Part shown: piece after piece, positions 1 to 64,000 of the stretch
Numbering within the stretch: the stretch's first letter is position 1
Layout: each line of letters begins with the position of its first letter
IMG/VR virus record: IMGVR_UViG_3300030419_006105
Span: 52,367-116,366 of that record
Length of the DNA stretch: 64,000 nt
Direction: 5' to 3' (one strand)
DNA from: a virus
Translations under genes and position numbers: made by a program
The notes under the pieces: generated by a model
Database searches by the model: none
What the model saw: the letters and a program-made list of their open reading frames with translations, nothing else
Told to the model about the DNA's origin: nothing

Positions 1-1
1 A

Positions 2-745
2 TCAATTTTAAGTAATAGACACAATATAACTATTTTTGATAAACCTCATGTCGAAAATATATGTGGAAAACAAGTAGGATTTTGCCCATGGGGTACAGAG
101 CCAAAAGATATACCCGAGAATTGCGATTTAATAGTCGGTCATTTTGAGTTACAAAACTTTAGCTTTAATTCTTTTAAGGTTTGTGAATCTGGAATGACAT
201 CAGATGATGTTTTAGCTAGATCTAACCTAATATTTTCAGGTCATTTTCATAAAAGACAGCATCGAAAGTATGATAACGGAGAAATTATATTTGCTGGTAA
301 TCCATTTGAAATGGACTTTAATGATATTAATGATCAAAAGGGTTATTATATATTAGATTTTAAATCTGACGATATAAAATATAAATTTTATAAAAATGAA
401 GTTTCTCCAGTTCATATAAAGGTAACATTATCAAATTTAGAAAAACTTAAAGAAATAGCATCTAAAAAAGGGTGGTCAAACTTAGCAGTAAAGATTGTAA
501 TTGATAAAGATATAAAATCTAATTTATTAGATAAAATTATCTCATCGATAAATTTTGAAGCTCCTTTTTCATTGACTACTGATTATTTAAATCAATTTAG
601 TATAGGAGATAAATTAAACATAACTAATGAGTTCGGTGACTTGAATGTCAAACAATGTATTATAGAATACATAGAGTCTTTAGATATTGACAACAAAACA
701 GAAGTAATAAGACGAACTGTACAGTTATATAATAATTTTTCATGA
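2..745 (+). CDS. gp47: Recombination nuclease subunit (T4 gp47 / Mre11-SbcD-like), 5'-truncated by the window edge
   Basis: Frame is open from position 2 (SILSNRHN...GFCPWG...IVGHFEL). Metallophosphoesterase motifs GHFE, FSGHFH and GNPFE..FND. Directly upstream of gp46. Confidence 0.9.
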   Translation, partial: SILSNRHNITIFDKPHVENICGKQVGFCPWGTEPKDIPENCDLIVGHFELQNFSFNSFKVCESGMTSDDVLARSNLIFSGHFHKRQHRKYDNGEIIFAGNPFEMDFNDINDQKGYYILDFKSDDIKYKFYKNEVSPVHIKVTLSNLEKLKEIASKKGWSNLAVKIVIDKDIKSNLLDKIISSINFEAPFSLTTDYLNQFSIGDKLNITNEFGDLNVKQCIIEYIESLDIDNKTEVIRRTVQLYNNFS

Positions 746-2568
746 AGTATGTAGATTTTAACTCGGTGAAAATCCGTAATTTTCTTTCTATTGGATCAAA
801 GCCGGTGGAAATTGACTTTAGATACGGTTTAAACATTATTACTGGTGTTAATAAGGATAAAGAAGATAGAAGAAACGGGGTTGGTAAGTCGACAGTAGCT
901 GATGCCATACATTTTGCTATTTTTGGAGAGACTATTCGTGAACTATCAAAAGATTTTATTGTAAATTCTATTAATAAGAAAAATACATACGTAGAATTAA
1001 ATTTTTCTATAAATGAAAATAATAAAATACAAAACTACAAAATAGTTCGCAAACTTAAACCTACAAAATGTTATCTATATGTTAATGATGTAGATTTAAC
1101 AGAGAGTACTATACCTAACACAAATAAAAAGATAAAAAATCTATTAAATAGCTCTCCTGAGGTATTTCAAAACTGTGTTATTATGTCTCTTAATACAACC
1201 TTACCATTTATGGCACAGCGTAAGGTAGAAAAGAGAAAATTTATAGAAGGTATACTTAATTTAGAAATATTTTCTGAAATGTTACTATCAGCTCGTGCTG
1301 AATACAACGAAGTACAAAAAAAGTACGAACATATTACTAAGGATTATGATCACGCAAATAATATATGTAAATTATTAAATGATCAAAAGGAAAATATAGT
1401 TAAGACTGTAAAAGAGCAAAGAAAGAAAATATTATCTCGCATTGATATTATTAACACAGAAATAGAAGAGAATAAATCTAAAATACAAAATATTAATAAA
1501 GAATTATTTGAAAAAAGTAAAAGTAAATTTAAAGTTATAACTGAGAAAATTACTGACATATCAACCCAACTTTCTAATGTAAAAACTAAAATTACAAGAC
1601 ATGAAACTGAAATAGATTTTCATACTAAAAAGCTTGATGCTATTGGTACATCAAAAGATGTATGTCCTACATGTTTACATCAAATTACAAGTAATGATAG
1701 AGATCATATTAAAAATGAAAAAAATATTATAGAGAAAGATATTAAAAACTGTAAAGAGGATATAGAAAGTTTAAATAAACAAATTACTAATATAAGAGAA
1801 TTAAAACAAAATAATTTAAACGCACAAAAACAAATTAATGAATATATTTCTAATATTAAAGCTGTAAACAATAATAATAAATTAGCAAAAACATATATTG
1901 TAAATTTAAATAAAGACTTAGAAAAAAATAATAAAGAACTTAAAGAATTACAAGATAGAGAGACAAGTTTAGAGATAAAAGAACTAGATAATAAAATTAA
2001 TATTAATCTTAAAGAAGTACAACAATTAGAAAAAGATTCTACTAGTATTCACAATGACTTATCTATGTTAGAAGTTGTAAAATATATTTTATCAGAAGAG
2101 GGAGTTAAGTCATTTATTGTTAAAAAGATATTAGATGTTCTTAATAACAGATTATTGTACTATTTACAGAAAATGGATGCAAATTGTGTTTGTAGATTTA
2201 ACGAATACTTTGAAGAAGAAATTGTAAACGAAAAAGGAGAGAGTTGTTCTTACTTTAATTTTTCTGGTGCTGAAAGAAAGAATATTGACTTAGCTATATT
2301 ATTTACATTTATGGATATTAGAAGACTTCAAGGAGACATTGCATATAATTTAGTTATGTTTGATGAATTGCTTGATAGTTCTTTAGATGAAAAAGGTGTT
2401 GAATTAGTTCTTAATATAATAAAAGAAAGAGTAGAGACATATAATGAGAGTATTTATATTATTTCTCATAGAAAGGAATCAGTAAAAGCTGCCACTGGTG
2501 ATGTAGTAGTACTAGAAAAGAAAAACGGTATAACTACAAGAGTTGACTTTACTAATAAATCTGAATAA
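742..2568 (+). CDS. gp46: Recombination ATPase subunit (T4 gp46 / Rad50-SbcC-like)
   Basis: Walker A NGVGKST, coiled coil with CPTC zinc hook, signature FSGAE, Walker B MFDE, ISH motif. Confidence 0.95.
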   Translation: MKYVDFNSVKIRNFLSIGSKPVEIDFRYGLNIITGVNKDKEDRRNGVGKSTVADAIHFAIFGETIRELSKDFIVNSINKKNTYVELNFSINENNKIQNYKIVRKLKPTKCYLYVNDVDLTESTIPNTNKKIKNLLNSSPEVFQNCVIMSLNTTLPFMAQRKVEKRKFIEGILNLEIFSEMLLSARAEYNEVQKKYEHITKDYDHANNICKLLNDQKENIVKTVKEQRKKILSRIDIINTEIEENKSKIQNINKELFEKSKSKFKVITEKITDISTQLSNVKTKITRHETEIDFHTKKLDAIGTSKDVCPTCLHQITSNDRDHIKNEKNIIEKDIKNCKEDIESLNKQITNIRELKQNNLNAQKQINEYISNIKAVNNNNKLAKTYIVNLNKDLEKNNKELKELQDRETSLEIKELDNKININLKEVQQLEKDSTSIHNDLSMLEVVKYILSEEGVKSFIVKKILDVLNNRLLYYLQKMDANCVCRFNEYFEEEIVNEKGESCSYFNFSGAERKNIDLAILFTFMDIRRLQGDIAYNLVMFDELLDSSLDEKGVELVLNIIKERVETYNESIYIISHRKESVKAATGDVVVLEKKNGITTRVDFTNKSE

Positions 2569-2577
2569 ATCTATATA

Positions 2578-3825
2578 ATGCTTACCCCTTTTCGACAAGC
2601 TCATGTACCATTTAGCAACGTTACTCCTAACAATCCGTTAATGGCAGGAGTAGTTCAACCACAAGCATTAGGTCACCGACCACAAAAAAAAATTACTGCT
2701 GATGCTCACACACATTCTGCCCCAGATTTACCTCGAGGTATAAACTTTTATGCTGACTATTCAGGTTGTGGTCATTGGAGAATGATATGGCCAGAATTAT
2801 TACTCAACTGTTACGGTAAAGCTAACGTACAAGGTGGTACAGTAATGATTGGTGATAAAAATTTTTATAAAGATATAAAGACCATACGTATACAGAGACA
2901 GGCGACTAATTCTCAATTAAGTTATATTAAATGGCTTAAAACTATACAAGCAGAAATGAAATTTAAAATCGTTTATGAAATTGACGATTTAATTTTTAGT
3001 GAAGATATACCGCAGTATAATAAATTTAGATTTGCATTTGAAGACTCAAGCATTAGAAAAACTAGCATGGAAATCATGCAGATTTGTGACGAAATTACAG
3101 TTACAAATCAATTCATGAAAGATTACTATATAGAAAAAACCGGGAACAAAAATGTAACTGTTATTCCTAATTTTATTCCAAGATTTTGGATGGATAGATA
3201 TTTTGACTCTAATAGTATAAGAGAAAATTATCAAAAATTTAAAGGTAAGCCTCGTGTTGTATATTGTGGTAGTGGAGCTCATTTTGACGTTGAAAATAAA
3301 ATTGGACAAAAGGATGATTTTTTTCATGTTAATGATATTATTCGTCAAACCGTAAATGATTTTCAATGGGTTTTTGTAGGTGGTTTTCCTTTAACTTTAC
3401 GAGATTTAATACAGCAAAAAAAGATTGAATACCATGAATGGTCTAATTTAGTCGATTATCCTGCTTATATTAGTAAGCTAAAACCAACAGTTTTTTACGC
3501 TCCACTGGAAGATAGTAATTTTAATAGAGCTAAAAGTGATTTAAAATTTATTGAAGCTTGTGCATTTGGTATTCCAAGTATTTGTCAGGATTTATGTACA
3601 TATGAAACTGCATTTCATAAGTTTAAGACTGGAGATGATTTAATTAATAAAATTAAATTAATTACCGGAGATACAAAAAAATATTATAAAGAAGTTAAAA
3701 GAGCTAGAGATTATATGAATAAAAGATGGATGGAAGATAATATTGACCATTACACTGAACTTTATTCCCTTCCATATGCAGATCCAAACCGAAAATTACT
3801 CAATCTCCAAAACGGAATTAGTTGA
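2578..3825 (+). CDS. Putative GT-B fold glycosyltransferase
   Basis: GCGHWR, YEIDDL, ITVTN, VIPNFIP and APLEDSNFNRAKSDLKFIEA motifs typical of phage GT4-like glycosyltransferases. Confidence 0.75.
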   Translation: MLTPFRQAHVPFSNVTPNNPLMAGVVQPQALGHRPQKKITADAHTHSAPDLPRGINFYADYSGCGHWRMIWPELLLNCYGKANVQGGTVMIGDKNFYKDIKTIRIQRQATNSQLSYIKWLKTIQAEMKFKIVYEIDDLIFSEDIPQYNKFRFAFEDSSIRKTSMEIMQICDEITVTNQFMKDYYIEKTGNKNVTVIPNFIPRFWMDRYFDSNSIRENYQKFKGKPRVVYCGSGAHFDVENKIGQKDDFFHVNDIIRQTVNDFQWVFVGGFPLTLRDLIQQKKIEYHEWSNLVDYPAYISKLKPTVFYAPLEDSNFNRAKSDLKFIEACAFGIPSICQDLCTYETAFHKFKTGDDLINKIKLITGDTKKYYKEVKRARDYMNKRWMEDNIDHYTELYSLPYADPNRKLLNLQNGIS

Positions 3826-3850
3826 TTTATTTTTAAATTTTTCGTATACT
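3822..3850 (+). promoter_or_regulatory. Sigma70-type promoter of the DNA polymerase gene (probably leaderless)
   Basis: TTGATT-N17-TATACT, followed 7 nt later by the GTG start at 3858. Confidence 0.7.
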
Positions 3851-3857
3851 TAATAAA

Positions 3858-6515
3858 GTGTATAGAAATTTAGCCTACATACCTAATCAACGAGTCATGA
3901 GACTCTACACATGGGATGAGGATGGAGTACGAATAGAAACTGATTGTCCATATCAACCATATTTTTATTATGAAACAAACTCAAATAGATATGACGGAGT
4001 GTCGTTATATGGTACTAAATTAAGAAAAGTCTTCGCTAATAGTAATTTAGATCGCCGTAAAAAAATTGAAGATTTAAATGATCATAAAATTTATGAAAAC
4101 ATTACCCCGTATCAGCAATTTTTAGTAGATAGGTTTTGGGAAGTAAATGAAACTGACGATTTTAGTAAATTTCCTTTAAAGGTTTGGTTTTTTGATATTG
4201 AGACATATTCCCCTGACGAGTTTCCGAAACCAGAAGAAGCTAGTCATATGATAAATGTTATCACCATATATGACACTGTAAAGAAAACATATTATACATG
4301 GGGAATTAATCCATATACTCCGAAGACAGATGATGTAGTTTATTTTCATTGCAACAATGAAGTCGATTTGTTGCAACGATTTTTAGATTTTTATTGTGAA
4401 GATAGACCAGATATATTATCCGGGTGGAATAGTGAAATATTTGATGTTCCGTATGTAATAAATCGAGTTAGAAATCTCTTAGGAGAAGATGCAACAAGAC
4501 TGTTTTCACCAGTTCATGACGAAATAATGAAACCAATTTACCAGAGAGTGTACAAAGGTAATTTTGGTAAAACTACTACAAAATACGTTGTAGAAGGTAT
4601 ATCTATGCTTGATTATCTTGACGTGTATAAAACCTTCAGCATGGGTATGAGAGACAGTTATAAGCTAGATAACATAGCCCATATAGAACTAGGAGAGAAC
4701 AAGGTAGATATAGGAGAAACTAACCTCGCATCCCTATCTATACAAGATTGGGACAAATTTGTTGATTATAATATTCATGACGTAAGACTACTAGTACGAT
4801 TGGAAGCAAAGCTAATGTATATGGATTTAGCTAGAATGTTATCATATATTGGATTAACACCGTTTAACGCTGCTTTAGGTACAATTAGTACTGTTAATGG
4901 TAGGGCTATAGTTGAAGCCCGAAAGCAAGATCCTCCAAGGGTTATACCAACTTTTATAAAAGGAGACGATAGAACCGAAAAATATGAAGGTGCATATGTC
5001 GGTGAACCAAAACGTGGTTTTCAAGATAATATTATCTCTTTTGATGCTAATTCTCTATACCCTAGTGTGATGGTAACTTTAAATTTAAGCCCAGAAACGA
5101 AAGTAGGAAGCATTGTTGGAACAGATAATGACAAGGTTTATGTAAAGACTGTAAATAACAAGGATATTGAAATGTCTTATAGTGATTTCAATAAATGGTG
5201 TACAAAAAATGAAATTGTAATTACTCGCGCAAAAAAATTATTCTCACAAAAAACCAAAGGAATCTTTCCTAGAATTACAGATCATTTTTATGCAATACGT
5301 TCTGGTAAAAAACAAGAATGGAACGAAGCTCGTGAAGAATTACATCAATTATCTGTGAAAATAGAGAACGAAACAGATGAGAAAAAATTAGACATCTTAA
5401 GAGAAAAATCAAAAGCTACACAGTTTAAGATTGACCAACTTTGGATTTGGCAATTTACACTAAAAATTCTTATTAACCGAATTTATGGTTATTTTGGTAA
5501 TAAAATATCACAAATGGGTGATGGTGATATTGCAAGATCAATTACTTTAACTGGCAGAGATGTAATTAAACAAAGTAATATTATTCTAAGAAATTATATT
5601 AAAAAGGTAACTGATTTAACTGACAAAGACTTAGATAAAAATGATCCAATTATTTATAATGACACAGATAGTTCATATTGTACAATTACACCTATTTTGA
5701 ATCATATGGGTATACCCTTACATATTGATAATAAAATTGATGATAGAGTATATAAAATAGTACAAGATATAGAAGATGATTTAAATGTTAATATTGAAAA
5801 ATGGGCCAGGGAAACTCTATTAACTAAAGACCCACGGTTTGTATTTAAACGAGAGTCTATTTGTGATAAAGGAATATTTTTACAGAAAAAAAGATATGTA
5901 CTTCATAAATTAGATGACGAAGGAGTTGTATGTAATAAATTCAAATATACAGGTGTTGAAGTAGTGAGAACTACAATGCCTAATGCAATAAAACCATATG
6001 TGAAGAAAATTATTGAGCATATGATTATGACTAAAAACCAAAATAGTACTAATGAATTATTTGAAGAAACATATGAAATTTTTAAGTCTCTTCCTATTAG
6101 GGATATTGCATTTGTAATGGGTGTTAAAGAGTATGAGAAATATAGTATATATGCTAAAAACTGGGAAGTTAAAAAGGGAACACCTATACATGTTAAATCA
6201 TCTATATACTATAACAAACTATTAGAGCATTATGGTATATCTCAAAAATACGAAGCTATTGGTTCAGGAGACAAAATACGATACTTTTATACAGTAACTC
6301 CAAATAAATTTGGTTTAAACTCTCTTGGATTTAAATATGATTTTCCAGAGGAGTTTGAACAAGACTTTAAAATAGACTATGAAAAGATGTTTGATAAGAT
6401 TGTTTATAGTGTTATTGATAGATTTTATGAAAATGTAAATTGGAAATCTTTTAAACCCGGTCAAGCAGTAAACATGGACCTATTTGATTTCTTTAAAACA
6501 GAAGTTGCAAATTAA
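3858..6515 (+). CDS. gp43: Family B DNA polymerase (T4 gp43-like)
   Basis: Exonuclease motifs FDIET, GWNSEIFD, YNIHD. Polymerase motifs DANSLYPS, K..IN.IYG, YNDTDS, KKRY. Confidence 0.97.
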   Translation: MYRNLAYIPNQRVMRLYTWDEDGVRIETDCPYQPYFYYETNSNRYDGVSLYGTKLRKVFANSNLDRRKKIEDLNDHKIYENITPYQQFLVDRFWEVNETDDFSKFPLKVWFFDIETYSPDEFPKPEEASHMINVITIYDTVKKTYYTWGINPYTPKTDDVVYFHCNNEVDLLQRFLDFYCEDRPDILSGWNSEIFDVPYVINRVRNLLGEDATRLFSPVHDEIMKPIYQRVYKGNFGKTTTKYVVEGISMLDYLDVYKTFSMGMRDSYKLDNIAHIELGENKVDIGETNLASLSIQDWDKFVDYNIHDVRLLVRLEAKLMYMDLARMLSYIGLTPFNAALGTISTVNGRAIVEARKQDPPRVIPTFIKGDDRTEKYEGAYVGEPKRGFQDNIISFDANSLYPSVMVTLNLSPETKVGSIVGTDNDKVYVKTVNNKDIEMSYSDFNKWCTKNEIVITRAKKLFSQKTKGIFPRITDHFYAIRSGKKQEWNEAREELHQLSVKIENETDEKKLDILREKSKATQFKIDQLWIWQFTLKILINRIYGYFGNKISQMGDGDIARSITLTGRDVIKQSNIILRNYIKKVTDLTDKDLDKNDPIIYNDTDSSYCTITPILNHMGIPLHIDNKIDDRVYKIVQDIEDDLNVNIEKWARETLLTKDPRFVFKRESICDKGIFLQKKRYVLHKLDDEGVVCNKFKYTGVEVVRTTMPNAIKPYVKKIIEHMIMTKNQNSTNELFEETYEIFKSLPIRDIAFVMGVKEYEKYSIYAKNWEVKKGTPIHVKSSIYYNKLLEHYGISQKYEAIGSGDKIRYFYTVTPNKFGLNSLGFKYDFPEEFEQDFKIDYEKMFDKIVYSVIDRFYENVNWKSFKPGQAVNMDLFDFFKTEVAN

Positions 6516-6532
6516 TTTTCACAGCGTATAAT
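6505..6532 (+). promoter_or_regulatory. Sigma70-type promoter
   Basis: TTGCAA-N16-TATAAT, 6 nt before the ATG at 6539. Confidence 0.6.
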
Positions 6533-6538
6533 ACTTAC

Positions 6539-6892
6539 ATGGACATTATCACATACATTGATAGTATAGGTAGAACTTGCTTTGGAGAGTTAGAAGAACG
6601 AACAGACGAGTTCATTAAAGTAAAGGCACCAGCCATGATTATGGTAACTCCTAACGATGCCGCAAATATGAAGGTTGATGTTATGCCACTATTTTTTACA
6701 GAATTTTCTAATGGTGTACAACCCATTTTTATTTATAAAAATTCACAATTTGTAGAAGTTACTATAGATATTTCTGAAAAGATTTTACAGCATTATCATG
6801 CTAAAATTAATACGAATGGTGAACCGAATCCTGAACCAGTTGCTGAAGCTTTAGAGGAAGAAGTACCTGAGGTAACACTATTTGAAGATTAA
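6539..6892 (+). CDS. Hypothetical protein with acidic tail (possibly a small beta-barrel)
   Basis: ORF fills the gap between gp43 and uvsX and has its own promoter. Confidence 0.7.
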   Translation: MDIITYIDSIGRTCFGELEERTDEFIKVKAPAMIMVTPNDAANMKVDVMPLFFTEFSNGVQPIFIYKNSQFVEVTIDISEKILQHYHAKINTNGEPNPEPVAEALEEEVPEVTLFED

Positions 6893-6893
6893 T

Positions 6894-7982
6894 ATGGCTT
6901 CTCTCGCTGATAAAGCGTTCGCTAAATTACAAAAATTAAATCAGAACGCAACTACATTAGAAAATAATACTCTAAGTAATGTAACCGAATGGATTGATAC
7001 TGGATGTTTAGTACTTAATTCAATAGTATCAGGTTCGATTTATGGTGGTGTACCTAAGGGTAGAATTACCATTTTTGCTGGAGATTCTGGTTGCGGTAAA
7101 ACATTTATTTTAAATAAAATATTAGCGAACGCTCAGCAAAAGGGAATGATTCCAATCATATTTGATACGGAGGTTGCTGTAGAAAATGAAGGTGCAGAAA
7201 ATGTTGGATTAGATACATCAAACGTAAAGTACGTACCAGTTGATACAGTAGAAAATTGTCGTAATCAAATTATGACCTTTTTAGATGAAGTTGAAAAAGA
7301 ACCAGAACTACATGGTAAGTTTATTATTTCAATTGACTCTTTAGGTAATTTAGCGTCATCAAAAGAAATTCATGATGCTGAATCTAATAAAGGCGCCATG
7401 GATATGGGGCTAAGAGCTAAACAGCTTAAATCCATGATGCGTATGGTTACGTTTAAAGCAGCTGTTACTGGTACAACTGTAATTTGTAGTAATCATACTT
7501 ATGCTGATCCTGGTGCACTCCATCCTACCTTAGTTAAGTCCCAGGCTGGTGGCTCTGGTCCCATATACATGGCGTCTATATTAGTACAAATGGCAGCGAA
7601 AAAAGAACGAACTGATACAGGTAATGATAGTGATGAAGCTTTAACCGAGAGTAGAAATTACTCTGGTGTTACTCTTCGTATGTTAACAGTAAAAAATAGA
7701 TTTATACCTGCATTCCTTCAAGGTGAAGCATACTTAAACTTTAAAACTGGTTTAGAAAAATACTCAGGTCTAAAAGACGTTGCTGTAGCTCACGGCATTA
7801 TTCAGCAAAACGGTTCTACATATAGTATGGGAGATAAAAAATTAGGTTATTATAAAAATTGGCGCAACGATGATGAGACGTGGAATAATATATTACCTAA
7901 GTTAGAATCTTCTATAAGTGAGAAGTACCGATATGGTAAATCACTTAATGAAGTAGCTATATTAGAACAAGACGATGAGTAA
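6894..7982 (+). CDS. uvsX: RecA-like recombinase UvsX
   Basis: Walker A GDSGCGKT, FDTE, IDSLGNL, KNRF. The ATG at 6894 (MASLADK) is preferred over the TTG at 6882. Confidence 0.93.
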   Translation: MASLADKAFAKLQKLNQNATTLENNTLSNVTEWIDTGCLVLNSIVSGSIYGGVPKGRITIFAGDSGCGKTFILNKILANAQQKGMIPIIFDTEVAVENEGAENVGLDTSNVKYVPVDTVENCRNQIMTFLDEVEKEPELHGKFIISIDSLGNLASSKEIHDAESNKGAMDMGLRAKQLKSMMRMVTFKAAVTGTTVICSNHTYADPGALHPTLVKSQAGGSGPIYMASILVQMAAKKERTDTGNDSDEALTESRNYSGVTLRMLTVKNRFIPAFLQGEAYLNFKTGLEKYSGLKDVAVAHGIIQQNGSTYSMGDKKLGYYKNWRNDDETWNNILPKLESSISEKYRYGKSLNEVAILEQDDE

Positions 7983-8670
7983 AGCAGTAGTTCCTATTTC
8001 GGGTGGTTTAGATAGTTCAATAATTCTAAGCTTAGCATCTCAAAAGCATGATGAAGTTTATGCATTAACTTATGACTATGGTCAAAAGCATAGAAAAGAA
8101 ATCATAGCTGCTAGTAGTCAAATAAATGAATATGATAATATAGAAGATCATGTAACTATAGATATTAGATTCTTTAGAGATATTGCTTCAACTTCTTCTC
8201 TTACTAATAATAATATTAAAGTGGCACATGCGAGGGATGTGTTAGGAGACGCTCAAACAGTAAATTATGTTCCATTTAGAAATATGATGATGCTATCAAT
8301 TGCATGCTCATATGCAGAGTCAGTAGAAGCAGATGTCGTATATCATGGATCAGCTCTAGTAGATAGTCAAGCTGGTTATTGGGACGGTAGTGCAGAATTT
8401 TTAGAACAAATTAATAACGTAACAGCGTTAAACCGTAAAAATAGAATACGGATAGAAGCACCATTAATTACATTATCTAAACAAGAAATTGTAAAGTTAG
8501 GTATCGATAATAATATAAATTTTGAAGACACATGGACATGTTATGAAGGGAAAGATAAAGCATGTGGTTATTGTACGGCATGTAGTTCTCGAATACAAGG
8601 CTTTTTGCAAAATAATATTAAAGACCCAATAGAATATGAACGCGACGATATCCCCTGGAAAGGAACTTGA
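7975..8670 (+). CDS. queC: QueC-family (7-cyano-7-deazaguanine synthase-like) ATP pyrophosphatase
   Basis: SGGLDS PP-loop, YDYGQKH, YVPFRN, TWTCY...CGYCTAC zinc site. Confidence 0.9.
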   Translation: MSKAVVPISGGLDSSIILSLASQKHDEVYALTYDYGQKHRKEIIAASSQINEYDNIEDHVTIDIRFFRDIASTSSLTNNNIKVAHARDVLGDAQTVNYVPFRNMMMLSIACSYAESVEADVVYHGSALVDSQAGYWDGSAEFLEQINNVTALNRKNRIRIEAPLITLSKQEIVKLGIDNNINFEDTWTCYEGKDKACGYCTACSSRIQGFLQNNIKDPIEYERDDIPWKGT

Positions 8671-9589
8671 GTATAGTGATGTACTGTTAGTACCTAAGTA
8701 CAGTATATTACAGTCTCGTAAAGACGCAAATACTACTCTATATGTAGGTAAGTTTAAATTTAATTTACCAGTTGTTCCTGCAAATATGGAGACTGTAATA
8801 AGTTTAGAACTTGCCAAAAAATTAGATGAGTTAGGTTATTTTTATATTATGCACCGATTTGAAGATGTAGTAAGATCGTGCGAATATATGAATAGAAATA
8901 AGTTTAAATGTATTAGTTTAAGTATTGGTGTTAATTCACAATCTTATGAACAAATAGATAAAATTTTAGACAAAAAATTACGAGTAGATATTTTTACAAT
9001 TGATGTAGCACATGGACATCATGTTAAAGTACAAAACATGATTCACTACATAAAAAATAAATTACCGAGTTGTGTTATTATAGCTGGTAATGTAGGGACA
9101 TATGAAGGTTTTAAATATCTTGAAAAAGCAGGTGCAGATATTGTAAAAGTAGGAATTGGTTCTGGAGTAATATGTACAACTAGATTTAAAACAGGTTTTG
9201 GTACACCTATGTTTTCAACCATAACAAAAATAGCACAATCAGATAATACTGCTAAAATTATGGCAGATGGTGGTTGTAAACATTTTGGTGATATTGCTAA
9301 AGCGTTTGTGGCAGGTGCTGATATGGTTATGGCAGGTTCTTTTTTTGCATCATGTATTGATTCACCAGCAAAGTTAGTTAACGGTATTAAACAATATTAC
9401 GGTAGTACATCTTATAATCAAAAACAAGATAGGTTAAATTTTGTTGAAGGTAGAGAAGTTGAGTTAAACCTAGCACCAGAATATGAAATTAGATTAAAAG
9501 AAATACAAAGCGCTTTACAAAGCTCTCTTTCTTATGCTGGTGGTTATGATTTAACTTGCCTTAAACAAGTAAAGTATATAACATTATAA
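8636..9589 (+). CDS. guaC: GMP reductase (IMPDH/GMPR family, Bacillus GuaC-like)
   Basis: PVVPANM, IDVAHGH, IAGNV, KVGIGSGVICTTR, ADGG, YYGS. No CBS domains. Confidence 0.85.
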   Translation: MNATISPGKELEYSDVLLVPKYSILQSRKDANTTLYVGKFKFNLPVVPANMETVISLELAKKLDELGYFYIMHRFEDVVRSCEYMNRNKFKCISLSIGVNSQSYEQIDKILDKKLRVDIFTIDVAHGHHVKVQNMIHYIKNKLPSCVIIAGNVGTYEGFKYLEKAGADIVKVGIGSGVICTTRFKTGFGTPMFSTITKIAQSDNTAKIMADGGCKHFGDIAKAFVAGADMVMAGSFFASCIDSPAKLVNGIKQYYGSTSYNQKQDRLNFVEGREVELNLAPEYEIRLKEIQSALQSSLSYAGGYDLTCLKQVKYITL

Positions 9590-9591
9590 TT

Positions 9592-10257
9592 ATGTGTGGA
9601 ATATTTGGATCAAACAATATAGAAACGTTTAGAGAGCTGTATATTAAAAACACAGAACGTGGTAATTTTGTACGCAGTATAACAAAATTATTCCCTGCAG
9701 GAACTAGAAATAATATACGAGTAGAAACTAATTACGAGCAAGATTTAGGTAAACATATACATGAAAATCCGTTTTGCATGTATTACTTAGGTCACTTACA
9801 ATCACCAACATCTAAAGTAAGAGATTTTAATAAAACAACTAGCCATCCGTTTAATTTAAATAATCAATATCTTGCTCATAATGGAGTATTAGAAAATGAT
9901 AGAGATTTAATTGAAGAATATAACCTAGAAGGATATAATGATGTGGATAGTAGTGTAATATTACCGTTAATAGAAAAGATTGGATTTGAAGACGCAATAT
10001 CTTCTTTACAAGGAACGTTTAGTTGTTGGTATTATAATAGTAACACTGGGAGTTTACGGATATTTAGATCTGGTTCTACATTATTTTCTAACGGTGGAGA
10101 TTTTAGTTCAATACAACCAGAAACTGACCACGAAAGAGTCAATAGCTTAGGATATAAATATATAAACGAAGGGTCTATATTAGAATATAACTTTACTTCT
10201 AACACTTTTAAGGAGGTTAATCAGTTTGAACTTAATAAGACTCCGTTCTTTTTATGA
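9592..10257 (+). CDS. Class II (Ntn) glutamine amidotransferase domain protein
   Basis: N-terminal MCGIFG (Cys1 nucleophile), SHPF, AHNG, VDS motifs. Confidence 0.85.
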   Translation: MCGIFGSNNIETFRELYIKNTERGNFVRSITKLFPAGTRNNIRVETNYEQDLGKHIHENPFCMYYLGHLQSPTSKVRDFNKTTSHPFNLNNQYLAHNGVLENDRDLIEEYNLEGYNDVDSSVILPLIEKIGFEDAISSLQGTFSCWYYNSNTGSLRIFRSGSTLFSNGGDFSSIQPETDHERVNSLGYKYINEGSILEYNFTSNTFKEVNQFELNKTPFFL

Positions 10258-10958
10258 AAACTTTAATAGCAACAGCTACTAAACATGATATAGACGGGTT
10301 TAAAAATACTAGACTATCAAAAAGTTTAACATATCACAAAGAAAATCAAAGCGTTGTAAACTATGAATTAGAACCAACATTTAATAATACAACTGGTTTA
10401 TGTTCTGTATATAATAATTATCTAACGAAAAAATACCTAAAGAAATATGACTGTATATTATTTGTACATGATGATTTACATATCGATAGTGTTAATTTTT
10501 TAACATGCATAAGAGAGTATTTTAAAAAGGGTTATGATGTAGTAGGATTAGCTGGCGGTAGTAAAATACAAATTAAAAAACCATGTCTATGGCATATTTT
10601 ATGTAAACCGGAAACCCTATCAGGAGTTGTAGCTCATTACAAAAACAAAACAGATTATTATCAAACTATATTTGGACAAGTACCAAAAGAAGTTGTATTA
10701 TTAGACGGTTTATTTTTAGCTGTAAAGACAAAATCATTAGCATTACATAATATACGATTTGATGAAAATATAAAAGGATTCCATCATTATGATCTAAAAT
10801 TTTGTTTAGATTGCCATTTAGCAGGTATGCGTTTGACGACAGCTCCAATACAAGTAATTCATGACTCACCAGGCTTAACTAAATTCACAGAAGAATTTGC
10901 AAAATCAGAGGAGTACCTATATAATGTACTCGTAAAACATGCTGACCAGCGAAAATAA
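10254..10958 (+). CDS. GT-A (GT2-like) glycosyltransferase-like protein
   Basis: LFVHDD (DxD-like), VVGLAG, LLDGLFLA, RFDE...FHHYDL.FC motifs. Confidence 0.75.
   Translation: MKTLIATATKHDIDGFKNTRLSKSLTYHKENQSVVNYELEPTFNNTTGLCSVYNNYLTKKYLKKYDCILFVHDDLHIDSVNFLTCIREYFKKGYDVVGLAGGSKIQIKKPCLWHILCKPETLSGVVAHYKNKTDYYQTIFGQVPKEVVLLDGLFLAVKTKSLALHNIRFDENIKGFHHYDLKFCLDCHLAGMRLTTAPIQVIHDSPGLTKFTEEFAKSEEYLYNVLVKHADQRK
10897..10925 (+). promoter_or_regulatory. Sigma70-type promoter upstream of the helicase
   Basis: TTGCAA-N17-TATAAT, 13 nt before the ATG at 10939. Confidence 0.55.
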
Positions 10959-12285
10959 TTATTTAGATATAGATCTTGATTATTTAGAGAAAATAGTATT
11001 TAAAAATTGTCTTGAAGATGATATTTATTTAAATTCTATTATTGATAATCTTAATTATAAGTTTTTTAAAAATAAAGACTTTCAACAGATTATTAAATTA
11101 ATTCAAGCTCTATATAAGAAGAATAATAAGAGACCAACGCGTACAGAATTAGAATTATACTTAAATAATGATCAGTTAAAAGAACATTATAATAAAAGTA
11201 AAATAATAATTAATGACGTTGATTCAGATTTAACATCTGAAGATTTATATGCTTATACAGAAAAATACTTGCAAGAGCAAGCTGTATTTAATACATTTTT
11301 AGAAATTGTTGATAGTAAAGAGAGAGATGTAAAAACAATACATGATAAGTTTAATAAAGCTTGTAATATTTCTATTACTACAAATGTAGGTCATAATTAT
11401 TTTAAAGACATTGAAGAACATATAACCAATTTAACTACAAGAGAACATAAAATTAAAACTGGGTGGGATTGGTTAGATGAAAGATTAGATGGAGGTTTCC
11501 TGGAAGCTGGTAGAAGTATGTATGTATTTGCAGGTCCGACTAATGTAGGTAAATCTATATTCTTAAGCAATATAGCCACGACTGCAGCAAGTGAAGGAAA
11601 AAATGTACTAGTAATTTCTCTTGAAATGTCAGAAATGATATATAGTAAGAGAATAACTTCTAGGTTAACTGGACTACCTATAAATCATTTAGATCAACAT
11701 ATAGATGGTCTAAGAGAGAGTGTAGGTAAATTTAAAATGTTACACCCTAGAGCTAATATTATAATTAAAGAATTTGCACCTAATTCTATTACACCTCCTC
11801 AATTAGAAGGTTTTATTAAAAAGCTTATTAATAAACAATTTAAACCTGATATTATAGTTTTAGATTATTTAAATTTGATGGCTAGTACATATGGTAATAA
11901 TTCGTATGAAAGAATTAAAAGTATATCAGAGCAAGTAAGAGCTATGTCGTATACATTTGAATGTCCAGTTGTATCTGCTACACAAGTAAACCGTACAGGA
12001 TATGGTAATAACGCTGGAGGTCCTGGACTTGAATCTATTGGAGAAAGTTACGGATTAGGTGCAACAGCAGATGCTATTGTTAGTATATGGAGAACAGAAG
12101 AAGATGAAGAAGATAACGCCTTACATATAGGTATTATTAAAAACCGATTTGGTTCTAATACAGGTAGTACAAGATTAAGCATAGACTATAATACTTTAAC
12201 ATTAACTGAAAATACCGACTTAAATGTTAATAATGATATTAACGCAGCTGAAGATGATGCTGTACAATTCGGTAGGGTTGTGTAA
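10939..12285 (+). CDS. gp41: Replicative DnaB-like helicase (T4 gp41)
   Basis: GPTNVGKS, SLEMSE, VLDYLNL, SATQVNR, KNRFG. Confidence 0.95.
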   Translation: MLTSENNYLDIDLDYLEKIVFKNCLEDDIYLNSIIDNLNYKFFKNKDFQQIIKLIQALYKKNNKRPTRTELELYLNNDQLKEHYNKSKIIINDVDSDLTSEDLYAYTEKYLQEQAVFNTFLEIVDSKERDVKTIHDKFNKACNISITTNVGHNYFKDIEEHITNLTTREHKIKTGWDWLDERLDGGFLEAGRSMYVFAGPTNVGKSIFLSNIATTAASEGKNVLVISLEMSEMIYSKRITSRLTGLPINHLDQHIDGLRESVGKFKMLHPRANIIIKEFAPNSITPPQLEGFIKKLINKQFKPDIIVLDYLNLMASTYGNNSYERIKSISEQVRAMSYTFECPVVSATQVNRTGYGNNAGGPGLESIGESYGLGATADAIVSIWRTEEDEEDNALHIGIIKNRFGSNTGSTRLSIDYNTLTLTENTDLNVNNDINAAEDDAVQFGRVV

Positions 12286-12294
12286 ATATATACA

Positions 12295-13179
12295 ATGGCC
12301 AAAGAGGATTTAATATTTACAGATCTAGATTTAGACGGAAGCTGTAGCTATTTAACATACTCTTGGTTCACTCAAACTAAACCAAAAGTAATAACAGTAA
12401 AGGTTTCATCTTTACGTGAAAAATTTCTAGCATGGTTAAAACATAATAAAATTAGTGATTATAAACGAATATACTTTTTTGACTTAGATACAACAGAAAT
12501 AAAAGATCTTATTGATAAGAAAAACGTTACAATATTTGATCACCATAAATCCCATGAAGAAGAATATAAAAACGCTACTACTATAATTGATAAAGAATGT
12601 ACTTCATGTAGTAAATTAATATATACATTTTATAAAGATAAAGCTAATCTTACAGTAGAGCAAAAAAAACTCATAGCTTTAGTTAATGACTATGATTGTT
12701 ATGAATTAAAATTTCCAGAAAGTAATAAATTAAATTTTCTCTTTTGGTATAAAAATGGAGATAAATTACAAAATTTTATTAATGATTTTGAATCTGGTTT
12801 TCACGGTTTTGATAATGAGCAAAACAAAATTATTAGTTATCATTTTTATAAATTTAAAAAATTAAGAGATCAAATACAATTATATAAATCTACATTGAGT
12901 ATAGGTAAAAAGAAATATAAGTTTATTAGTACATTTGCTAACGAATATGTAAATGATTTATGTCAATATATTATTGATAATAATGATTGTGATGTATGTT
13001 TAATGATTAACTTAAAAAACAATAGAGTTTATTTACGTAAAAATAGAAAGGTAGATTTAAATCTAGGGAAGTTCGCTAAAAAAGTATGTGAAGGAGGTGG
13101 TCATGAATATGCAGCAGGCGGTGTATTAAATGACAATATACTCACATTAAGCAAAAAGTTCATACCACTAAATGGATAA
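12295..13179 (+). CDS. DHH/DHHA1 family phosphoesterase
   Basis: DLDLDG, FDL, FDHH, NDYD and GGGHEYAAG motifs. Confidence 0.85.
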   Translation: MAKEDLIFTDLDLDGSCSYLTYSWFTQTKPKVITVKVSSLREKFLAWLKHNKISDYKRIYFFDLDTTEIKDLIDKKNVTIFDHHKSHEEEYKNATTIIDKECTSCSKLIYTFYKDKANLTVEQKKLIALVNDYDCYELKFPESNKLNFLFWYKNGDKLQNFINDFESGFHGFDNEQNKIISYHFYKFKKLRDQIQLYKSTLSIGKKKYKFISTFANEYVNDLCQYIIDNNDCDVCLMINLKNNRVYLRKNRKVDLNLGKFAKKVCEGGGHEYAAGGVLNDNILTLSKKFIPLNG

Positions 13180-13447
13180 TCCTTATACAACATTAGAAAA
13201 AAAAGATATAGTACATAAGTTTTTAAGCTTATGTAGTTTTGTATCTATTTGCGAAAATAAAAAATTAAATTTAGCTAATGTATTTTTATTAGTTCTTAAA
13301 AATAAAAAATATAGAGATTTATTTAAAGAAATTCTTATAATTGAGAGTAATTATGAACTTGTAAAATTATTTTTACAACATGACCCGTACTTATATAAAA
13401 GTAAGTATATCACTAAGTTTTTAAAAAAACACACTCTTAATTTATGA
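13172..13447 (+). CDS. Hypothetical protein
   Basis: ORF overlaps both neighbours in operon fashion. Confidence 0.65.
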   Translation: MDNPYTTLEKKDIVHKFLSLCSFVSICENKKLNLANVFLLVLKNKKYRDLFKEILIIESNYELVKLFLQHDPYLYKSKYITKFLKKHTLNL

Positions 13448-14091
13448 CTGATCAGGATCAATTAAGCATATACGAACAAAACATATATAATACATATCTT
13501 AGAACTGCACGAAAAAATAAAGGGTTTACTCCTAGAAAAAATTTTAAAGATCTAGATAATGAAAAATATGTTTTAATTAAAAAAGTCTCTAAAACTCTAC
13601 AAAACAAAAAAATTGACCCTACATTATTTTTTATTGCTCCATATGAGTTACATTCAGAAAAACACGTTTCATTAAATTTCTATAGTACATTTGGAGCTAT
13701 AACTACATATAGAAAATACGTTCAACAAATAGAATTAACTGACCCTGATCATATTTTTAATATTACTCAATTAAGAAATAGTATGAAATATATTTATCAA
13801 ATATGTGCAGATAATAATATTAAAGATTGTGAGGAATACTTATTATTTCAAAAAGGTGTATATCCAAATTTTATTTTAGATTTAAAAGAAGGTAATGTAA
13901 GTTTTTATAGCTTGATTGCTCTAGATCTATGCGAAAATAAAATTAAGCTAGAAAAAAATATAGTTGAATTTGCATGTAAAGGATTTTATAATACCTTAAG
14001 CAGTTTGAGAACTCGATACACATTTTCGAAAAAAATCAAACCGTTGAGTATAAAACTTATTAAAACTATAAATAAAATATTAAAAATATGA
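13444..14091 (+). CDS. Hypothetical basic protein (positional candidate for a gp59-like helicase loader)
   Basis: 215 aa, lysine-rich, immediately upstream of gp32 as gp59 is in T4. No motif proof. Confidence 0.5.
   Translation: MTDQDQLSIYEQNIYNTYLRTARKNKGFTPRKNFKDLDNEKYVLIKKVSKTLQNKKIDPTLFFIAPYELHSEKHVSLNFYSTFGAITTYRKYVQQIELTDPDHIFNITQLRNSMKYIYQICADNNIKDCEEYLLFQKGVYPNFILDLKEGNVSFYSLIALDLCENKIKLEKNIVEFACKGFYNTLSSLRTRYTFSKKIKPLSIKLIKTINKILKI
13964..13992 (+). promoter_or_regulatory. Internal sigma70-type promoter, probably for gp32
   Basis: TTGAAT-N17-TATAAT about 95 nt upstream of the gp32 start. A TATAAATA box also lies at 14067-14074. Confidence 0.5.
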
Positions 14092-14954
14092 CAACGAGTA
14101 TGTTCGCATCAATTAAGGACGCGCTAGCAAAACCAGCGCAAGGTAACAACACAACTAGCAATATTATGCGGTTGAAGACAGGTAACACATATGTTTTACG
14201 TTTAGTTCCGTATGTGAAAGATCCAAGTAAGACGTTTTTTCATTACTACTCACATGGATGGGTAAGTGAAGCAACTGGACAATTTCAAAGTGCTATTAGT
14301 CCACAAACATGGGGTGATAGGGATCCAATTGCCGAAGCTCGGTATAAAATTTCTCGTACTGGTACAGAGGAAGAGAAGGAAAAGGCAAAAGCTCTTAATC
14401 GTAAAGAGAATTGGTTAATTAACGTTTACGTAGTAAAGGATGGTGATAATCCAGAAAATGAAGGTAAAGTTAAAATTCTACGATTCGGTAGACAGTTACA
14501 TAAAATTATTATGGAAGCTATCGAAGGAGAAGACGCTGACGAATTTGGTGAGCGTATTTTCGATCTGACTGAAAATGGTTGCAGTCTAAAGGTTAAAGTT
14601 GAAGAGCAAGGTGGTTATCCTACTTATGTAAGTTCAAGGTTTGCTGCCCCTGCAGCAATTCCAGGTGTTACTGCAGATAATGTTAAGGATGTATATGATA
14701 AAGTATTCGATCTTGACAATGTATTTCCTGTTAAGAGTTATGAGGAATTGCAGACTATGCTTAATGAGCATTATCATGGACTAGATAGTTCTACTGTAGA
14801 GGAGCAAACACATGCCCCGGCTACAACATCAACTAAAGTAGATGATGATGACGATGATGATATTAATTTCGATGATATCGAACCTACATCAAAGTCTAAC
14901 GATACTCCTGTTGATGATACTAAAGTAAAAGAATTACTTGATAGCTTGGATTAA
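14088..14954 (+). CDS. gp32: Single-stranded DNA-binding protein (T4 gp32-like)
   Basis: N.YVVKD..NPENEGKVKIL.FG..., G..L.VK...GYPTY..S.F, acidic C-terminal tail. Confidence 0.9.
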   Translation: MTTSMFASIKDALAKPAQGNNTTSNIMRLKTGNTYVLRLVPYVKDPSKTFFHYYSHGWVSEATGQFQSAISPQTWGDRDPIAEARYKISRTGTEEEKEKAKALNRKENWLINVYVVKDGDNPENEGKVKILRFGRQLHKIIMEAIEGEDADEFGERIFDLTENGCSLKVKVEEQGGYPTYVSSRFAAPAAIPGVTADNVKDVYDKVFDLDNVFPVKSYEELQTMLNEHYHGLDSSTVEEQTHAPATTSTKVDDDDDDDINFDDIEPTSKSNDTPVDDTKVKELLDSLD

Positions 14955-14962
14955 ACAAATAT

Positions 14963-14988
14963 GGGGGAGGGTAACCTCCCCCTTTTTT
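14963..14988 (+). terminator. Rho-independent terminator after gp32
   Basis: GGGGGAGG-GTAA-CCTCCCCC followed by T6. Confidence 0.85.
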
Positions 14989-14997
14989 AAAAAAACT

Positions 14998-15390
14998 ATG
15001 AACGACGAAGTTATAGAGAAATTAATGCTTCACCAGTTAAATCAACAAGCTGGTGAACTTAATCAAAATATAGTACAGAAAAGCTCTGCATTAAATGATA
15101 TACCTATAGATAATAAACTATATGAATCTTCACAACCACAACCTCAGCCACAACAATTTCAGCAACAAATTCCACAACCAGTACAACAACCCGTACAGCA
15201 AGCAGTTCAACCACAAGTACAAACTGTTGTACAACAAGATTTAAATCCTCTAATAGAAAGAGTAACTTCTTTAGAAAAACAAGTCACTAAATTTATAACC
15301 CTTATTGAGCGTAACGTTGCAAAGAACGCAAAAGAGATTAATATAAGAATCAAATTAAACGAAAATAATGGTTCTACCAATAAAAAGTAA
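14998..15390 (+). CDS. Hypothetical Gln/Pro-rich protein with C-terminal coiled coil
   Basis: Start moved to the ATG at 14998 (MNDEVIEK) because the longer call runs through the terminator. QPQ/PVQQ repeats. Confidence 0.7.
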   Translation: MNDEVIEKLMLHQLNQQAGELNQNIVQKSSALNDIPIDNKLYESSQPQPQPQQFQQQIPQPVQQPVQQAVQPQVQTVVQQDLNPLIERVTSLEKQVTKFITLIERNVAKNAKEINIRIKLNENNGSTNKK

Positions 15391-16099
15391 AGACAATTTT
15401 ATTAGGAGTTTTCTTAATCCTGTCTCAAGACTAGATACATCTGCTACACTACTCGTTGATAATATTATCTCAGCAGTTGTACATAATAATTCAAATATTT
15501 TTCTTCGTGCAGAATATAAAATAAATTGGGAAGATCATCCTCAAGATTATATATTATGCTTACCTGATACAATTAAATTAATTAAAATATTGTCTTGCTT
15601 AGAGAAAGATGAAATTAATCTTACAATAGACGACAATTGTATTACATATAAAGATGATAACAATAGATTCAAATATCATCTATTTGATGATAGCTTAAAA
15701 TCTAAAAATGCATTTGATTTTGCCAAGATTAATAATATTAATTTCGGTACCAGTTTTGATTTAACTCGTGAAAAGAATAGTGCGTTACTTAAAGCGTTAC
15801 CATTTGTTACTGAAACAAGTAAAGTATATTTAAAAACTGAAGGTAGAACTGTTTTTGCTGAATTATCAGATAAAAAAATACAAAATATAGATAGTTATAC
15901 GGCTTTAATTGCAGATGAGTTTGATGGAGATGATTTAAATTATGAATTAATATTAGATGTAGAATTATTTAGACTTATCTCGACATTGAGTTTTGATACT
16001 GCAAAAGTATATATTAATAACGAATATAAGATGTTAATGATGAAGTTAGAACTTAACGAAGCTACTCTTACATTTGTAAGTACGAGTTATAAAAATTAA
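15368..16099 (+). CDS. gp45: Sliding clamp (T4 gp45-like)
   Basis: Clamp-like size and alternating beta/alpha pattern (LPDTIKLIKILS, FKYHLFD). Located in the replication module, with a clamp loader present in the window. Confidence 0.65.
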   Translation: MVLPIKSKDNFIRSFLNPVSRLDTSATLLVDNIISAVVHNNSNIFLRAEYKINWEDHPQDYILCLPDTIKLIKILSCLEKDEINLTIDDNCITYKDDNNRFKYHLFDDSLKSKNAFDFAKINNINFGTSFDLTREKNSALLKALPFVTETSKVYLKTEGRTVFAELSDKKIQNIDSYTALIADEFDGDDLNYELILDVELFRLISTLSFDTAKVYINNEYKMLMMKLELNEATLTFVSTSYKN

Positions 16100-16401
16100 T
16101 GAAAAATAAAGTAACAACATGTGGTTATTTTATAAAAAGGTTAAGAGATAACGGATATATAGTAAATAGAATTTTTAATCAATACCCTAAAGATGATTGT
16201 CGAAAATGGACTGTAATGATTGAACCAGGAGCGGCATCATTGTATATTACATGTTATGTGAATAAAGATTGGTACGGGGATTTAATGTTTGAACTTAACG
16301 ACGGAATTAGATTTAAAAACCTCCAATTAAAAACAGATAGTATGGAAGTAATATTTAACAAATTAATAGATAAAGAAATTATACCAAGTGAAAAAAACTA
16401 A
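16099..16401 (+). CDS. Hypothetical protein
   Basis: TAATG-coupled ORF. Confidence 0.7.
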   Translation: MKNKVTTCGYFIKRLRDNGYIVNRIFNQYPKDDCRKWTVMIEPGAASLYITCYVNKDWYGDLMFELNDGIRFKNLQLKTDSMEVIFNKLIDKEIIPSEKN

Positions 16402-16681
16402 CAAACCAAAAAACTTCGACAATCTCCTTAAAACAAGTATTAACGCTGCGGAAGATATAAGTAACGGAAATGAAGAGGACTTATCTGTAATAAATGATTA
16501 TTTAGCTGAATATTTAAAATCATTTGTTTTACTAGGATATGATACAAAAGGAGAAAGTGTAGTTATATTATCTGGTAAAACAGCGCAAGATTATGATGCA
16601 TTAGAAACCCTATTACGTAGAATAGGTAATATAGATTTTTTTAATAATATTCAAGAAGAAAAAACTAAGTCAAATGAATAA
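16388..16681 (+). CDS. Hypothetical protein
   Basis: GTG-start ORF overlapping its neighbours. Confidence 0.65.
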   Translation: MKKTNKPKNFDNLLKTSINAAEDISNGNEEDLSVINDYLAEYLKSFVLLGYDTKGESVVILSGKTAQDYDALETLLRRIGNIDFFNNIQEEKTKSNE

Positions 16682-17606
16682 GATAATTGTTTTAGGTAAC
16701 GGTTATATCGGTAAACAGGTGTATAAACATCTTACGTCAACAATGACGGATTTTGATGTAAAATTACTAAACTCATATGAGTATAATTGCCCAAGTGTAT
16801 TAAGAGAGACTCTTTTTACAAATTTAAAAACTGAATTTATTACAAATAGAGAAATTCATCCTCACACAAGTCAATCTCATGAAACCAACCAAAAATGGCT
16901 TATTAACTGTGTAGGTTATACTGGGAAGCCAAATGTAGATGCATGTGAGAATGATAAACAAACCTGTTGGGACTTAAACGTTACATTTCCTACTTTACTA
17001 GCAAATGAATGTGCAAAATATAATGTAAAAATTATTAATATTAGTTCTGGTTGTATATATGATACTGAAGATGGTAAATCTATTTTTAATGAAGAAGATT
17101 GGCCAAATTTCGGTTTAAATAGTTCTAGTAGTAGCTGGTATAGTCGCACTAAACATGCGGCAGAGCTTAATCTCAATGCATTTGACAATATATATACTCT
17201 ACGTATACGTATGCCTATATGTAATAATTTTAATTCTAGTAAAAACTATTTAACTAAGATTTTAAAGTATAATGACATATTACAAGAAGTTAATTCAAAG
17301 ACTGTAATCGAAGATTTGTATAATACAGTGAGTAAGATAATATATCGACAAGATATACCAACAGGAATATATAACTGTGTTAATCCTGAACCATTAGATA
17401 CAAAAACAGTAACACAAATTCTCGACAAATATGGTATGTGGAACCCTAATTGGAATTTTATTGATTATAATGGACTAAAAAATCATATTAAAGCAAATAG
17501 ATCTAATTGTATTCTTACAACCGATAAATGTAGAGAAGTAGGTATAGAGTTTCCTTCGGAAGAAGAATCATTACATCGTATATTAGCTAAAACTAATGAA
17601 GAATAA
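16674..17606 (+). CDS. RmlD/NRS-ER-like NDP-4-keto-6-deoxyhexose (epimerase-)reductase
   Basis: GNGYIG Rossmann motif, GYTGKPNVDACE, SSGCIY, YSRTK, LRIRMPI. Confidence 0.85.
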   Translation: MNKIIVLGNGYIGKQVYKHLTSTMTDFDVKLLNSYEYNCPSVLRETLFTNLKTEFITNREIHPHTSQSHETNQKWLINCVGYTGKPNVDACENDKQTCWDLNVTFPTLLANECAKYNVKIINISSGCIYDTEDGKSIFNEEDWPNFGLNSSSSSWYSRTKHAAELNLNAFDNIYTLRIRMPICNNFNSSKNYLTKILKYNDILQEVNSKTVIEDLYNTVSKIIYRQDIPTGIYNCVNPEPLDTKTVTQILDKYGMWNPNWNFIDYNGLKNHIKANRSNCILTTDKCREVGIEFPSEEESLHRILAKTNEE

Positions 17607-18630
17607 AAAAATACTAGTTACTGGAGGTTTAGGTTTTATTGGAAGTCATTTCGTTGAACTACTACATAAAAAGTGTACAAATTGTATAATAACTATAGTA
17701 GATAATTATAGTTATTGTGTCTCTCAAAAAACAGAAGATTATTTATGGGATTTATATGAACCTTTTCCATGGTATAGGGGCGATAAAAAGAATAAATTAG
17801 AAATAATATATAGTGATATTAATGATTATGACGATGTAGCTAAACATGATTATATTATAAATTTTGCTGCTGAATCTCATGTAGATAATAGTATTAAGAA
17901 TGGAGACCCATTTTTAACATCTAATGTTAACGGTGTATACTATTTACTAAAACAAGTTAAAGAACATCAACGTTTTATTCAAATTGGTACTGATGAAGTT
18001 TATGGTAGTTTAGAGCTTAATTCTTCCCCAAGCGAAGAAGGTCATTTATTAGAACCATCTTCTGTTTATTCTTCAACAAAAGCAGCTGCAGATTTAATAT
18101 CCTTATCATTTTATCATACTTATAATAAAGATGTTATTGTAACAAGATGTACTAATAATTTTGGCCCTAGACAGTATCATGAAAAATTAATACCTGTAGT
18201 GATTAAAAAAGCATTAGCAGATGAATCTATACCGGTTTATGGCACTGGTGAAAATATACGACAATGGATATATGTAAAGGATCATTGTGAGAAAATTTAT
18301 AACATATTAAAGTTTGGTACTGCAGGAAAAATATATAATATAGCTCCAGATTACTACGAAGGAGAATCTGAAATTAACAATATTAATCTTGTTCAAGAAA
18401 TACTATTTAATCTTAAAAAACCAGAGAAATTAATATCGTTTGTTGAGGATAGGAAAGGTCATGATGTGCGATACTCTTTAAGGCAAGGTATGTATAGAGC
18501 TATGATGATAATGAATGATCAACAATTAGAACTACCAGGAATAGAAAAAACATTTGCCGATGATTTAAGATATACTATAATGTGGTACAAAAAACATAAT
18601 GACTGGTGGGACAAAAAATCTAATAATTGA
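17596..18630 (+). CDS. rmlB: dTDP-glucose 4,6-dehydratase
   Basis: TGGLGFIG, FAAESHVDNS, TDEVYG, YSSTK, TNNFGPRQ, DRKGHDVRY. Confidence 0.95.
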   Translation: MKNKKILVTGGLGFIGSHFVELLHKKCTNCIITIVDNYSYCVSQKTEDYLWDLYEPFPWYRGDKKNKLEIIYSDINDYDDVAKHDYIINFAAESHVDNSIKNGDPFLTSNVNGVYYLLKQVKEHQRFIQIGTDEVYGSLELNSSPSEEGHLLEPSSVYSSTKAAADLISLSFYHTYNKDVIVTRCTNNFGPRQYHEKLIPVVIKKALADESIPVYGTGENIRQWIYVKDHCEKIYNILKFGTAGKIYNIAPDYYEGESEINNINLVQEILFNLKKPEKLISFVEDRKGHDVRYSLRQGMYRAMMIMNDQQLELPGIEKTFADDLRYTIMWYKKHNDWWDKKSNN

Positions 18631-19543
18631 TGGTAATAACTTACTTTACAGAATATTCTGGACTAGTAACTATAAAATTGAAGAGTCACAAAGCCCTGGA
18701 CAAATTTTTTTATTTTTAAGATCATTAAAATCTTATGTAGATAAATTTCAACCAGATAATATTTATTGTACATGGGATAAGAAATTAGAATGGCCTTCAA
18801 CAAATTTTCGCAGAGAAGCTACTGCAGTACAATATAAAGCTGGGCGAGATGATGAAAAGTTTAAAGATGTTTTTGAATATGCTGAAAAAATACAGGAACT
18901 TATTAATGATTTAGGTGTATTTAATATATATCCTCTACGAATGGAGGCTGATGATTTAATGGCATATTTATCACACAGACTTCCAGGTCCTAGTGTAATT
19001 ATAACTACAGATAAAGATTTACTACAAACTGTATCTAAAAACACTATCGTATATAATCCTATAAAAAAGAAAGAAATAAATTTAAACAATTTTGAAGAAT
19101 ATACAGGTGTAAAAAAAGAATATTATATTTCGTTTAGAGCAGTAACTGGAGATAAGTCAGATAATATTCCTGGTTTTCCTAGATATGGTATAAAAAGATT
19201 CCTTAAATTAGAACATAAATTAGTTTCCCTAGAAGGTGAAGAAACTGCTCTAATAAAAGGAGATGCAATCACAGAAGAACAATTTGAAATATATAAGCGC
19301 AATTGGAAACTAATGGATCTTAAACAGGGATATGCTTATTATGATGACGAAGTACCAGCCTACGAAAAGCAATTAGAACAACTAAGAAACCATAAGAGTA
19401 ATTTTTCTAAATTTCTAGATGAAGCTAAAAAATTAAACTTATGGTCTATTGTGAGAAACTATACATCGTGGAGAAACTCGTTTGATAATAACGAGATTTT
19501 ATTAAATACTATTAACAAGGCTATAAAAAATGCATGTACCTAA
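18599..19543 (+). CDS. rnh: 5'-3' exonuclease / T4 RNase H-like flap nuclease
   Basis: IIDGNNL, YKAGR, EADD, TDKDLLQ, GDKSDNIPG. Confidence 0.92.
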   Translation: MTGGTKNLIIDGNNLLYRIFWTSNYKIEESQSPGQIFLFLRSLKSYVDKFQPDNIYCTWDKKLEWPSTNFRREATAVQYKAGRDDEKFKDVFEYAEKIQELINDLGVFNIYPLRMEADDLMAYLSHRLPGPSVIITTDKDLLQTVSKNTIVYNPIKKKEINLNNFEEYTGVKKEYYISFRAVTGDKSDNIPGFPRYGIKRFLKLEHKLVSLEGEETALIKGDAITEEQFEIYKRNWKLMDLKQGYAYYDDEVPAYEKQLEQLRNHKSNFSKFLDEAKKLNLWSIVRNYTSWRNSFDNNEILLNTINKAIKNACT

Positions 19544-19709
19544 TCAACCAAAATCTATTATAGCTCCATCAGGAGCAACGGCGCGACCTGTACTTAAAAA
19601 TGTTCGGTTTGGTGATGAAATAAGAGTTGAAGCTCATTATACTGATCCAAAAACTGGACAATTTATTACTAAGATCAACGTCTCAGTTACTAAAGTAGAT
19701 GATCAGTGA
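19530..19709 (+). CDS. Small hypothetical protein (59 aa, missing from the ORF track)
   Basis: Manual translation MHVPNQPKSIIAPSGATARPVLKNVRFGDEIRVEAHYTDPKTGQFITKINVSVTKVDDQ*. Fills the rnh-primase gap with overlaps at both ends. Confidence 0.75.
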   Translation: MHVPNQPKSIIAPSGATARPVLKNVRFGDEIRVEAHYTDPKTGQFITKINVSVTKVDDQ

Positions 19710-20727
19710 GATAGTACCTCAAGAATATATTGTAGAAAAATTCTTTCAGTACGCAGGATATCCTAAGTACAAAAAAATTACTAATGTATATGAAGGTGGA
19801 TGCCCTATGTGTAGAGAGGGTAAATCCTGGGGTAAAAAACGTAGATTATATTTTGTAGCAAAACAAGATTATATATTTTGTCATAATTGTGGATGGTCTG
19901 GATCACCTGTAAAATGGGTACAAGAAGTTACAGGTAAAAACTATATAGAAATTGTTGAAGAATGTAAATCGTTTAACACATTTACTATACCGGAAGAAAA
20001 AGAAAATACACTTTCTATTGAAAAACCTCCTCCATCACTCCCTGGAGATTGTATTAATTTATACGATAAAACTCAGTGTAGTTTTTATGGTCATGAACCA
20101 ATGGTAAGACATGCAATTGATACATGTAAGAAGAGAAGATTGTTTAATGCAGTAAATAAGCCGAAGTCTTTATGGTTTTGTAGAAATGATTTTGTACATA
20201 AAAATAGAATAATAATTCCATTTTATGAAGATAATGATATTATTTTTTATCAATCACGAAAGTTAGAACAAAATAAAAAAGATACTAAACCAAAATATCT
20301 ATCAAAAATTGGAGCTGATAAAACTGTATTTAATTTTGATAAAGTACAAAATGAATTAGATTATATATTTGTGTTTGAAGGACCTATTGATAGTTTTTTT
20401 GTAAAAAATGGTGTTGCAGTAGGAGGTATTAGTAGAGGGAGATCTATTTTTACAAAACGACAAGAAAAACAAATAACACAAAAACCATTTCATAAACGAA
20501 TATGGGTTTTAGATAATCAATGGTGCGATCAAACTGCAAAAGAAAAAACCCTTTCATTATTAAGTCAAGGAGAAAAATGTTTTTTATGGCCTGAAGAATT
20601 TAAACATTTTAAAGATTTTAATGACATTTGCCAAAAAATAAACCGAGATTCAATTGAACCTCAGTTTATCGTAAAAAATAGTTATGCTGAATTAAAAGGT
20701 AAGCTTTTATTAACTAAAATCACCTAA
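19699..20727 (+). CDS. gp61: DNA primase (T4 gp61-like)
   Basis: Zinc finger CPMC...CHNCG, RIIIPF, KYL, TOPRIM FEGPIDS, LDN, KDFND. Confidence 0.93.
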   Translation: MISEIVPQEYIVEKFFQYAGYPKYKKITNVYEGGCPMCREGKSWGKKRRLYFVAKQDYIFCHNCGWSGSPVKWVQEVTGKNYIEIVEECKSFNTFTIPEEKENTLSIEKPPPSLPGDCINLYDKTQCSFYGHEPMVRHAIDTCKKRRLFNAVNKPKSLWFCRNDFVHKNRIIIPFYEDNDIIFYQSRKLEQNKKDTKPKYLSKIGADKTVFNFDKVQNELDYIFVFEGPIDSFFVKNGVAVGGISRGRSIFTKRQEKQITQKPFHKRIWVLDNQWCDQTAKEKTLSLLSQGEKCFLWPEEFKHFKDFNDICQKINRDSIEPQFIVKNSYAELKGKLLLTKIT

Positions 20728-21019
20728 CCACAATTAACTTTTTCGCGTCCGCTGCTGTTGCACATTTAACAGCTCCTAAAAATATATTATAGGAACCAGC
20801 AGCTGTACTCGCAGGAAATTCTATTCCTGTTGTAAATGGTGGTGATTCATCATCTTGTATAGCTGATTCAGTCATAATATAAGCAGTTACAACACCAGTT
20901 AAACTAGACGTAATAATAAGACCATCATAACCACCACCGGTTACATCTAGATCAATTTTATCTGTAGAGTTCCCGGCGCTAGCTCTTTTTGCCTCTGTAT
21001 ATGTACCACGTATAAACAT
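20720..21019 (-). CDS. Hypothetical small beta-rich (possibly virion) protein
   Basis: ORF with Thr/Ser/Gly-rich composition in a late minus-strand cluster. Confidence 0.65.
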   Translation of the reverse strand: MFIRGTYTEAKRASAGNSTDKIDLDVTGGGYDGLIITSSLTGVVTAYIMTESAIQDDESPPFTTGIEFPASTAAGSYNIFLGAVKCATAADAKKLIVVR

Positions 21020-21037
21020 AATATTTTATTTTATTTT

Positions 21038-21349
21038 TTAACCTTCTGGTGTCCAGCCAGCTGGACGAGGTGTTGACCTATTATAACCAAATCTAATACA
21101 GTGACGACCCCATGCATCATCTAATTCTGCATCATTAGTATTAACAGGTGTACCTGCCTCTTCTGCAACTTTAGCAGCAAGTGCAGCTTCAGCAGCAGCT
21201 TTAGCTTCGGCAGCTTCTTGAGCTTCTTTAGCAGCTCTTGCAGCAGCCTCATCAGCTTCTTGTTGGGCTTTTTCAGCTTGTGCTTCTTCTTCAGCAGCAA
21301 TTGCTTCTAATTCCTCTTTTGTTTTATCTTCAAAATTTAACTCAGACAT
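21038..21349 (-). CDS. Hypothetical Ala/Glu-rich helical protein
   Basis: EAA/KAA low-complexity helix. TAAATA box upstream. Confidence 0.7.
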   Translation of the reverse strand: MSELNFEDKTKEELEAIAAEEEAQAEKAQQEADEAAARAAKEAQEAAEAKAAAEAALAAKVAEEAGTPVNTNDAELDDAWGRHCIRFGYNRSTPRPAGWTPEG

Positions 21350-21359
21350 AGTATTATAA

Positions 21360-21752
21360 TTATTTATGTTTTTCTATATAAAGGTTCTTGAATATTTGAT
21401 TCAGACTTGCGAGTCTTTCACAAATATCTAAAATTTCACTCTTCGTGGCATCAGATACACCATCAAAAATTGTTCCGGTCTTGTTATCAGTTCTTAAATA
21501 ACCCAGGACACTATCTGTACCACCATTTAAATATTCAATTACTTCATCGATATTACTTACCCATTCTTGTAATTGTTCTAGTTCGTGTGCAGTATTTGGC
21601 TGGTTATCTTGTACATCTTCAAAATCTCTAGCATTTTCCGGTTTATCTAAGGTATTAGCAAATGACTGGGCGTCATCACTCGGTTCTGCGTCAATCGCTG
21701 GAACGTCGTCTTCTTTTAATAAAGATAAAAATCTATTTTCAAACTTTCCCAT
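21360..21752 (-). CDS. Hypothetical acidic late protein
   Basis: TAAATA-N5-ATG upstream. N-terminus MGKFENRFLSLLKE. Confidence 0.75.
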   Translation of the reverse strand: MGKFENRFLSLLKEDDVPAIDAEPSDDAQSFANTLDKPENARDFEDVQDNQPNTAHELEQLQEWVSNIDEVIEYLNGGTDSVLGYLRTDNKTGTIFDGVSDATKSEILDICERLASLNQIFKNLYIEKHK

Positions 21753-21774
21753 GTAAGTATTTATTAAATACTTA
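21753..21774. promoter_or_regulatory. Palindromic bidirectional late-type promoter
   Basis: TAAGTATTTA-T-TAAATACTTA inverted repeat fills the gap between two divergent start codons. Confidence 0.7.
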
Positions 21775-22142
21775 TGATGAAAGGCATACTTTTCGAAGAT
21801 TTATATAAGTACACCAACAAGTACTGGAAGGACGTAAAGTCTAGACATGTTCGACCAACTACTAAAACACTTGCTGATATCGCTAAAGCAAGCCCAGAAA
21901 CATATAACAAAGTTAAAGCAGAGTTAACACCATTTCCTGGTGACCATGTAGTGGAACAGCTAGGATCTGCCTTTAAAAGTATATCGGACGCTACCTATCT
22001 CTTGAATCAATTATTCGAGAACCCTACAGTAAGATCAGATGAAGAGACTAAAACATCCGTAAATAATAAGTTGCAAAAAATTCAGGATCTTATAAAATCG
22101 ATAGCGGACGATTTAGATCATGATGGCGCAAATAATTCGTAG
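21774..22142 (+). CDS. Hypothetical protein
   Basis: ORF with a TAAATA box directly upstream. The true start may be the second ATG at 21777. Confidence 0.7.
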   Translation: MMKGILFEDLYKYTNKYWKDVKSRHVRPTTKTLADIAKASPETYNKVKAELTPFPGDHVVEQLGSAFKSISDATYLLNQLFENPTVRSDEETKTSVNNKLQKIQDLIKSIADDLDHDGANNS

Positions 22143-22509
22143 TTTAATATACCTAATAATAATTTCAAGTAGCATAGGTGGTATTTATTACTTCTTTAAC
22201 CCTACATTAATATCTTTTATTAAAGCTACTATTTTTACAGCAGGTGTACAGATAATTTTCTTTATTTTGTACAATAACATTCTTAGATATATTGCACAAC
22301 TACAATTAGAAAAGGAAGCATTATCATTAGCTCAATTAGCTAATAAAAATAAAATATTAGCTGAATGCCAAGGATGTAAAAAAACAAATAGTGTTGATAT
22401 TGACCTTTCAGAAGAAAATCAATTTACTTGTGAATGTGGTGCAGAGAATAAAATCGAAATCGACATGAACACCGTATTAGTTACAAATATTATATATGAC
22501 AACAAATAA
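22120..22509 (+). CDS. Hypothetical membrane protein with C-terminal Cys cluster
   Basis: Two hydrophobic segments followed by CQGC...CECG. Confidence 0.7.
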   Translation: MMAQIIRSLIYLIIISSSIGGIYYFFNPTLISFIKATIFTAGVQIIFFILYNNILRYIAQLQLEKEALSLAQLANKNKILAECQGCKKTNSVDIDLSEENQFTCECGAENKIEIDMNTVLVTNIIYDNK

Positions 22510-22738
22510 GACGAAAATAAATTACTCATCATTAGCTAGGTGGTTATGCCTATATGAAGCAGTTAATATTATATCTGAAAAAGCAGAAAAAATGGGAAGC
22601 TCAAAAGATTGCTTAAAACCAATTCCTATTAACAAATATATAAACGAGAGATATCATTCAGTTCTTAAAGACATAGAATATGAATATGAAAACGAGGAAG
22701 AAACTATTAATAATAGTCCCCGTAAACGTCGTCATTAG
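22496..22738 (+). CDS. Hypothetical protein
   Basis: Overlap-coupled ORF. Confidence 0.6.
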   Translation: MTTNKTKINYSSLARWLCLYEAVNIISEKAEKMGSSKDCLKPIPINKYINERYHSVLKDIEYEYENEEETINNSPRKRRH

Positions 22739-23447
22739 TTCCATAGTCAAAATACGAAGATTGTTCCGTATCTAAATCATTAATATAATCAGTTTCAATT
22801 GCAGTTAACGGCCCTACACCAGATGTATCTGTAACCATAGTAGAACCAGTTTCTGAGTCCAGCCCCGGTAGGAATGTATGATCATTCCTCCGGGCTTTTA
22901 ATTTGAAAACATAATGTCCTTGTAACTGATTTATTTCACCAACCATTTGATCCATGCGTTCTGTAACTTCGAATATTTTACCGTCTTTATTACCAGGTCG
23001 ATCATCTCCATATTCAGTTAATTGAAAAGCATCTCCTGCTTTTGGTATTGACGCAGTAACTGAGCCAGTATATGATGATACATTTTCTTGAAAGGTTTGT
23101 ATATCTATTACTGCGTCTATCTCATCATCTGAAACAAGACCGTATTGTGAATAAGTTAATGACCCATCTGTTAAAGTCATTAACATTACAAATGTTGTTT
23201 TTGGGTGAAAACCTTGATGTGTATTTTCACCATAAACTTTGTCTGAAGCACTTAAAGTAAAATTACGAACATAATAATCTATTTCAGTACCATATAATCG
23301 AATTTGTTCCTTCCACCATTTTTTATATGTTTGAGCTCGCTCATTAACATTATAACCCTTATAGTTGAACCTATTAACATCAGTATTTTCTCCACCGCTT
23401 AAATACTGAACTGCAGTAATAGATTCTGTAAGAAACCCTTGTGCCAT
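22707..23447 (-). CDS. Neck/head-closure protein (T4 gp14-like)
   Basis: EQIRLYG..IDYY, D.VYGE, YSQYGL...DE, PKAGD, KIFEVT pattern resembles gp14. Confidence 0.7.
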   Translation of the reverse strand: MAQGFLTESITAVQYLSGGENTDVNRFNYKGYNVNERAQTYKKWWKEQIRLYGTEIDYYVRNFTLSASDKVYGENTHQGFHPKTTFVMLMTLTDGSLTYSQYGLVSDDEIDAVIDIQTFQENVSSYTGSVTASIPKAGDAFQLTEYGDDRPGNKDGKIFEVTERMDQMVGEINQLQGHYVFKLKARRNDHTFLPGLDSETGSTMVTDTSGVGPLTAIETDYINDLDTEQSSYFDYGTNDDVYGDYY

Positions 23448-23785
23448 TATTTTTTAATATAATATTTGTTATCAGCGATATAAAATGTAATACCAGTATT
23501 ACCTAAGTTCCGCGAGCCTTTTTCTTCTAAATCAGTAATATTAAATAATTGCTTTACTGACTGTACTTCTTGATCATTCAATAAAAATAAACCTGATTGC
23601 ATATTTTTAAGCTGTTTTAACTTACGAGGGTAATTTGAATCAGCTCTATGTACATCAGGTAATATGTTCATTTTACCTCCTTTACGCCCTTGTAAACCAG
23701 TAGATCCTTTGAATCTTCTACTACCTAATACATTTCTCAATTTAGGAGGTTGTCTAAGAAGCTCTAGAAATATCTTTTTAAACAT
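23447..23785 (-). CDS. Hypothetical basic late protein
   Basis: TAAATA-N6-ATG upstream. TAATG coupling to the neck gene. Confidence 0.7.
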   Translation of the reverse strand: MFKKIFLELLRQPPKLRNVLGSRRFKGSTGLQGRKGGKMNILPDVHRADSNYPRKLKQLKNMQSGLFLLNDQEVQSVKQLFNITDLEEKGSRNLGNTGITFYIADNKYYIKK

Positions 23786-23799
23786 TTTAATTATTTAAT

Positions 23800-23831
23800 A
23801 AAAAAAGCCCCCTGCAAGCAAGGGGCTCTTT
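23800..23831 (-). terminator. Rho-independent terminator
   Basis: Minus strand AGCCCC-TTGCTTGCAG-GGGGCT followed by a T run, just after the ORF ending at 23853. Confidence 0.8.
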
Positions 23832-23852
23832 AAAGGTATTGTTTATTGTCGA

Positions 23853-24779
23853 TTAGACGGCTTGTGAACCAGGCTTACCTGCACCTTTTGCATTACCAGG
23901 TTTCTTGCCTTCACCAGTGTCTTTACCAGTGGATTGCTCATCAGTTCCACCACCATCACCAGTACCAGAGGACTTACCACCTAAAGCATCGGCTGGTGCT
24001 TCAGTAGTTTTACCACCACCGTCGGAAGGATCGTGACCAGTCTTTTTACCGTCACTAGTTGCTTTACCTGTTGTTGGATCAACATCTTCTTCGACTTGCT
24101 CCTCTTCAGTATCAGCTAGCGGATCATCTTCTCCAACATCACCGGCTTCTTCTTCGTCTCCACCTAGTTGGTCGACTATAGCTTTAAGAGCGTCAGCCTG
24201 ATCTGCTGTTAATGTAACAGTGACATCGTCACCGACACCATTTTCATCACCAACGTCAAGACCAGCATCATCACCTGGAATACCAAGATCAAAATCCTCG
24301 TCTTCACCCATTACGCTCTCGTAGAGCTTATCAAATATTGATTTATCTTCCGACATAATATTACCTTTGTTAGAATTATTTATGCTCTCATTCGTAGTTT
24401 TTTTGGACTTTTGGTCCTTTTCTTCCTCATCAACCGGTTCTTGTAAATCAGCATGTATACGATCACATGCACTATCAGCTATTTTTTCATCAGCATCTAC
24501 TTCATCCTTAGGTCGCTGATCTGTAGCTTTTTCTTTGAGAACACCTGTACCTTCACATATTGTGCAACATTCATTCTCAAGTTTACCTGTACCTTCGCAT
24601 TGCTCACATTGTAATGCGTCTTGAGCTTCATTAGCTGTTTCTTTGTCTTTAAGAGCTTTTTTCATTGGCTCTTTTTTATTTCCGTCTTTATCGGCATCAA
24701 GAAAATCAGGCTTTTTACCTTTTTCATTTACCGATTTGACATAAGCCTCATTTAACATGTCGAAATCTTTTCCGGTCAT
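23853..24779 (-). CDS. Highly acidic low-complexity late protein (candidate head core/internal protein)
   Basis: D/E/G-rich. KPDFLDADKDGNKKEPMKKA motif and two CxxCxGxG repeats. TAAATA-N5-ATG upstream. Confidence 0.7.
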   Translation of the reverse strand: MTGKDFDMLNEAYVKSVNEKGKKPDFLDADKDGNKKEPMKKALKDKETANEAQDALQCEQCEGTGKLENECCTICEGTGVLKEKATDQRPKDEVDADEKIADSACDRIHADLQEPVDEEEKDQKSKKTTNESINNSNKGNIMSEDKSIFDKLYESVMGEDEDFDLGIPGDDAGLDVGDENGVGDDVTVTLTADQADALKAIVDQLGGDEEEAGDVGEDDPLADTEEEQVEEDVDPTTGKATSDGKKTGHDPSDGGGKTTEAPADALGGKSSGTGDGGGTDEQSTGKDTGEGKKPGNAKGAGKPGSQAV

Positions 24780-24780
24780 G

Positions 24781-24790
24781 TAAATATTTA
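24781..24790. promoter_or_regulatory. Palindromic bidirectional late-type promoter
   Basis: Perfect palindrome TAAATATTTA in the 14-bp gap between divergent ATGs at 24779 and 24794. Confidence 0.7.
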
Positions 24791-24793
24791 TTA

Positions 24794-26500
24794 ATGCCGA
24801 GACAAAAAAAGGAAGATAAATTTTATTTAGGCAATAAAAATTTACCTAACGCCAATATGGAGTTTGAATGGACTCCGGAAATGGTTAAAAATTTAAAAAA
24901 GGCAAAACAAAATATATTACATTTTGCAGAGAATTATTTTTATATTGTTAACCTAGATCAAGGTAAAATAAAAATAGACTTATATCCTTGTCAAAAAAGA
25001 GTTTTACGTAGTTTAAGAGATAATAGATTTGTAGCATGTCTTGCATCAAGACAAACTGGTAAAACTACAATGATGACAATCTACGCACTTTGGATTGCAT
25101 GCTTTCAAGAAGATCAACGTATATTAATTGTTGCTAACAAAGAACAAACAGCTATTAATATATTTTCAAGAATTAGAACTGCGTATGAAAAAATACCTAA
25201 CTTTTTAAAACCTGGTGTATTAGAATATGGTAAAACTTCTATGAAATTAGCTAATGGTAGTAGTATTGGTATTAGTACTACTAGCTCGGATGCTGGTCGT
25301 GGTGAATCTGTAAATGTATTAATTCTAGACGAGCTTGCATTTATTCCAAACAATTTAGTAGATAGTTTTTGGAAATCTGTATACCCTATTATTTCAAGTT
25401 CGAAAAAATCTAAAATATTTGTAGCTTCAACCCCTAACGGAAGCAATAATTTATTTTTCCATTTATATAATGATGCTATTAATGGAAAGAGTAATTGGAG
25501 AGGAGAAAAAATATTATGGGATGAAATACCTGGTCGTGATGAACAGTGGAAGCAAGATACTATTCGATCTATAGGTAGTGAAGAAGCTTTTGCGCAAGAG
25601 TTTGAATGTAAGTTTCTTGATACCGGTGACTCTTTTATTGATGAAGTTTTTTATGCTAAGCTTCAAAGTCAGACAAGGGATCCAAAACATCTATTTGAAG
25701 ATGGTTGTTATAGTGTATGGGAAGAGCCAAATAAAGAACATTTATATACAATAGGTGTTGATGTCGCAGAAGGTGTACAACAAAATTATAGTGCTATACA
25801 AGTTTTAGATATCACAGATTTACAAAATATAAATCAAGTAGCTGAGTACGCTAGTAATGAAATTAATCCATTTGAGTTTACCACTAAAGTTAGAGACATT
25901 TGCTATCACTGGGGAACTCCTCCAGTTTGTATAGAAAGAAATAATTGTGGTAGCCAAGTGGTAGATAATTTATATCATCAATACAATTATAGACATATTG
26001 TAAATTACTCACCTAAAGTCGGTCAAGTAAAATATGATAGATTAGGAATTTATGCACATACTAATACCAAATATAAAGGTATTACTAATATGAGATACTG
26101 GGTGAACGAACTCAAATGTGTACGGTTAAATTCTAAACCCGCTGTAGAAGAACTTAAGAATTTCGTAAGATATCCTAATGGTTCTTGGGCAGCACAACCA
26201 GGTTATGATTTTGATGACCGAGTTATGTCATTAGTATGGGCATTATTAATTTTAGAAAATACCGTAGTACAAAGATATTATAATGTAATGGAAATAGATG
26301 ACAACCAACGTCCTGCAAAACTAGAATTAGGAGATTATATAGATCAGAAATTTAGCAATTTCTTACAAGATCATAGAATGCAAAATATAGATGATAGCTG
26401 GAATCCTAATCCAGTTTACTTTGAAGACATAAATATTTTAGGACAGGAAGGTCCAACAGATATAGAAGCATTAGAAGCAGAAGGTTGGTCTAAATTATGA
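24794..26500 (+). CDS. gp17: Terminase large subunit (T4 gp17-like)
   Basis: SRQTGKTT, LILDELAF, ASTPNG, F.QEFEC.F, nuclease GVDVAEG, IERNN, DDRVMS. Confidence 0.96.
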   Translation: MPRQKKEDKFYLGNKNLPNANMEFEWTPEMVKNLKKAKQNILHFAENYFYIVNLDQGKIKIDLYPCQKRVLRSLRDNRFVACLASRQTGKTTMMTIYALWIACFQEDQRILIVANKEQTAINIFSRIRTAYEKIPNFLKPGVLEYGKTSMKLANGSSIGISTTSSDAGRGESVNVLILDELAFIPNNLVDSFWKSVYPIISSSKKSKIFVASTPNGSNNLFFHLYNDAINGKSNWRGEKILWDEIPGRDEQWKQDTIRSIGSEEAFAQEFECKFLDTGDSFIDEVFYAKLQSQTRDPKHLFEDGCYSVWEEPNKEHLYTIGVDVAEGVQQNYSAIQVLDITDLQNINQVAEYASNEINPFEFTTKVRDICYHWGTPPVCIERNNCGSQVVDNLYHQYNYRHIVNYSPKVGQVKYDRLGIYAHTNTKYKGITNMRYWVNELKCVRLNSKPAVEELKNFVRYPNGSWAAQPGYDFDDRVMSLVWALLILENTVVQRYYNVMEIDDNQRPAKLELGDYIDQKFSNFLQDHRMQNIDDSWNPNPVYFEDINILGQEGPTDIEALEAEGWSKL

Positions 26501-27081
26501 ATCAAGCACCACTTAATAAAAATAGACAAGATAAATTTATCTTAGTTTTAAACTTACCTGAAGGTATAAAAGAAATTTCTGACAGGTATAGTAGAAACAA
26601 TAATCGAATAAACGCAAACAGTCTTGAAATTAGTATCGCAGGAACAGTGACACCTAATATTAGTGTACCAGAGCAAACATTACCATATGGATCGCAAAGT
26701 ATTAAAATTAGTTCACATGCACGACCTGCTTACAGTTCATTAAATTTAAATTTTAAGATAGATAACGAGTATAACAATTACTGGGCTATATTTAAATGGT
26801 TAGATGTAATTAACGACGTAAGAGAAGGAACGGTTAATGAAGATGAAATTGTAAAATATCATCAACCAGGAAAAGTGTTACCAATTTATTCTTCTAATTT
26901 AACCGTTTACGGTTTAGATGAATATCATAATAGAAAAATACAATGGGATTATATCGGAGCTTTCCCGACTCAGCTTTCTGAGATTCAATGGAATTATAAC
27001 GACTCACAGGAAATAGGAGCAACCGCAACATTTGAATTTACAAGGTTAGAAGCAAAATTATTAGACTCTGACGGTAATTAA
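26497..27081 (+). CDS. Tail tube-fold protein (gp19/gp3-like tail completion)
   Basis: F.IDNEYNNYW.IFKWL, GAFPTQLSEI, ATFEFT match the tube family pattern. Confidence 0.7.
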   Translation: MNQAPLNKNRQDKFILVLNLPEGIKEISDRYSRNNNRINANSLEISIAGTVTPNISVPEQTLPYGSQSIKISSHARPAYSSLNLNFKIDNEYNNYWAIFKWLDVINDVREGTVNEDEIVKYHQPGKVLPIYSSNLTVYGLDEYHNRKIQWDYIGAFPTQLSEIQWNYNDSQEIGATATFEFTRLEAKLLDSDGN

Positions 27082-28322
27082 ACAATATTTAATTCTCCTG
27101 TTGAATCTCCAAAATGTTTCATATCTATATTATGTTTATGTAATATACTAACAAACAAATCACACATTGGTTTTTCTTTTTTAACTCTAAAATGTTTTCC
27201 GTTTTGTTTGTTACCAACTAACATAAAAGGTAACTCATCATGATTATGTCTATTACCATCTGAAATACCAGCACCATATATTATATCTGTATTTTCTAAC
27301 AAATTATCTTTTTTCATTTTAGAAATAAATTCAGAAAATAATCGTACATTAAATAGATCAATTTTTGCAAGTGCTGCTAATTTCTTAGGATCTTTTTGAT
27401 GGTGAGATAAGCTATGATGACCTTCTCTAATTCCTATTTCTTTAAACGGACCATTATAACCATCATGAGCCGTCAAAAATGTTATAACTCTAGACGTATC
27501 AGTTAAGAAAGCTAAATGCATCAAATTATACATAATTCTAAATTTATCTGATTTACTTTCTATATCAAAATTAAGTTCAAAATTATTAGTTAAATTAAAT
27601 TTATCTCTTCTCTCTAATTCTAACTCTACCTCTCTAACTGAGTACATATATTCTTCTAATTTAACTTTATCAGCATCTGAGGCAATTTTTGCCAAACTCT
27701 TACTTTCTTCTAAAACAAAATCTAAAATTGACTTTTTTCTTAATTTTACTTTTTGCTCGAGCTTAGTGACATTAAAAAGTCTATTAAAAATATCTCTAGG
27801 ATTATACATCGCAGCAAGTGGTTGATTAGCAGACTTCCATGATAAATTATACTGATAAGCACAACTATATCCTGAATCACATTTACCTATTAATCTAGAC
27901 TTATCACCACTAAATTGTAAACTATCAAACCTTGTTAAACCATTATACTTGTCAGCTAAATATTGATCAACAGATTTACCCGATCTAATTTTAGATTCAT
28001 GCTTATGGGCTTGTATTCCAGTCAAAAAAGTAGAAGCTGCTCTAGCATGGTCACCTGCCCCGTCTCCATTAGCACGTGCTTTATCATGAGTAAGACCAGA
28101 AATTATAGATGTATAATCCATATGGTCTTGCATAGGAGATAAACTATCAGGCATATTCATTATATCTCCATAATGCTTAGGAGTCCAATGATGCATGTTT
28201 ATACCATTAGGTACATAAACAACTCCTAATCGCTTTATATTAGTATTAGTAGTACCGAAGCATTCCAAGCCTGGTAATGCAAATGACAATCCCAATGTAC
28301 CTATAAACGCTCTCCTATCCAT
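27078..28322 (-). CDS. DUF1552 (HXXSHH) family protein with Tat signal
   Basis: MDRRAFIG Tat motif, YVPNG, GDHAR, SVDQ, CDSGYSCAY..NLSW, HHSLSHH, SDGNRHNH..LP. Confidence 0.85.
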   Translation of the reverse strand: MDRRAFIGTLGLSFALPGLECFGTTNTNIKRLGVVYVPNGINMHHWTPKHYGDIMNMPDSLSPMQDHMDYTSIISGLTHDKARANGDGAGDHARAASTFLTGIQAHKHESKIRSGKSVDQYLADKYNGLTRFDSLQFSGDKSRLIGKCDSGYSCAYQYNLSWKSANQPLAAMYNPRDIFNRLFNVTKLEQKVKLRKKSILDFVLEESKSLAKIASDADKVKLEEYMYSVREVELELERRDKFNLTNNFELNFDIESKSDKFRIMYNLMHLAFLTDTSRVITFLTAHDGYNGPFKEIGIREGHHSLSHHQKDPKKLAALAKIDLFNVRLFSEFISKMKKDNLLENTDIIYGAGISDGNRHNHDELPFMLVGNKQNGKHFRVKKEKPMCDLFVSILHKHNIDMKHFGDSTGELNIV

Positions 28323-28330
28323 AGAAGTAT

Positions 28331-28417
28331 TTATAATTTAGAAAGTATTGCTACTAGGGTAACTACGACAACAATAATAATTGTTATTTTAAGATCTTCC
28401 TCAGGAAACCATTTCAT
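28331..28417 (-). CDS. Small single-TM peptide (28 aa, not in the ORF track)
   Basis: MKWFPEEDLKITIIIVVVVTLVAILSKL*. ATGA overlap with the upstream peptide. Confidence 0.6.
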   Translation of the reverse strand: MKWFPEEDLKITIIIVVVVTLVAILSKL

Positions 28418-28512
28418 GATAGGTACTTACCAACAATTATACCATTTACTATAGCAATAATAAGTATAACTACTACCCACGCGTATTTCTGTTTTTTATT
28501 AAGTGTCGCCAT
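28414..28512 (-). CDS. Small single-TM peptide (32 aa, not in the ORF track)
   Basis: MATLNKKQKYAWVVVILIIAIVNGIIVGKYLS*. Overlaps the ferredoxin 3' end. Confidence 0.6.
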   Translation of the reverse strand: MATLNKKQKYAWVVVILIIAIVNGIIVGKYLS

Positions 28513-28735
28513 CATTACCTATTGCTTCTACTGGACATCCATCCATTGCTTGTTTACACATTTCCTCTTCTTCCTCATTTTCCGGTTGCTTATATACATA
28601 AGAGTACCCTTCCTCTTCTTGACGTGTAAAATTATCGGGAGCTTCTTCTCTACATAAATCACAATCTATACACTCTTCATCCACATAATACCTACCTGGT
28701 GTATTTTCAGGTTGTTTGTGTTCTTTATCTGGCAT
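28499..28735 (-). CDS. Monocluster 4Fe-4S ferredoxin
   Basis: YYVDEECIDCDLC...CPVEAIG, acidic, 78 aa. Confidence 0.92.
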   Translation of the reverse strand: MPDKEHKQPENTPGRYYVDEECIDCDLCREEAPDNFTRQEEEGYSYVYKQPENEEEEEMCKQAMDGCPVEAIGNDGDT

Positions 28736-28744
28736 TTTAAATAT

Positions 28745-29611
28745 TTAGTCGAAACAATAACTCATTACTAAATTAGTTTTATATGAGCAATGAGGCATTC
28801 TATCTTTAATTTTTATAAATTCATCGTGTGTAATAAACCCTTGCTTATATGCCTCTCCTTCAATACAACCAATCATTGTATTAGTTCTATCTTGTATAGA
28901 TTTGACATACATAGATGCAGCAAACATTTCATCTGGATTTCCAGTATCAAACCAGGCATAATTACTATTTAACATATTATGTCCTAATACGTTATCATTT
29001 AAATAACTCTTATTTAAATCTGTAATTTCTAGTTCACCTCGCGCCGATGGTTTAAGTGCTCTAGCTCTTTTTCCAGCTGTATTATCATAAAAATAAATAC
29101 CAGTTACAGCATAATTACTCATTGGTGTATCTGGTTTTTCTTCAATAGAAATAACATCTCCATACGGGTTTAATTCAATTACACCATATTCAGATGGATT
29201 TGACACTTTATAACTTACAACACAAGCTTTATTTCCATTAATTGTAGGTTTTTTTATACCAGTAAAAATATTATCTCCAAGAACTAAGCATACATTATCA
29301 TCTCCTTGCCATTCTTCGGCTATAATGAGCGCTTCGGCTATACCTTTAGGTGATGGTTGTACTTTAAAAGTGAAATTAATTCCTAAGTATGGTTTATGTT
29401 TTCCATCAGCTTGATTAAACATTGTTAATAAATGAGGATAAGATATACCATTAGTAATAATCATTATATCTTTAATGCCTAATTTTATAAGAGTAGATAG
29501 AGGATAATAAATTGTAGGTTTATCATAAATCGGTAAAAGCTGCTTAGAAACTGTTTTTGTACTTGGATAAACTCTGGACCCAGTACCGCCGGCTAAAATG
29601 ATACCCTTCAT
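28745..29611 (-). CDS. rmlA: Glucose-1-phosphate thymidylyltransferase
   Basis: GIILAGGTGSR, SKQLLPIYDKP, LGDN, EEKP, SARGELEITD, WFDTG. Confidence 0.96.
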   Translation of the reverse strand: MKGIILAGGTGSRVYPSTKTVSKQLLPIYDKPTIYYPLSTLIKLGIKDIMIITNGISYPHLLTMFNQADGKHKPYLGINFTFKVQPSPKGIAEALIIAEEWQGDDNVCLVLGDNIFTGIKKPTINGNKACVVSYKVSNPSEYGVIELNPYGDVISIEEKPDTPMSNYAVTGIYFYDNTAGKRARALKPSARGELEITDLNKSYLNDNVLGHNMLNSNYAWFDTGNPDEMFAASMYVKSIQDRTNTMIGCIEGEAYKQGFITHDEFIKIKDRMPHCSYKTNLVMSYCFD

Positions 29612-29692
29612 GTATTTATATTATACTGCTTATTTTAACAATTCAACTAAATTATTCGGCTGGAAATCAATAAATAATTGTAAAGGTTAACT

Positions 29693-32233
29693 ATGAGTAG
29701 AAGAACAATTCAATCACCTGGTGTAGAAATTAGAGAAATCGATCTGTCCCAACGGCCTGCTGCAGCCCTGGGTACGAGCGTATTTATTGCGGGATTTTCG
29801 AATCAAGGACCTACAGATGAAATTTTTAATGTTGGTACCTTCGCAGAATTCGAAGAAATTTACGGAAAACCCACTAACGCAGCTGAGAGATATTTTTATC
29901 ACTCCACCAAACAGGTTTTTGACAGTGATGCAAATGTTTTAGTATCTAGATTACCGTACGGTACTGGAGATGGTCAAAGTACTGAAAAGTATAGTGCACT
30001 ATTTTACCCAGTTTCTAGTATTAATACATCTACTATTACAGCGATTTCTAATAATACAATAACTCTTAATACTAGTGACGGACAAATCGGTTCTGAAAAC
30101 ATGTCAAATGTAGGTGCTGGTTGTACATTTGAGTTAGTAACTCAAGATTCAAACGGTCAAGTAAAATATACAAGTATTGATGGTACGGGTACTTATACCT
30201 CAGGAACGTTTACTTTAACATCTACTACAACAGAATTTGCTACTATCACGGGAGATACGTTAGTATCTGGTCAGGCATTATCAGGAGCTCCTGTAAATCA
30301 TACAGTTAGTTTATCAGCAGATAATTATTTTGTTCTTGGTAACCCGTTACACGTTGAATTAACAAGAGCTCAATATCTAAGTGCCCAGGATGAGAATTTT
30401 ACTTGGTATGATGCTGGCGGAACTGTTAACCCAGGATTCCCTGGTAGAGCTGGTATGATTGTTTTAAACAAAGCAAAAGTAGCAACTAATAATGATTTTG
30501 AAGGTTATTATGTTGGTGTTACAGACAATAGTGTTGTTTCTCCAGCATCTAATCATGATATAATAAGAACTATAAAAGCTGTAACAAGTTCAAGTTCATA
30601 TACTACATTTGGTAGTTTAACTGAAATTCCATCATCAAGATATGAATTCGCTCTAAGTTCTACTCCTACATCTGAAAAGAATAGTGTGAGTAAGACTTTA
30701 GAAACATTTTCAAAATTTGATATTGATGGTGGTGAGTTTGTTGATACAATTAATATTGGATTGTTCAAAATCCGTAATACACCATTTAGTAATACTGATT
30801 TATCATTAACTCACTTCCTTGCAGAAGGTTATACAGGTTCTTTAAACTCATTTCGTAAAGTTCAAAACGAAAACGGTGGTCAAAAGAAAACATTTTTTAT
30901 TGGAGATGTTGAAGAAAATTCTCCTAACATAAAAGTACTAGTTAATCCATATATATCTAAGCACGGTGGTGATTGGGCTTCTTCAACAGGAGATGGACCA
31001 AAGAAATATGTACGTGTCGCTAATAAAATCGGAGCCAGTAATGCAGCTGTATTAGAAAAAGTTTTAGGTGCTAGTTCACCATCTGCTACAGGTAAAAACT
31101 TCGGTGGCGAGCCAGCTCTTGTAAGTTTAGGAGCTTATAGTGATGTTAATAATAATAGCAGTAAAAATACTGGAAGTATTCCTGATAAATTAGATAGAAT
31201 ATTTAATGTTGCTTCTAATGTAGATCTATTACCTATTGACGTCAGTATTGAAGCAGGCTTAGGTACAGTATTTGCAGTAGGTAAGACTCAAGGTCTAAGT
31301 GCTTATGATGATACTGCGTTTGTTGATGTAGATGGAAGTGGTACTGGTTTTTATACTTCTGGAGATAATATGACAGGTTCTGATCAAATTAGTCTTCGAG
31401 ATAATTATAGAACCATTTTCAATAAGTTTGAAACATTTGCAAGACAAACAAGAAAAGATCATATTTTTGTTGCTGATATATTAAAACCATTAGTAGTACA
31501 AGGAAGTAGAGGTAAAGTATTAGATGATAAAACCAAAAACTTTAGCCAACATGTTTATTGGCCAATGAGACATCAATTTGGTTTTGCTAATAGTAACTTT
31601 GCTACAACTTACGGTAACTGGGCAAAGGTATATGATGGCACAAGTGATAATCAAATATGGATTCCATTCTCTGGAGTCGCTGCTAAAATTTATGCTAACA
31701 ATGACGCAAACTTTGCTCCTTGGTACGCTCCTGCTGGTTTTAATCGTGGGGTTGTTACAGGAGTAAATGACGTGGCTATTAGCCCAACTCAACGTCAGAG
31801 AGATCAATTATATCGAATTGCAATTAACCCTGTTACACAATTCCCTGCTGAAGGTATTGTTGTATTTGGTCAGAAGACCTTACAAAGAAAACCAACGGCA
31901 TTTGACAGAGTTAATGTTCGTAGATTGTTCCTCGATTTAGAGAAAAGAACACGAGAGACATTGAAATACTTTGTCTTTGAACCTAATACGTTCTTAACAA
32001 GGAATAAAGTAGTTAATACTTTAACACCAATTTTTGAGAACTGCAAGCAAACAGAAGGAGTGTATGATTACCTTATTGTTTGTGATAGTCGGAATAACCC
32101 TGCAAGTGTTATTGACCAGAATGAGCTAAGAGTAGATATCTATTTGAAGCCAGTTCGTGCTGCAGAGTTTATATTAGTTAACTTCTACGCTGTTAACACA
32201 GATGTTAATTTCGAGGAGATAGCAGGTCAATAA
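29693..32233 (+). CDS. gp18: Tail sheath protein (T4 gp18-like)
   Basis: SPGVEIREIDLS, PWYAPAGFNRG, INP, FGQKTL, FDRVNVRRLF, FEPN, KPVRAAEFI. Confidence 0.96.
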   Translation: MSRRTIQSPGVEIREIDLSQRPAAALGTSVFIAGFSNQGPTDEIFNVGTFAEFEEIYGKPTNAAERYFYHSTKQVFDSDANVLVSRLPYGTGDGQSTEKYSALFYPVSSINTSTITAISNNTITLNTSDGQIGSENMSNVGAGCTFELVTQDSNGQVKYTSIDGTGTYTSGTFTLTSTTTEFATITGDTLVSGQALSGAPVNHTVSLSADNYFVLGNPLHVELTRAQYLSAQDENFTWYDAGGTVNPGFPGRAGMIVLNKAKVATNNDFEGYYVGVTDNSVVSPASNHDIIRTIKAVTSSSSYTTFGSLTEIPSSRYEFALSSTPTSEKNSVSKTLETFSKFDIDGGEFVDTINIGLFKIRNTPFSNTDLSLTHFLAEGYTGSLNSFRKVQNENGGQKKTFFIGDVEENSPNIKVLVNPYISKHGGDWASSTGDGPKKYVRVANKIGASNAAVLEKVLGASSPSATGKNFGGEPALVSLGAYSDVNNNSSKNTGSIPDKLDRIFNVASNVDLLPIDVSIEAGLGTVFAVGKTQGLSAYDDTAFVDVDGSGTGFYTSGDNMTGSDQISLRDNYRTIFNKFETFARQTRKDHIFVADILKPLVVQGSRGKVLDDKTKNFSQHVYWPMRHQFGFANSNFATTYGNWAKVYDGTSDNQIWIPFSGVAAKIYANNDANFAPWYAPAGFNRGVVTGVNDVAISPTQRQRDQLYRIAINPVTQFPAEGIVVFGQKTLQRKPTAFDRVNVRRLFLDLEKRTRETLKYFVFEPNTFLTRNKVVNTLTPIFENCKQTEGVYDYLIVCDSRNNPASVIDQNELRVDIYLKPVRAAEFILVNFYAVNTDVNFEEIAGQ

Positions 32234-32263
32234 TAACGACGAAACCTAAATAATTATAACATC

Positions 32264-32854
32264 ATGGCTGATATTAAACAAACAATTAAGGACTTTTATA
32301 AGGTAGCTCAAACAAGAGACTTTGCACGTGACTTTCAGTTTCGTGTATTAGATGTCTCTAATAAAGGTGTACCTGTTTTTACTGAAGATGATCTAGTGTA
32401 CGCTACAACAGCGACACTTCCTGGTAAACAAATTTCACCGAAGGAGGTACCGTATAATGGTTTTACTTTCCGCATCCCTGGAACAGTATCGTATAATAAC
32501 AGTGATGGGTTTACTATTGATTTCTATTGTGATGCGACGACAAATACTCGTGTACAAATGGAAAACTGGGTAACAGAAACATTTAACGACGAAACTACTA
32601 CTGGTGATGGTGTTCTTCATAATAATAGCACCATTACTTTAGTACAGCTTGATACTAAATTTGAGCCATTACGTACATATAAATTATATGGAGTGTTTCC
32701 TGTTAATAGTGGTGATATTAGTTATACTATCTCTGGTAGTGGAGAAGTTGCAACAACTACAATTACTATGGCTTATCAGTTCTTTAGGAGAGACAATGAG
32801 CTTAACACAGCAGTAAACTCAATTGGTAAATTAGCTGGTGCAGTATTAGGTTAA
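32264..32854 (+). CDS. gp19: Tail tube protein (T4 gp19-like)
   Basis: Follows the sheath gene. ATLPG, VPYNG..F..PG, YKLYGVFP, T..YQFF. Confidence 0.85.
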   Translation: MADIKQTIKDFYKVAQTRDFARDFQFRVLDVSNKGVPVFTEDDLVYATTATLPGKQISPKEVPYNGFTFRIPGTVSYNNSDGFTIDFYCDATTNTRVQMENWVTETFNDETTTGDGVLHNNSTITLVQLDTKFEPLRTYKLYGVFPVNSGDISYTISGSGEVATTTITMAYQFFRRDNELNTAVNSIGKLAGAVLG

Positions 32855-32872
32855 TTGACCTAAATACTTTAA

Positions 32873-33637
32873 ATGGGTTTATTTGATTTTCTAACTGCAG
32901 CTCCTGGTGGAGCAAATGTAGAGATGCCACCTCTTGAGAAGAGAAACTTAAGAGAGTCTTTCTTTCAACTATTAAAAGAGTTCTCTACATTTCCTGCCAC
33001 TCAAAATTTATTCTTAGTAAAGATAGATAATCTTCCTAAAGCCCTTACTGACGAAAATCAAAAAAATCTAGGTATAACAGAAGGTGCACAACCGTTAGGG
33101 GTAAATAAGGCAAAGTCTGTTTATGAGAGATATATATCAGGTCCTGAGTTTATGTATCTAGCTACAGGTGTTGACTTAACTACAGAAAAATTATCTGTAG
33201 CTAGTGAAGGTAAATTAATTAACGGTTATTTACCAGTTGGTCCATTTGTTAATAATAGAGAGTATCCTGATACAGATCTTGAAATACAATTCTCTGAAAC
33301 TAATATTAGTTTTGTAGATTCTATAATTAGACCATGGATTCAATTATATAGTGTACATGGAAATTTTGATGATATAGATTTAACAACAACAGTTACAATA
33401 TATTTTATAGCTAAAGAACAATTAACTACAAGAGCTACATTTAAATCTATATTATTTGGCCCGTCAGGTGGGTCTCCTGTTATTCGAAAAATATACAAAT
33501 ATAAAGACTGTATACCATATAATATAGTTAGTGCGAATGTTGCAGAGTATAGTTCAGATACTAAAATAGGTTCTGTGGGTACCAGATGGAGATTTTCTAC
33601 GTATGACGTAATTACTCCTATAGATGGTAAGTTATAA
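32873..33637 (+). CDS. Tube-fold baseplate/tube initiator (gp54-like)
   Basis: L.IQFSETN.SF.D.IIRPW, Y.YKDCIP tube-fold pattern and position. Confidence 0.55.
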   Translation: MGLFDFLTAAPGGANVEMPPLEKRNLRESFFQLLKEFSTFPATQNLFLVKIDNLPKALTDENQKNLGITEGAQPLGVNKAKSVYERYISGPEFMYLATGVDLTTEKLSVASEGKLINGYLPVGPFVNNREYPDTDLEIQFSETNISFVDSIIRPWIQLYSVHGNFDDIDLTTTVTIYFIAKEQLTTRATFKSILFGPSGGSPVIRKIYKYKDCIPYNIVSANVAEYSSDTKIGSVGTRWRFSTYDVITPIDGKL

Positions 33638-34316
33638 TAATGTCGCAAAACTAACTTATTTTTCAGAAAATGACAGAAAGAAGAACTTTTTAGATTTATT
33701 CCTGTCTTTATGTGACAGTAATAATATTATTGAAATTTTATCATTTATTAAAGAAGAACGATTTGTTGAAAAAGATAGTAGTATAAAAATAATATACGAC
33801 GGAAAAGAGGCAATTATTTTTAAAGAAAATTTTCTACTAAATATACCAGAAAGTAATCCTACAAACCACACAATAGATGATTTTGAATTTGTATTAGACT
33901 ATCCTGATATTATAGATTATACATGTAAACCTATGCATTGTATTAAAAGTATAAAATATCAAGATGAAATTCACCATATGAAAGCTAATACAGATTATAA
34001 TTTAATTACCAAACCATTATATAATCAATTACGTCCTAAAATAAATGAATATATAAGTGAGTTACATAACATTTCAATATACGAAATCGGTCCTATAGTT
34101 AGTGGATTTACATTGCATATCGACTTAATAATTAAAATAATTGAATTAGCTTTTGTAACTTCATTTAAACATATAATTGATGAACGATTATTTTTAATGA
34201 AAGAATATAATTTTACATATGAAGCATTTGATCAACTATCATACTTAGAAGCTAAACAATATTTGATAAAGGGAATAAAACTAATTAATGAACGCAATAA
34301 TTCAGAAGCTAAGTGA
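33624..34316 (+). CDS. Putative baseplate hub assembly protein (gp26/gp51-like)
   Basis: C-terminal FLMKEYNFTYEAFDQLSYLEAKQYL resembles gp51-type chaperones. Position supports this. Confidence 0.5.
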   Translation: MVSYNNVAKLTYFSENDRKKNFLDLFLSLCDSNNIIEILSFIKEERFVEKDSSIKIIYDGKEAIIFKENFLLNIPESNPTNHTIDDFEFVLDYPDIIDYTCKPMHCIKSIKYQDEIHHMKANTDYNLITKPLYNQLRPKINEYISELHNISIYEIGPIVSGFTLHIDLIIKIIELAFVTSFKHIIDERLFLMKEYNFTYEAFDQLSYLEAKQYLIKGIKLINERNNSEAK

Positions 34317-34932
34317 GTTAAGTAAATTAAATTTAACTTTACCAATTAGTCAAAAACAAATTGAAATTAATAAGATAAACTTAGAATTACAATCTAAGTT
34401 TGAAGAATTTGCTCGAAATGTAAACAATGAAATTGCTGCCAGTACTAAATTTTTACAATTTATTAATAATCATATAAGAAAAGAAGCAAAACAAAATGTT
34501 GGATATTTAGATAAATTGTATATTTTACAGCAATGGTATAATGATGTAAAAACTGATGAAAATGTAGAATGTGAAATTACAGATATACAAATACCAGATT
34601 TTACTATTACTATAGATGGTACTGATTTACTATTTAAATTTGAACTTCCAGAGATTGCTAAGGAACTAGCTTACTTAAAATATGTTATTGATACTAAAAA
34701 AGACGAAATGAAATCTGTAGATGTATTATTTTATTTTGTTTTTAGATATATACTATCTGTTGAAATAGAAGGAGACACACTAACAACAGAAGATATTGAA
34801 ACTTCAGAGACTTTATACAAGCATTTGAGCATGAATAAAATTACATCTATCTCTGAACATATAGATAAAGCCTTAAAACCAATACAAACAGTAAGAAACT
34901 TCGAAGTAGACCCACGCGTATTCTTTGCCTAA
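34288..34932 (+). CDS. Putative baseplate hub assembly protein (gp26-like)
   Basis: LTLPISQK N-terminus, terminal FF motif and position. Confidence 0.45.
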   Translation: MNAIIQKLSELSKLNLTLPISQKQIEINKINLELQSKFEEFARNVNNEIAASTKFLQFINNHIRKEAKQNVGYLDKLYILQQWYNDVKTDENVECEITDIQIPDFTITIDGTDLLFKFELPEIAKELAYLKYVIDTKKDEMKSVDVLFYFVFRYILSVEIEGDTLTTEDIETSETLYKHLSMNKITSISEHIDKALKPIQTVRNFEVDPRVFFA

Positions 34933-34947
34933 TAATTAAATAATTAT

Positions 34948-36651
34948 ATGGCAGAACTGACTGCAGAACAACTCAATGCTTTAATGGGTAATCAAAGAAG
35001 CATTGAACGCAATAGATCTGAGATGGAGGCATTCCGACAACAGGATATTCCTCCCATTATTAATCAATTAAGAGAGGTTAATAGTAAATTATTCAGTTTA
35101 GCGGAATCTGTTGGTCGGATAGTAAGACAAGTAGATAAACCACCTGTAATCAAAAACGGAGATAACGGAGATGATAATTCTGAACAAAAGACCGACAAAA
35201 TGGTCACTACTCCGTTAGAAACAATCTCCAATCATTTAGCTGATATTAAAGATTTTCTCAAACAAACATTTCAACCTACAGGTCTTTCTGGATCAACTCA
35301 AGATACAAATATAGGAATGCTTGATAAGCAGGAAAAAGAAGATCAAGAAGAAGATCAAAAACAAATAGCAGCAGGACCGAAAGGAACTGCTCTTGCATGG
35401 TTAGGTGGTTTATTCGCAGTTGGTGCTTTAGGTCAACTTAGTAAAGTATTCGGTATCGGAGCAGGGGCTGGTGTCGCCGGTGGTTTATTAGCTAAGATAG
35501 GACCTAAGATATTTAAGTGGACTGGACCTATAATGAGACGTATACCTATTATCGGTTCTTTATTTTCATTTTGGGAAGCCTATAAAAAGTTTCAAGCTGG
35601 TGGTATAGATAATATAATATTTGGTTTAATGGATGTTGCTGCTGGTATTGCGTATGCAGTACCAGGCATTGGCACTGCTATAGGTCTAGGTCTAGATGTA
35701 CTTCAATACTTTTTAAAAGAGAAAGCTAATGAATGGAAAAAGGAAACTGGTGAGACTAGCTTCTTTGGAAGTATGTGGGATAAGATAATGGAATATTTGA
35801 AAAAGACCCCAATGTTTAAATGGTTTATTGATACTGGTAAAAAAGGTAAAGAGTTTTGGAATAAACCAACATGGGAAACATTTAAGGCGTTTGGTGGTCA
35901 ATTTTTCAGTGTTCTTCAACCATTGTTAAATACATTTAGTATGCTTGATAAAGATGCAGGTGCAGCATTAGGTTTAACAGATGACAAGGGTAAACCACAA
36001 GGGTTATTTGGGTGGGTTGCGGATAAAGTAGATGAATGGATTATTACACCTGTAATGGATTTTTTAGAAAGCATATTTGTTTCAATTGGTGAAAGTATGA
36101 TAAAGGTAGGAAAATCAGTTGATGATTTTATTAAAAGAGTTGTTGATAATAATATTTCTGATGGAATGATAAAAGATAGTGTCTATTGGGCTTTTGGTTG
36201 GAATAAAGGACCAGAACCAGAAGGAGGCTGGGGTGAAGTAGAGGGACTTACAGACGGAGGTGAACATAAAGAAGCTCGGAAAGAAGGTATATCTAAGCTT
36301 AGAAAAGCCGATATAGAACGTATTAAAAAATGGGGCAAACTAGTCGGGGGTCACTACTCAACTCAAGAATATTTTAATTCTCTACCTAACCTATCAGATG
36401 AAGGAATACAAGAACAATTAAAAATGCTAAAATTTAAAGCTTCAAGAAGAGGCCTAGAATTTAAAAAAGTACCAGACCCTCAAACAGTGCCACCAACAAT
36501 AGAACAAGAACAATTCTTTAAAAATCAGTTACGCGAGTTCATTAAACCACAAAGTAATATTAATACTAGTATAAACAACCAATCAGTTACATACGTAGCT
36601 CCAGTGTCTCCGTCAGTAAAACATTTAACCCAGCAAGGTATAGGTGGATAA
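34948..36651 (+). CDS. Putative tape measure / gp29-like protein
   Basis: Helical, with Gly/Ala-rich hydrophobic stretches (RRIPIIGSLF, VPGIGTAIGLG), located in the tail cluster. Confidence 0.6.
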   Translation: MAELTAEQLNALMGNQRSIERNRSEMEAFRQQDIPPIINQLREVNSKLFSLAESVGRIVRQVDKPPVIKNGDNGDDNSEQKTDKMVTTPLETISNHLADIKDFLKQTFQPTGLSGSTQDTNIGMLDKQEKEDQEEDQKQIAAGPKGTALAWLGGLFAVGALGQLSKVFGIGAGAGVAGGLLAKIGPKIFKWTGPIMRRIPIIGSLFSFWEAYKKFQAGGIDNIIFGLMDVAAGIAYAVPGIGTAIGLGLDVLQYFLKEKANEWKKETGETSFFGSMWDKIMEYLKKTPMFKWFIDTGKKGKEFWNKPTWETFKAFGGQFFSVLQPLLNTFSMLDKDAGAALGLTDDKGKPQGLFGWVADKVDEWIITPVMDFLESIFVSIGESMIKVGKSVDDFIKRVVDNNISDGMIKDSVYWAFGWNKGPEPEGGWGEVEGLTDGGEHKEARKEGISKLRKADIERIKKWGKLVGGHYSTQEYFNSLPNLSDEGIQEQLKMLKFKASRRGLEFKKVPDPQTVPPTIEQEQFFKNQLREFIKPQSNINTSINNQSVTYVAPVSPSVKHLTQQGIGG

Positions 36652-36659
36652 TTAAATAA

Positions 36660-37838
36660 ATGAGTAAACTATTTAAATTTGTAAGAGAAGAACAATCTCA
36701 CATAGGTATTGGAGATAATGTACCAGATAAACTTTCTGGTGTAGGTCAAGCAGGCGCGCAAGCAACTGTAGAAGGTAAAAGTGACCGATTAGTACCTGAT
36801 GGTAGTACTGTAATAGATGTAGTTAAAAACTTTAAATGGACAAAAACTAAAAGAAACAGTGTTGGGAGAGATAATACACCTGCTATAGAATTACAAGAGT
36901 TTTATGTTACATTACCAGCCTTTTATAGTAATTTAAATGTTGCAAAACAGATCGCTACTTCAGCTGGAAAAGGTATAAGTGGAATAATGGATCAAATAAC
37001 AAAAATCGCCGGCTCTGGTCAAAGTGTTGTCAGCGCAGTAAAAGAAGGAGCGAGTTCTGTTAATGAATCTGTAGAAAGAATATTAGAACAAGCAAGAGCA
37101 ACATTTGGTGTTGAAGAAATGAAAATGCCACAATATCTTAAAGCTTATGAAATGTTGTATGGTGTAAAAAGATCAAACTTTATTTATAAGTTACCATATT
37201 TAGATGATACATATAAAGAAATTCAAAATCAATGGCAAATGGGTGGTGGTACAGTAAATGAAACATTAACAACTGGAATAGGAGAGCTTACAGACCTAAT
37301 AGGTGCAATGGCAATGCCTGGAGTAGGTATTGACTTTTCTAAATCGTTTTCATACCCTACTGACGGTCCGAGCCACACCTTTGAATTCTTCTTAGATAAT
37401 ACAAGAGATTCAGCTTACACAGGAGAAGAAATTACTATGAATGCAGGATCTGGTGCACCATGGGTTGCTGCTACAGGTAATAGACGAGTTGTACCAAATT
37501 ATGAAACAAATTATCGGTTAATATTTTTATTACTTTATCAAAATATGCCTAACAAATTAAATCGTGTAGCATTAACACCACCTGTTATTTACAGAGCTAA
37601 GCTACCAGGTGTGTTTAGTTATAGATATAGTTTTTTATCTAGCATAAAAATTGAGATGTTAGGTACAAGAAAAAATAAAGTAATACCAAAATTTATTACT
37701 ACAGAAGGTAATAGAGATGTTCAAGCAGTAATACCAGAAGGATATAAAATAAATTTAACTTTACAAAGCTTAGTACCAGAGACTCAGAATTTATATTTTG
37801 ATGCAATTAATAACCCAGTATTTTCAACAGAAGAATAA
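36660..37838 (+). CDS. Putative baseplate tube-cap protein (gp48-like)
   Basis: S.TFEFFL, PPVIY...PG, LTLQSL pattern. Located before gp53. Confidence 0.5.
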   Translation: MSKLFKFVREEQSHIGIGDNVPDKLSGVGQAGAQATVEGKSDRLVPDGSTVIDVVKNFKWTKTKRNSVGRDNTPAIELQEFYVTLPAFYSNLNVAKQIATSAGKGISGIMDQITKIAGSGQSVVSAVKEGASSVNESVERILEQARATFGVEEMKMPQYLKAYEMLYGVKRSNFIYKLPYLDDTYKEIQNQWQMGGGTVNETLTTGIGELTDLIGAMAMPGVGIDFSKSFSYPTDGPSHTFEFFLDNTRDSAYTGEEITMNAGSGAPWVAATGNRRVVPNYETNYRLIFLLLYQNMPNKLNRVALTPPVIYRAKLPGVFSYRYSFLSSIKIEMLGTRKNKVIPKFITTEGNRDVQAVIPEGYKINLTLQSLVPETQNLYFDAINNPVFSTEE

Positions 37839-37840
37839 TT

Positions 37841-38212
37841 ATGATTACAGACTTAGAACAATATCAAAATCAAATAACTGACTTACCGAATTTAGAGGAA
37901 GTAAGATATGAAAATATTTTTAAAGTGGCTAAGTCTGATAAATTCTTTTTTTATAATATTATAAAAAAGATTACTATACCAGAAGACTTACAATCTGATA
38001 TTTATTATGAACTAAGAATTAATAGTAACAAGCCATGGACAACATTGTCTCATGATGTATATGGTACTCAAGATTTATGGTGGTTAATTTGCTTAGTAAA
38101 TAATATTTTTAATCCTATTGATAACCCTGAGTTAGGAGCTGTATATAAAATAATAAGACCTGATTATGTTAACCCTATTTTAGCAGAAATAAAGAGACTT
38201 ACTAATGGCTGA
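37841..38212 (+). CDS. gp53: Baseplate wedge protein (T4 gp53-like)
   Basis: LSHDVYGTQDLWWLICLVNNIFNP motif. Confidence 0.85.
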   Translation: MITDLEQYQNQITDLPNLEEVRYENIFKVAKSDKFFFYNIIKKITIPEDLQSDIYYELRINSNKPWTTLSHDVYGTQDLWWLICLVNNIFNPIDNPELGAVYKIIRPDYVNPILAEIKRLTNG

Positions 38213-39674
38213 TATAAAGCAATCAAAAATTAAAGCAGTAAAAGACTTTCCATATGTATCTATTAATGCTAATGGTACAGATTATAAAGTCACTACTTTT
38301 ATTTTTAATAATCGAGGAGAAGCTCGATATATTGATTCTTCGTCATTAAATCAAATAATATTTGAAACAAATCACAATACACCATTTCTCTTAGGTAGTT
38401 TATCTCTAAACAATAACGAAAACTCTAGTACTTTAAATAAAGTTGACTTTGGTGATCACGCTGGTGTATTATCAGAAGTTAATAGTTATGGTGACGGGGA
38501 ATTATTTATAAAAATTATAATTAAAACAAAATCTTCTGCTAGAGTAGCATGTGACTATACAGATGAAGTTATATTAGAAAAACTATTTGTTGTTACAGAT
38601 CAAGAAAATACTGTACAAAACAATAATAAACTATCAGTATATTATTTTATAGATGTAGTTTATACTCATTTTGCAAATAAAAAACAAGTATGGAATACTG
38701 ATCTATTAAATGAAAAAGCTAAATACAGAAATGGTTATACTAGAGTAAACTCAGGTAAAGCTTTAAAGCATATATTAATACAGTTCTCTGGTGATGATGA
38801 TATTATAGATGAAAAAAATTGGGATAACGGTCAGGGTAATCTTCCTTATTATTCTTTACCCGCTGGTGAACCAGCGTTGACCGCAATAAATGAAATAATG
38901 AAAACATATGTATCATCAGATCAAAGCGGAGGTATATTAACATATTATAACGGACAATTTCAATTACAATCTATAAGAAGTAATACAAATAAAATTTATA
39001 AACAAACGCAGCAAAATAGTGTATCCGAAGGAACTATTCGTACAACAATACTTGGTAATAATTTTGCTGGTGGTGTTAAAATCCAAACTACTGATAACAG
39101 ACAAACATATACTAATAGAGAAGCAGGATTAATACTCGGAAAAAATTATTCTTATATACCTGTAGATATTAATAAAATACAATTTACAGATGTATCACCA
39201 ACAGCTACCTTAAACGACTTAAATAAAAAAGAAGTAATACAATTTGATCCGATAACTAAACAATTTCATATTTATAGTAATGAAGGAACAATACAGAGTG
39301 TAGAAGAAAGAAGTAGTCTTGATTCTCTTCCCGATGGAGAAGATAATAAAATTAATATTGATGTAAACACAAAATTTAGTGAATCTAAAGAACGGTTATT
39401 TCAAATGACTGATAATAATACAGTATTATATCGAGGCACTATTAAATTACAAAAACAATTACTTAATAGTTTAACAAAAGCTAATTTTATATGTAATGGA
39501 GATATTAATATATCTGCAAACAAGTTTATTTATATAACAATAGATTTAAATAAAAAAAATACATTTGCTAAAAAAATACCTGGTTTTTGGTATATAACAA
39601 AAAATCTTACTACACTAGCATCAGGTCAATATTCAAGTGCAATTGAATGTGTTAAATTAGATAAACCGAAATGA
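38205..39674 (+). CDS. Putative baseplate hub protein (gp27-like)
   Basis: C-terminal GDINISANKFI...GFWYITK pattern of hub proteins and position after gp53. Confidence 0.5.
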   Translation: MADIKQSKIKAVKDFPYVSINANGTDYKVTTFIFNNRGEARYIDSSSLNQIIFETNHNTPFLLGSLSLNNNENSSTLNKVDFGDHAGVLSEVNSYGDGELFIKIIIKTKSSARVACDYTDEVILEKLFVVTDQENTVQNNNKLSVYYFIDVVYTHFANKKQVWNTDLLNEKAKYRNGYTRVNSGKALKHILIQFSGDDDIIDEKNWDNGQGNLPYYSLPAGEPALTAINEIMKTYVSSDQSGGILTYYNGQFQLQSIRSNTNKIYKQTQQNSVSEGTIRTTILGNNFAGGVKIQTTDNRQTYTNREAGLILGKNYSYIPVDINKIQFTDVSPTATLNDLNKKEVIQFDPITKQFHIYSNEGTIQSVEERSSLDSLPDGEDNKINIDVNTKFSESKERLFQMTDNNTVLYRGTIKLQKQLLNSLTKANFICNGDINISANKFIYITIDLNKKNTFAKKIPGFWYITKNLTTLASGQYSSAIECVKLDKPK

Positions 39675-40747
39675 GCGCAATACCATCTAAAACAGGAGTA
39701 CCAGATATTGTTAATAATAAATTAACAAACACTGTTGACTTCCATATTGCATCTACAAATTTTAATTCTATTTTAAAATCATATATTAACTTTTTAGCAC
39801 TTAGTAAATATTATGACAGTTTAAAATATGAACCAGATCCTATAACAGCAGAAGCGACATTTTGGGAAGAACTAGCGAACTCAAATATTAATTTACAAAC
39901 TTTTGCTAAAAACCCTAAAGCTACAAAATACTTATCTCGATTAGAGATAAACTTAAATGATGGAGAATTTTTAAAATTAAACGAAACAGGTGATCCGTTA
40001 ATTTATGTAAACGCGACAGGAAATTTAATAGCAGAAACAACTGAAGGGAGAGAAATACCTCTAACTAAAGACGATTCAGAAAAAGTAAATACCCAATTAG
40101 AGGAAATTAAAACATCGTTTGATATAGGGAATGAAGATTTAAATGGAGAATTCATCGCATGGTGGTTAGATAAATATCGTAAATGTCATAGTAAGGTCAA
40201 AGAAGTATTACAAGAAAAATTAAACATCGAAGATACAATATTACAAGAAGTATCTGAAAGTGTAGGTTTTATTTCTTATCAATATCTCACACCACAAGGA
40301 AGATATATGCATTATGCAGATGAAGATTCAGATCCAACACCATTTCCTTTTAATAGTATCATAGATGATAAGTTAGAATTAGATACACGTAAAAATATTT
40401 TAGGATTAAGTAGAAGAACAGAAGCTATTTTCAAACGAAATATACAGCAAGTAATTACAACACCTCATCTAGGAGATGTTCCTCATGGAGAAAATTTAGT
40501 TACAGATCATTTTTATTATAAACGATTAAAAGAAAATCAACCAGAAATAAATGAAATAGTAGCTGTCACATTAGGGGGTGCATATAAACTATTAATATGG
40601 TTAACTACAAATAAAGTAAGTAATAAACAAAAAACAGTTCCAGGTGTTTTTGAATTAGTAGTAGAAAATTCAAAAGAAGAAGTTGATTTATTATTGAATA
40701 AAATTGAAACTCTTAAGAGACCATTTAATATGAGTATACTTAGTTAA
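39671..40747 (+). CDS. Hypothetical protein
   Basis: 358-aa ORF with ATGA coupling. Confidence 0.7.
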   Translation: MSAIPSKTGVPDIVNNKLTNTVDFHIASTNFNSILKSYINFLALSKYYDSLKYEPDPITAEATFWEELANSNINLQTFAKNPKATKYLSRLEINLNDGEFLKLNETGDPLIYVNATGNLIAETTEGREIPLTKDDSEKVNTQLEEIKTSFDIGNEDLNGEFIAWWLDKYRKCHSKVKEVLQEKLNIEDTILQEVSESVGFISYQYLTPQGRYMHYADEDSDPTPFPFNSIIDDKLELDTRKNILGLSRRTEAIFKRNIQQVITTPHLGDVPHGENLVTDHFYYKRLKENQPEINEIVAVTLGGAYKLLIWLTTNKVSNKQKTVPGVFELVVENSKEEVDLLLNKIETLKRPFNMSILS

Positions 40748-41213
40748 GTTGTTCTGGTTCTTTTACTTCAGCGTCTACATTAATTACAGATTTATCATTT
40801 ATAAGTTTTGCCATTATTTCTTCTCTACTCATAGTTAATGCATGATTTTGATCTGCGGTTTGTAGTTCTTTTTTAGAATCAATATCCATCTTCTTAGAAG
40901 CGATTGTAGTATTAGATTTTTTATCTTGTATAACAATTTTGTTTAATGTTTCTATAGCTCCGGAAGATGCTTTTACTAATTCAGATAATGCAGATATGTT
41001 TTCTGCTTCTGGCATATGATGAACAACCTCTTTCATATTATCTATTAACTCTAAACTATCTTGAATTAATTTAGAAGATTTTTGTATAACAAAATTTTCA
41101 ATGTCCTCTTTATTCAACTCTGGATGGTCTCTTTCCGCGCGTTCTAGCATCTTACTATCTGCAGGAATTGATTTTAATTGCGAAATTAAATCATCTGGGT
41201 TAATATCATCCAT
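40740..41213 (-). CDS. Putative terminase small subunit (T4 gp16-like)
   Basis: 157 aa with a helical-hairpin pattern and C-terminal ALTMSREEIMAKL reminiscent of gp16. TAAATA box upstream. Confidence 0.5.
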   Translation of the reverse strand: MDDINPDDLISQLKSIPADSKMLERAERDHPELNKEDIENFVIQKSSKLIQDSLELIDNMKEVVHHMPEAENISALSELVKASSGAIETLNKIVIQDKKSNTTIASKKMDIDSKKELQTADQNHALTMSREEIMAKLINDKSVINVDAEVKEPEQLN

Positions 41214-41225
41214 AAAATTATTTAC

Positions 41226-41253
41226 TTGAACAACACATAATTTATACTATACT
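41226..41253 (+). promoter_or_regulatory. Sigma70-type promoter of dut-gp44
   Basis: TTGAAC-N16-TATACT, 6 nt before the ATG at 41260. Confidence 0.55.
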
Positions 41254-41259
41254 AGGGGC

Positions 41260-41772
41260 ATGAATTTACAAATTTCGCGCGAGCTTGATATTAAATTTGT
41301 TAAGACTCACCCAGATGCAAAGCTACCAGAGCGAGCGCACGACAGTGATTCAGGGTATGATATATATAGTGTTGAGGAAGTAGTAGTACCTGGAAGAGGG
41401 TCTGTTGTAGTGCCTGTAGGTTTAACTTTAGGTTATATAAGTGATGGATGGTGGTTCCGTGTTGAACCTAGAAGTGGTTTAGGATTTAAACATAACTTAC
41501 AACCTCATTTAGGAATTATTGATAATGGATATAGAGGAGACTTAGCAGTTAAATTATATAATTTTAGTGATACAAATGTAACTTTAAATAAAGGCATGAA
41601 AATAGCACAACTAGTTTTATACCCTCAAGTTGGTGCTAGAGTTAGTTTTATTGATAAAGTTACTGAAGCAGATAGGGGAGATGCTGGATTTGGTTCTACA
41701 GATTATGTATCTGATATGGATACTGATAAATTATCTGAACCTGAAGTTTTTGATATTAAAAAAGACATGTAA
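41260..41772 (+). CDS. dut: Trimeric dUTPase
   Basis: SGYDI, PRSGL, GIIDNGYRG, IAQLV, RGDAGFGST. Confidence 0.96.
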   Translation: MNLQISRELDIKFVKTHPDAKLPERAHDSDSGYDIYSVEEVVVPGRGSVVVPVGLTLGYISDGWWFRVEPRSGLGFKHNLQPHLGIIDNGYRGDLAVKLYNFSDTNVTLNKGMKIAQLVLYPQVGARVSFIDKVTEADRGDAGFGSTDYVSDMDTDKLSEPEVFDIKKDM

Positions 41773-42680
41773 TGGAAGTTTCTGATATTTGGTGCGAAAA
41801 ATATAGACCTAGTACTTTAGATCAAATAGTACTAAACTCTAACACTCGTACGTATTTTGATAAAATACGAGAAGATCAAAATATACCTAATGTTTTATTT
41901 GTAGGCCGACCAGGAATCGGTAAAACATCTTTAGCAAAAATTATAGTTTCAGATGTTCTTAATTGTCAGTATCTGTATATCAATGCATCAGATGAGAACG
42001 GAATAGACACAATACGTACAAAAGTATTAAACTTCGCGCAGACAAAGAGCCTCTTTGGGAGCATTAAGATTATAATACTTGACGAGTGTGATGGTTTGTC
42101 TATTGATGCACAAAAAGCTCTTCGTAACTCTATAGAAGAATATCATGAATTAACTCGATTTATACTTACAGCTAACTACAAGCATAAAATCATACCAGCT
42201 CTACAAAGTAGATGTCAAGTATTTGATCTTAATTATGATAAAAATGAATATATAGCTAAATTAATATCCATAGTTAAAACAGAAGATGTAAAAATTAATA
42301 AAGAACAATTTTCTGCTATTGCTAATAGTTGTTACCCAGATTTCCGTAAAGGTATTAATGCGTTACAAAAATATAGCTTATCTGGTGGTAATGATAGTGC
42401 TGTATTTGAATCAGCTGAATTTTTTGATGGATTATTAGATCTTCTCCGTAAACAGAAGTATACTGTAATACGAAAACATATAATTAGTCACGAACCAGTG
42501 TTTAATAATGATTATGATGAACTATTCAAACATTTGTTTGATTATATCTATGGAGTTAATATAGATAATGATAAAAAAAGAGACTGTCTTTTAACAGTCT
42601 CGAAATACTTTTATCAGAATAGTCAGTGTATAGATCAAGAGATCAACTTCTATTCTTGTATCTTAGAATTACGCGTTTAA
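41772..42680 (+). CDS. gp44: Clamp loader AAA+ subunit (T4 gp44 / RFC-like)
   Basis: WCEKYRP, GRPGIGKT, INASDENG, LDECD, LQSRC. Confidence 0.95.
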   Translation: MEVSDIWCEKYRPSTLDQIVLNSNTRTYFDKIREDQNIPNVLFVGRPGIGKTSLAKIIVSDVLNCQYLYINASDENGIDTIRTKVLNFAQTKSLFGSIKIIILDECDGLSIDAQKALRNSIEEYHELTRFILTANYKHKIIPALQSRCQVFDLNYDKNEYIAKLISIVKTEDVKINKEQFSAIANSCYPDFRKGINALQKYSLSGGNDSAVFESAEFFDGLLDLLRKQKYTVIRKHIISHEPVFNNDYDELFKHLFDYIYGVNIDNDKKRDCLLTVSKYFYQNSQCIDQEINFYSCILELRV

Positions 42681-43163
42681 GTACTTTGCAGTATTTAATT
42701 TATAATCTCCACCAGGAACCTTAGTTTGATGACCATCTATCTCCTGATCTTCAACAACTTCCGGTTTTAATGTTTGGGCATCTCTCTGATCATTAGTTGG
42801 ATCAGTTTTTGTAGCTCTATGTTCATCCCAAGTTTCAGCAAACTCTAAGAGTTCTAATGGAATTGTAAGATTATTTTGATAAAAACCTGGAGCCATTTCA
42901 ACCGTAATATCAGCTAGTTGAGCTTGTGAGTCTGTTGTTTCTGTCTCATATAATCCTTTTTTTATAGTAGAAAGCATAAGTGGTTTACCTTGTTCAGATA
43001 ATGTTTTAATTTCCTGAACATAATCCTGTCTTACCTTGTCTAGAGATTTATACCAGTCTGAAGATTCACATCCATTTTTTAACTTAACATAATCCCCTGC
43101 AATAGGACCAGATTTTACAAATCGCCCGATCTGCGCTTCAAATAATGTATCGAACTTACTCAT
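42669..43163 (-). CDS. Hypothetical late protein
   Basis: TAAATA-N6-ATG upstream. N-terminus MSKFDTLFEAQ. Confidence 0.75.
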   Translation of the reverse strand: MSKFDTLFEAQIGRFVKSGPIAGDYVKLKNGCESSDWYKSLDKVRQDYVQEIKTLSEQGKPLMLSTIKKGLYETETTDSQAQLADITVEMAPGFYQNNLTIPLELLEFAETWDEHRATKTDPTNDQRDAQTLKPEVVEDQEIDGHQTKVPGGDYKLNTAKYLNA

Positions 43164-43209
43164 TTAAATTATTTATTCTTTTAAGCATTTTAAAATTAAA
43201 TAATTATAC

Positions 43210-43692
43210 ATGGCTCTTAAATTAGACATTCTAAAAGATGCAAAGAATAAAGATAAATATCGTAATTATTCTTATGCAGATTTACATTTAGATTTGAAAT
43301 TAGATAGTTATCTATCAGATCAAACAGTAGGAGCTAGTAAAAACAATCAAGATTTAAAAATAAGTTACGATGAAGAGGCGATTTATAACTCAATAAGAAA
43401 TATTTTTAATACTAAAAAAGGACAAAAAATTCTTAATCCTACATTTGGTTTAGATGTTGAACAATACCTATTTGAGAATATTTCAAAAGAAAACGGTGAA
43501 TTAATAGGTACTACAATTTATGAAGAGTTAGCATTGTATGAACCTCGTATTGTTTGTGATAGTGTTAATGTTGTAGCACGTCCGGAGCAAAACGAATATA
43601 AAATTACTATATCTATAACAATACCGTCATTAAATAATAAAAAAGGGACAGCTAGCGGAATATTAACTCCAACAGGATTTACGTATATATAA
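43210..43692 (+). CDS. gp25: Baseplate wedge protein (T4 gp25-like)
   Basis: AIYNSIRNIFNT.KGQKILNPTFG, YLFE, YEPRI. Confidence 0.92.
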   Translation: MALKLDILKDAKNKDKYRNYSYADLHLDLKLDSYLSDQTVGASKNNQDLKISYDEEAIYNSIRNIFNTKKGQKILNPTFGLDVEQYLFENISKENGELIGTTIYEELALYEPRIVCDSVNVVARPEQNEYKITISITIPSLNNKKGTASGILTPTGFTYI

Positions 43693-43693
43693 A

Positions 43694-45526
43694 ATGGCAA
43701 ATTTTACACAATTCGACTTACCGACAGATGCTTATGCAAGCTTTGATGCACAGAGCTTGAGGGATCTGATTATAGCTAGAATTAATAAAGACACTAATAT
43801 TAATTTTACAGATCAAAACTTTGAAGGCAGCAATATTTCTGCCCTAATAGATATTATTTCGTACTCGTATCATACCCTCCTGTTCTATTTAAATCAAACT
43901 AGCTCTGAAAGTAATTTTAATGATGCAGAATTATATGAAAATATAAATCGTATAGTAAAGTTAATTGACTATAAACCTGTTGGTAAACAATCAAGTGTTT
44001 TACCTATTAATATAAAAGGTACATCTGATTTATCAGCAGGCTATTACACTGTACCTAAATTTACATTTGCAAGTACTGGTGGTAAAACTTTTACATTTAC
44101 TGAAGATCTAACTTTCGAAAAACTAACTAGTGAAACTGAAACAATTACCGCTACAGGTAATCAATTGTTATATGAAGGTACTGTTGAAGAATATCCTACT
44201 ATTAATCCTGTAGGAGAAAAATTCGAAGTTATTAATTTATTACCTGGTGGAGATACAATTATTGATCACTTTAATATTTTTGTTTACGTAAAAGAAATTA
44301 ATGAACAAAATAAATGGTTTACATGGAAAAGAGTCCCGAGTATTTTTCTAGCAGATGCAAATGAAAGAGCATTTGAAATTAGGTATAATGAAAATAAAAA
44401 ATATGAAATTAAATTTGGTAATGGTGTTAATGGAAAGAAATTAAACGAACAAGATCAAGTTGGTGTTTATTACATTAAGTCATCTGGACCAAATGGTAAA
44501 GTTACAAAAAATGCATTTGTAGATAATTCAATTAATATTTATAATACAACCAGGTACGATCAAATCTTAGATGATGTTAAAGATACATCATTAAATTATT
44601 TAACTATCGAAACTTCCGTAGATGTAACAGTAAACAATACTGAAGATAGTACCGACTTTGGAGAAGAAGAACAAGTATCAGAAATAAAACAAAATGCACC
44701 ACGGTTCTTTAGCTCGGAATATAAATTAACTACTAAAGGAGATTATAAAGCTTTTATTCAACGAAATTATAAAAACTTAATATATGATGTAATAGTACAA
44801 AATAATAGTGATTATACACTTGACTATTTAAAATATATTAACGATGAATTAGGGTTGACTAATTACAGTACAGACACTAATGCATTATTTAATCAATATT
44901 ATTTTGCAGATAGTTCTGATTCAAATAATATATATTTAACTATTGTTCCTAATTTACGTAAAAATAAAACTGTAGTAACACGGTCTAATTATCTATCTAA
45001 TTCATTAAAAGAAAAAATAAGAAGTGAAATTGAAGATTACAAACTCCTTAACAGTGAAATTGCATTTATTGATCCGATATATCTAAATTTAGACTTATCA
45101 TTAAAAATGTCTGGTGAGAGTTATAAAACAATATATAAAGATTATACTGAATTACAAATAGTACGTAGAGCTCGGTCTTTAGTTAATGAAGAAGATTTGA
45201 AAACTAAAGTGTTTAATATAATAACAAATTATATTAATACTATTAAATTAGGTGGGTTAATAGATGTAAGATATTTAAATAATGAAATTGAAAAAATTCC
45301 CGGAATAGAAAGCATACATACGGTAAGGACGGATGTACAACGAGCAATACCAGGTCTTTCATTTTGTATTTATAATCCGATTTACAACGGTAGAGATATA
45401 AAACCAATTGAAACCAGATTGCGACTACGACCGTATCAAATACCTTATATTGAAAACACACTTTTATTTAAAGATAAAATTAAAGTTATATCTAGCAAAA
45501 CTAACAAACGCGTTGTTGAATATTAA
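43694..45526 (+). CDS. gp6: Baseplate wedge protein (T4 gp6-like)
   Basis: FTDQNFEGSNIS.LIDI.SY, IKFGNGVNGK, IKQNAP..F, TKGDY. Confidence 0.9.
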   Translation: MANFTQFDLPTDAYASFDAQSLRDLIIARINKDTNINFTDQNFEGSNISALIDIISYSYHTLLFYLNQTSSESNFNDAELYENINRIVKLIDYKPVGKQSSVLPINIKGTSDLSAGYYTVPKFTFASTGGKTFTFTEDLTFEKLTSETETITATGNQLLYEGTVEEYPTINPVGEKFEVINLLPGGDTIIDHFNIFVYVKEINEQNKWFTWKRVPSIFLADANERAFEIRYNENKKYEIKFGNGVNGKKLNEQDQVGVYYIKSSGPNGKVTKNAFVDNSINIYNTTRYDQILDDVKDTSLNYLTIETSVDVTVNNTEDSTDFGEEEQVSEIKQNAPRFFSSEYKLTTKGDYKAFIQRNYKNLIYDVIVQNNSDYTLDYLKYINDELGLTNYSTDTNALFNQYYFADSSDSNNIYLTIVPNLRKNKTVVTRSNYLSNSLKEKIRSEIEDYKLLNSEIAFIDPIYLNLDLSLKMSGESYKTIYKDYTELQIVRRARSLVNEEDLKTKVFNIITNYINTIKLGGLIDVRYLNNEIEKIPGIESIHTVRTDVQRAIPGLSFCIYNPIYNGRDIKPIETRLRLRPYQIPYIENTLLFKDKIKVISSKTNKRVVEY

Positions 45527-48500
45527 TGGCTGATAGTACGGAAAAAGGACCGCAATCTGTAGAAGTACCGTTTACGGTAACTGTTAATACTTCTGGTACT
45601 GTACCTGCTCCACTCGCAGGGCTCCAATGTGCTTGGTTATCAGGTGCTGGGTTTACACGTATTTCGAAATTTACATTTAGTTCTCTTGTATCTGGTATGG
45701 ATAGTATGTTCGAACCTAAACTATCCAACAATCATATATTATGGGATTTTGGTGACGGTTATTCTTTGAGCGCCGCTGATACCTTAACTACTGAACATAC
45801 GTATCAAGTTCCTGGTATATATAAAGTATCTCAATATCTATTTGATGCAAACGGTGACGCAATTGTTAATACATTAACTGCATCAGTTTCAGTATACAAC
45901 TACATACAAACCGATATAAAAGTTAACACTGCTTTTACTAAAGAAATGACTGGGTCAAGTGCATCTCTTTATCAGGGTAGTTGGCAAATACCAGCAGGAT
46001 CAAAAAACACTACATTTAATGTAGGTGTCTCAACATCATGGCAAGATATACCAGAAGATGGAAAATATACATTATATCTTACATCTAGTGGCAGTAAGGC
46101 TAAACCATATGACACTAAAAATAAATACGCACACTTAATTCCATTTAATGCATTTTATGAACCTGTATCTGGTTCATCCCCGGAGCGAATTGACAACACA
46201 GAAGGTTTATCATTTGAACTTAATAATATATATTACGGAATTAACCCGTCAACTAATAAAATAACTGATAGACCTATATTAGAAGAAGAAGTACAAAAAT
46301 TTAAAGACGAAGGAATAGAGCCATTTTTATTAGGGGCAACAGTTGATAGTCTACCAAGTTTTGAAAGTATTAGAACAACATCTGCTGGTGTAACATCTTT
46401 AAGTGGATCAAGACGACCCAGTAGAAAAGATGTACAGTTTATATATTACGACGATATACCGAATATTGACCCAGGTGTAAAATTATTATTCAAACTCGAT
46501 ACAAGTAAACATAAAGTTAAAAATTTCTATGTAGATGGATTAGATGGAGATTTAAACACAACAAATAGAAACTTTTTAGAAACTGGTGCTGTTGGAAAAT
46601 ATACCCATTACTCACCTAATACCGGAGTTGAGAGAGAACCACAAACAGTTACAGGTTATTCAGTAGTAATTACTAATCCTGCAATTAAGCAGCTATCATT
46701 TACATCAACAGGTATGAAAGAAATGTCTGGTATCAATTACAAAAGACAAGGTGATAAATTTCAATTGTTTATAAGCTTAGCAGATAAGGATATGAATATA
46801 TTAAAATTATATCCTAATTTTCTTTGGTCTTCAACTCTCGCATCAGATTATTCTTTTCATGCTACTTGGGAGCAAGATGGAGATTTACATACAAGTAATA
46901 TATCTAGTATAAGTACAAACAAATTTCCATATAATGCATCTACTGGCAAGACTCAATTAAGCAGTTTTCTATATGCTAATATAGATCCTCTTAGCGCTGG
47001 TACATGGACATTAAATGTAACTGGTCGGGTACCTTCTCTATCAACACAAAGTTCTTTATCTGGGTATAGTGGTAATGTTGGTTATGGTAATACCGGTAAT
47101 ACAGGTAATGTAGGTATAGGTGTTGAAAACGCTAACTACATACAAGGGTCCTATACATTTACAATATGTCCTTCTACTAATGACACTGAACTTTATAAAA
47201 TAAATGAAGATATAGATTATTCACAAACATTAAAAAGTTATAGATTTCAATCCTTCATGCATGAGTATGATAATTTATTTGATGGTATATTTACTTCATT
47301 TGTAGGTGAGGCGAGTTCAAGTCCAACTGTATTTGGTAAGACTATATTTGAAAAAATAGCAAACTTCGTGGCTAATAATAGTGATGTAGATTATTGTAAT
47401 TTAGATAATTTACAAGCTTTTTATGACTTCTTTAATGAAGATATAGATATTGTATTACCTACACCACCTCCAGAGTTAAAACGGTTATATGATTTATTCA
47501 GTATAAAGATTACAAAACTGTTAGGAGACTACGAACGAGATAATTTAAGACTTAGTTCAAACTATTATACTAATTCCGCTGATGGCAGAAATGTAGATTT
47601 TGATAATAAAATATCTACATCAACATATACAGTTACTGCATATACGAATTTTGTAGCTCGACAAAAATTTAATAACGAATTTACTTTAATTAAACCTCAA
47701 AAAGTTGCATCAACACAGGTATCTACAATAAATCCAGTATTCCTGATTCGTGGAAACGTAGGTAGTGGTTCATCCTTTTCTGATTCTAGCACTAGTACAA
47801 CTACACATACTATTACTGCGAATAGGAATGCAACTCATAGTACTACACAGTCGAAGTTTACCGGCGGGTCAATTAAGATTGATGGAGATAGTGGCGGCAC
47901 CAATGCGGATTACTTATGTGCAGGTCCTCATGATGATTTCGTCTTTGGTACAGACGATTTTACTATTGATTGCTGGTTCTATGCCGAATCATTTGATGAT
48001 TACGAAGCTGTATTTAGTCATGGCTGTAGAACTAATAATAATATGCTACATGCTTTAGAGCTTACCGCAGATGAAGCGGTTCGTTGGCTAATAAGAGCAA
48101 CCGGTACCGATGGGACAGAAACAATAGATATGAGAACACCTAACGGTACGGTTTCTACCGATACATGGCATCATATTGCAGCAGTAAGGAGTGGTGCTTA
48201 TTTTTATATTTTTATTGATGGTGTTTTACAGGCCAAGAGTGATGAGGATGCTCAGCCTTGGCCAATTAATACAGGAGTGAATCAGGGTGGATTTACTACA
48301 CGATCAAGCACCGGAAATTACTGGTACGACCCAGCGAATGGTCCAGCGGATCTAGTTGAACCTAAAAGTAGTGGAGGTACATCATATCCGGTTTATATTG
48401 GTGCTCGGGTTAGAAATCCCTCCTCTAATATAGACAGTATGCATGGTTATATAGACGAGTTTAGAATAACAAGAGCCGCGCTTTGGACATCCGATTTTAC

Positions 48501-48822
48501 TCCTCCGACCAGCCGCGGTGGTGCTACTGCAGACTCCACATACCCGTTATCATCTTATAATGTATATAGTAACTGGGGTTGGCCATTAGATACATCAATT
48601 ACTGGTTCTAGTGGGTTAGATGGTCTATATGAATTCTATCCATTCACGACATATGATTCAACATCAGCGAATGAAAATATAAAAAATAGTATCATAGATT
48701 TTGATAATGAATATACAAGTATAACTCGTAGTAATTCTTCGTTAAGTGCGAACTGGGATAATACTGGTGGTATAGTATATAAGAATCTAGACTATCAAAT
48801 AAGGAAAGGACTTAATATATGA
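45526..48822 (+). CDS. Large virion protein with N-terminal PKD domain and inserted LamG/ConA-like domain
   Basis: WDFGDG...HTYQVPGIYKV (PKD). DFTIDCWF...WHHIAAVR...FIDG...GYIDEFRIT...FTPPT (LamG). Confidence 0.8.
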   Translation: MADSTEKGPQSVEVPFTVTVNTSGTVPAPLAGLQCAWLSGAGFTRISKFTFSSLVSGMDSMFEPKLSNNHILWDFGDGYSLSAADTLTTEHTYQVPGIYKVSQYLFDANGDAIVNTLTASVSVYNYIQTDIKVNTAFTKEMTGSSASLYQGSWQIPAGSKNTTFNVGVSTSWQDIPEDGKYTLYLTSSGSKAKPYDTKNKYAHLIPFNAFYEPVSGSSPERIDNTEGLSFELNNIYYGINPSTNKITDRPILEEEVQKFKDEGIEPFLLGATVDSLPSFESIRTTSAGVTSLSGSRRPSRKDVQFIYYDDIPNIDPGVKLLFKLDTSKHKVKNFYVDGLDGDLNTTNRNFLETGAVGKYTHYSPNTGVEREPQTVTGYSVVITNPAIKQLSFTSTGMKEMSGINYKRQGDKFQLFISLADKDMNILKLYPNFLWSSTLASDYSFHATWEQDGDLHTSNISSISTNKFPYNASTGKTQLSSFLYANIDPLSAGTWTLNVTGRVPSLSTQSSLSGYSGNVGYGNTGNTGNVGIGVENANYIQGSYTFTICPSTNDTELYKINEDIDYSQTLKSYRFQSFMHEYDNLFDGIFTSFVGEASSSPTVFGKTIFEKIANFVANNSDVDYCNLDNLQAFYDFFNEDIDIVLPTPPPELKRLYDLFSIKITKLLGDYERDNLRLSSNYYTNSADGRNVDFDNKISTSTYTVTAYTNFVARQKFNNEFTLIKPQKVASTQVSTINPVFLIRGNVGSGSSFSDSSTSTTTHTITANRNATHSTTQSKFTGGSIKIDGDSGGTNADYLCAGPHDDFVFGTDDFTIDCWFYAESFDDYEAVFSHGCRTNNNMLHALELTADEAVRWLIRATGTDGTETIDMRTPNGTVSTDTWHHIAAVRSGAYFYIFIDGVLQAKSDEDAQPWPINTGVNQGGFTTRSSTGNYWYDPANGPADLVEPKSSGGTSYPVYIGARVRNPSSNIDSMHGYIDEFRITRAALWTSDFTPPTSRGGATADSTYPLSSYNVYSNWGWPLDTSITGSSGLDGLYEFYPFTTYDSTSANENIKNSIIDFDNEYTSITRSNSSLSANWDNTGGIVYKNLDYQIRKGLNI

Positions 48823-51170
48823 CAATAGATTTAAATACAACCAACCCATTAACATTTCTTGAATGGAAAGGATATTATGAAGATATTTCTGATGCATCTG
48901 AATTATCTATTAAGTATAATAACTATTTGATTGAATGGAAAGATCAAAAACAAATTAATACTAATGCTGATAATGATTATACTAGAAAAATATATGTACA
49001 GTTTTTAGAGAATTTAAATTTATCATCTTTAGATTCAAATGTAGCAGCATTTATTGAAAGAATAGATACAGATGATATATACGAACTAGAATTATCTGTT
49101 TTTTACTTTGTAGAAGTAATACAGAATCAATTAAAAAATGTTAGGGAATTAAGAGAAGAAGTTAAATTTGCTACCCCTAAAAATAAATTAAAAACATCAA
49201 GACTAGGTATTGAAAAATATATTAAAAATTATATTTCTAGATTACTAAACAATAACGAGTTTATTAAAGAAGGTACAGATACATTAATTCATGAGATTAA
49301 TTTACCAAAAATTGCGAATAATATAAAAATAGGATTAAAGAACTATGTTACAGATAATTTTATCTATGATATTCACTCAGTAGATAAAGACTTAGTTTTA
49401 AATCTCGCACGGAAAGTATGGAACGAGTCTTACCATAAAAAAGGTGATCCACAAAAAATAATACAATTACTATCTATTAATAAAGACGGGAAACAATTAC
49501 AAGTACGAACAAATTGTATATCCACACCAGATAGTATGATCAGTATTAATGATACATACACAGATTATAAAAGACTACCTGGAAGATATTTTAGAGGAGA
49601 AGAAAAAACATTATCAAACTTAATATGGACTCATGAAAAAGATTTAGTAGAAAAATATATAGCTAATGATTTATATCATTTTGAAGGTAATAAACAAGGT
49701 GCTATAATAGGTCAAATATTTGGAACTACTAATCCAACAAATAATTTAACTCAAAGATATGGGCCAAATTTATTTAGCGATGCAGTAGATTTTAAACATA
49801 CAGATATATATCCATATCAATTATCATATAAAAATACTGGTACAACAAATTTTTATTCAAGAGGCTTAACATTTAATGTAAACTTATCTGCATTTAAAGG
49901 AAGAGAATATCTAATACCTAATCCGTATAAATACGAACCAGGTATGAAAGCTGTAGGTTATATTAAAAATAGTAGAACTGGTGAAATACTTCGTAATATT
50001 AAATTAAAACAAAACTTACCATTAATTTTTACAGCAAAAACAAATGTGTATAAAAATGAAAACCAGAAATCATCTATAGAATTTTATGATAATAAACTAT
50101 TACGTAATTATGGATATCAAAGTCTAGAAAATAGTTTAGAATATTCTACTGCAGGTATTAATAAGAGAGAAGATAATATTAGTTTTTGGGAAGATGAAAT
50201 AGGGCATATAGATTGGAAGAATACTGATACATATCCGATTAGTGTGTTAAATATATATCCAGAATCTTCAAGACTCACAGATCTATTAATAACCAACAAA
50301 ACTGGCATTAAATTACGGAGCGATGTATATGGTAATGAGTTTTATTTTATAAAGCCAGTATACCCAAAGAGAAAAGCAGGAACAGCATATTATGAAGCAG
50401 AGTCATCCTCAACAGATACAAGTTGTACAACGGCTGCAGAATATTACGATGCATTATATTTCACTCCACTACTAGAAGCTCTAACAGCTCAAGCTTTAAT
50501 AGGTGGTACTACATATACTGATGTAACAGGAGTATATGATGAATTTGTTGTAAGTAATACTACATTATGCTCTAGTGTATCTGATGGGTTTGCAGCTCCA
50601 TTAACAGATCATTATGCTATAAGTGGTACTCATATATTTCATACGAACACAGCTTTTTCATGTTCTGATTTACATACAATAGCACTATCTTGTGGTTCAG
50701 TATCCGCTGTATCTGCTATTGACGGTGGACCGTTTTGTAATCATCCAGGTACATCAACAGATTTATTAGTCGATTATTTTACAGATACTACAGTACCTTA
50801 TTATTCAATTGCATTATCTGCTATATATTCAAGTATTACAACTACATATGAAGCATCAGCAACTAATAATCCAACAACTTCTCCTGTAAGATTATTTGAT
50901 CAACAATTTATTAGCGCTGGAGAAATTTATGTAAGGAACGTACATTCGCAGACAGTTGATCCATTATCTACAGCTTTTGTAAATGTGTTTAATAAGCATT
51001 CATCTGGTGATACGAAATCTAATATATTATCAACAAGTAATATTTTAGATTTTGATATTATTGAAGATACAATAGTTGTACAGACATCAGCTGAAACTGT
51101 AACAGAAAGATACAAATTTGAAGATGGATTGTTTAAAGTTAAAGTTAGTTCGAAATCTATAGTAACTTAG
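48819..51170 (+). CDS. Large putative virion/baseplate protein
   Basis: 783-aa ORF in the structural operon with a Ser/Thr-rich C-terminus. Confidence 0.65.
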   Translation: MTIDLNTTNPLTFLEWKGYYEDISDASELSIKYNNYLIEWKDQKQINTNADNDYTRKIYVQFLENLNLSSLDSNVAAFIERIDTDDIYELELSVFYFVEVIQNQLKNVRELREEVKFATPKNKLKTSRLGIEKYIKNYISRLLNNNEFIKEGTDTLIHEINLPKIANNIKIGLKNYVTDNFIYDIHSVDKDLVLNLARKVWNESYHKKGDPQKIIQLLSINKDGKQLQVRTNCISTPDSMISINDTYTDYKRLPGRYFRGEEKTLSNLIWTHEKDLVEKYIANDLYHFEGNKQGAIIGQIFGTTNPTNNLTQRYGPNLFSDAVDFKHTDIYPYQLSYKNTGTTNFYSRGLTFNVNLSAFKGREYLIPNPYKYEPGMKAVGYIKNSRTGEILRNIKLKQNLPLIFTAKTNVYKNENQKSSIEFYDNKLLRNYGYQSLENSLEYSTAGINKREDNISFWEDEIGHIDWKNTDTYPISVLNIYPESSRLTDLLITNKTGIKLRSDVYGNEFYFIKPVYPKRKAGTAYYEAESSSTDTSCTTAAEYYDALYFTPLLEALTAQALIGGTTYTDVTGVYDEFVVSNTTLCSSVSDGFAAPLTDHYAISGTHIFHTNTAFSCSDLHTIALSCGSVSAVSAIDGGPFCNHPGTSTDLLVDYFTDTTVPYYSIALSAIYSSITTTYEASATNNPTTSPVRLFDQQFISAGEIYVRNVHSQTVDPLSTAFVNVFNKHSSGDTKSNILSTSNILDFDIIEDTIVVQTSAETVTERYKFEDGLFKVKVSSKSIVT

Positions 51171-51182
51171 TAAATATTTTAT

Positions 51183-54100
51183 ATGCCTTTTAGTACAAAA
51201 CAATCAGATGTATATTACAACGATGAGACTAAAGAACTGTTTGTTTGTACTGTAAGTTCTGTGTCAGCAGATCGCTGCCCGGGTTCTAGTGATGAAGCTG
51301 TACAAGGAGCACTTCCTATTATATATAAAATTGACAAAGAAACAAACTATAAAAAATGTGTTTATCCAAGAAATCTAGAAACAATACGAACAGATGAAAA
51401 GTCTGATTTATATAAATTAACTGCCCCTTGTTCAGAGGGCACAGATTTTGATTCAATAACAAAACCACTTATTAATTATAATAAACGTAATTCAAGATAC
51501 TCGGTCACATTTTTAGGAAGATATACAGATGATGGAGATGGTTTAAGTGTTAATAACTATATATTTGAAGATATAAATTCTGATTTTTATTTATTAGACG
51601 CTAAAACATATATTCCTAAAGATAAATTTACTAATAATTTATTTACATTTGAAAACGGACATATAAATTCAGATTTATATATTGTAGGTAATACCATACG
51701 TAACGGTCGACCATCATGGTTTAATCCATCTGATGGAGTTGAAATTGAAAGATCTCCTGATTATCAAATTGCCCCTATGTATGTCCAAGCTACAAGCAGC
51801 TTAGGTTTTAATTTAATACTAGATAATAAAGATGTAACTATTGATGCTCTTTCTGGGGATGTAGCATTTCCAATGTTATATAGTGGTGGTTTTATAACAT
51901 ACAATCCAAAGTATGTTGCATTTGACCCTCAATACACAATAAGAGTTGATTTTAGAGCTCGATCTTTTACTGTACCTAGTCCTACAGCATACGGTGGCAC
52001 TCAATCTGTAGGTAACAGTGCTACTAGATGGATACAACAATGGGCACCAGCCGGCGCTGGTGAAGGATTTTGTCTATCATTCTTTAAAAATCCAGAAACA
52101 GATCATTACGTTATACCTAATGGTATTGGTTCTACTTTAGGGTATGCAGAAGCAAACTTTAGTTCTAATGAGGTAGCTGGTACTGCACAATCGACAATTG
52201 GGTTATTTAAAAGAAAAGATTGGTCACCAAATACTGGTTATGAAAATGTAGGTAACATAGGTAACGGATCACCAGCTGATAGTTTAATAGGAGTTGGTTT
52301 TGATATTGGTGGTAATTTCGCTTCAACGTCAGAAGAAAAAAATGGATGGTTCGACGGTACTTCATATACTGCAACTCCTTGCTCAGTAGGTATACGAGGT
52401 AGTGCATATCATGGTACACAAGTATTAACTTCAGTAGCTATGAGTGCAGTTGGTAATACTGTACCAATGCATACATCAGCAGTTTCAGCAGAATTTGTAG
52501 ATTATAGAATAGATCTAACTAATAAAGGTACTAAGGTAACTGTATATAATAAGCTTACAAGCGCAACAGACTATAATACAATTTTAGAATTTAGATTAAA
52601 TGTTAACACTAATACAAACGCAAACGGAGAAAGTTATGATACATGGAAAGGAATGCGGAGTATACTAGAACGTAGGGATAATTTACTACCACCTTTAAAT
52701 GTTGGACTATCATATACTACAAGTGATAAATCTGCTAACTTCGAATTACATAAATTTGAAGTTACTGGTGTAAAAATAACTAAGCCATGGAATAAGAAAA
52801 AGATAGATGAGATAGAAGAACCTAAGAAAACTAAGATTGATTATTTACAAGAATCATCTAAGAACCTTCGTAAAAAATTAGTTAATGTTGAATCAGATGA
52901 TCCTGTTGATGTAGAAATGGTAGTACCAGCGAAACAGGTAATATCATCTACCTTAAATGAAGATCAATATAAACCGCATATTACATTATGTGAAGGTTCT
53001 GAACCAGAATATGTAGAACAAGATGTTGATATTAAAATTACAGGAATAAAACCTGAGCAAGTTGACAAAACAATTGAAGTCGCTAGAACTGGTCATATAC
53101 CTAAGATACCAGAATCTCCGACAATAATTAAAAACTTTAAACCAGCTCTCGAATTAGAAAATATAGATGTATCTGGTGGAGACTTCCATATAAAGGTCGA
53201 AGATGATATATGGGATACATATTTAAAATGTAGATATTCTGATAAGAAAATACGATATAAAGTTGCTGATGATACATCTGGATCATTTTCTATTTTAGAA
53301 AGAGGAGGCCAAGCCGCATCAGAGGTAATAACAGCCGCCGGTCAGGGTAATAAAATGCAGTTCCAAGACGAGGAACCAGATCCAATTACCATGGGTGGTA
53401 GAGGTGGTCAAGCTGCTGCATCTAACCAACAGCTGAATATAGCAAAACAAGGTAACCTCAAAGCTTTATATCACGAAGGTCGCCTTGCATGGGGCAGACT
53501 ATATGTAAATAGTAAATATAGTATTTTTGTAAGAACTGTTGTATTAGATAATTTTATAAACGGAGATGATTATAATGACTGGTATGGAAGAACTGTAAAA
53601 ATGAAACATGCTAGATCTGGTAGGTCATCTGAACAACAAGACCATGCAGACGGTATAATGGGTTCTATTGCTAAAGCATTCTTAGAAGCAGATATTGTTG
53701 GTCAACAAATAAAAATTTGGAATAAAGAAGGTGTAAAAAAGAAAGATAGAACATATAACTGGGTTTTAAATTTCGACCCAGCACACCCAAGTCCACCAGA
53801 TAAAATGAATGAATTATTAACTCGTACACACCCTGATACTGATTATCCTATAATTGGTATAGATGCAAGAAACTGGGTTGATAATTTTAAGAAGATTGGG
53901 TTTACACATATACCAAGCGCAAACCTAAGAAATAATACCCTAACCCCGATACCGAATATACCTGGTATTGGTGAAGACTTTGTATGTAAAGCAAAATGGG
54001 ATATACCAGAAGATGGACCAGATGAAGATCATAAAGGTGTAGATGATTATTATTCTCTTACCGAAGGTGCAAAAAATATGGCTGAGACTATGGTATCTAA

Positions 54101-54614
54101 CTACAACAAAGCAGTAGCTGATGAAGAAGCAGGTATACCACCTAAGGAAGAAACTGCTGGTGGACAAGCAACGACTAGCGATATGAAAACAGGTGGCGAG
54201 TTAGCAGCTGGAAGGGATTCCAGTTGGATAAAAGCCACAGGTCTTACGAAATACAGTGAACACGGAAATTATCAACATGGAACTCAAACAGGTGGTACTA
54301 CATCATCAGGAACAGGAGTAGCTGGGAATGTTAGTGACATTGGAGATAGTGAAGGTCGCCCACCAGGCTGGAATGAAAATCTATCACCTAATACAACTGG
54401 AAAAACAGAATCAGGCACAGCTGGTGAAATTACAACACTTGACAGTAAAAGTCTAAATTTAACTAATCCCGCTCCAAAACCAGATGCTGGTTCAACCACA
54501 GGTGGTAAAAAAGCAGGTGGATCTAATACAACTAAAGGTGGTAATCTAAAAAGTAAACCTACAGATAAAGGTACGAAGAACACGTGGTCGTTAGAAGGCG
54601 GCGAGCCAGAATAA
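51183..54614 (+). CDS. Putative adsorption protein with legume (L-type) lectin-like domain
   Basis: GAGEGFCLSF...GSTLGY...GVGFD...YRIDL...LNVGLSYTT pattern and a low-complexity Gly/Thr/Lys tail. Confidence 0.65.
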   Translation: MPFSTKQSDVYYNDETKELFVCTVSSVSADRCPGSSDEAVQGALPIIYKIDKETNYKKCVYPRNLETIRTDEKSDLYKLTAPCSEGTDFDSITKPLINYNKRNSRYSVTFLGRYTDDGDGLSVNNYIFEDINSDFYLLDAKTYIPKDKFTNNLFTFENGHINSDLYIVGNTIRNGRPSWFNPSDGVEIERSPDYQIAPMYVQATSSLGFNLILDNKDVTIDALSGDVAFPMLYSGGFITYNPKYVAFDPQYTIRVDFRARSFTVPSPTAYGGTQSVGNSATRWIQQWAPAGAGEGFCLSFFKNPETDHYVIPNGIGSTLGYAEANFSSNEVAGTAQSTIGLFKRKDWSPNTGYENVGNIGNGSPADSLIGVGFDIGGNFASTSEEKNGWFDGTSYTATPCSVGIRGSAYHGTQVLTSVAMSAVGNTVPMHTSAVSAEFVDYRIDLTNKGTKVTVYNKLTSATDYNTILEFRLNVNTNTNANGESYDTWKGMRSILERRDNLLPPLNVGLSYTTSDKSANFELHKFEVTGVKITKPWNKKKIDEIEEPKKTKIDYLQESSKNLRKKLVNVESDDPVDVEMVVPAKQVISSTLNEDQYKPHITLCEGSEPEYVEQDVDIKITGIKPEQVDKTIEVARTGHIPKIPESPTIIKNFKPALELENIDVSGGDFHIKVEDDIWDTYLKCRYSDKKIRYKVADDTSGSFSILERGGQAASEVITAAGQGNKMQFQDEEPDPITMGGRGGQAAASNQQLNIAKQGNLKALYHEGRLAWGRLYVNSKYSIFVRTVVLDNFINGDDYNDWYGRTVKMKHARSGRSSEQQDHADGIMGSIAKAFLEADIVGQQIKIWNKEGVKKKDRTYNWVLNFDPAHPSPPDKMNELLTRTHPDTDYPIIGIDARNWVDNFKKIGFTHIPSANLRNNTLTPIPNIPGIGEDFVCKAKWDIPEDGPDEDHKGVDDYYSLTEGAKNMAETMVSNYNKAVADEEAGIPPKEETAGGQATTSDMKTGGELAAGRDSSWIKATGLTKYSEHGNYQHGTQTGGTTSSGTGVAGNVSDIGDSEGRPPGWNENLSPNTTGKTESGTAGEITTLDSKSLNLTNPAPKPDAGSTTGGKKAGGSNTTKGGNLKSKPTDKGTKNTWSLEGGEPE

Positions 54615-54615
54615 T

Positions 54616-55704
54616 ATGAATACGTACACATATACAGTAACAGCAACACCAGCAGCCACAGGAGGTACAAAGACTAAATCACAGTCTTTAACTGGTACTA
54701 CTAACGTTACGTTTTCATTGTCTGGACTAAATGCTGGTTATGAAGTTAACAACAATTATAAAATAAATAAAGTTGTTGTAGATTTTGATGACGGTGAAGA
54801 ATTAGTTGTAACAAGAGCATTATCTGGAACAACTGTTCCTTCATTAACAGGTGAAACATTTGAGCATGTAATACAAACAGATTTTACTGAAAAATCAGAC
54901 AGACATATATACTTTACAATTTATAGAGATGATCAACAAGTAGATGTAATAGATGTAAAGTTTAAAATGTATAAACCACCTATTGCTACATATGAAGATG
55001 TTAATCTACTTAAAACAGATTACTTTAATAATGATGAAGACAATGAGAAGGTGTTACTGACTTTTATTAATAAGAACCCTGAAGTTTTAGGATTAAGTCT
55101 ATTAGATTTAGATATACCTGGAAAATCTGGTTATGATCCAACTCTATCTACAACAAGTGAAAGTGTAAGTGTACAACAATTTAACATAGGATTTACAACT
55201 GAGTATGTCAATGTACATGCCTCTGAATCTAATACTGGTAATGCTGTTCAAGTTCAATTAGGTAATACTATTGATGCAAATACAGGTCTACCAAAAGAAA
55301 ATGCAAAAGTATCATTTAAATATAGAACACGAGCCGCAGCGTCTATTGAATCTGGTACTAGCCCAGGAGTAATAAACTTACCTAATAACCCAGAGTTATA
55401 TTATATACCACTAACTGCTAATTCTAGTTTCATCCACTTAAGTGGATTTTTAACTTGGAATTGTAACGATTTATTAAAAGATTTAGATTTAAGTACTAAA
55501 ACCATAACAATACCTCTTATAGATATTACAGGAACAAAAACATCATTAACAGATTACTATTTCACAAATGTTGGTGTTGGTGTAGGAACATCTATGACTG
55601 GGATTGCTTCTGGTGGGTATTTTTACGTAGATTTATATGATGTTAGCGGATGCGACTCATTGACAACAACAACAAGTACAATTACAGCGTTTGTAAATTA
55701 CTAA
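54616..55704 (+). CDS. Putative virion protein
   Basis: Thr/Ser-rich beta-type ORF in the structural operon. Confidence 0.65.
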   Translation: MNTYTYTVTATPAATGGTKTKSQSLTGTTNVTFSLSGLNAGYEVNNNYKINKVVVDFDDGEELVVTRALSGTTVPSLTGETFEHVIQTDFTEKSDRHIYFTIYRDDQQVDVIDVKFKMYKPPIATYEDVNLLKTDYFNNDEDNEKVLLTFINKNPEVLGLSLLDLDIPGKSGYDPTLSTTSESVSVQQFNIGFTTEYVNVHASESNTGNAVQVQLGNTIDANTGLPKENAKVSFKYRTRAAASIESGTSPGVINLPNNPELYYIPLTANSSFIHLSGFLTWNCNDLLKDLDLSTKTITIPLIDITGTKTSLTDYYFTNVGVGVGTSMTGIASGGYFYVDLYDVSGCDSLTTTTSTITAFVNY

Positions 55705-55722
55705 TAGGAATTAAATAATTAT

Positions 55723-56607
55723 ATGGCCATAGAAGACGAAATCATTAATATTTCTGATATAGATGTAGGTACGGAAATACTCAACAACGATAAGATCATT
55801 ATTGAAACCAATAATGGCACCAAACTACTAGCCTTTAAAGACTTTGTAATTGGTGAAGACAACATAACATTTAAAGACAAACTAATTCAAGGTCGTGACG
55901 AAACCGGTGCTGTTACATCTACAGTATTTACCACAGTCACTGGTTTTGATATACTAACAAAAGATTCATCGGCTGGCCATATAACGACGTATCAAGATGT
56001 TAGTGGGTCTATAGGACTAACACAGTTTAATTTTAACGCTGTGTCTCATTTAGCTACATTATCTGGAATGACTGAACGACATGAAGGTGAGATTGCTAAT
56101 TTAAAATCTCAACTATCACAAATTAATACTACATTTACAAGTTCAAGTGCTTTAAGTACAACTAAGCTAACATTATCAGCTACTAATTTTAAAGCAACTA
56201 TGCATGGTAGATCTCAGAATATGAGATATATAGGATTTAGTAAATGGGATTTGAATCCAACTGATTATAATCCATCGGTAACTGCTTCTATTAATCCGTT
56301 TAAAATAACATATCCTACAGACGGGTCATTTAATGCTGGATGGGTACAATTTATAGGTCTACTAGACGGGAGAAGCCCGAGTACTTCTAGATTTGAAGCT
56401 TCAATATATAGAGCTAGACCAGGTTCTTCACAGGGTGACAAAATTTTCACAACTAATTGGCGACAATCTTCTGGATCAGGAGGGAGTGCAATTCAAACAT
56501 TCAATCACTTAGAATGGATTGAACCAGGAGACACAATAACAATATCATCTGGTGAGAAACGAATGTATGGAGCTGGTTCATATTTTTCAGGAGTAAAACT
56601 AGGATAA
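55723..56607 (+). CDS. Putative short fibre protein (coiled coil plus C1q/TNF-like head)
   Basis: INISDI...NDKIIIET..GTK fibre-type N-terminus, short coiled coil, and C-terminal GDTITI...SYFSGVKL. Confidence 0.55.
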   Translation: MAIEDEIINISDIDVGTEILNNDKIIIETNNGTKLLAFKDFVIGEDNITFKDKLIQGRDETGAVTSTVFTTVTGFDILTKDSSAGHITTYQDVSGSIGLTQFNFNAVSHLATLSGMTERHEGEIANLKSQLSQINTTFTSSSALSTTKLTLSATNFKATMHGRSQNMRYIGFSKWDLNPTDYNPSVTASINPFKITYPTDGSFNAGWVQFIGLLDGRSPSTSRFEASIYRARPGSSQGDKIFTTNWRQSSGSGGSAIQTFNHLEWIEPGDTITISSGEKRMYGAGSYFSGVKLG

Positions 56608-56622
56608 AATAGTGTTTAAGAA

Positions 56623-59600
56623 ATGAAGATTAATTCTATAGACACCGAAAACATTATACCAGTTGAGTATAGCCATACTCACGATGCAAAGATTGTGTTT
56701 CGTAAATATAGAGAGAACTTCGACTTTGGTTTAACTGTTGATCAATACTATTTTAACCAAGATGTAAAAGATAAAAAAACCAATTACAATACTCAATATA
56801 CTCTTACTAATTTACATCCACTTTCTACAGTTGCAGAATTAGATATACCATTTACTAAAGATGCAGTGGATGTGTTTTCATCAACAATACGTAACGATGG
56901 AAAATATTTAAAAAATGTTTACACTAATAAAGATGCGTTAAGTGGAGTATCAGCTATATTCGTCGCTGCGTCTCAATTTACTGATACAGTTGGTTCCGCA
57001 CTAGGTGCTGATGGTGGTGGTAACACAACACAAGTAGGTAATTTAAGTAGTCAGTTTTTATATACATTTACATTAACTAGTGTATCAGCAGATAACGAAC
57101 AAAAGGTAGAAGATAGAATAATAGTTAGTCAAGAGTATGATTCAGTAACTTGGTACTTACAAGCTATAAATGGTCTTAATATAGATGCAGCTGATGTATC
57201 ACCTACGTCAGCTCAATCTGCATCCAGACTCACTATACCATGGACATCAGATGGACCAGCTGGTTGTTATTTTAGATATGCTTTAGAAGATAATAAAATA
57301 AGTTTATTAAACCCTACTAATGCAGGTAGAGTATGTAACGCACTTGACAATTTAAGTGTATCAGCATCTCCTGGTAATTTTACTTCAGCAGCAGCTCTAA
57401 GTACATCATACTTCGATATTACTAGGAATGTATTAACTAAAAACTTTAAACATATTCCAAATAGCTATACTAAATACACTTCATCTTTTAATACAGATAC
57501 AGTCGATTTAAATACATCAACTGTTGTCGATCATATTAGTAATAATTATTTTGTGTTTACTAATAACTATAATTTTTATTATAACAAAAGTATTAGTAAT
57601 GAAAATAAAATTAAATCTCATGCTGACTTTTTTCCGTTAAAAAACCAAGCTACATTACATGAATATTATTCAGAAAATAATCACTTTAATTCTGAACCTG
57701 GTTATCTAAATCGAATTTATGAAAAGGTAAATGCAGGAACAAACCAACAACGCGGTTATGATAAGATAGGTTTATCATACAACATTGGTACATATGATGT
57801 TGTATTTAAACCTAATAAGTTAACTTATTTTACTACACCTAATTCTATATCACCATATACTATTCTAAACATTAAAGATTCTAAATTAGAAAATATTGGA
57901 TCTGTAGCTGGTGATAACCCACTAATGTCTGACAAAGTATTTAAACGTAGGGAAACTGTAAAAAGTAATTCTTTTAGTAATGACATTGACCCAGTGTATC
58001 TATGTAGTTGGTTGTCAGGTAGTAGTACTGGAGAAAGAATGTGGGTTGACAGATATTATAATCCTAATATTACTAACTTTACAAATGCATTAACAGGTAC
58101 TTCTTATTATAGTGTAATAACAGCTGCAGGTGCAGAAACATCACAAACATTTGATGTATCATCCTGTCTAACATTTGAACCTAATAATGATTATATTTTT
58201 TATCACGTAGGAGATAACGATTACGAAAACTTATTTAAAGCATATAATACAAAATATAATGTTGCTTCAGCTTTACCACTAGATGCAACAGACGTAGAAC
58301 GAACCAATCATACAGGTGTACAATATATGAATTTTAAAGGTGTACCATTGCAACCTTATAAATTTAAACAAGAAGATGAAATTATTTTAGATGGAGAGTC
58401 GTTTGGTAGATTTAAAACAGATATTACTGGTGACTTTAGTACAGGTTTTTGGATGTATACAGAAAACAATACTTTACCGTTTGCATACCAAATAGTAGGT
58501 AATTATTTTGATGAAGGTTTCGGAATATTTAACACAGACTTAGTTACCCCAAATATTATATTACCAGTCGAAAATACAGAATCTGGTAACATAAGTAAAC
58601 TATTATTTTTAAATAATGACTTTGAAATATATGATGAAGTTGTTGTAAAAGACGGTAATGTTGAAATTGAAATTATAGGTATAGGACGTAAAGATAATTT
58701 CTCAGAATTTTATGTACTAGGTAGACATCCTGATTATGTTGGTCCTATTATATATGTTTATAATGCTAATAATAATTTAATTAGTCAAGTCGAAGACTTA
58801 AAAGACACACCTGTAAGTGAAGGCATTATAGACGATTTTGAAGTTGGAGAAGAAAGAGTACATGTACTGTTTAATCCTGTAACAGAGAAAAATTTCTTTA
58901 CATATAATACTAATACAAACCAGACTAACAGTATTTTAAATAGTGTTAGTGCTGATACTAAAGGTGAAAAGGGAAAAATAATTGATAGAGCTACTGGTGA
59001 AACAATATATAAAGTAGATGCTGATAATGGTTTCGGGAATGAAATATCGTTTGACAATGATAATAAGCCATATGTAATTAGAAGAAGTAGTCCTACATCG
59101 GCAGGAGATTTACGAAACTATTTACAAAAAAATGCACAAACATTTTTTGAACCGACTAGCTCTCATGATACAAGTAACAATCTTATTACATCCGGTTTAG
59201 ATAAAAAATCTAGAGTTAACGGAGTACAAATAGATGATGAAAATAATATAATTGTATTACATGATAATAATATTATTTCTATACTCGATAATGACCGAAT
59301 ACTACAAAGAAGTAGAGAGTTCTGTGACTTAAAAAATTCAACATTCGAACAATCATATATTGATTTAATATATGATTTTGAAAACGGTGTATATAAAAAG
59401 TATATTTTATTTATTCAAGAGCGAGGTCTTGGATTTAGATTAACTAAATTAGATGAAAAATTAACTATAATTTATAGTAAACGTTTTACAAATCTTAATT
59501 TAGGTAGTTTAGAATTAACTAAATCTGTTACATCGTTTTATTATCTTCGTAAAATAGGAGCCAATAAAAATAGATTTAAAGTAGTATTAAAAACAAAACC

Positions 59601-60204
59601 AAAATATTCATCTACAGGTACAATACCAAAAACTAGAACTCAAATAGACTTTGATCTAACTCAACTTAATTCTGGATATAATTATTTCTTTGTTAATGTG
59701 TCTCTGAGAAAAGGTTATATAGAATTATATGTTAATAGTAAACTATATAGTAAGACAGGCTTTCAAGCAGGTACATATGCATTAGATAACGTTCTCGGCA
59801 CTGGTTGTTATATTGGAGCTGTAAGTACTCCATTCTATTTAACATTAGCTAATAGATTATTACAACCTAAAAAATACTTTGTTAGCAGAGCTAAAATAAA
59901 AAGCTTTAAATTGTATAATAAAACAATGACATATTTTGATATGTTAGCTCATTATAATTATCATTTTAAAGATAAAGATTTAATATGGTCTTATCCATTA
60001 GGGCAACGTACATATGTGGATACGATTGATAAATTAATGAAATTTAATTACCCAGAAAAACTTACTAATAAATATAAAGTTGAAATCGAAAACACTGGTA
60101 TTACAGATAATAAGTTGAAAGAAAAACTTAAAGAAAGAATAACCGGTGAGCTACAAAAAATAACTCCTTATTTTGATGAGGTACAAGATATTATAATATC
60201 TTAA
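56623..60204 (+). CDS. Large virion protein with a split LamG-like domain
   Basis: GDFSTGFWM...; GYNYFFVNV...ELYVN...YIGA...IKSFKLYNK. Confidence 0.65.
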   Translation: MKINSIDTENIIPVEYSHTHDAKIVFRKYRENFDFGLTVDQYYFNQDVKDKKTNYNTQYTLTNLHPLSTVAELDIPFTKDAVDVFSSTIRNDGKYLKNVYTNKDALSGVSAIFVAASQFTDTVGSALGADGGGNTTQVGNLSSQFLYTFTLTSVSADNEQKVEDRIIVSQEYDSVTWYLQAINGLNIDAADVSPTSAQSASRLTIPWTSDGPAGCYFRYALEDNKISLLNPTNAGRVCNALDNLSVSASPGNFTSAAALSTSYFDITRNVLTKNFKHIPNSYTKYTSSFNTDTVDLNTSTVVDHISNNYFVFTNNYNFYYNKSISNENKIKSHADFFPLKNQATLHEYYSENNHFNSEPGYLNRIYEKVNAGTNQQRGYDKIGLSYNIGTYDVVFKPNKLTYFTTPNSISPYTILNIKDSKLENIGSVAGDNPLMSDKVFKRRETVKSNSFSNDIDPVYLCSWLSGSSTGERMWVDRYYNPNITNFTNALTGTSYYSVITAAGAETSQTFDVSSCLTFEPNNDYIFYHVGDNDYENLFKAYNTKYNVASALPLDATDVERTNHTGVQYMNFKGVPLQPYKFKQEDEIILDGESFGRFKTDITGDFSTGFWMYTENNTLPFAYQIVGNYFDEGFGIFNTDLVTPNIILPVENTESGNISKLLFLNNDFEIYDEVVVKDGNVEIEIIGIGRKDNFSEFYVLGRHPDYVGPIIYVYNANNNLISQVEDLKDTPVSEGIIDDFEVGEERVHVLFNPVTEKNFFTYNTNTNQTNSILNSVSADTKGEKGKIIDRATGETIYKVDADNGFGNEISFDNDNKPYVIRRSSPTSAGDLRNYLQKNAQTFFEPTSSHDTSNNLITSGLDKKSRVNGVQIDDENNIIVLHDNNIISILDNDRILQRSREFCDLKNSTFEQSYIDLIYDFENGVYKKYILFIQERGLGFRLTKLDEKLTIIYSKRFTNLNLGSLELTKSVTSFYYLRKIGANKNRFKVVLKTKPKYSSTGTIPKTRTQIDFDLTQLNSGYNYFFVNVSLRKGYIELYVNSKLYSKTGFQAGTYALDNVLGTGCYIGAVSTPFYLTLANRLLQPKKYFVSRAKIKSFKLYNKTMTYFDMLAHYNYHFKDKDLIWSYPLGQRTYVDTIDKLMKFNYPEKLTNKYKVEIENTGITDNKLKEKLKERITGELQKITPYFDEVQDIIIS

Positions 60205-60419
60205 TTACCAGATAAAAATACCTGCTTAATATTTTCAAGATCAGCAACTACTTGCTGTGCTAACGATATACGTTGCGCATCTGCACTCTCCATAATTAAT
60301 TGCTGACCGTTGTGTGTGTGTTCTCTCACTATTTGACGATACTTAAAAATAGCACTATCAATAGCAGCATAAGCTTGTGTAGGTTTTGTTCGTTCGAATT
60401 CACTAATATTCATATCCAT
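60201..60419 (-). CDS. Hypothetical protein
   Basis: 72-aa ORF converging on the structural operon. Confidence 0.6.
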   Translation of the reverse strand: MDMNISEFERTKPTQAYAAIDSAIFKYRQIVREHTHNGQQLIMESADAQRISLAQQVVADLENIKQVFLSGN

Positions 60420-60444
60420 AAAATTATTATAATTACTATTTTAA

Positions 60445-60933
60445 TTAACTCAAGTCTGGTTTATCGGATAACTTTTCTAAAATATGATAAACTTCGATAA
60501 ATTCTTTTTTATACCTTCTTTCAAATCTCCTTGCATCTACTTCCCACTTATTGTAACAATAAGCTCTCCGCTCTTTATCACAATCTTCATCTGTGTAATT
60601 TAATTTAGATTCTGCAACCCCAAATACATTGTCTTGCATCCAATGTCTAAACTCATGAAGAAAATGACTTACAAATGTATCTAATTTTTTTTCTCTACCC
60701 CACCCGTGTTGATCTAAATTTTCTGTTATATAAACTTCGTTAAATCCAAAATAATAACCACTACTGTCTCCTTTTGACTTTATTACCTGCAGTTCAGTAT
60801 GATCTGGCTTTTTCTTCATACGAACCTGATTCAGAATTATATTAAGACACTTCTCGATAACTTTTATATTAATTTCGTTAGCTCGAAGCCATCTTCTCAC
60901 GCTGGGTTTTGCTTTCAACTCAACCACGTTCAT
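60445..60933 (-). CDS. HEXXH zinc metallopeptidase-like protein
   Basis: SHFLHEFRHWMQ...YNKWEVDAR. TAAATA-N5-ATG upstream. Confidence 0.7.
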   Translation of the reverse strand: MNVVELKAKPSVRRWLRANEINIKVIEKCLNIILNQVRMKKKPDHTELQVIKSKGDSSGYYFGFNEVYITENLDQHGWGREKKLDTFVSHFLHEFRHWMQDNVFGVAESKLNYTDEDCDKERRAYCYNKWEVDARRFERRYKKEFIEVYHILEKLSDKPDLS

Positions 60934-60969
60934 ATAATTATTTAGTCGAACTATCCTACTGATCAGACA

Positions 60970-60995
60970 TAAAAAACCTGCGTTTCCGAAAGGTT
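60970..60995 (-). terminator. Second, imperfect terminator-like hairpin
   Basis: Minus strand AACCT-TT-CG-GAAA-CG-C-AGGTT followed by a T run. Confidence 0.5.
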
Positions 60996-61037
60996 CTCTC
61001 CTATTTAAATATATAAAGAATATAAGATTTGGTGATA

Positions 61038-61062
61038 GAAAAACCCCCGTTTCCGGGGGTTG
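61038..61062 (-). terminator. Rho-independent terminator after DUF932
   Basis: Minus strand AACCCCCG-GAAA-CGGGGGTT-TTT. Confidence 0.88.
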
Positions 61063-61082
61063 CTAGAAGCTGTTAGATTTTA

Positions 61083-62108
61083 TTAACCAGCTATCATAAT
61101 TTCTGGTTCTTTGACAATTGGCTTCTTAAATCTGTCAGTACCAGTTAGCAGATTTAATGCACGGCGCTTGAATCGATCCATCTGACCACCTGGAGTGCTC
61201 AAACTACCAATTCGGTTCTGGATGTACTCATGATTCTTATTCTCAATAGCATTTGCCATCCGAGTTGCATGCTGATGATGATCAACATATTCAGTCACTG
61301 CATTAAATGCATCCCAGCGTGACTTACCAAGGTTACCAGCACCTCGTGAGAACAATGCCGCAATATCATTGTGACGATTAATTGTACGCTCATCTTCTGT
61401 ATCTTTCATCGGATATAATTGACCGAGGAAGTTGTACAACTCTTCCTTAGAAATTGCCTTACTATCAAGCTTAGCAAAATCAGTGTACATGTTCTTCAAG
61501 CTATTAATATTCTTAGCGAAGATTTCCTTAACTGTGTCCAATCGCTTCTCCCAATTAGCAAAATGCTGGATTCGATAATCACGAGTAGACTCTTTAGTCA
61601 TCGCAACAAACTGATTATTACATGCACCTCGCATTGACGTCGGGAAGATACAATTAGACACAATACCATCCTGACCAATCAACATTGTAAGCATGGAATT
61701 AATCTTATCACCCTTACGATTAGGAATCTCAAATGTATAATCTTTTGGCAATTGTGCCTGTACCCAAATCCGACTACCACCACGCATAACACCAGCAGCC
61801 TTATAATCTGCTCCATACATTTTACGAACCTCGTCAAATGCATCAATTAATTCATGATTCTGAATCGGTGCATACTTACGACCAGTAACAGCGTAAACCT
61901 GACCAGTCTTATTATTACGCAATCCGTAAAACCTGTCGAAATTGTCGTTTCCGGTGGCTTCTCCTAGATTGACCTGCTCTACCTCGAAATCTAGACCAGC
62001 TTTACTATAAAGCTCATCTTTACTTGAGATCTGATGAACACCTTCTACTGCTATTGCTGAGTGTTCGTTAATATCCTGTAATGCTACGTTTCTGTCGTTA
62101 ACTCTCAT
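61083..62108 (-). CDS. DUF932-family phage/plasmid protein
   Basis: AGLDFEV, Y.PIQN.E, AG...GG.RIW, R..CNNQ, H, WDAFNAVTEYVDH. Confidence 0.85.
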   Translation of the reverse strand: MRVNDRNVALQDINEHSAIAVEGVHQISSKDELYSKAGLDFEVEQVNLGEATGNDNFDRFYGLRNNKTGQVYAVTGRKYAPIQNHELIDAFDEVRKMYGADYKAAGVMRGGSRIWVQAQLPKDYTFEIPNRKGDKINSMLTMLIGQDGIVSNCIFPTSMRGACNNQFVAMTKESTRDYRIQHFANWEKRLDTVKEIFAKNINSLKNMYTDFAKLDSKAISKEELYNFLGQLYPMKDTEDERTINRHNDIAALFSRGAGNLGKSRWDAFNAVTEYVDHHQHATRMANAIENKNHEYIQNRIGSLSTPGGQMDRFKRRALNLLTGTDRFKKPIVKEPEIMIAG

Positions 62109-62117
62109 AACTCGTTT

Positions 62118-62146
62118 ATTATAGACTGTCTCTTATTCTTTATCAA
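62118..62146 (-). promoter_or_regulatory. Early sigma70-type promoter of DUF932
   Basis: TTGATA-N17-TATAAT, then AAACGAGTT-ATG. Confidence 0.8.
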
Positions 62147-62240
62147 CTACTTTCTTCCGGATATATGAGCCTTTACCCTTTCGAGGCTTGTGAACTCGAG
62201 TTCCTGTATTGAACTTGATTATTACTCTTGGCTTTTTCAT
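62133..62240 (-). CDS. ArfA-like (alternative ribosome rescue factor A motif) micro-protein, 35 aa, not in the ORF track
   Basis: MKKPRVIIKFNTGTRVHKPRKGKGSYIRKKVVDKE* compared with E. coli ArfA RVEKNKKGKGSYMRK. Confidence 0.7.
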   Translation of the reverse strand: MKKPRVIIKFNTGTRVHKPRKGKGSYIRKKVVDKE

Positions 62241-62311
62241 TTTTCCGGAACTTAATCTGAAGTTTATTCTGATTAACCATTATTCGCATTTTTACTGCCA
62301 TAACTTCGATT

Positions 62312-62340
62312 ATTATAGGTATTTATAATGAGACAGTCAA
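62312..62340 (-). promoter_or_regulatory. Early sigma70-type promoter (with a TATAAATA box in its spacer)
   Basis: TTGACT-N17-TATAAT, then AATCGAAGTT-ATG at 62301. Confidence 0.8.
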
Positions 62341-62840
62341 GTCTTTTGTTTTGGATACTCCAAAATTTGATATTCTAAAAGTAACTTAGTGTTATTTATT
62401 TTTTGTCTATCGTATTTATTGTATGTACCACTCCAATGAAATTCTCCGGCGCAGAAGTCAGCACGACCATACCACTCATCATGCGGTATTATAAAGTGCA
62501 TATTATTTAATATATCAATTATTGTCATATAATCGAATAAATTTCTCTTATTTTTATTACATGAATTAATTCGCAAGTATCCTTCTTTTCCGTTTTTATC
62601 TTTTTGCCGATAACTAGTAGATTTGACCTCGTATTTTTTACCGTTAATTATTCCGTCATATCCTGGAGCGTCGCAAAATTCTCCATTATAATAATCAAAG
62701 AATTGACGTTCAACTATGTGACCTTGTAAAATATTGTCTTTTTTTATTTTCATATCAAAATCCGGTAAACGCGGATCTCGCAAAAATAATGTTTCAGGAC
62801 GCTCTTTACAACGATTAATGATAGAGTTTATATCAAACAT
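62337..62840 (-). CDS. Putative PD-(D/E)xK nuclease-like protein
   Basis: G..VE...GYDGIINGKKYEVKST. Confidence 0.6.
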   Translation of the reverse strand: MFDINSIINRCKERPETLFLRDPRLPDFDMKIKKDNILQGHIVERQFFDYYNGEFCDAPGYDGIINGKKYEVKSTSYRQKDKNGKEGYLRINSCNKNKRNLFDYMTIIDILNNMHFIIPHDEWYGRADFCAGEFHWSGTYNKYDRQKINNTKLLLEYQILEYPKQKT

Positions 62841-62873
62841 ATTTTTTTAGCTACCGTTTAGAAGCTAACGATA

Positions 62874-62902
62874 ATCATAGGGTCATTTTGAGTAACAGTC
62901 AA
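62874..62902 (-). promoter_or_regulatory. Early sigma70-type promoter
   Basis: TTGACT-N17-TATGAT upstream of the ORF starting at 62840. Confidence 0.72.
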
Positions 62903-63168
62903 GTCTTTTGTTCCGGCAATGCTTTCGGTCGAATTATATCTGAATTTTCGTTGATATTGCAACACACCCGGCCAATAAATTTTCTGGCTTCGGCAATGGC
63001 TTTATCATTGATCTTCCGGACATCTTCCGGTTCGTTACAGGTGGTGAGTTCTGTACCATGATATATTAGCATATTTGCTAATTCCATATAAAAGCACTTA
63101 TAATCGTACTTATTTTGTGACTTTGAAGGCATCGAGTAATAATTGTAATGTGTCTTTTTCAACTTCAA
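62899..63168 (-). CDS. Hypothetical protein
   Basis: ORF present. The real start is probably a downstream ATG (MPSKSQ). Confidence 0.55.
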   Translation of the reverse strand: MKLKKTHYNYYSMPSKSQNKYDYKCFYMELANMLIYHGTELTTCNEPEDVRKINDKAIAEARKFIGRVCCNINENSDIIRPKALPEQKT

Positions 63169-63619
63169 CTATGACTTCAGGTTCAGCTGCTGCCGTAATA
63201 CCTTCTGAGTCATAATCCCCATATATGTCATCACCATCTTCTTCGAATATACTAGGATCTAATACTTTCGGGGCTTTTGTATTAGCAGACTCTAATATAT
63301 TTTGTTTCTTTATATCTAAAACTATTAAATTAAGTAGTTGGTTAACAACTGTGTCTTTCTTTGCCCTTGCTAAGAAGTCTGTACAATCTGCCTTCGTGAA
63401 TACACCTTCTAGCATTGCAATAGGGTTTTTAATCTGTGAGTATATTAAATGAGGTAAATATAGCTCTGCAACCTTCGCGCAGTCTCTTATAACATAATAA
63501 GCGGATTTCTTAAGTATTTTTACTCCTGTATCCGGCTCTTTTGCTGCTTTCTTAGCAGCTCGTAAGAGTTTAGCTTCTTTATTTTTAGACTCTTTGAGAA
63601 TCTTTTCTTCGAAAGTCAC
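63110..63619 (-). CDS. Hypothetical late protein
   Basis: TAAATA-N5-GTG upstream. N-terminus MTFEEKILKES. Confidence 0.7.
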   Translation of the reverse strand: MTFEEKILKESKNKEAKLLRAAKKAAKEPDTGVKILKKSAYYVIRDCAKVAELYLPHLIYSQIKNPIAMLEGVFTKADCTDFLARAKKDTVVNQLLNLIVLDIKKQNILESANTKAPKVLDPSIFEEDGDDIYGDYDSEGITAAAEPEVIVEVEKDTLQLLLDAFKVTK

Positions 63620-63623
63620 GTAA

Positions 63624-63737
63624 TTATTTAGTCCTTAGTCGAGACTTAATCCAACGATAATAGTAACTAATATACAATCTCCAATTTTTTATTCGCCACT
63701 TCCATCCGTTAATGGCTAATTGTACGAAAAAGTTCAA
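63624..63737 (-). CDS. Possible Trp/Arg-rich small peptide (37 aa, TTG start)
   Basis: MNFFVQLAINGWKWRIKNWRLYISYYYRWIKSRLRTK*. TTGA overlap with the upstream stop, and it fills the gap. Confidence 0.45.
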   Translation of the reverse strand: MNFFVQLAINGWKWRIKNWRLYISYYYRWIKSRLRTK

Positions 63738-63967
63738 GGTACCTCTATTAAATAGATTGAATCATTCGTCTCTGCGTTTAAGCTACGCAAATACAACATG
63801 TATTCATCTCTCTCTTCTCTCGTAAGATTATCATGTAAACTTAACTTGTTTTGTATTATCCTATTTGCTTTAGCTTCTACTGGCTCTTCTATCGAATATA
63901 CAATAATACCAATTATAATTAATACAAATAATAATAGCGTCTTACTTATTTCTCTTATCAATATCAT
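63734..63967 (-). CDS. Hypothetical membrane-anchored protein
   Basis: N-terminal hydrophobic helix LLLFVLIIIGIIVY. Confidence 0.6.
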   Translation of the reverse strand: MILIREISKTLLLFVLIIIGIIVYSIEEPVEAKANRIIQNKLSLHDNLTREERDEYMLYLRSLNAETNDSIYLIEVP

Positions 63968-64000
63968 AAAAAAAACTACATACCATACAAAACAACGCTA

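What the first reader, a model, noticed from the sequence alone, without database searches (positions are those of the whole stretch)
62133..62240. Hidden ArfA-like ribosome-rescue micro-protein in the early region
Seen: an unannotated 35-aa ORF, MKKPRVIIKFNTGTRVHKPRKGKGSYIRKKVVDKE, downstream of a consensus promoter. Known: ArfA (E. coli RVEKNKKGKGSYMRK) inserts its KGKGS segment into the empty mRNA channel and recruits RF2. Cellular ArfA is normally made from a truncated non-stop mRNA under tmRNA control. Here the ORF has its own stop, and lacks the N-terminal helix and hydrophobic tail. Inference: a constitutive viral factor that recycles ribosomes stalled on cleaved mRNA (countering RNase toxins or host mRNA decay), or that plugs the channel. 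This is notable given the leaderless architecture.
Basis: partly seen in the sequence, partly recalled or inferred. Interest (0 to 1): 0.78.

Follow-up and report, generated by a model that had tools for sequence, protein, structure and literature searches.

The report
Hidden phage mini-ArfA ribosome-rescue-like gene
A real, conserved 35-residue early gene of a marine T4-like phage keeps only the ribosome-docking half of the bacterial rescue factor ArfA, so it probably acts on stalled ribosomes during infection, but no experiment has tested this.

Summary
The 35-aa ORF at 62133..62240 (-) exists exactly as described. It is a real gene. It is kept in 8 of 9 related phage contigs, its variation falls mostly on third codon positions, and dN/dS is 0.03-0.27. 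Gene callers recorded the overlapping 42-aa frame instead.

It passes Pfam ArfA narrowly (25.8 vs 25.5 bits). It belongs to a family of 35-50-aa proteins with the core [FW]NTGxRVHKPKKGKGSYxRK. A profile of this family finds only ArfA chains in the PDB (E 5e-6).

The shared part corresponds to ArfA's RF2-recruiting strand and its mRNA-channel tail. ArfA's N-terminal activating helix, its KH motif and its non-stop mRNA design are absent here. Some relatives do have the KH motif or a terminator inside the frame.

The family is mainly viral, with syntenic chromosomal copies in Verrucomicrobiota.

My best reading is a constitutively made, stripped-down rescue factor (about 0.5). The main rival is a channel plug or inhibitor (about 0.2). 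No biochemical test exists.

Two papers name phage ArfA-domain genes in passing. This scan has noted similar phage ArfA-like micro-genes on other DNA before.

The parts
62133..62240 (-). Mini-ArfA gene: 35 codons plus a TAA stop.
   Evidence: ORF list. Pfam ArfA hit. Kept in 8 of 9 related loci. Third-position bias. dN/dS 0.03-0.27.
62151..62201 (-). Residues 14-30 (TRVHKPRKGKGSYIRKK). This segment is homologous to the ArfA 27-43 region: the RF2-augmenting strand Q27-E30 followed by the mRNA-channel tail.
   Evidence: Pfam alignment on profile positions 25-41 of 44. Same place found in the six-frame search. PDB alignments to ArfA chains. The roles of the ArfA residues come from review PMC8012679.
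62202..62234 (-). Residues 3-13 (KPRVIIKFNTG). This N-terminal module is specific to the family and has no counterpart in canonical ArfA. R5, N11, T12 and G13 are invariant in 30 family members.
   Evidence: Family alignment A2. Pfam profile positions 1-24 are unmatched.
62312..62340 (-). Sigma-70-type early promoter TTGACT-17-TATAAT.
   Evidence: 11 of 12 matches. The hexamers are conserved in the related loci that carry the gene. Same geometry in all 6 distinct lineage sequences.
62173..62301 (-). Overlapping 42-aa upstream ORF 'A' (MAVKM...). Its ATG lies 10 nt after the -10 hexamer, so it is near-leaderless. Its last 22 codons overlap the mini-ArfA gene in another frame.
   Evidence: This is the frame recorded by gene callers. 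Its first 19 codons give dN/dS 0.09-0.29 within subgroups. In the overlap its frame is not constrained: variable columns 14/7/5 by its codon positions.
62118..62146 (-). Second promoter-like site, TTGATA-17-TATAAT, for the downstream DUF932 gene. Its -35 hexamer lies inside the last codons of the mini-ArfA gene.
   Evidence: 11 of 12 matches, with the -10 hexamer ending 9 nt before the ATG at 62108. The -10 hexamer and the start are conserved in all 9 related loci aligned.
61083..62108 (-). Downstream DUF932 / TIGR03299 gene, a recurrent neighbour of mini-ArfA genes in phages.
   Evidence: Pfam PF06067 at 4.2e-32. TIGR03299. A DUF932 homologue lies within 3 kb of the mini-ArfA gene in 10 of 19 viral loci examined.

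Best explanation
The ORF is a genuine early gene of a marine, SD-less, T4-like myovirus. It encodes a 35-residue 'NTG-type mini-ArfA'.

Inferred mechanism: the basic tail (K21-G-K-G-S-Y-x-R-K) threads into the empty mRNA entry channel of a ribosome stalled at the 3' end of a broken message. The preceding strand (T14-R-V-H) takes the place of ArfA Q27-E30 and docks a class-I release factor. The factor then hydrolyses the peptidyl-tRNA, freeing the ribosome for phage messages.

Unlike cellular arfA, the gene has its own stop codon and sits behind a strong early promoter. The factor would therefore be made constitutively during infection, not only when tmRNA is overwhelmed.

Shown: the gene is real, it is under purifying selection, it is homologous to the C-terminal half of ArfA, and it belongs to a family.

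Inferred, not shown: ribosome binding, release-factor recruitment and activation, and any benefit to the phage.
For: Real gene:
- Kept in 8 of 9 related loci.
- Variable columns by codon position are 7/5/14 in the overlap and 4/4/10 beyond it.
- dN/dS is 0.03-0.27 in 13 of 15 pairs; the other two pairs are saturated.
- The other two frames carry stops over the conserved 28-codon core.

Homology to ArfA:
- Pfam ArfA at E 7.2e-6, just over the cut-off.
- 30 of 30 family members hit only ArfA.
- The family profile finds only ArfA chains in the PDB, at E 5.1e-6 to 7.2e-5. Profile positions 18-40 align to ArfA 27-49 in the 72-aa chain.
- The same profile pulls canonical-type ArfA (P0216, P0246) out of 1.84 billion representatives at E 1.5e-4 and 6.8e-4.

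Function of the shared part: in the review PMC8012679 (passages read), Q27-E30 of ArfA recruit RF2 by strand addition, and the following tail lies in the mRNA channel, modelled to residue 46-48. The phage protein ends at the position aligned to residue 48.

Family-level links to rescue:
- 3 of 17 other viral loci (L036, L040, L041) have a terminator-like hairpin inside the reading frame before the stop. This is the arfA design (L041 was also found by the tool scan).
- Several members keep ArfA's KH motif at the same spacing (read by eye).
- P0099, L018 and L019 carry an ArfA-like DP[LM]F motif upstream of the NTG module.
- Five Verrucomicrobiota genomes carry the gene. In two of them it sits in a syntenic, non-phage context between a T2SS-F gene and a PSCyt/PSD1 gene. 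This argues for a housekeeping-type role, not a poison.

Precedent: ArfT is 40 aa, has its own stop and rescues with RF1 or RF2 (PMC6299226, passages read).

No SD is needed in this genome: 1 of 62 long ORFs has an SD-like site.
Against: - The N-terminal 26 residues of ArfA are absent. They include helix 15-24 and the N-terminus, which order with the RF2 switch loop. ArfA(A18T) shows that this part is needed to activate RF2 (PMC8012679).
- F25, the RF2-specific contact, has no aligned counterpart. The conserved F/W sits two residues further from the R-V pair than F25 does in ArfA.
- The KH motif is absent in the window protein, which has V31-V32 at those positions.
- The Pfam score is borderline and covers 17 of 44 profile positions. 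The six-frame search scored 22.9 bits, below the cut-off.
- NCBIfam gave no hit at E <= 1.
- The single sequence against the PDB gives only E 0.19-0.28.
- The host is unknown, so nothing is known about its release factors.
- In this lineage the promoter-adjacent ATG belongs to the overlapping ORF A, whose translation could interfere with initiation at the mini-ArfA ATG.
- ArfB-like genes are present in 3 of the 5 Verrucomicrobiota genomes that carry the family, so there is no complementary distribution to lean on.
Confidence: 0.5

Rival explanations
1. Channel plug or rescue inhibitor. The peptide binds the vacant mRNA channel, and may recruit RF2 in its closed form, but cannot activate hydrolysis. 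It would block tmRNA-SmpB, ArfA or ArfB, or park ribosomes. This could protect phage products from tmRNA tagging or blunt a host response that depends on rescue.
For: - Only the docking half of ArfA is conserved.
- The activating N-terminal part is missing, and ArfA(A18T) is a natural example of binding and recruitment without activation (PMC8012679).
- The same review notes that a peptide equal to the SmpB tail inhibits trans-translation (Conclusion passage).
- Expression is constitutive, from an early promoter with an own stop codon.
Against: - Chromosomal, syntenic copies in Verrucomicrobiota are hard to reconcile with a pure inhibitor.
- Relatives with a terminator inside the frame (L036, L040, L041) copy the logic of a back-up rescue factor.
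- The N-terminal module, with invariant R5, N11, T12 and G13, is under strong constraint. This suggests it does more than anchor the peptide.
- ArfT and BrfA show that unrelated N-termini can activate release factors.
Confidence: 0.22
2. A small basic protein with a target other than the stalled ribosome, for example a nucleic-acid binder or a partner of the neighbouring DUF932 protein. The KGKGSY stretch would be shared with ArfA by descent or convergence without shared function.
For: - The similarity covers only about 17-23 residues of a lysine-rich peptide.
- A DUF932 homologue is within 3 kb in 10 of 19 viral loci, together with GP88 and L5_gp82-type early genes. This could mean a shared but unknown pathway.
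Against: - The profile hits are specific to ArfA in both Pfam and the PDB, and nothing else scores.
- The KH motif, the DPLF-bearing intermediates and the arfA-like non-stop design in relatives tie the family to ArfA biology.
- The DUF932 linkage may only reflect related phage backbones.
Confidence: 0.1
3. The functional product is a fusion of about 55 aa. Ribosomes would start at the near-leaderless ATG of ORF A (62301) and shift +1 into the mini-ArfA frame. This would supply an N-terminal extension of about 20 residues in place of ArfA's missing head.
For: - ORF A's first 19 codons look coding: it is the only open frame there, and dN/dS is 0.09-0.29 within subgroups.
- The mini-ArfA frame is +1 relative to ORF A, 61 nt apart.
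- In 8 of 16 other lineages the mini-ArfA itself starts at the promoter-adjacent start codon.
Against: - I saw no conserved shift site. The A-run at the junction is only 4-6 bases and varies.
- L004 and L010 have a stop in the mini-ArfA frame three codons before its ATG, which leaves almost no room for a shift.
- The ATG of the 35-aa ORF is conserved in all carriers.
- Family members elsewhere are free-standing, with 10-20 residues before the NTG motif.
Confidence: 0.05
4. Not a gene. It would be a chance ORF inside the leader or promoter region of the DUF932 gene, with conservation due to regulatory DNA.
For: - Short ORFs abound here: 52 of >=20 aa in 4 kb.
- The 3' end of the ORF overlaps the DUF932 promoter.
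- No RNA or protein data are available.
Against: - Third-position bias and dN/dS of 0.03-0.27.
- Arg codons interchange among CGA, AGA, CGC and CGG while the residue is kept.
- Hundreds of database homologues exist in unrelated contexts.
Confidence: 0.03

Closest known systems
ArfA (YhdL), alternative ribosome-rescue factor A of beta- and gamma-proteobacteria; Pfam PF03889; PDB 5H5U, 5MDV, 5MGP, 5U4I and 7OJ0
   Same: The strand-plus-tail segment is shared. The window's TRVHKPRKGKGSYIRK aligns to ArfA QRVEKNKKGKGSYMRK. The family profile aligns to ArfA 27-49. Both are small basic peptides. The phage protein ends at the position aligned to the last ordered ArfA residue.
   Different: - It has no equivalent of ArfA residues 1-26 (N-terminus and helix 15-24). 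A conserved KPRxx[VI]x[FW]NTG module stands in their place.
- It has no KH motif.
- It has no hydrophobic C-terminal tail.
- It has its own stop codon and no hairpin inside the frame.
- It is phage-borne, whereas published surveys place ArfA only in gamma- and beta-proteobacteria, plus BrfA in the B. subtilis group (PMC11633108 and PMC8012679, passages read).
ArfT of Francisella tularensis (40 aa)
   Same: It is a very small stand-alone rescue factor with its own stop codon. It is not regulated by mRNA truncation, and its basic C-terminal stretch resembles ArfA's KGKGS (PMC6299226, passages read).
   Different: ArfT has KKGGSTNKK, not KGKGSY. Its authors judged it to have evolved independently of ArfA. 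It works with RF1 or RF2. I did not compare it with the window protein by sequence, because I held no ArfT sequence from a tool.
BrfA of Bacillus subtilis
   Same: It is RF2-dependent. It recruits RF2 by strand addition and binds the channel with a basic C-terminus that carries a KH motif. Its N-terminus is unrelated to ArfA's yet still activates RF2 (PMC8012679).
   Different: No sequence similarity was detected. It is made from a non-stop mRNA, as ArfA is. The window protein lacks KH.
Phage genes already labelled ArfA: pelagiphage HTVC027P gp30 and Citromicrobium phage RXM g10
   Same: Both are phage-encoded small proteins with a PF03889 match. gp30 is transcribed during infection (PMC12753301, passage read). 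RXM g10 is named ArfA in PMC8953757 (passage read).
   Different: gp30 is 58 aa and has an IIKPKKGRGSFKR tail but no NTG module, so it belongs to another subfamily. I did not look at the RXM g10 sequence. Neither protein has been tested biochemically according to the passages I read.
Chromosomal NTG-type mini-ArfA of Verrucomicrobiota MAGs (NCBI name 'alternative ribosome rescue factor ArfA')
   Same: It has the same architecture and core: 39 aa, KPRVRVKWNTG.RVHKPKKGKGSY, and its own stop.
   Different: - It is cellular, in a syntenic context.
- It keeps the KH motif.
- It uses a non-ATG start.
- A strong terminator follows about 13 nt after the stop (by eye).

Membership tests
ArfA (Pfam PF03889) | Sequence match to the family model above the curated cut-off | tested here: met
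   25.8 bits against a cut-off of 25.5, E 7.2e-6, but only profile positions 25-41 of 44 are matched. The six-frame search scored 22.9 bits, below the cut-off. The result is borderline and partial.
ArfA (Pfam PF03889) | Basic C-terminal segment with the KGKGS motif that lies in the empty mRNA channel | tested here: met
   K21-G-K-G-S-Y26-x-R28-K29 aligns residue for residue to ArfA K34-K42. K21, G22, G24, S25, Y26 and R28 are invariant in 30 family members. Occupancy of the channel itself was not tested.
ArfA (Pfam PF03889) | Beta-strand Q27-E30 that recruits RF2 by strand addition | tested here: inconclusive
   T14-R15-V16-H17 aligns to Q27-R28-V29-E30, and R and V are identical. Whether it pairs with RF2 could not be tested.
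ArfA (Pfam PF03889) | N-terminal region (residues 1-26: helix 15-24, A18, F25) that contacts the decoding centre and activates RF2 | tested here: not met
   Profile positions 1-24 are unmatched. Residues 1-13 form a different conserved module. Canonical-type hits P0216 and P0246 do show the helix region.
ArfA (Pfam PF03889) | KH motif in the tail (K44-H45) | tested here: not met
   The window protein has V31-V32 at the aligned positions. The motif is present at the same spacing in other family members, for example P0004, P0045, P0057 and L030.
ArfA (Pfam PF03889) | Synthesis from a truncated non-stop mRNA (hairpin, RNase III site or terminator inside the ORF), hence control by tmRNA | tested here: not met
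   The gene has its own TAA. There is no conserved structure (consensus -5.3 kcal/mol) and no terminator-like hairpin in 0 of 6 lineage sequences. The feature is met in the relatives L036, L040 and L041.
ArfA (Pfam PF03889) | RF2-dependent peptidyl-tRNA hydrolysis on non-stop ribosomes | not testable with these tools
   This needs biochemistry.
ArfT-like factors | Tiny stand-alone factor with its own stop that works with RF1 or RF2 | not tested
   Size and own stop agree. I made no sequence comparison and could not assess release-factor usage.
NTG-type mini-ArfA (unnamed family defined here) | 35-50 aa; core R-x2-[VI]-x-[FW]-N-T-G-x-R-[VI]-H-K-P-K-K-G-K-G-S-Y-x-R | tested here: met
   The window protein is the first row of alignment A2 and carries all ten invariant residues. 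There are 143 cluster representatives at E <= 1e-3.

The most novel reading that the evidence does not exclude
Phages carry their own minimal rescue factor, in which a 10-residue NTG module replaces ArfA's whole RF2-activating head.

It would be made constitutively and early, often from leaderless messages: 8 of 16 other lineages have this geometry. It could then strip ribosomes off the mass of decapitated host mRNAs, or off mRNAs cut by RNase-type defence toxins, and hand them to phage messages without tmRNA tagging.

In this lineage, the conserved near-leaderless upstream ORF that reads through the mini-ArfA start would act as a translational gate on its synthesis.
Probability: 0.2. Interest if true: 0.75.

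Novelty: new variant of a known kind. Interest (0 to 1): 0.55.

Why it matters
Published surveys treat ArfA as confined to beta- and gamma-proteobacteria.

A mainly viral family that keeps only ArfA's docking half would do three things:
- It would define the minimal peptide able to recognise an empty mRNA channel.
- It would test whether release-factor activation needs ArfA's head at all.
- It would add ribosome rescue, or its blockade, to the list of host functions that phages take over.

The protein is 35 residues long and can be synthesised chemically, so it can be assayed directly. It is also an example of a real gene hidden because gene callers chose the overlapping frame.

Tried and rejected
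- Megablast of the 3.3-kb region against the phage collection found no match.
- tblastn of the 35-aa and the 48-aa frames against the phage collection found only a chance Microviridae hit at E 4-6. The low-complexity filter and the short query make this search blind, so it is not evidence of absence.
- NCBIfam gave no hit for the 35-aa protein. PHROGs gave only a weak phrog_37108 match at E 0.007, with unknown function.
- Complex prediction with RF2_ECOLI plus the family alignment gave no verdict (scores 0.00 and 0.01; controls were not run). It is neither for nor against binding.
- The AlphaFold2 model of the peptide alone had mean pLDDT 62.7 and no secondary structure. I had considered a beta-hairpin (VIIKF - NTG - TRVHK), but no model supports it, so I leave it out.
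- The look-up of sequencing runs listed no RNA holder, so I did not use read laying.
- I looked for a conserved hairpin or terminator inside the window's ORF and found none.
- I looked for phage-borne helpers in the 116-kb record:
  - no tRNA or tmRNA (aragorn);
  - no RF-1 domain;
  - no RegB (the control rang nowhere, so this is uninformative).
  The record is only about 58% complete.
- I looked for a complementary distribution with ArfB in the five Verrucomicrobiota genomes. Short RF-1-domain frames occur in 3 of 5, so there is no such pattern.
- I considered +1 frameshift and transcriptional slippage joining ORF A to the mini-ArfA frame. I rated this low because I saw no conserved shift site.
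- The host could not be assigned. TerL is only about 36% identical to cyanophage and rhizobiophage terminases.
- I could not open supplementary tables of the cited papers. Those with ArfA/ArfT distributions may list short forms that I did not see.
Full report
**Observation.** The ORF lies on the minus strand at 62133..62240. Short ORFs are common here: one search lists 52 of >=20 aa in 4 kb. The ORF alone is therefore not remarkable.

The window is the last 64 kb of a 116,366-base IMG/VR virus record that CheckV rates as about 58% complete. Its G+C content is 31%. The record encodes a tail sheath, a baseplate wedge, a large terminase, a DNA polymerase and a helicase. Its terminase is only about 36% identical to those of T4-like cyanophages and rhizobiophages. 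DNA runs that hold the stretch are marine metagenomes, and no RNA run is listed.

**Is it a gene?** I used the downstream DUF932 protein (61083..62108, PF06067 at 4e-32) to fetch ten related phage loci at 84-93% identity.
- Nine loci include upstream DNA. Eight of them carry the small ORF at tblastn E <= 1.2e-14.
- In L009 the upstream DNA is replaced, and only the last few dozen bases are alike.
- There are six distinct sequences. Variable alignment columns fall on codon positions 1/2/3 as 7/5/14 in the part that overlaps another ORF, and as 4/4/10 beyond it.
- NG86 dN/dS over the 28-codon core is 0.03-0.27 in the 13 computable of 15 pairs. The other two frames contain stops over that core.
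- Arg15 is kept through CGA, AGA, CGC and CGG.

The ORF is therefore under strong purifying selection as a protein.

The exact 35-aa sequence is not in the 15-billion-protein collection, whereas the overlapping 42-aa ORF (62173..62301) is. Gene callers took the other frame, which is why the gene looked 'hidden'.

**What it resembles.**
- Pfam gives one hit, ArfA PF03889: E 7.2e-6 and 25.8 bits against a cut-off of 25.5. Residues 14-30 align to profile positions 25-41 of 44. The six-frame search scored 22.9 bits.
- Alone against the PDB, the six best hits are all ArfA chains, but only at E 0.19-0.28.
- A profile of the six lineage sequences found 623 proteins at E <= 1 among 8000 scored candidates. 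The best 120 are mostly 35-50 aa. By my count 74 of them carry PF03889 as a precomputed domain. Several are named 'stalled ribosome alternative rescue factor ArfA' by JGI or 'alternative ribosome rescue factor ArfA' by NCBI.
- A 30-sequence alignment (A2) gives the core R-x2-[VI]-x-[FW]-N-T-G-x-R-[VI]-H-K-P-K-K-G-K-G-S-Y-x-R. R5, N11, T12, G13, K21, G22, G24, S25, Y26 and R28 are invariant.
- All 30 members hit only ArfA in Pfam.
- The A2 profile hits only ArfA chains in the PDB, at E 5.1e-6 to 7.2e-5; the next hit has E 1.1.
- Against 1.84 billion representatives, the A2 profile finds 143 clusters at E <= 1e-3 and 48 at <= 1e-10. The weaker hits include canonical-type ArfA with the N-terminal helix region (P0216 and P0246).

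**What is shared with ArfA and what is not.** Using the numbering of the 72-residue chain, T14-K29 align to ArfA Q27-K42, and the protein ends opposite residue 48. According to the passages I read in review PMC8012679:
- Q27-E30 recruit RF2 by adding a strand to its domain II/IV sheet.
- F25 adds RF2-specific contacts.
- Residues 15-26 (helix 15-24) touch the decoding centre.
- Residues 1-14 become ordered with the RF2 switch loop on activation.
- ArfA(A18T) binds the ribosome and recruits RF2 but does not activate it.
- The tail lies in the mRNA channel, modelled to residue 46-48, with a KH motif in a pocket.

The phage protein keeps the strand and the KGKGSY-R-K tail. It has a different conserved 13-residue N-terminus, and it has V31-V32 where ArfA has KH.

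Other family members are closer to ArfA:
- Several have KH at the same spacing: P0004, P0045, P0052, P0057, P0099, L030, L013-L015, L017 and L050.
- P0099, L018 and L019 carry an ArfA-like DP[LM]F motif upstream of the NTG module.

I read this as a series running from full ArfA-like forms to N-terminally stripped 'mini' forms. The window protein is at the minimal end.

**Regulatory design.** Cellular arfA is made from a truncated non-stop mRNA (PMC8012679). Following a lead from earlier scan notes, I looked for hairpins.
- In the window's lineage there is none. The consensus structure energy is -5.3 kcal/mol, and 0 of 6 sequences show a terminator-like site.
- Three of 17 other viral loci (L036, L040, L041) have a terminator-like hairpin plus T-run inside the frame before the stop. 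The tool scan confirms L041 but not L036.
- The window gene is therefore an own-stop, presumably constitutive variant.

Two promoter-like sites with 11 of 12 matches are the best in the 4-kb region.
- The first is at 62340..62312. Its -10 hexamer ends 10 nt before the ATG of the overlapping 42-aa ORF A. The mini-ArfA ATG is 61 nt further on, in the +1 frame.
- The second is at 62146..62118. It overlaps the last codons of the mini-ArfA gene and ends 9 nt before the DUF932 ATG.
- In 8 of 16 other viral lineages, a sigma-70-like promoter with >=10 of 12 matches ends 6-9 nt before an in-frame start of the mini-ArfA itself. That predicts a leaderless message.

ORF A's first 19 codons are the only open frame there. 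They give dN/dS 0.09-0.29 within subgroups and 0.16-1.24 between subgroups. In the overlap its frame is unconstrained. I read ORF A as a probable short upstream ORF of unknown role. A +1 fusion is unlikely, because I saw no conserved shift site and L004/L010 have a stop in the mini-ArfA frame three codons before its ATG.

The lack of a Shine-Dalgarno site is normal for this genome: 1 of 62 long ORFs has one.

**Distribution and context.**
- In one genome per GTDB species, a scan confirmed nine loci: five in Verrucomicrobiota MAGs and four more divergent ones in Bacillota/Clostridium.
- In two Verrucomicrobiota genomes, the gene sits in the same non-phage neighbourhood, between a T2SS-F gene and a PSCyt/PSD1 cytochrome-type gene.
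- A DUF932 homologue lies within 3 kb in 10 of 19 viral loci. Other recurrent neighbours are GP88 and L5_gp82-type early genes.
- The own record has no tRNA or tmRNA and no RF-1 domain.

**Literature.** I read search listings and passages only.
- Pelagiphage HTVC027P gp30 is reported to have an ArfA domain and to be expressed during infection (PMC12753301). Its sequence has the tail but no NTG module.
- Citromicrobium phage RXM g10 is called ArfA (PMC8953757).
- A 2024 survey restricts ArfA to gamma- and some beta-proteobacteria, plus the B. subtilis group (PMC11633108).
- Searches for 'ArfA-like' and 'PF03889', and for ArfA with phage terms, found no study of a phage mini-ArfA family in this library.
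- ArfT is 40 aa, has its own stop and uses RF1 or RF2. It shows that so small a factor can work (PMC6299226).

**Verdict.** The most likely function is a constitutively expressed, minimal, release-factor-dependent rescue factor (about 0.5). A non-activating channel plug is the main rival (about 0.2). The choice between them needs biochemistry. The same kind of phage micro-gene has been noted repeatedly by this scan on other DNA. I rate it a new variant of a known kind, of moderate to good interest.

Noticed in passing
window, whole (e.g. 55709-55725, 34934-34950, 60934-60947): The genome is essentially free of Shine-Dalgarno sites: 1 of 62 ORFs of >=90 aa has GGAG, GAGG or AGGA at -4..-16. TAAATA lies within 18 nt upstream of the first ATG in 19 of 62 such ORFs, against 2% of all ATGs, and it ends 5-7 nt before the ATG in 14. 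This looks like T4-type late promoters placed so that late messages are leaderless or nearly so.
   Followed up: partly
window 62173-62301 (-): A 42-aa ORF starts 10 nt after the early promoter's -10 hexamer and reads through the mini-ArfA start in another frame. Its first 19 codons look selected (dN/dS 0.09-0.29 within subgroups), but its overlapping half does not. It is the frame recorded in public protein sets. Its role is unknown; it could be a gating upstream ORF.
   Followed up: partly
L002 2055-2200; L005, L006 and L031 just downstream of the mini-ArfA gene: In sister lineages a second, very basic small ORF (MAAK[IN]KKQRVWER..GVKTRKTVTV...) follows the mini-ArfA gene. The window's lineage lacks these roughly 130 bases, and the mini-ArfA 3' end abuts the DUF932 promoter instead.
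   Followed up: no
L036 2281-2302, L040 4080-4108, L041 1706-1728: Family members in other phages have a terminator-like hairpin and T-run inside the reading frame before the stop codon. This is the design that makes arfA a non-stop mRNA.
   Followed up: partly
L012-L016 (Verrucomicrobiota MAGs), about 4001-4120: These are chromosomal 39-aa mini-ArfA genes with non-ATG starts, a KH motif, and a strong terminator about 13 nt after the stop. The context is syntenic in L012 and L015. Short ArfB-like frames are present in 3 of the 5 genomes.
   Followed up: partly
window 62337-62840 (-) and 60445-60933 (-): Two flanking early ORFs have no significant family hit. The 167-aa one has a D...E-V-K stretch that looks like a PD-(D/E)xK nuclease motif by eye. 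The 162-aa one has an HExxH-like HEFRH and weak hits to DUF3920 and HDNR.
   Followed up: no
window 62157 and 62245: TCCGGAA occurs on both sides of the mini-ArfA gene. These two sites are not conserved in L003. I did not pursue this.
   Followed up: no
P0182 (431 aa) and P0181 (649 aa): One database protein ends in a complete NTG-type mini-ArfA module fused to a 390-aa N-terminal part. Another matches the N-terminal half of the profile eight times in a repeat protein. Either could be a gene-call artefact.
   Followed up: no
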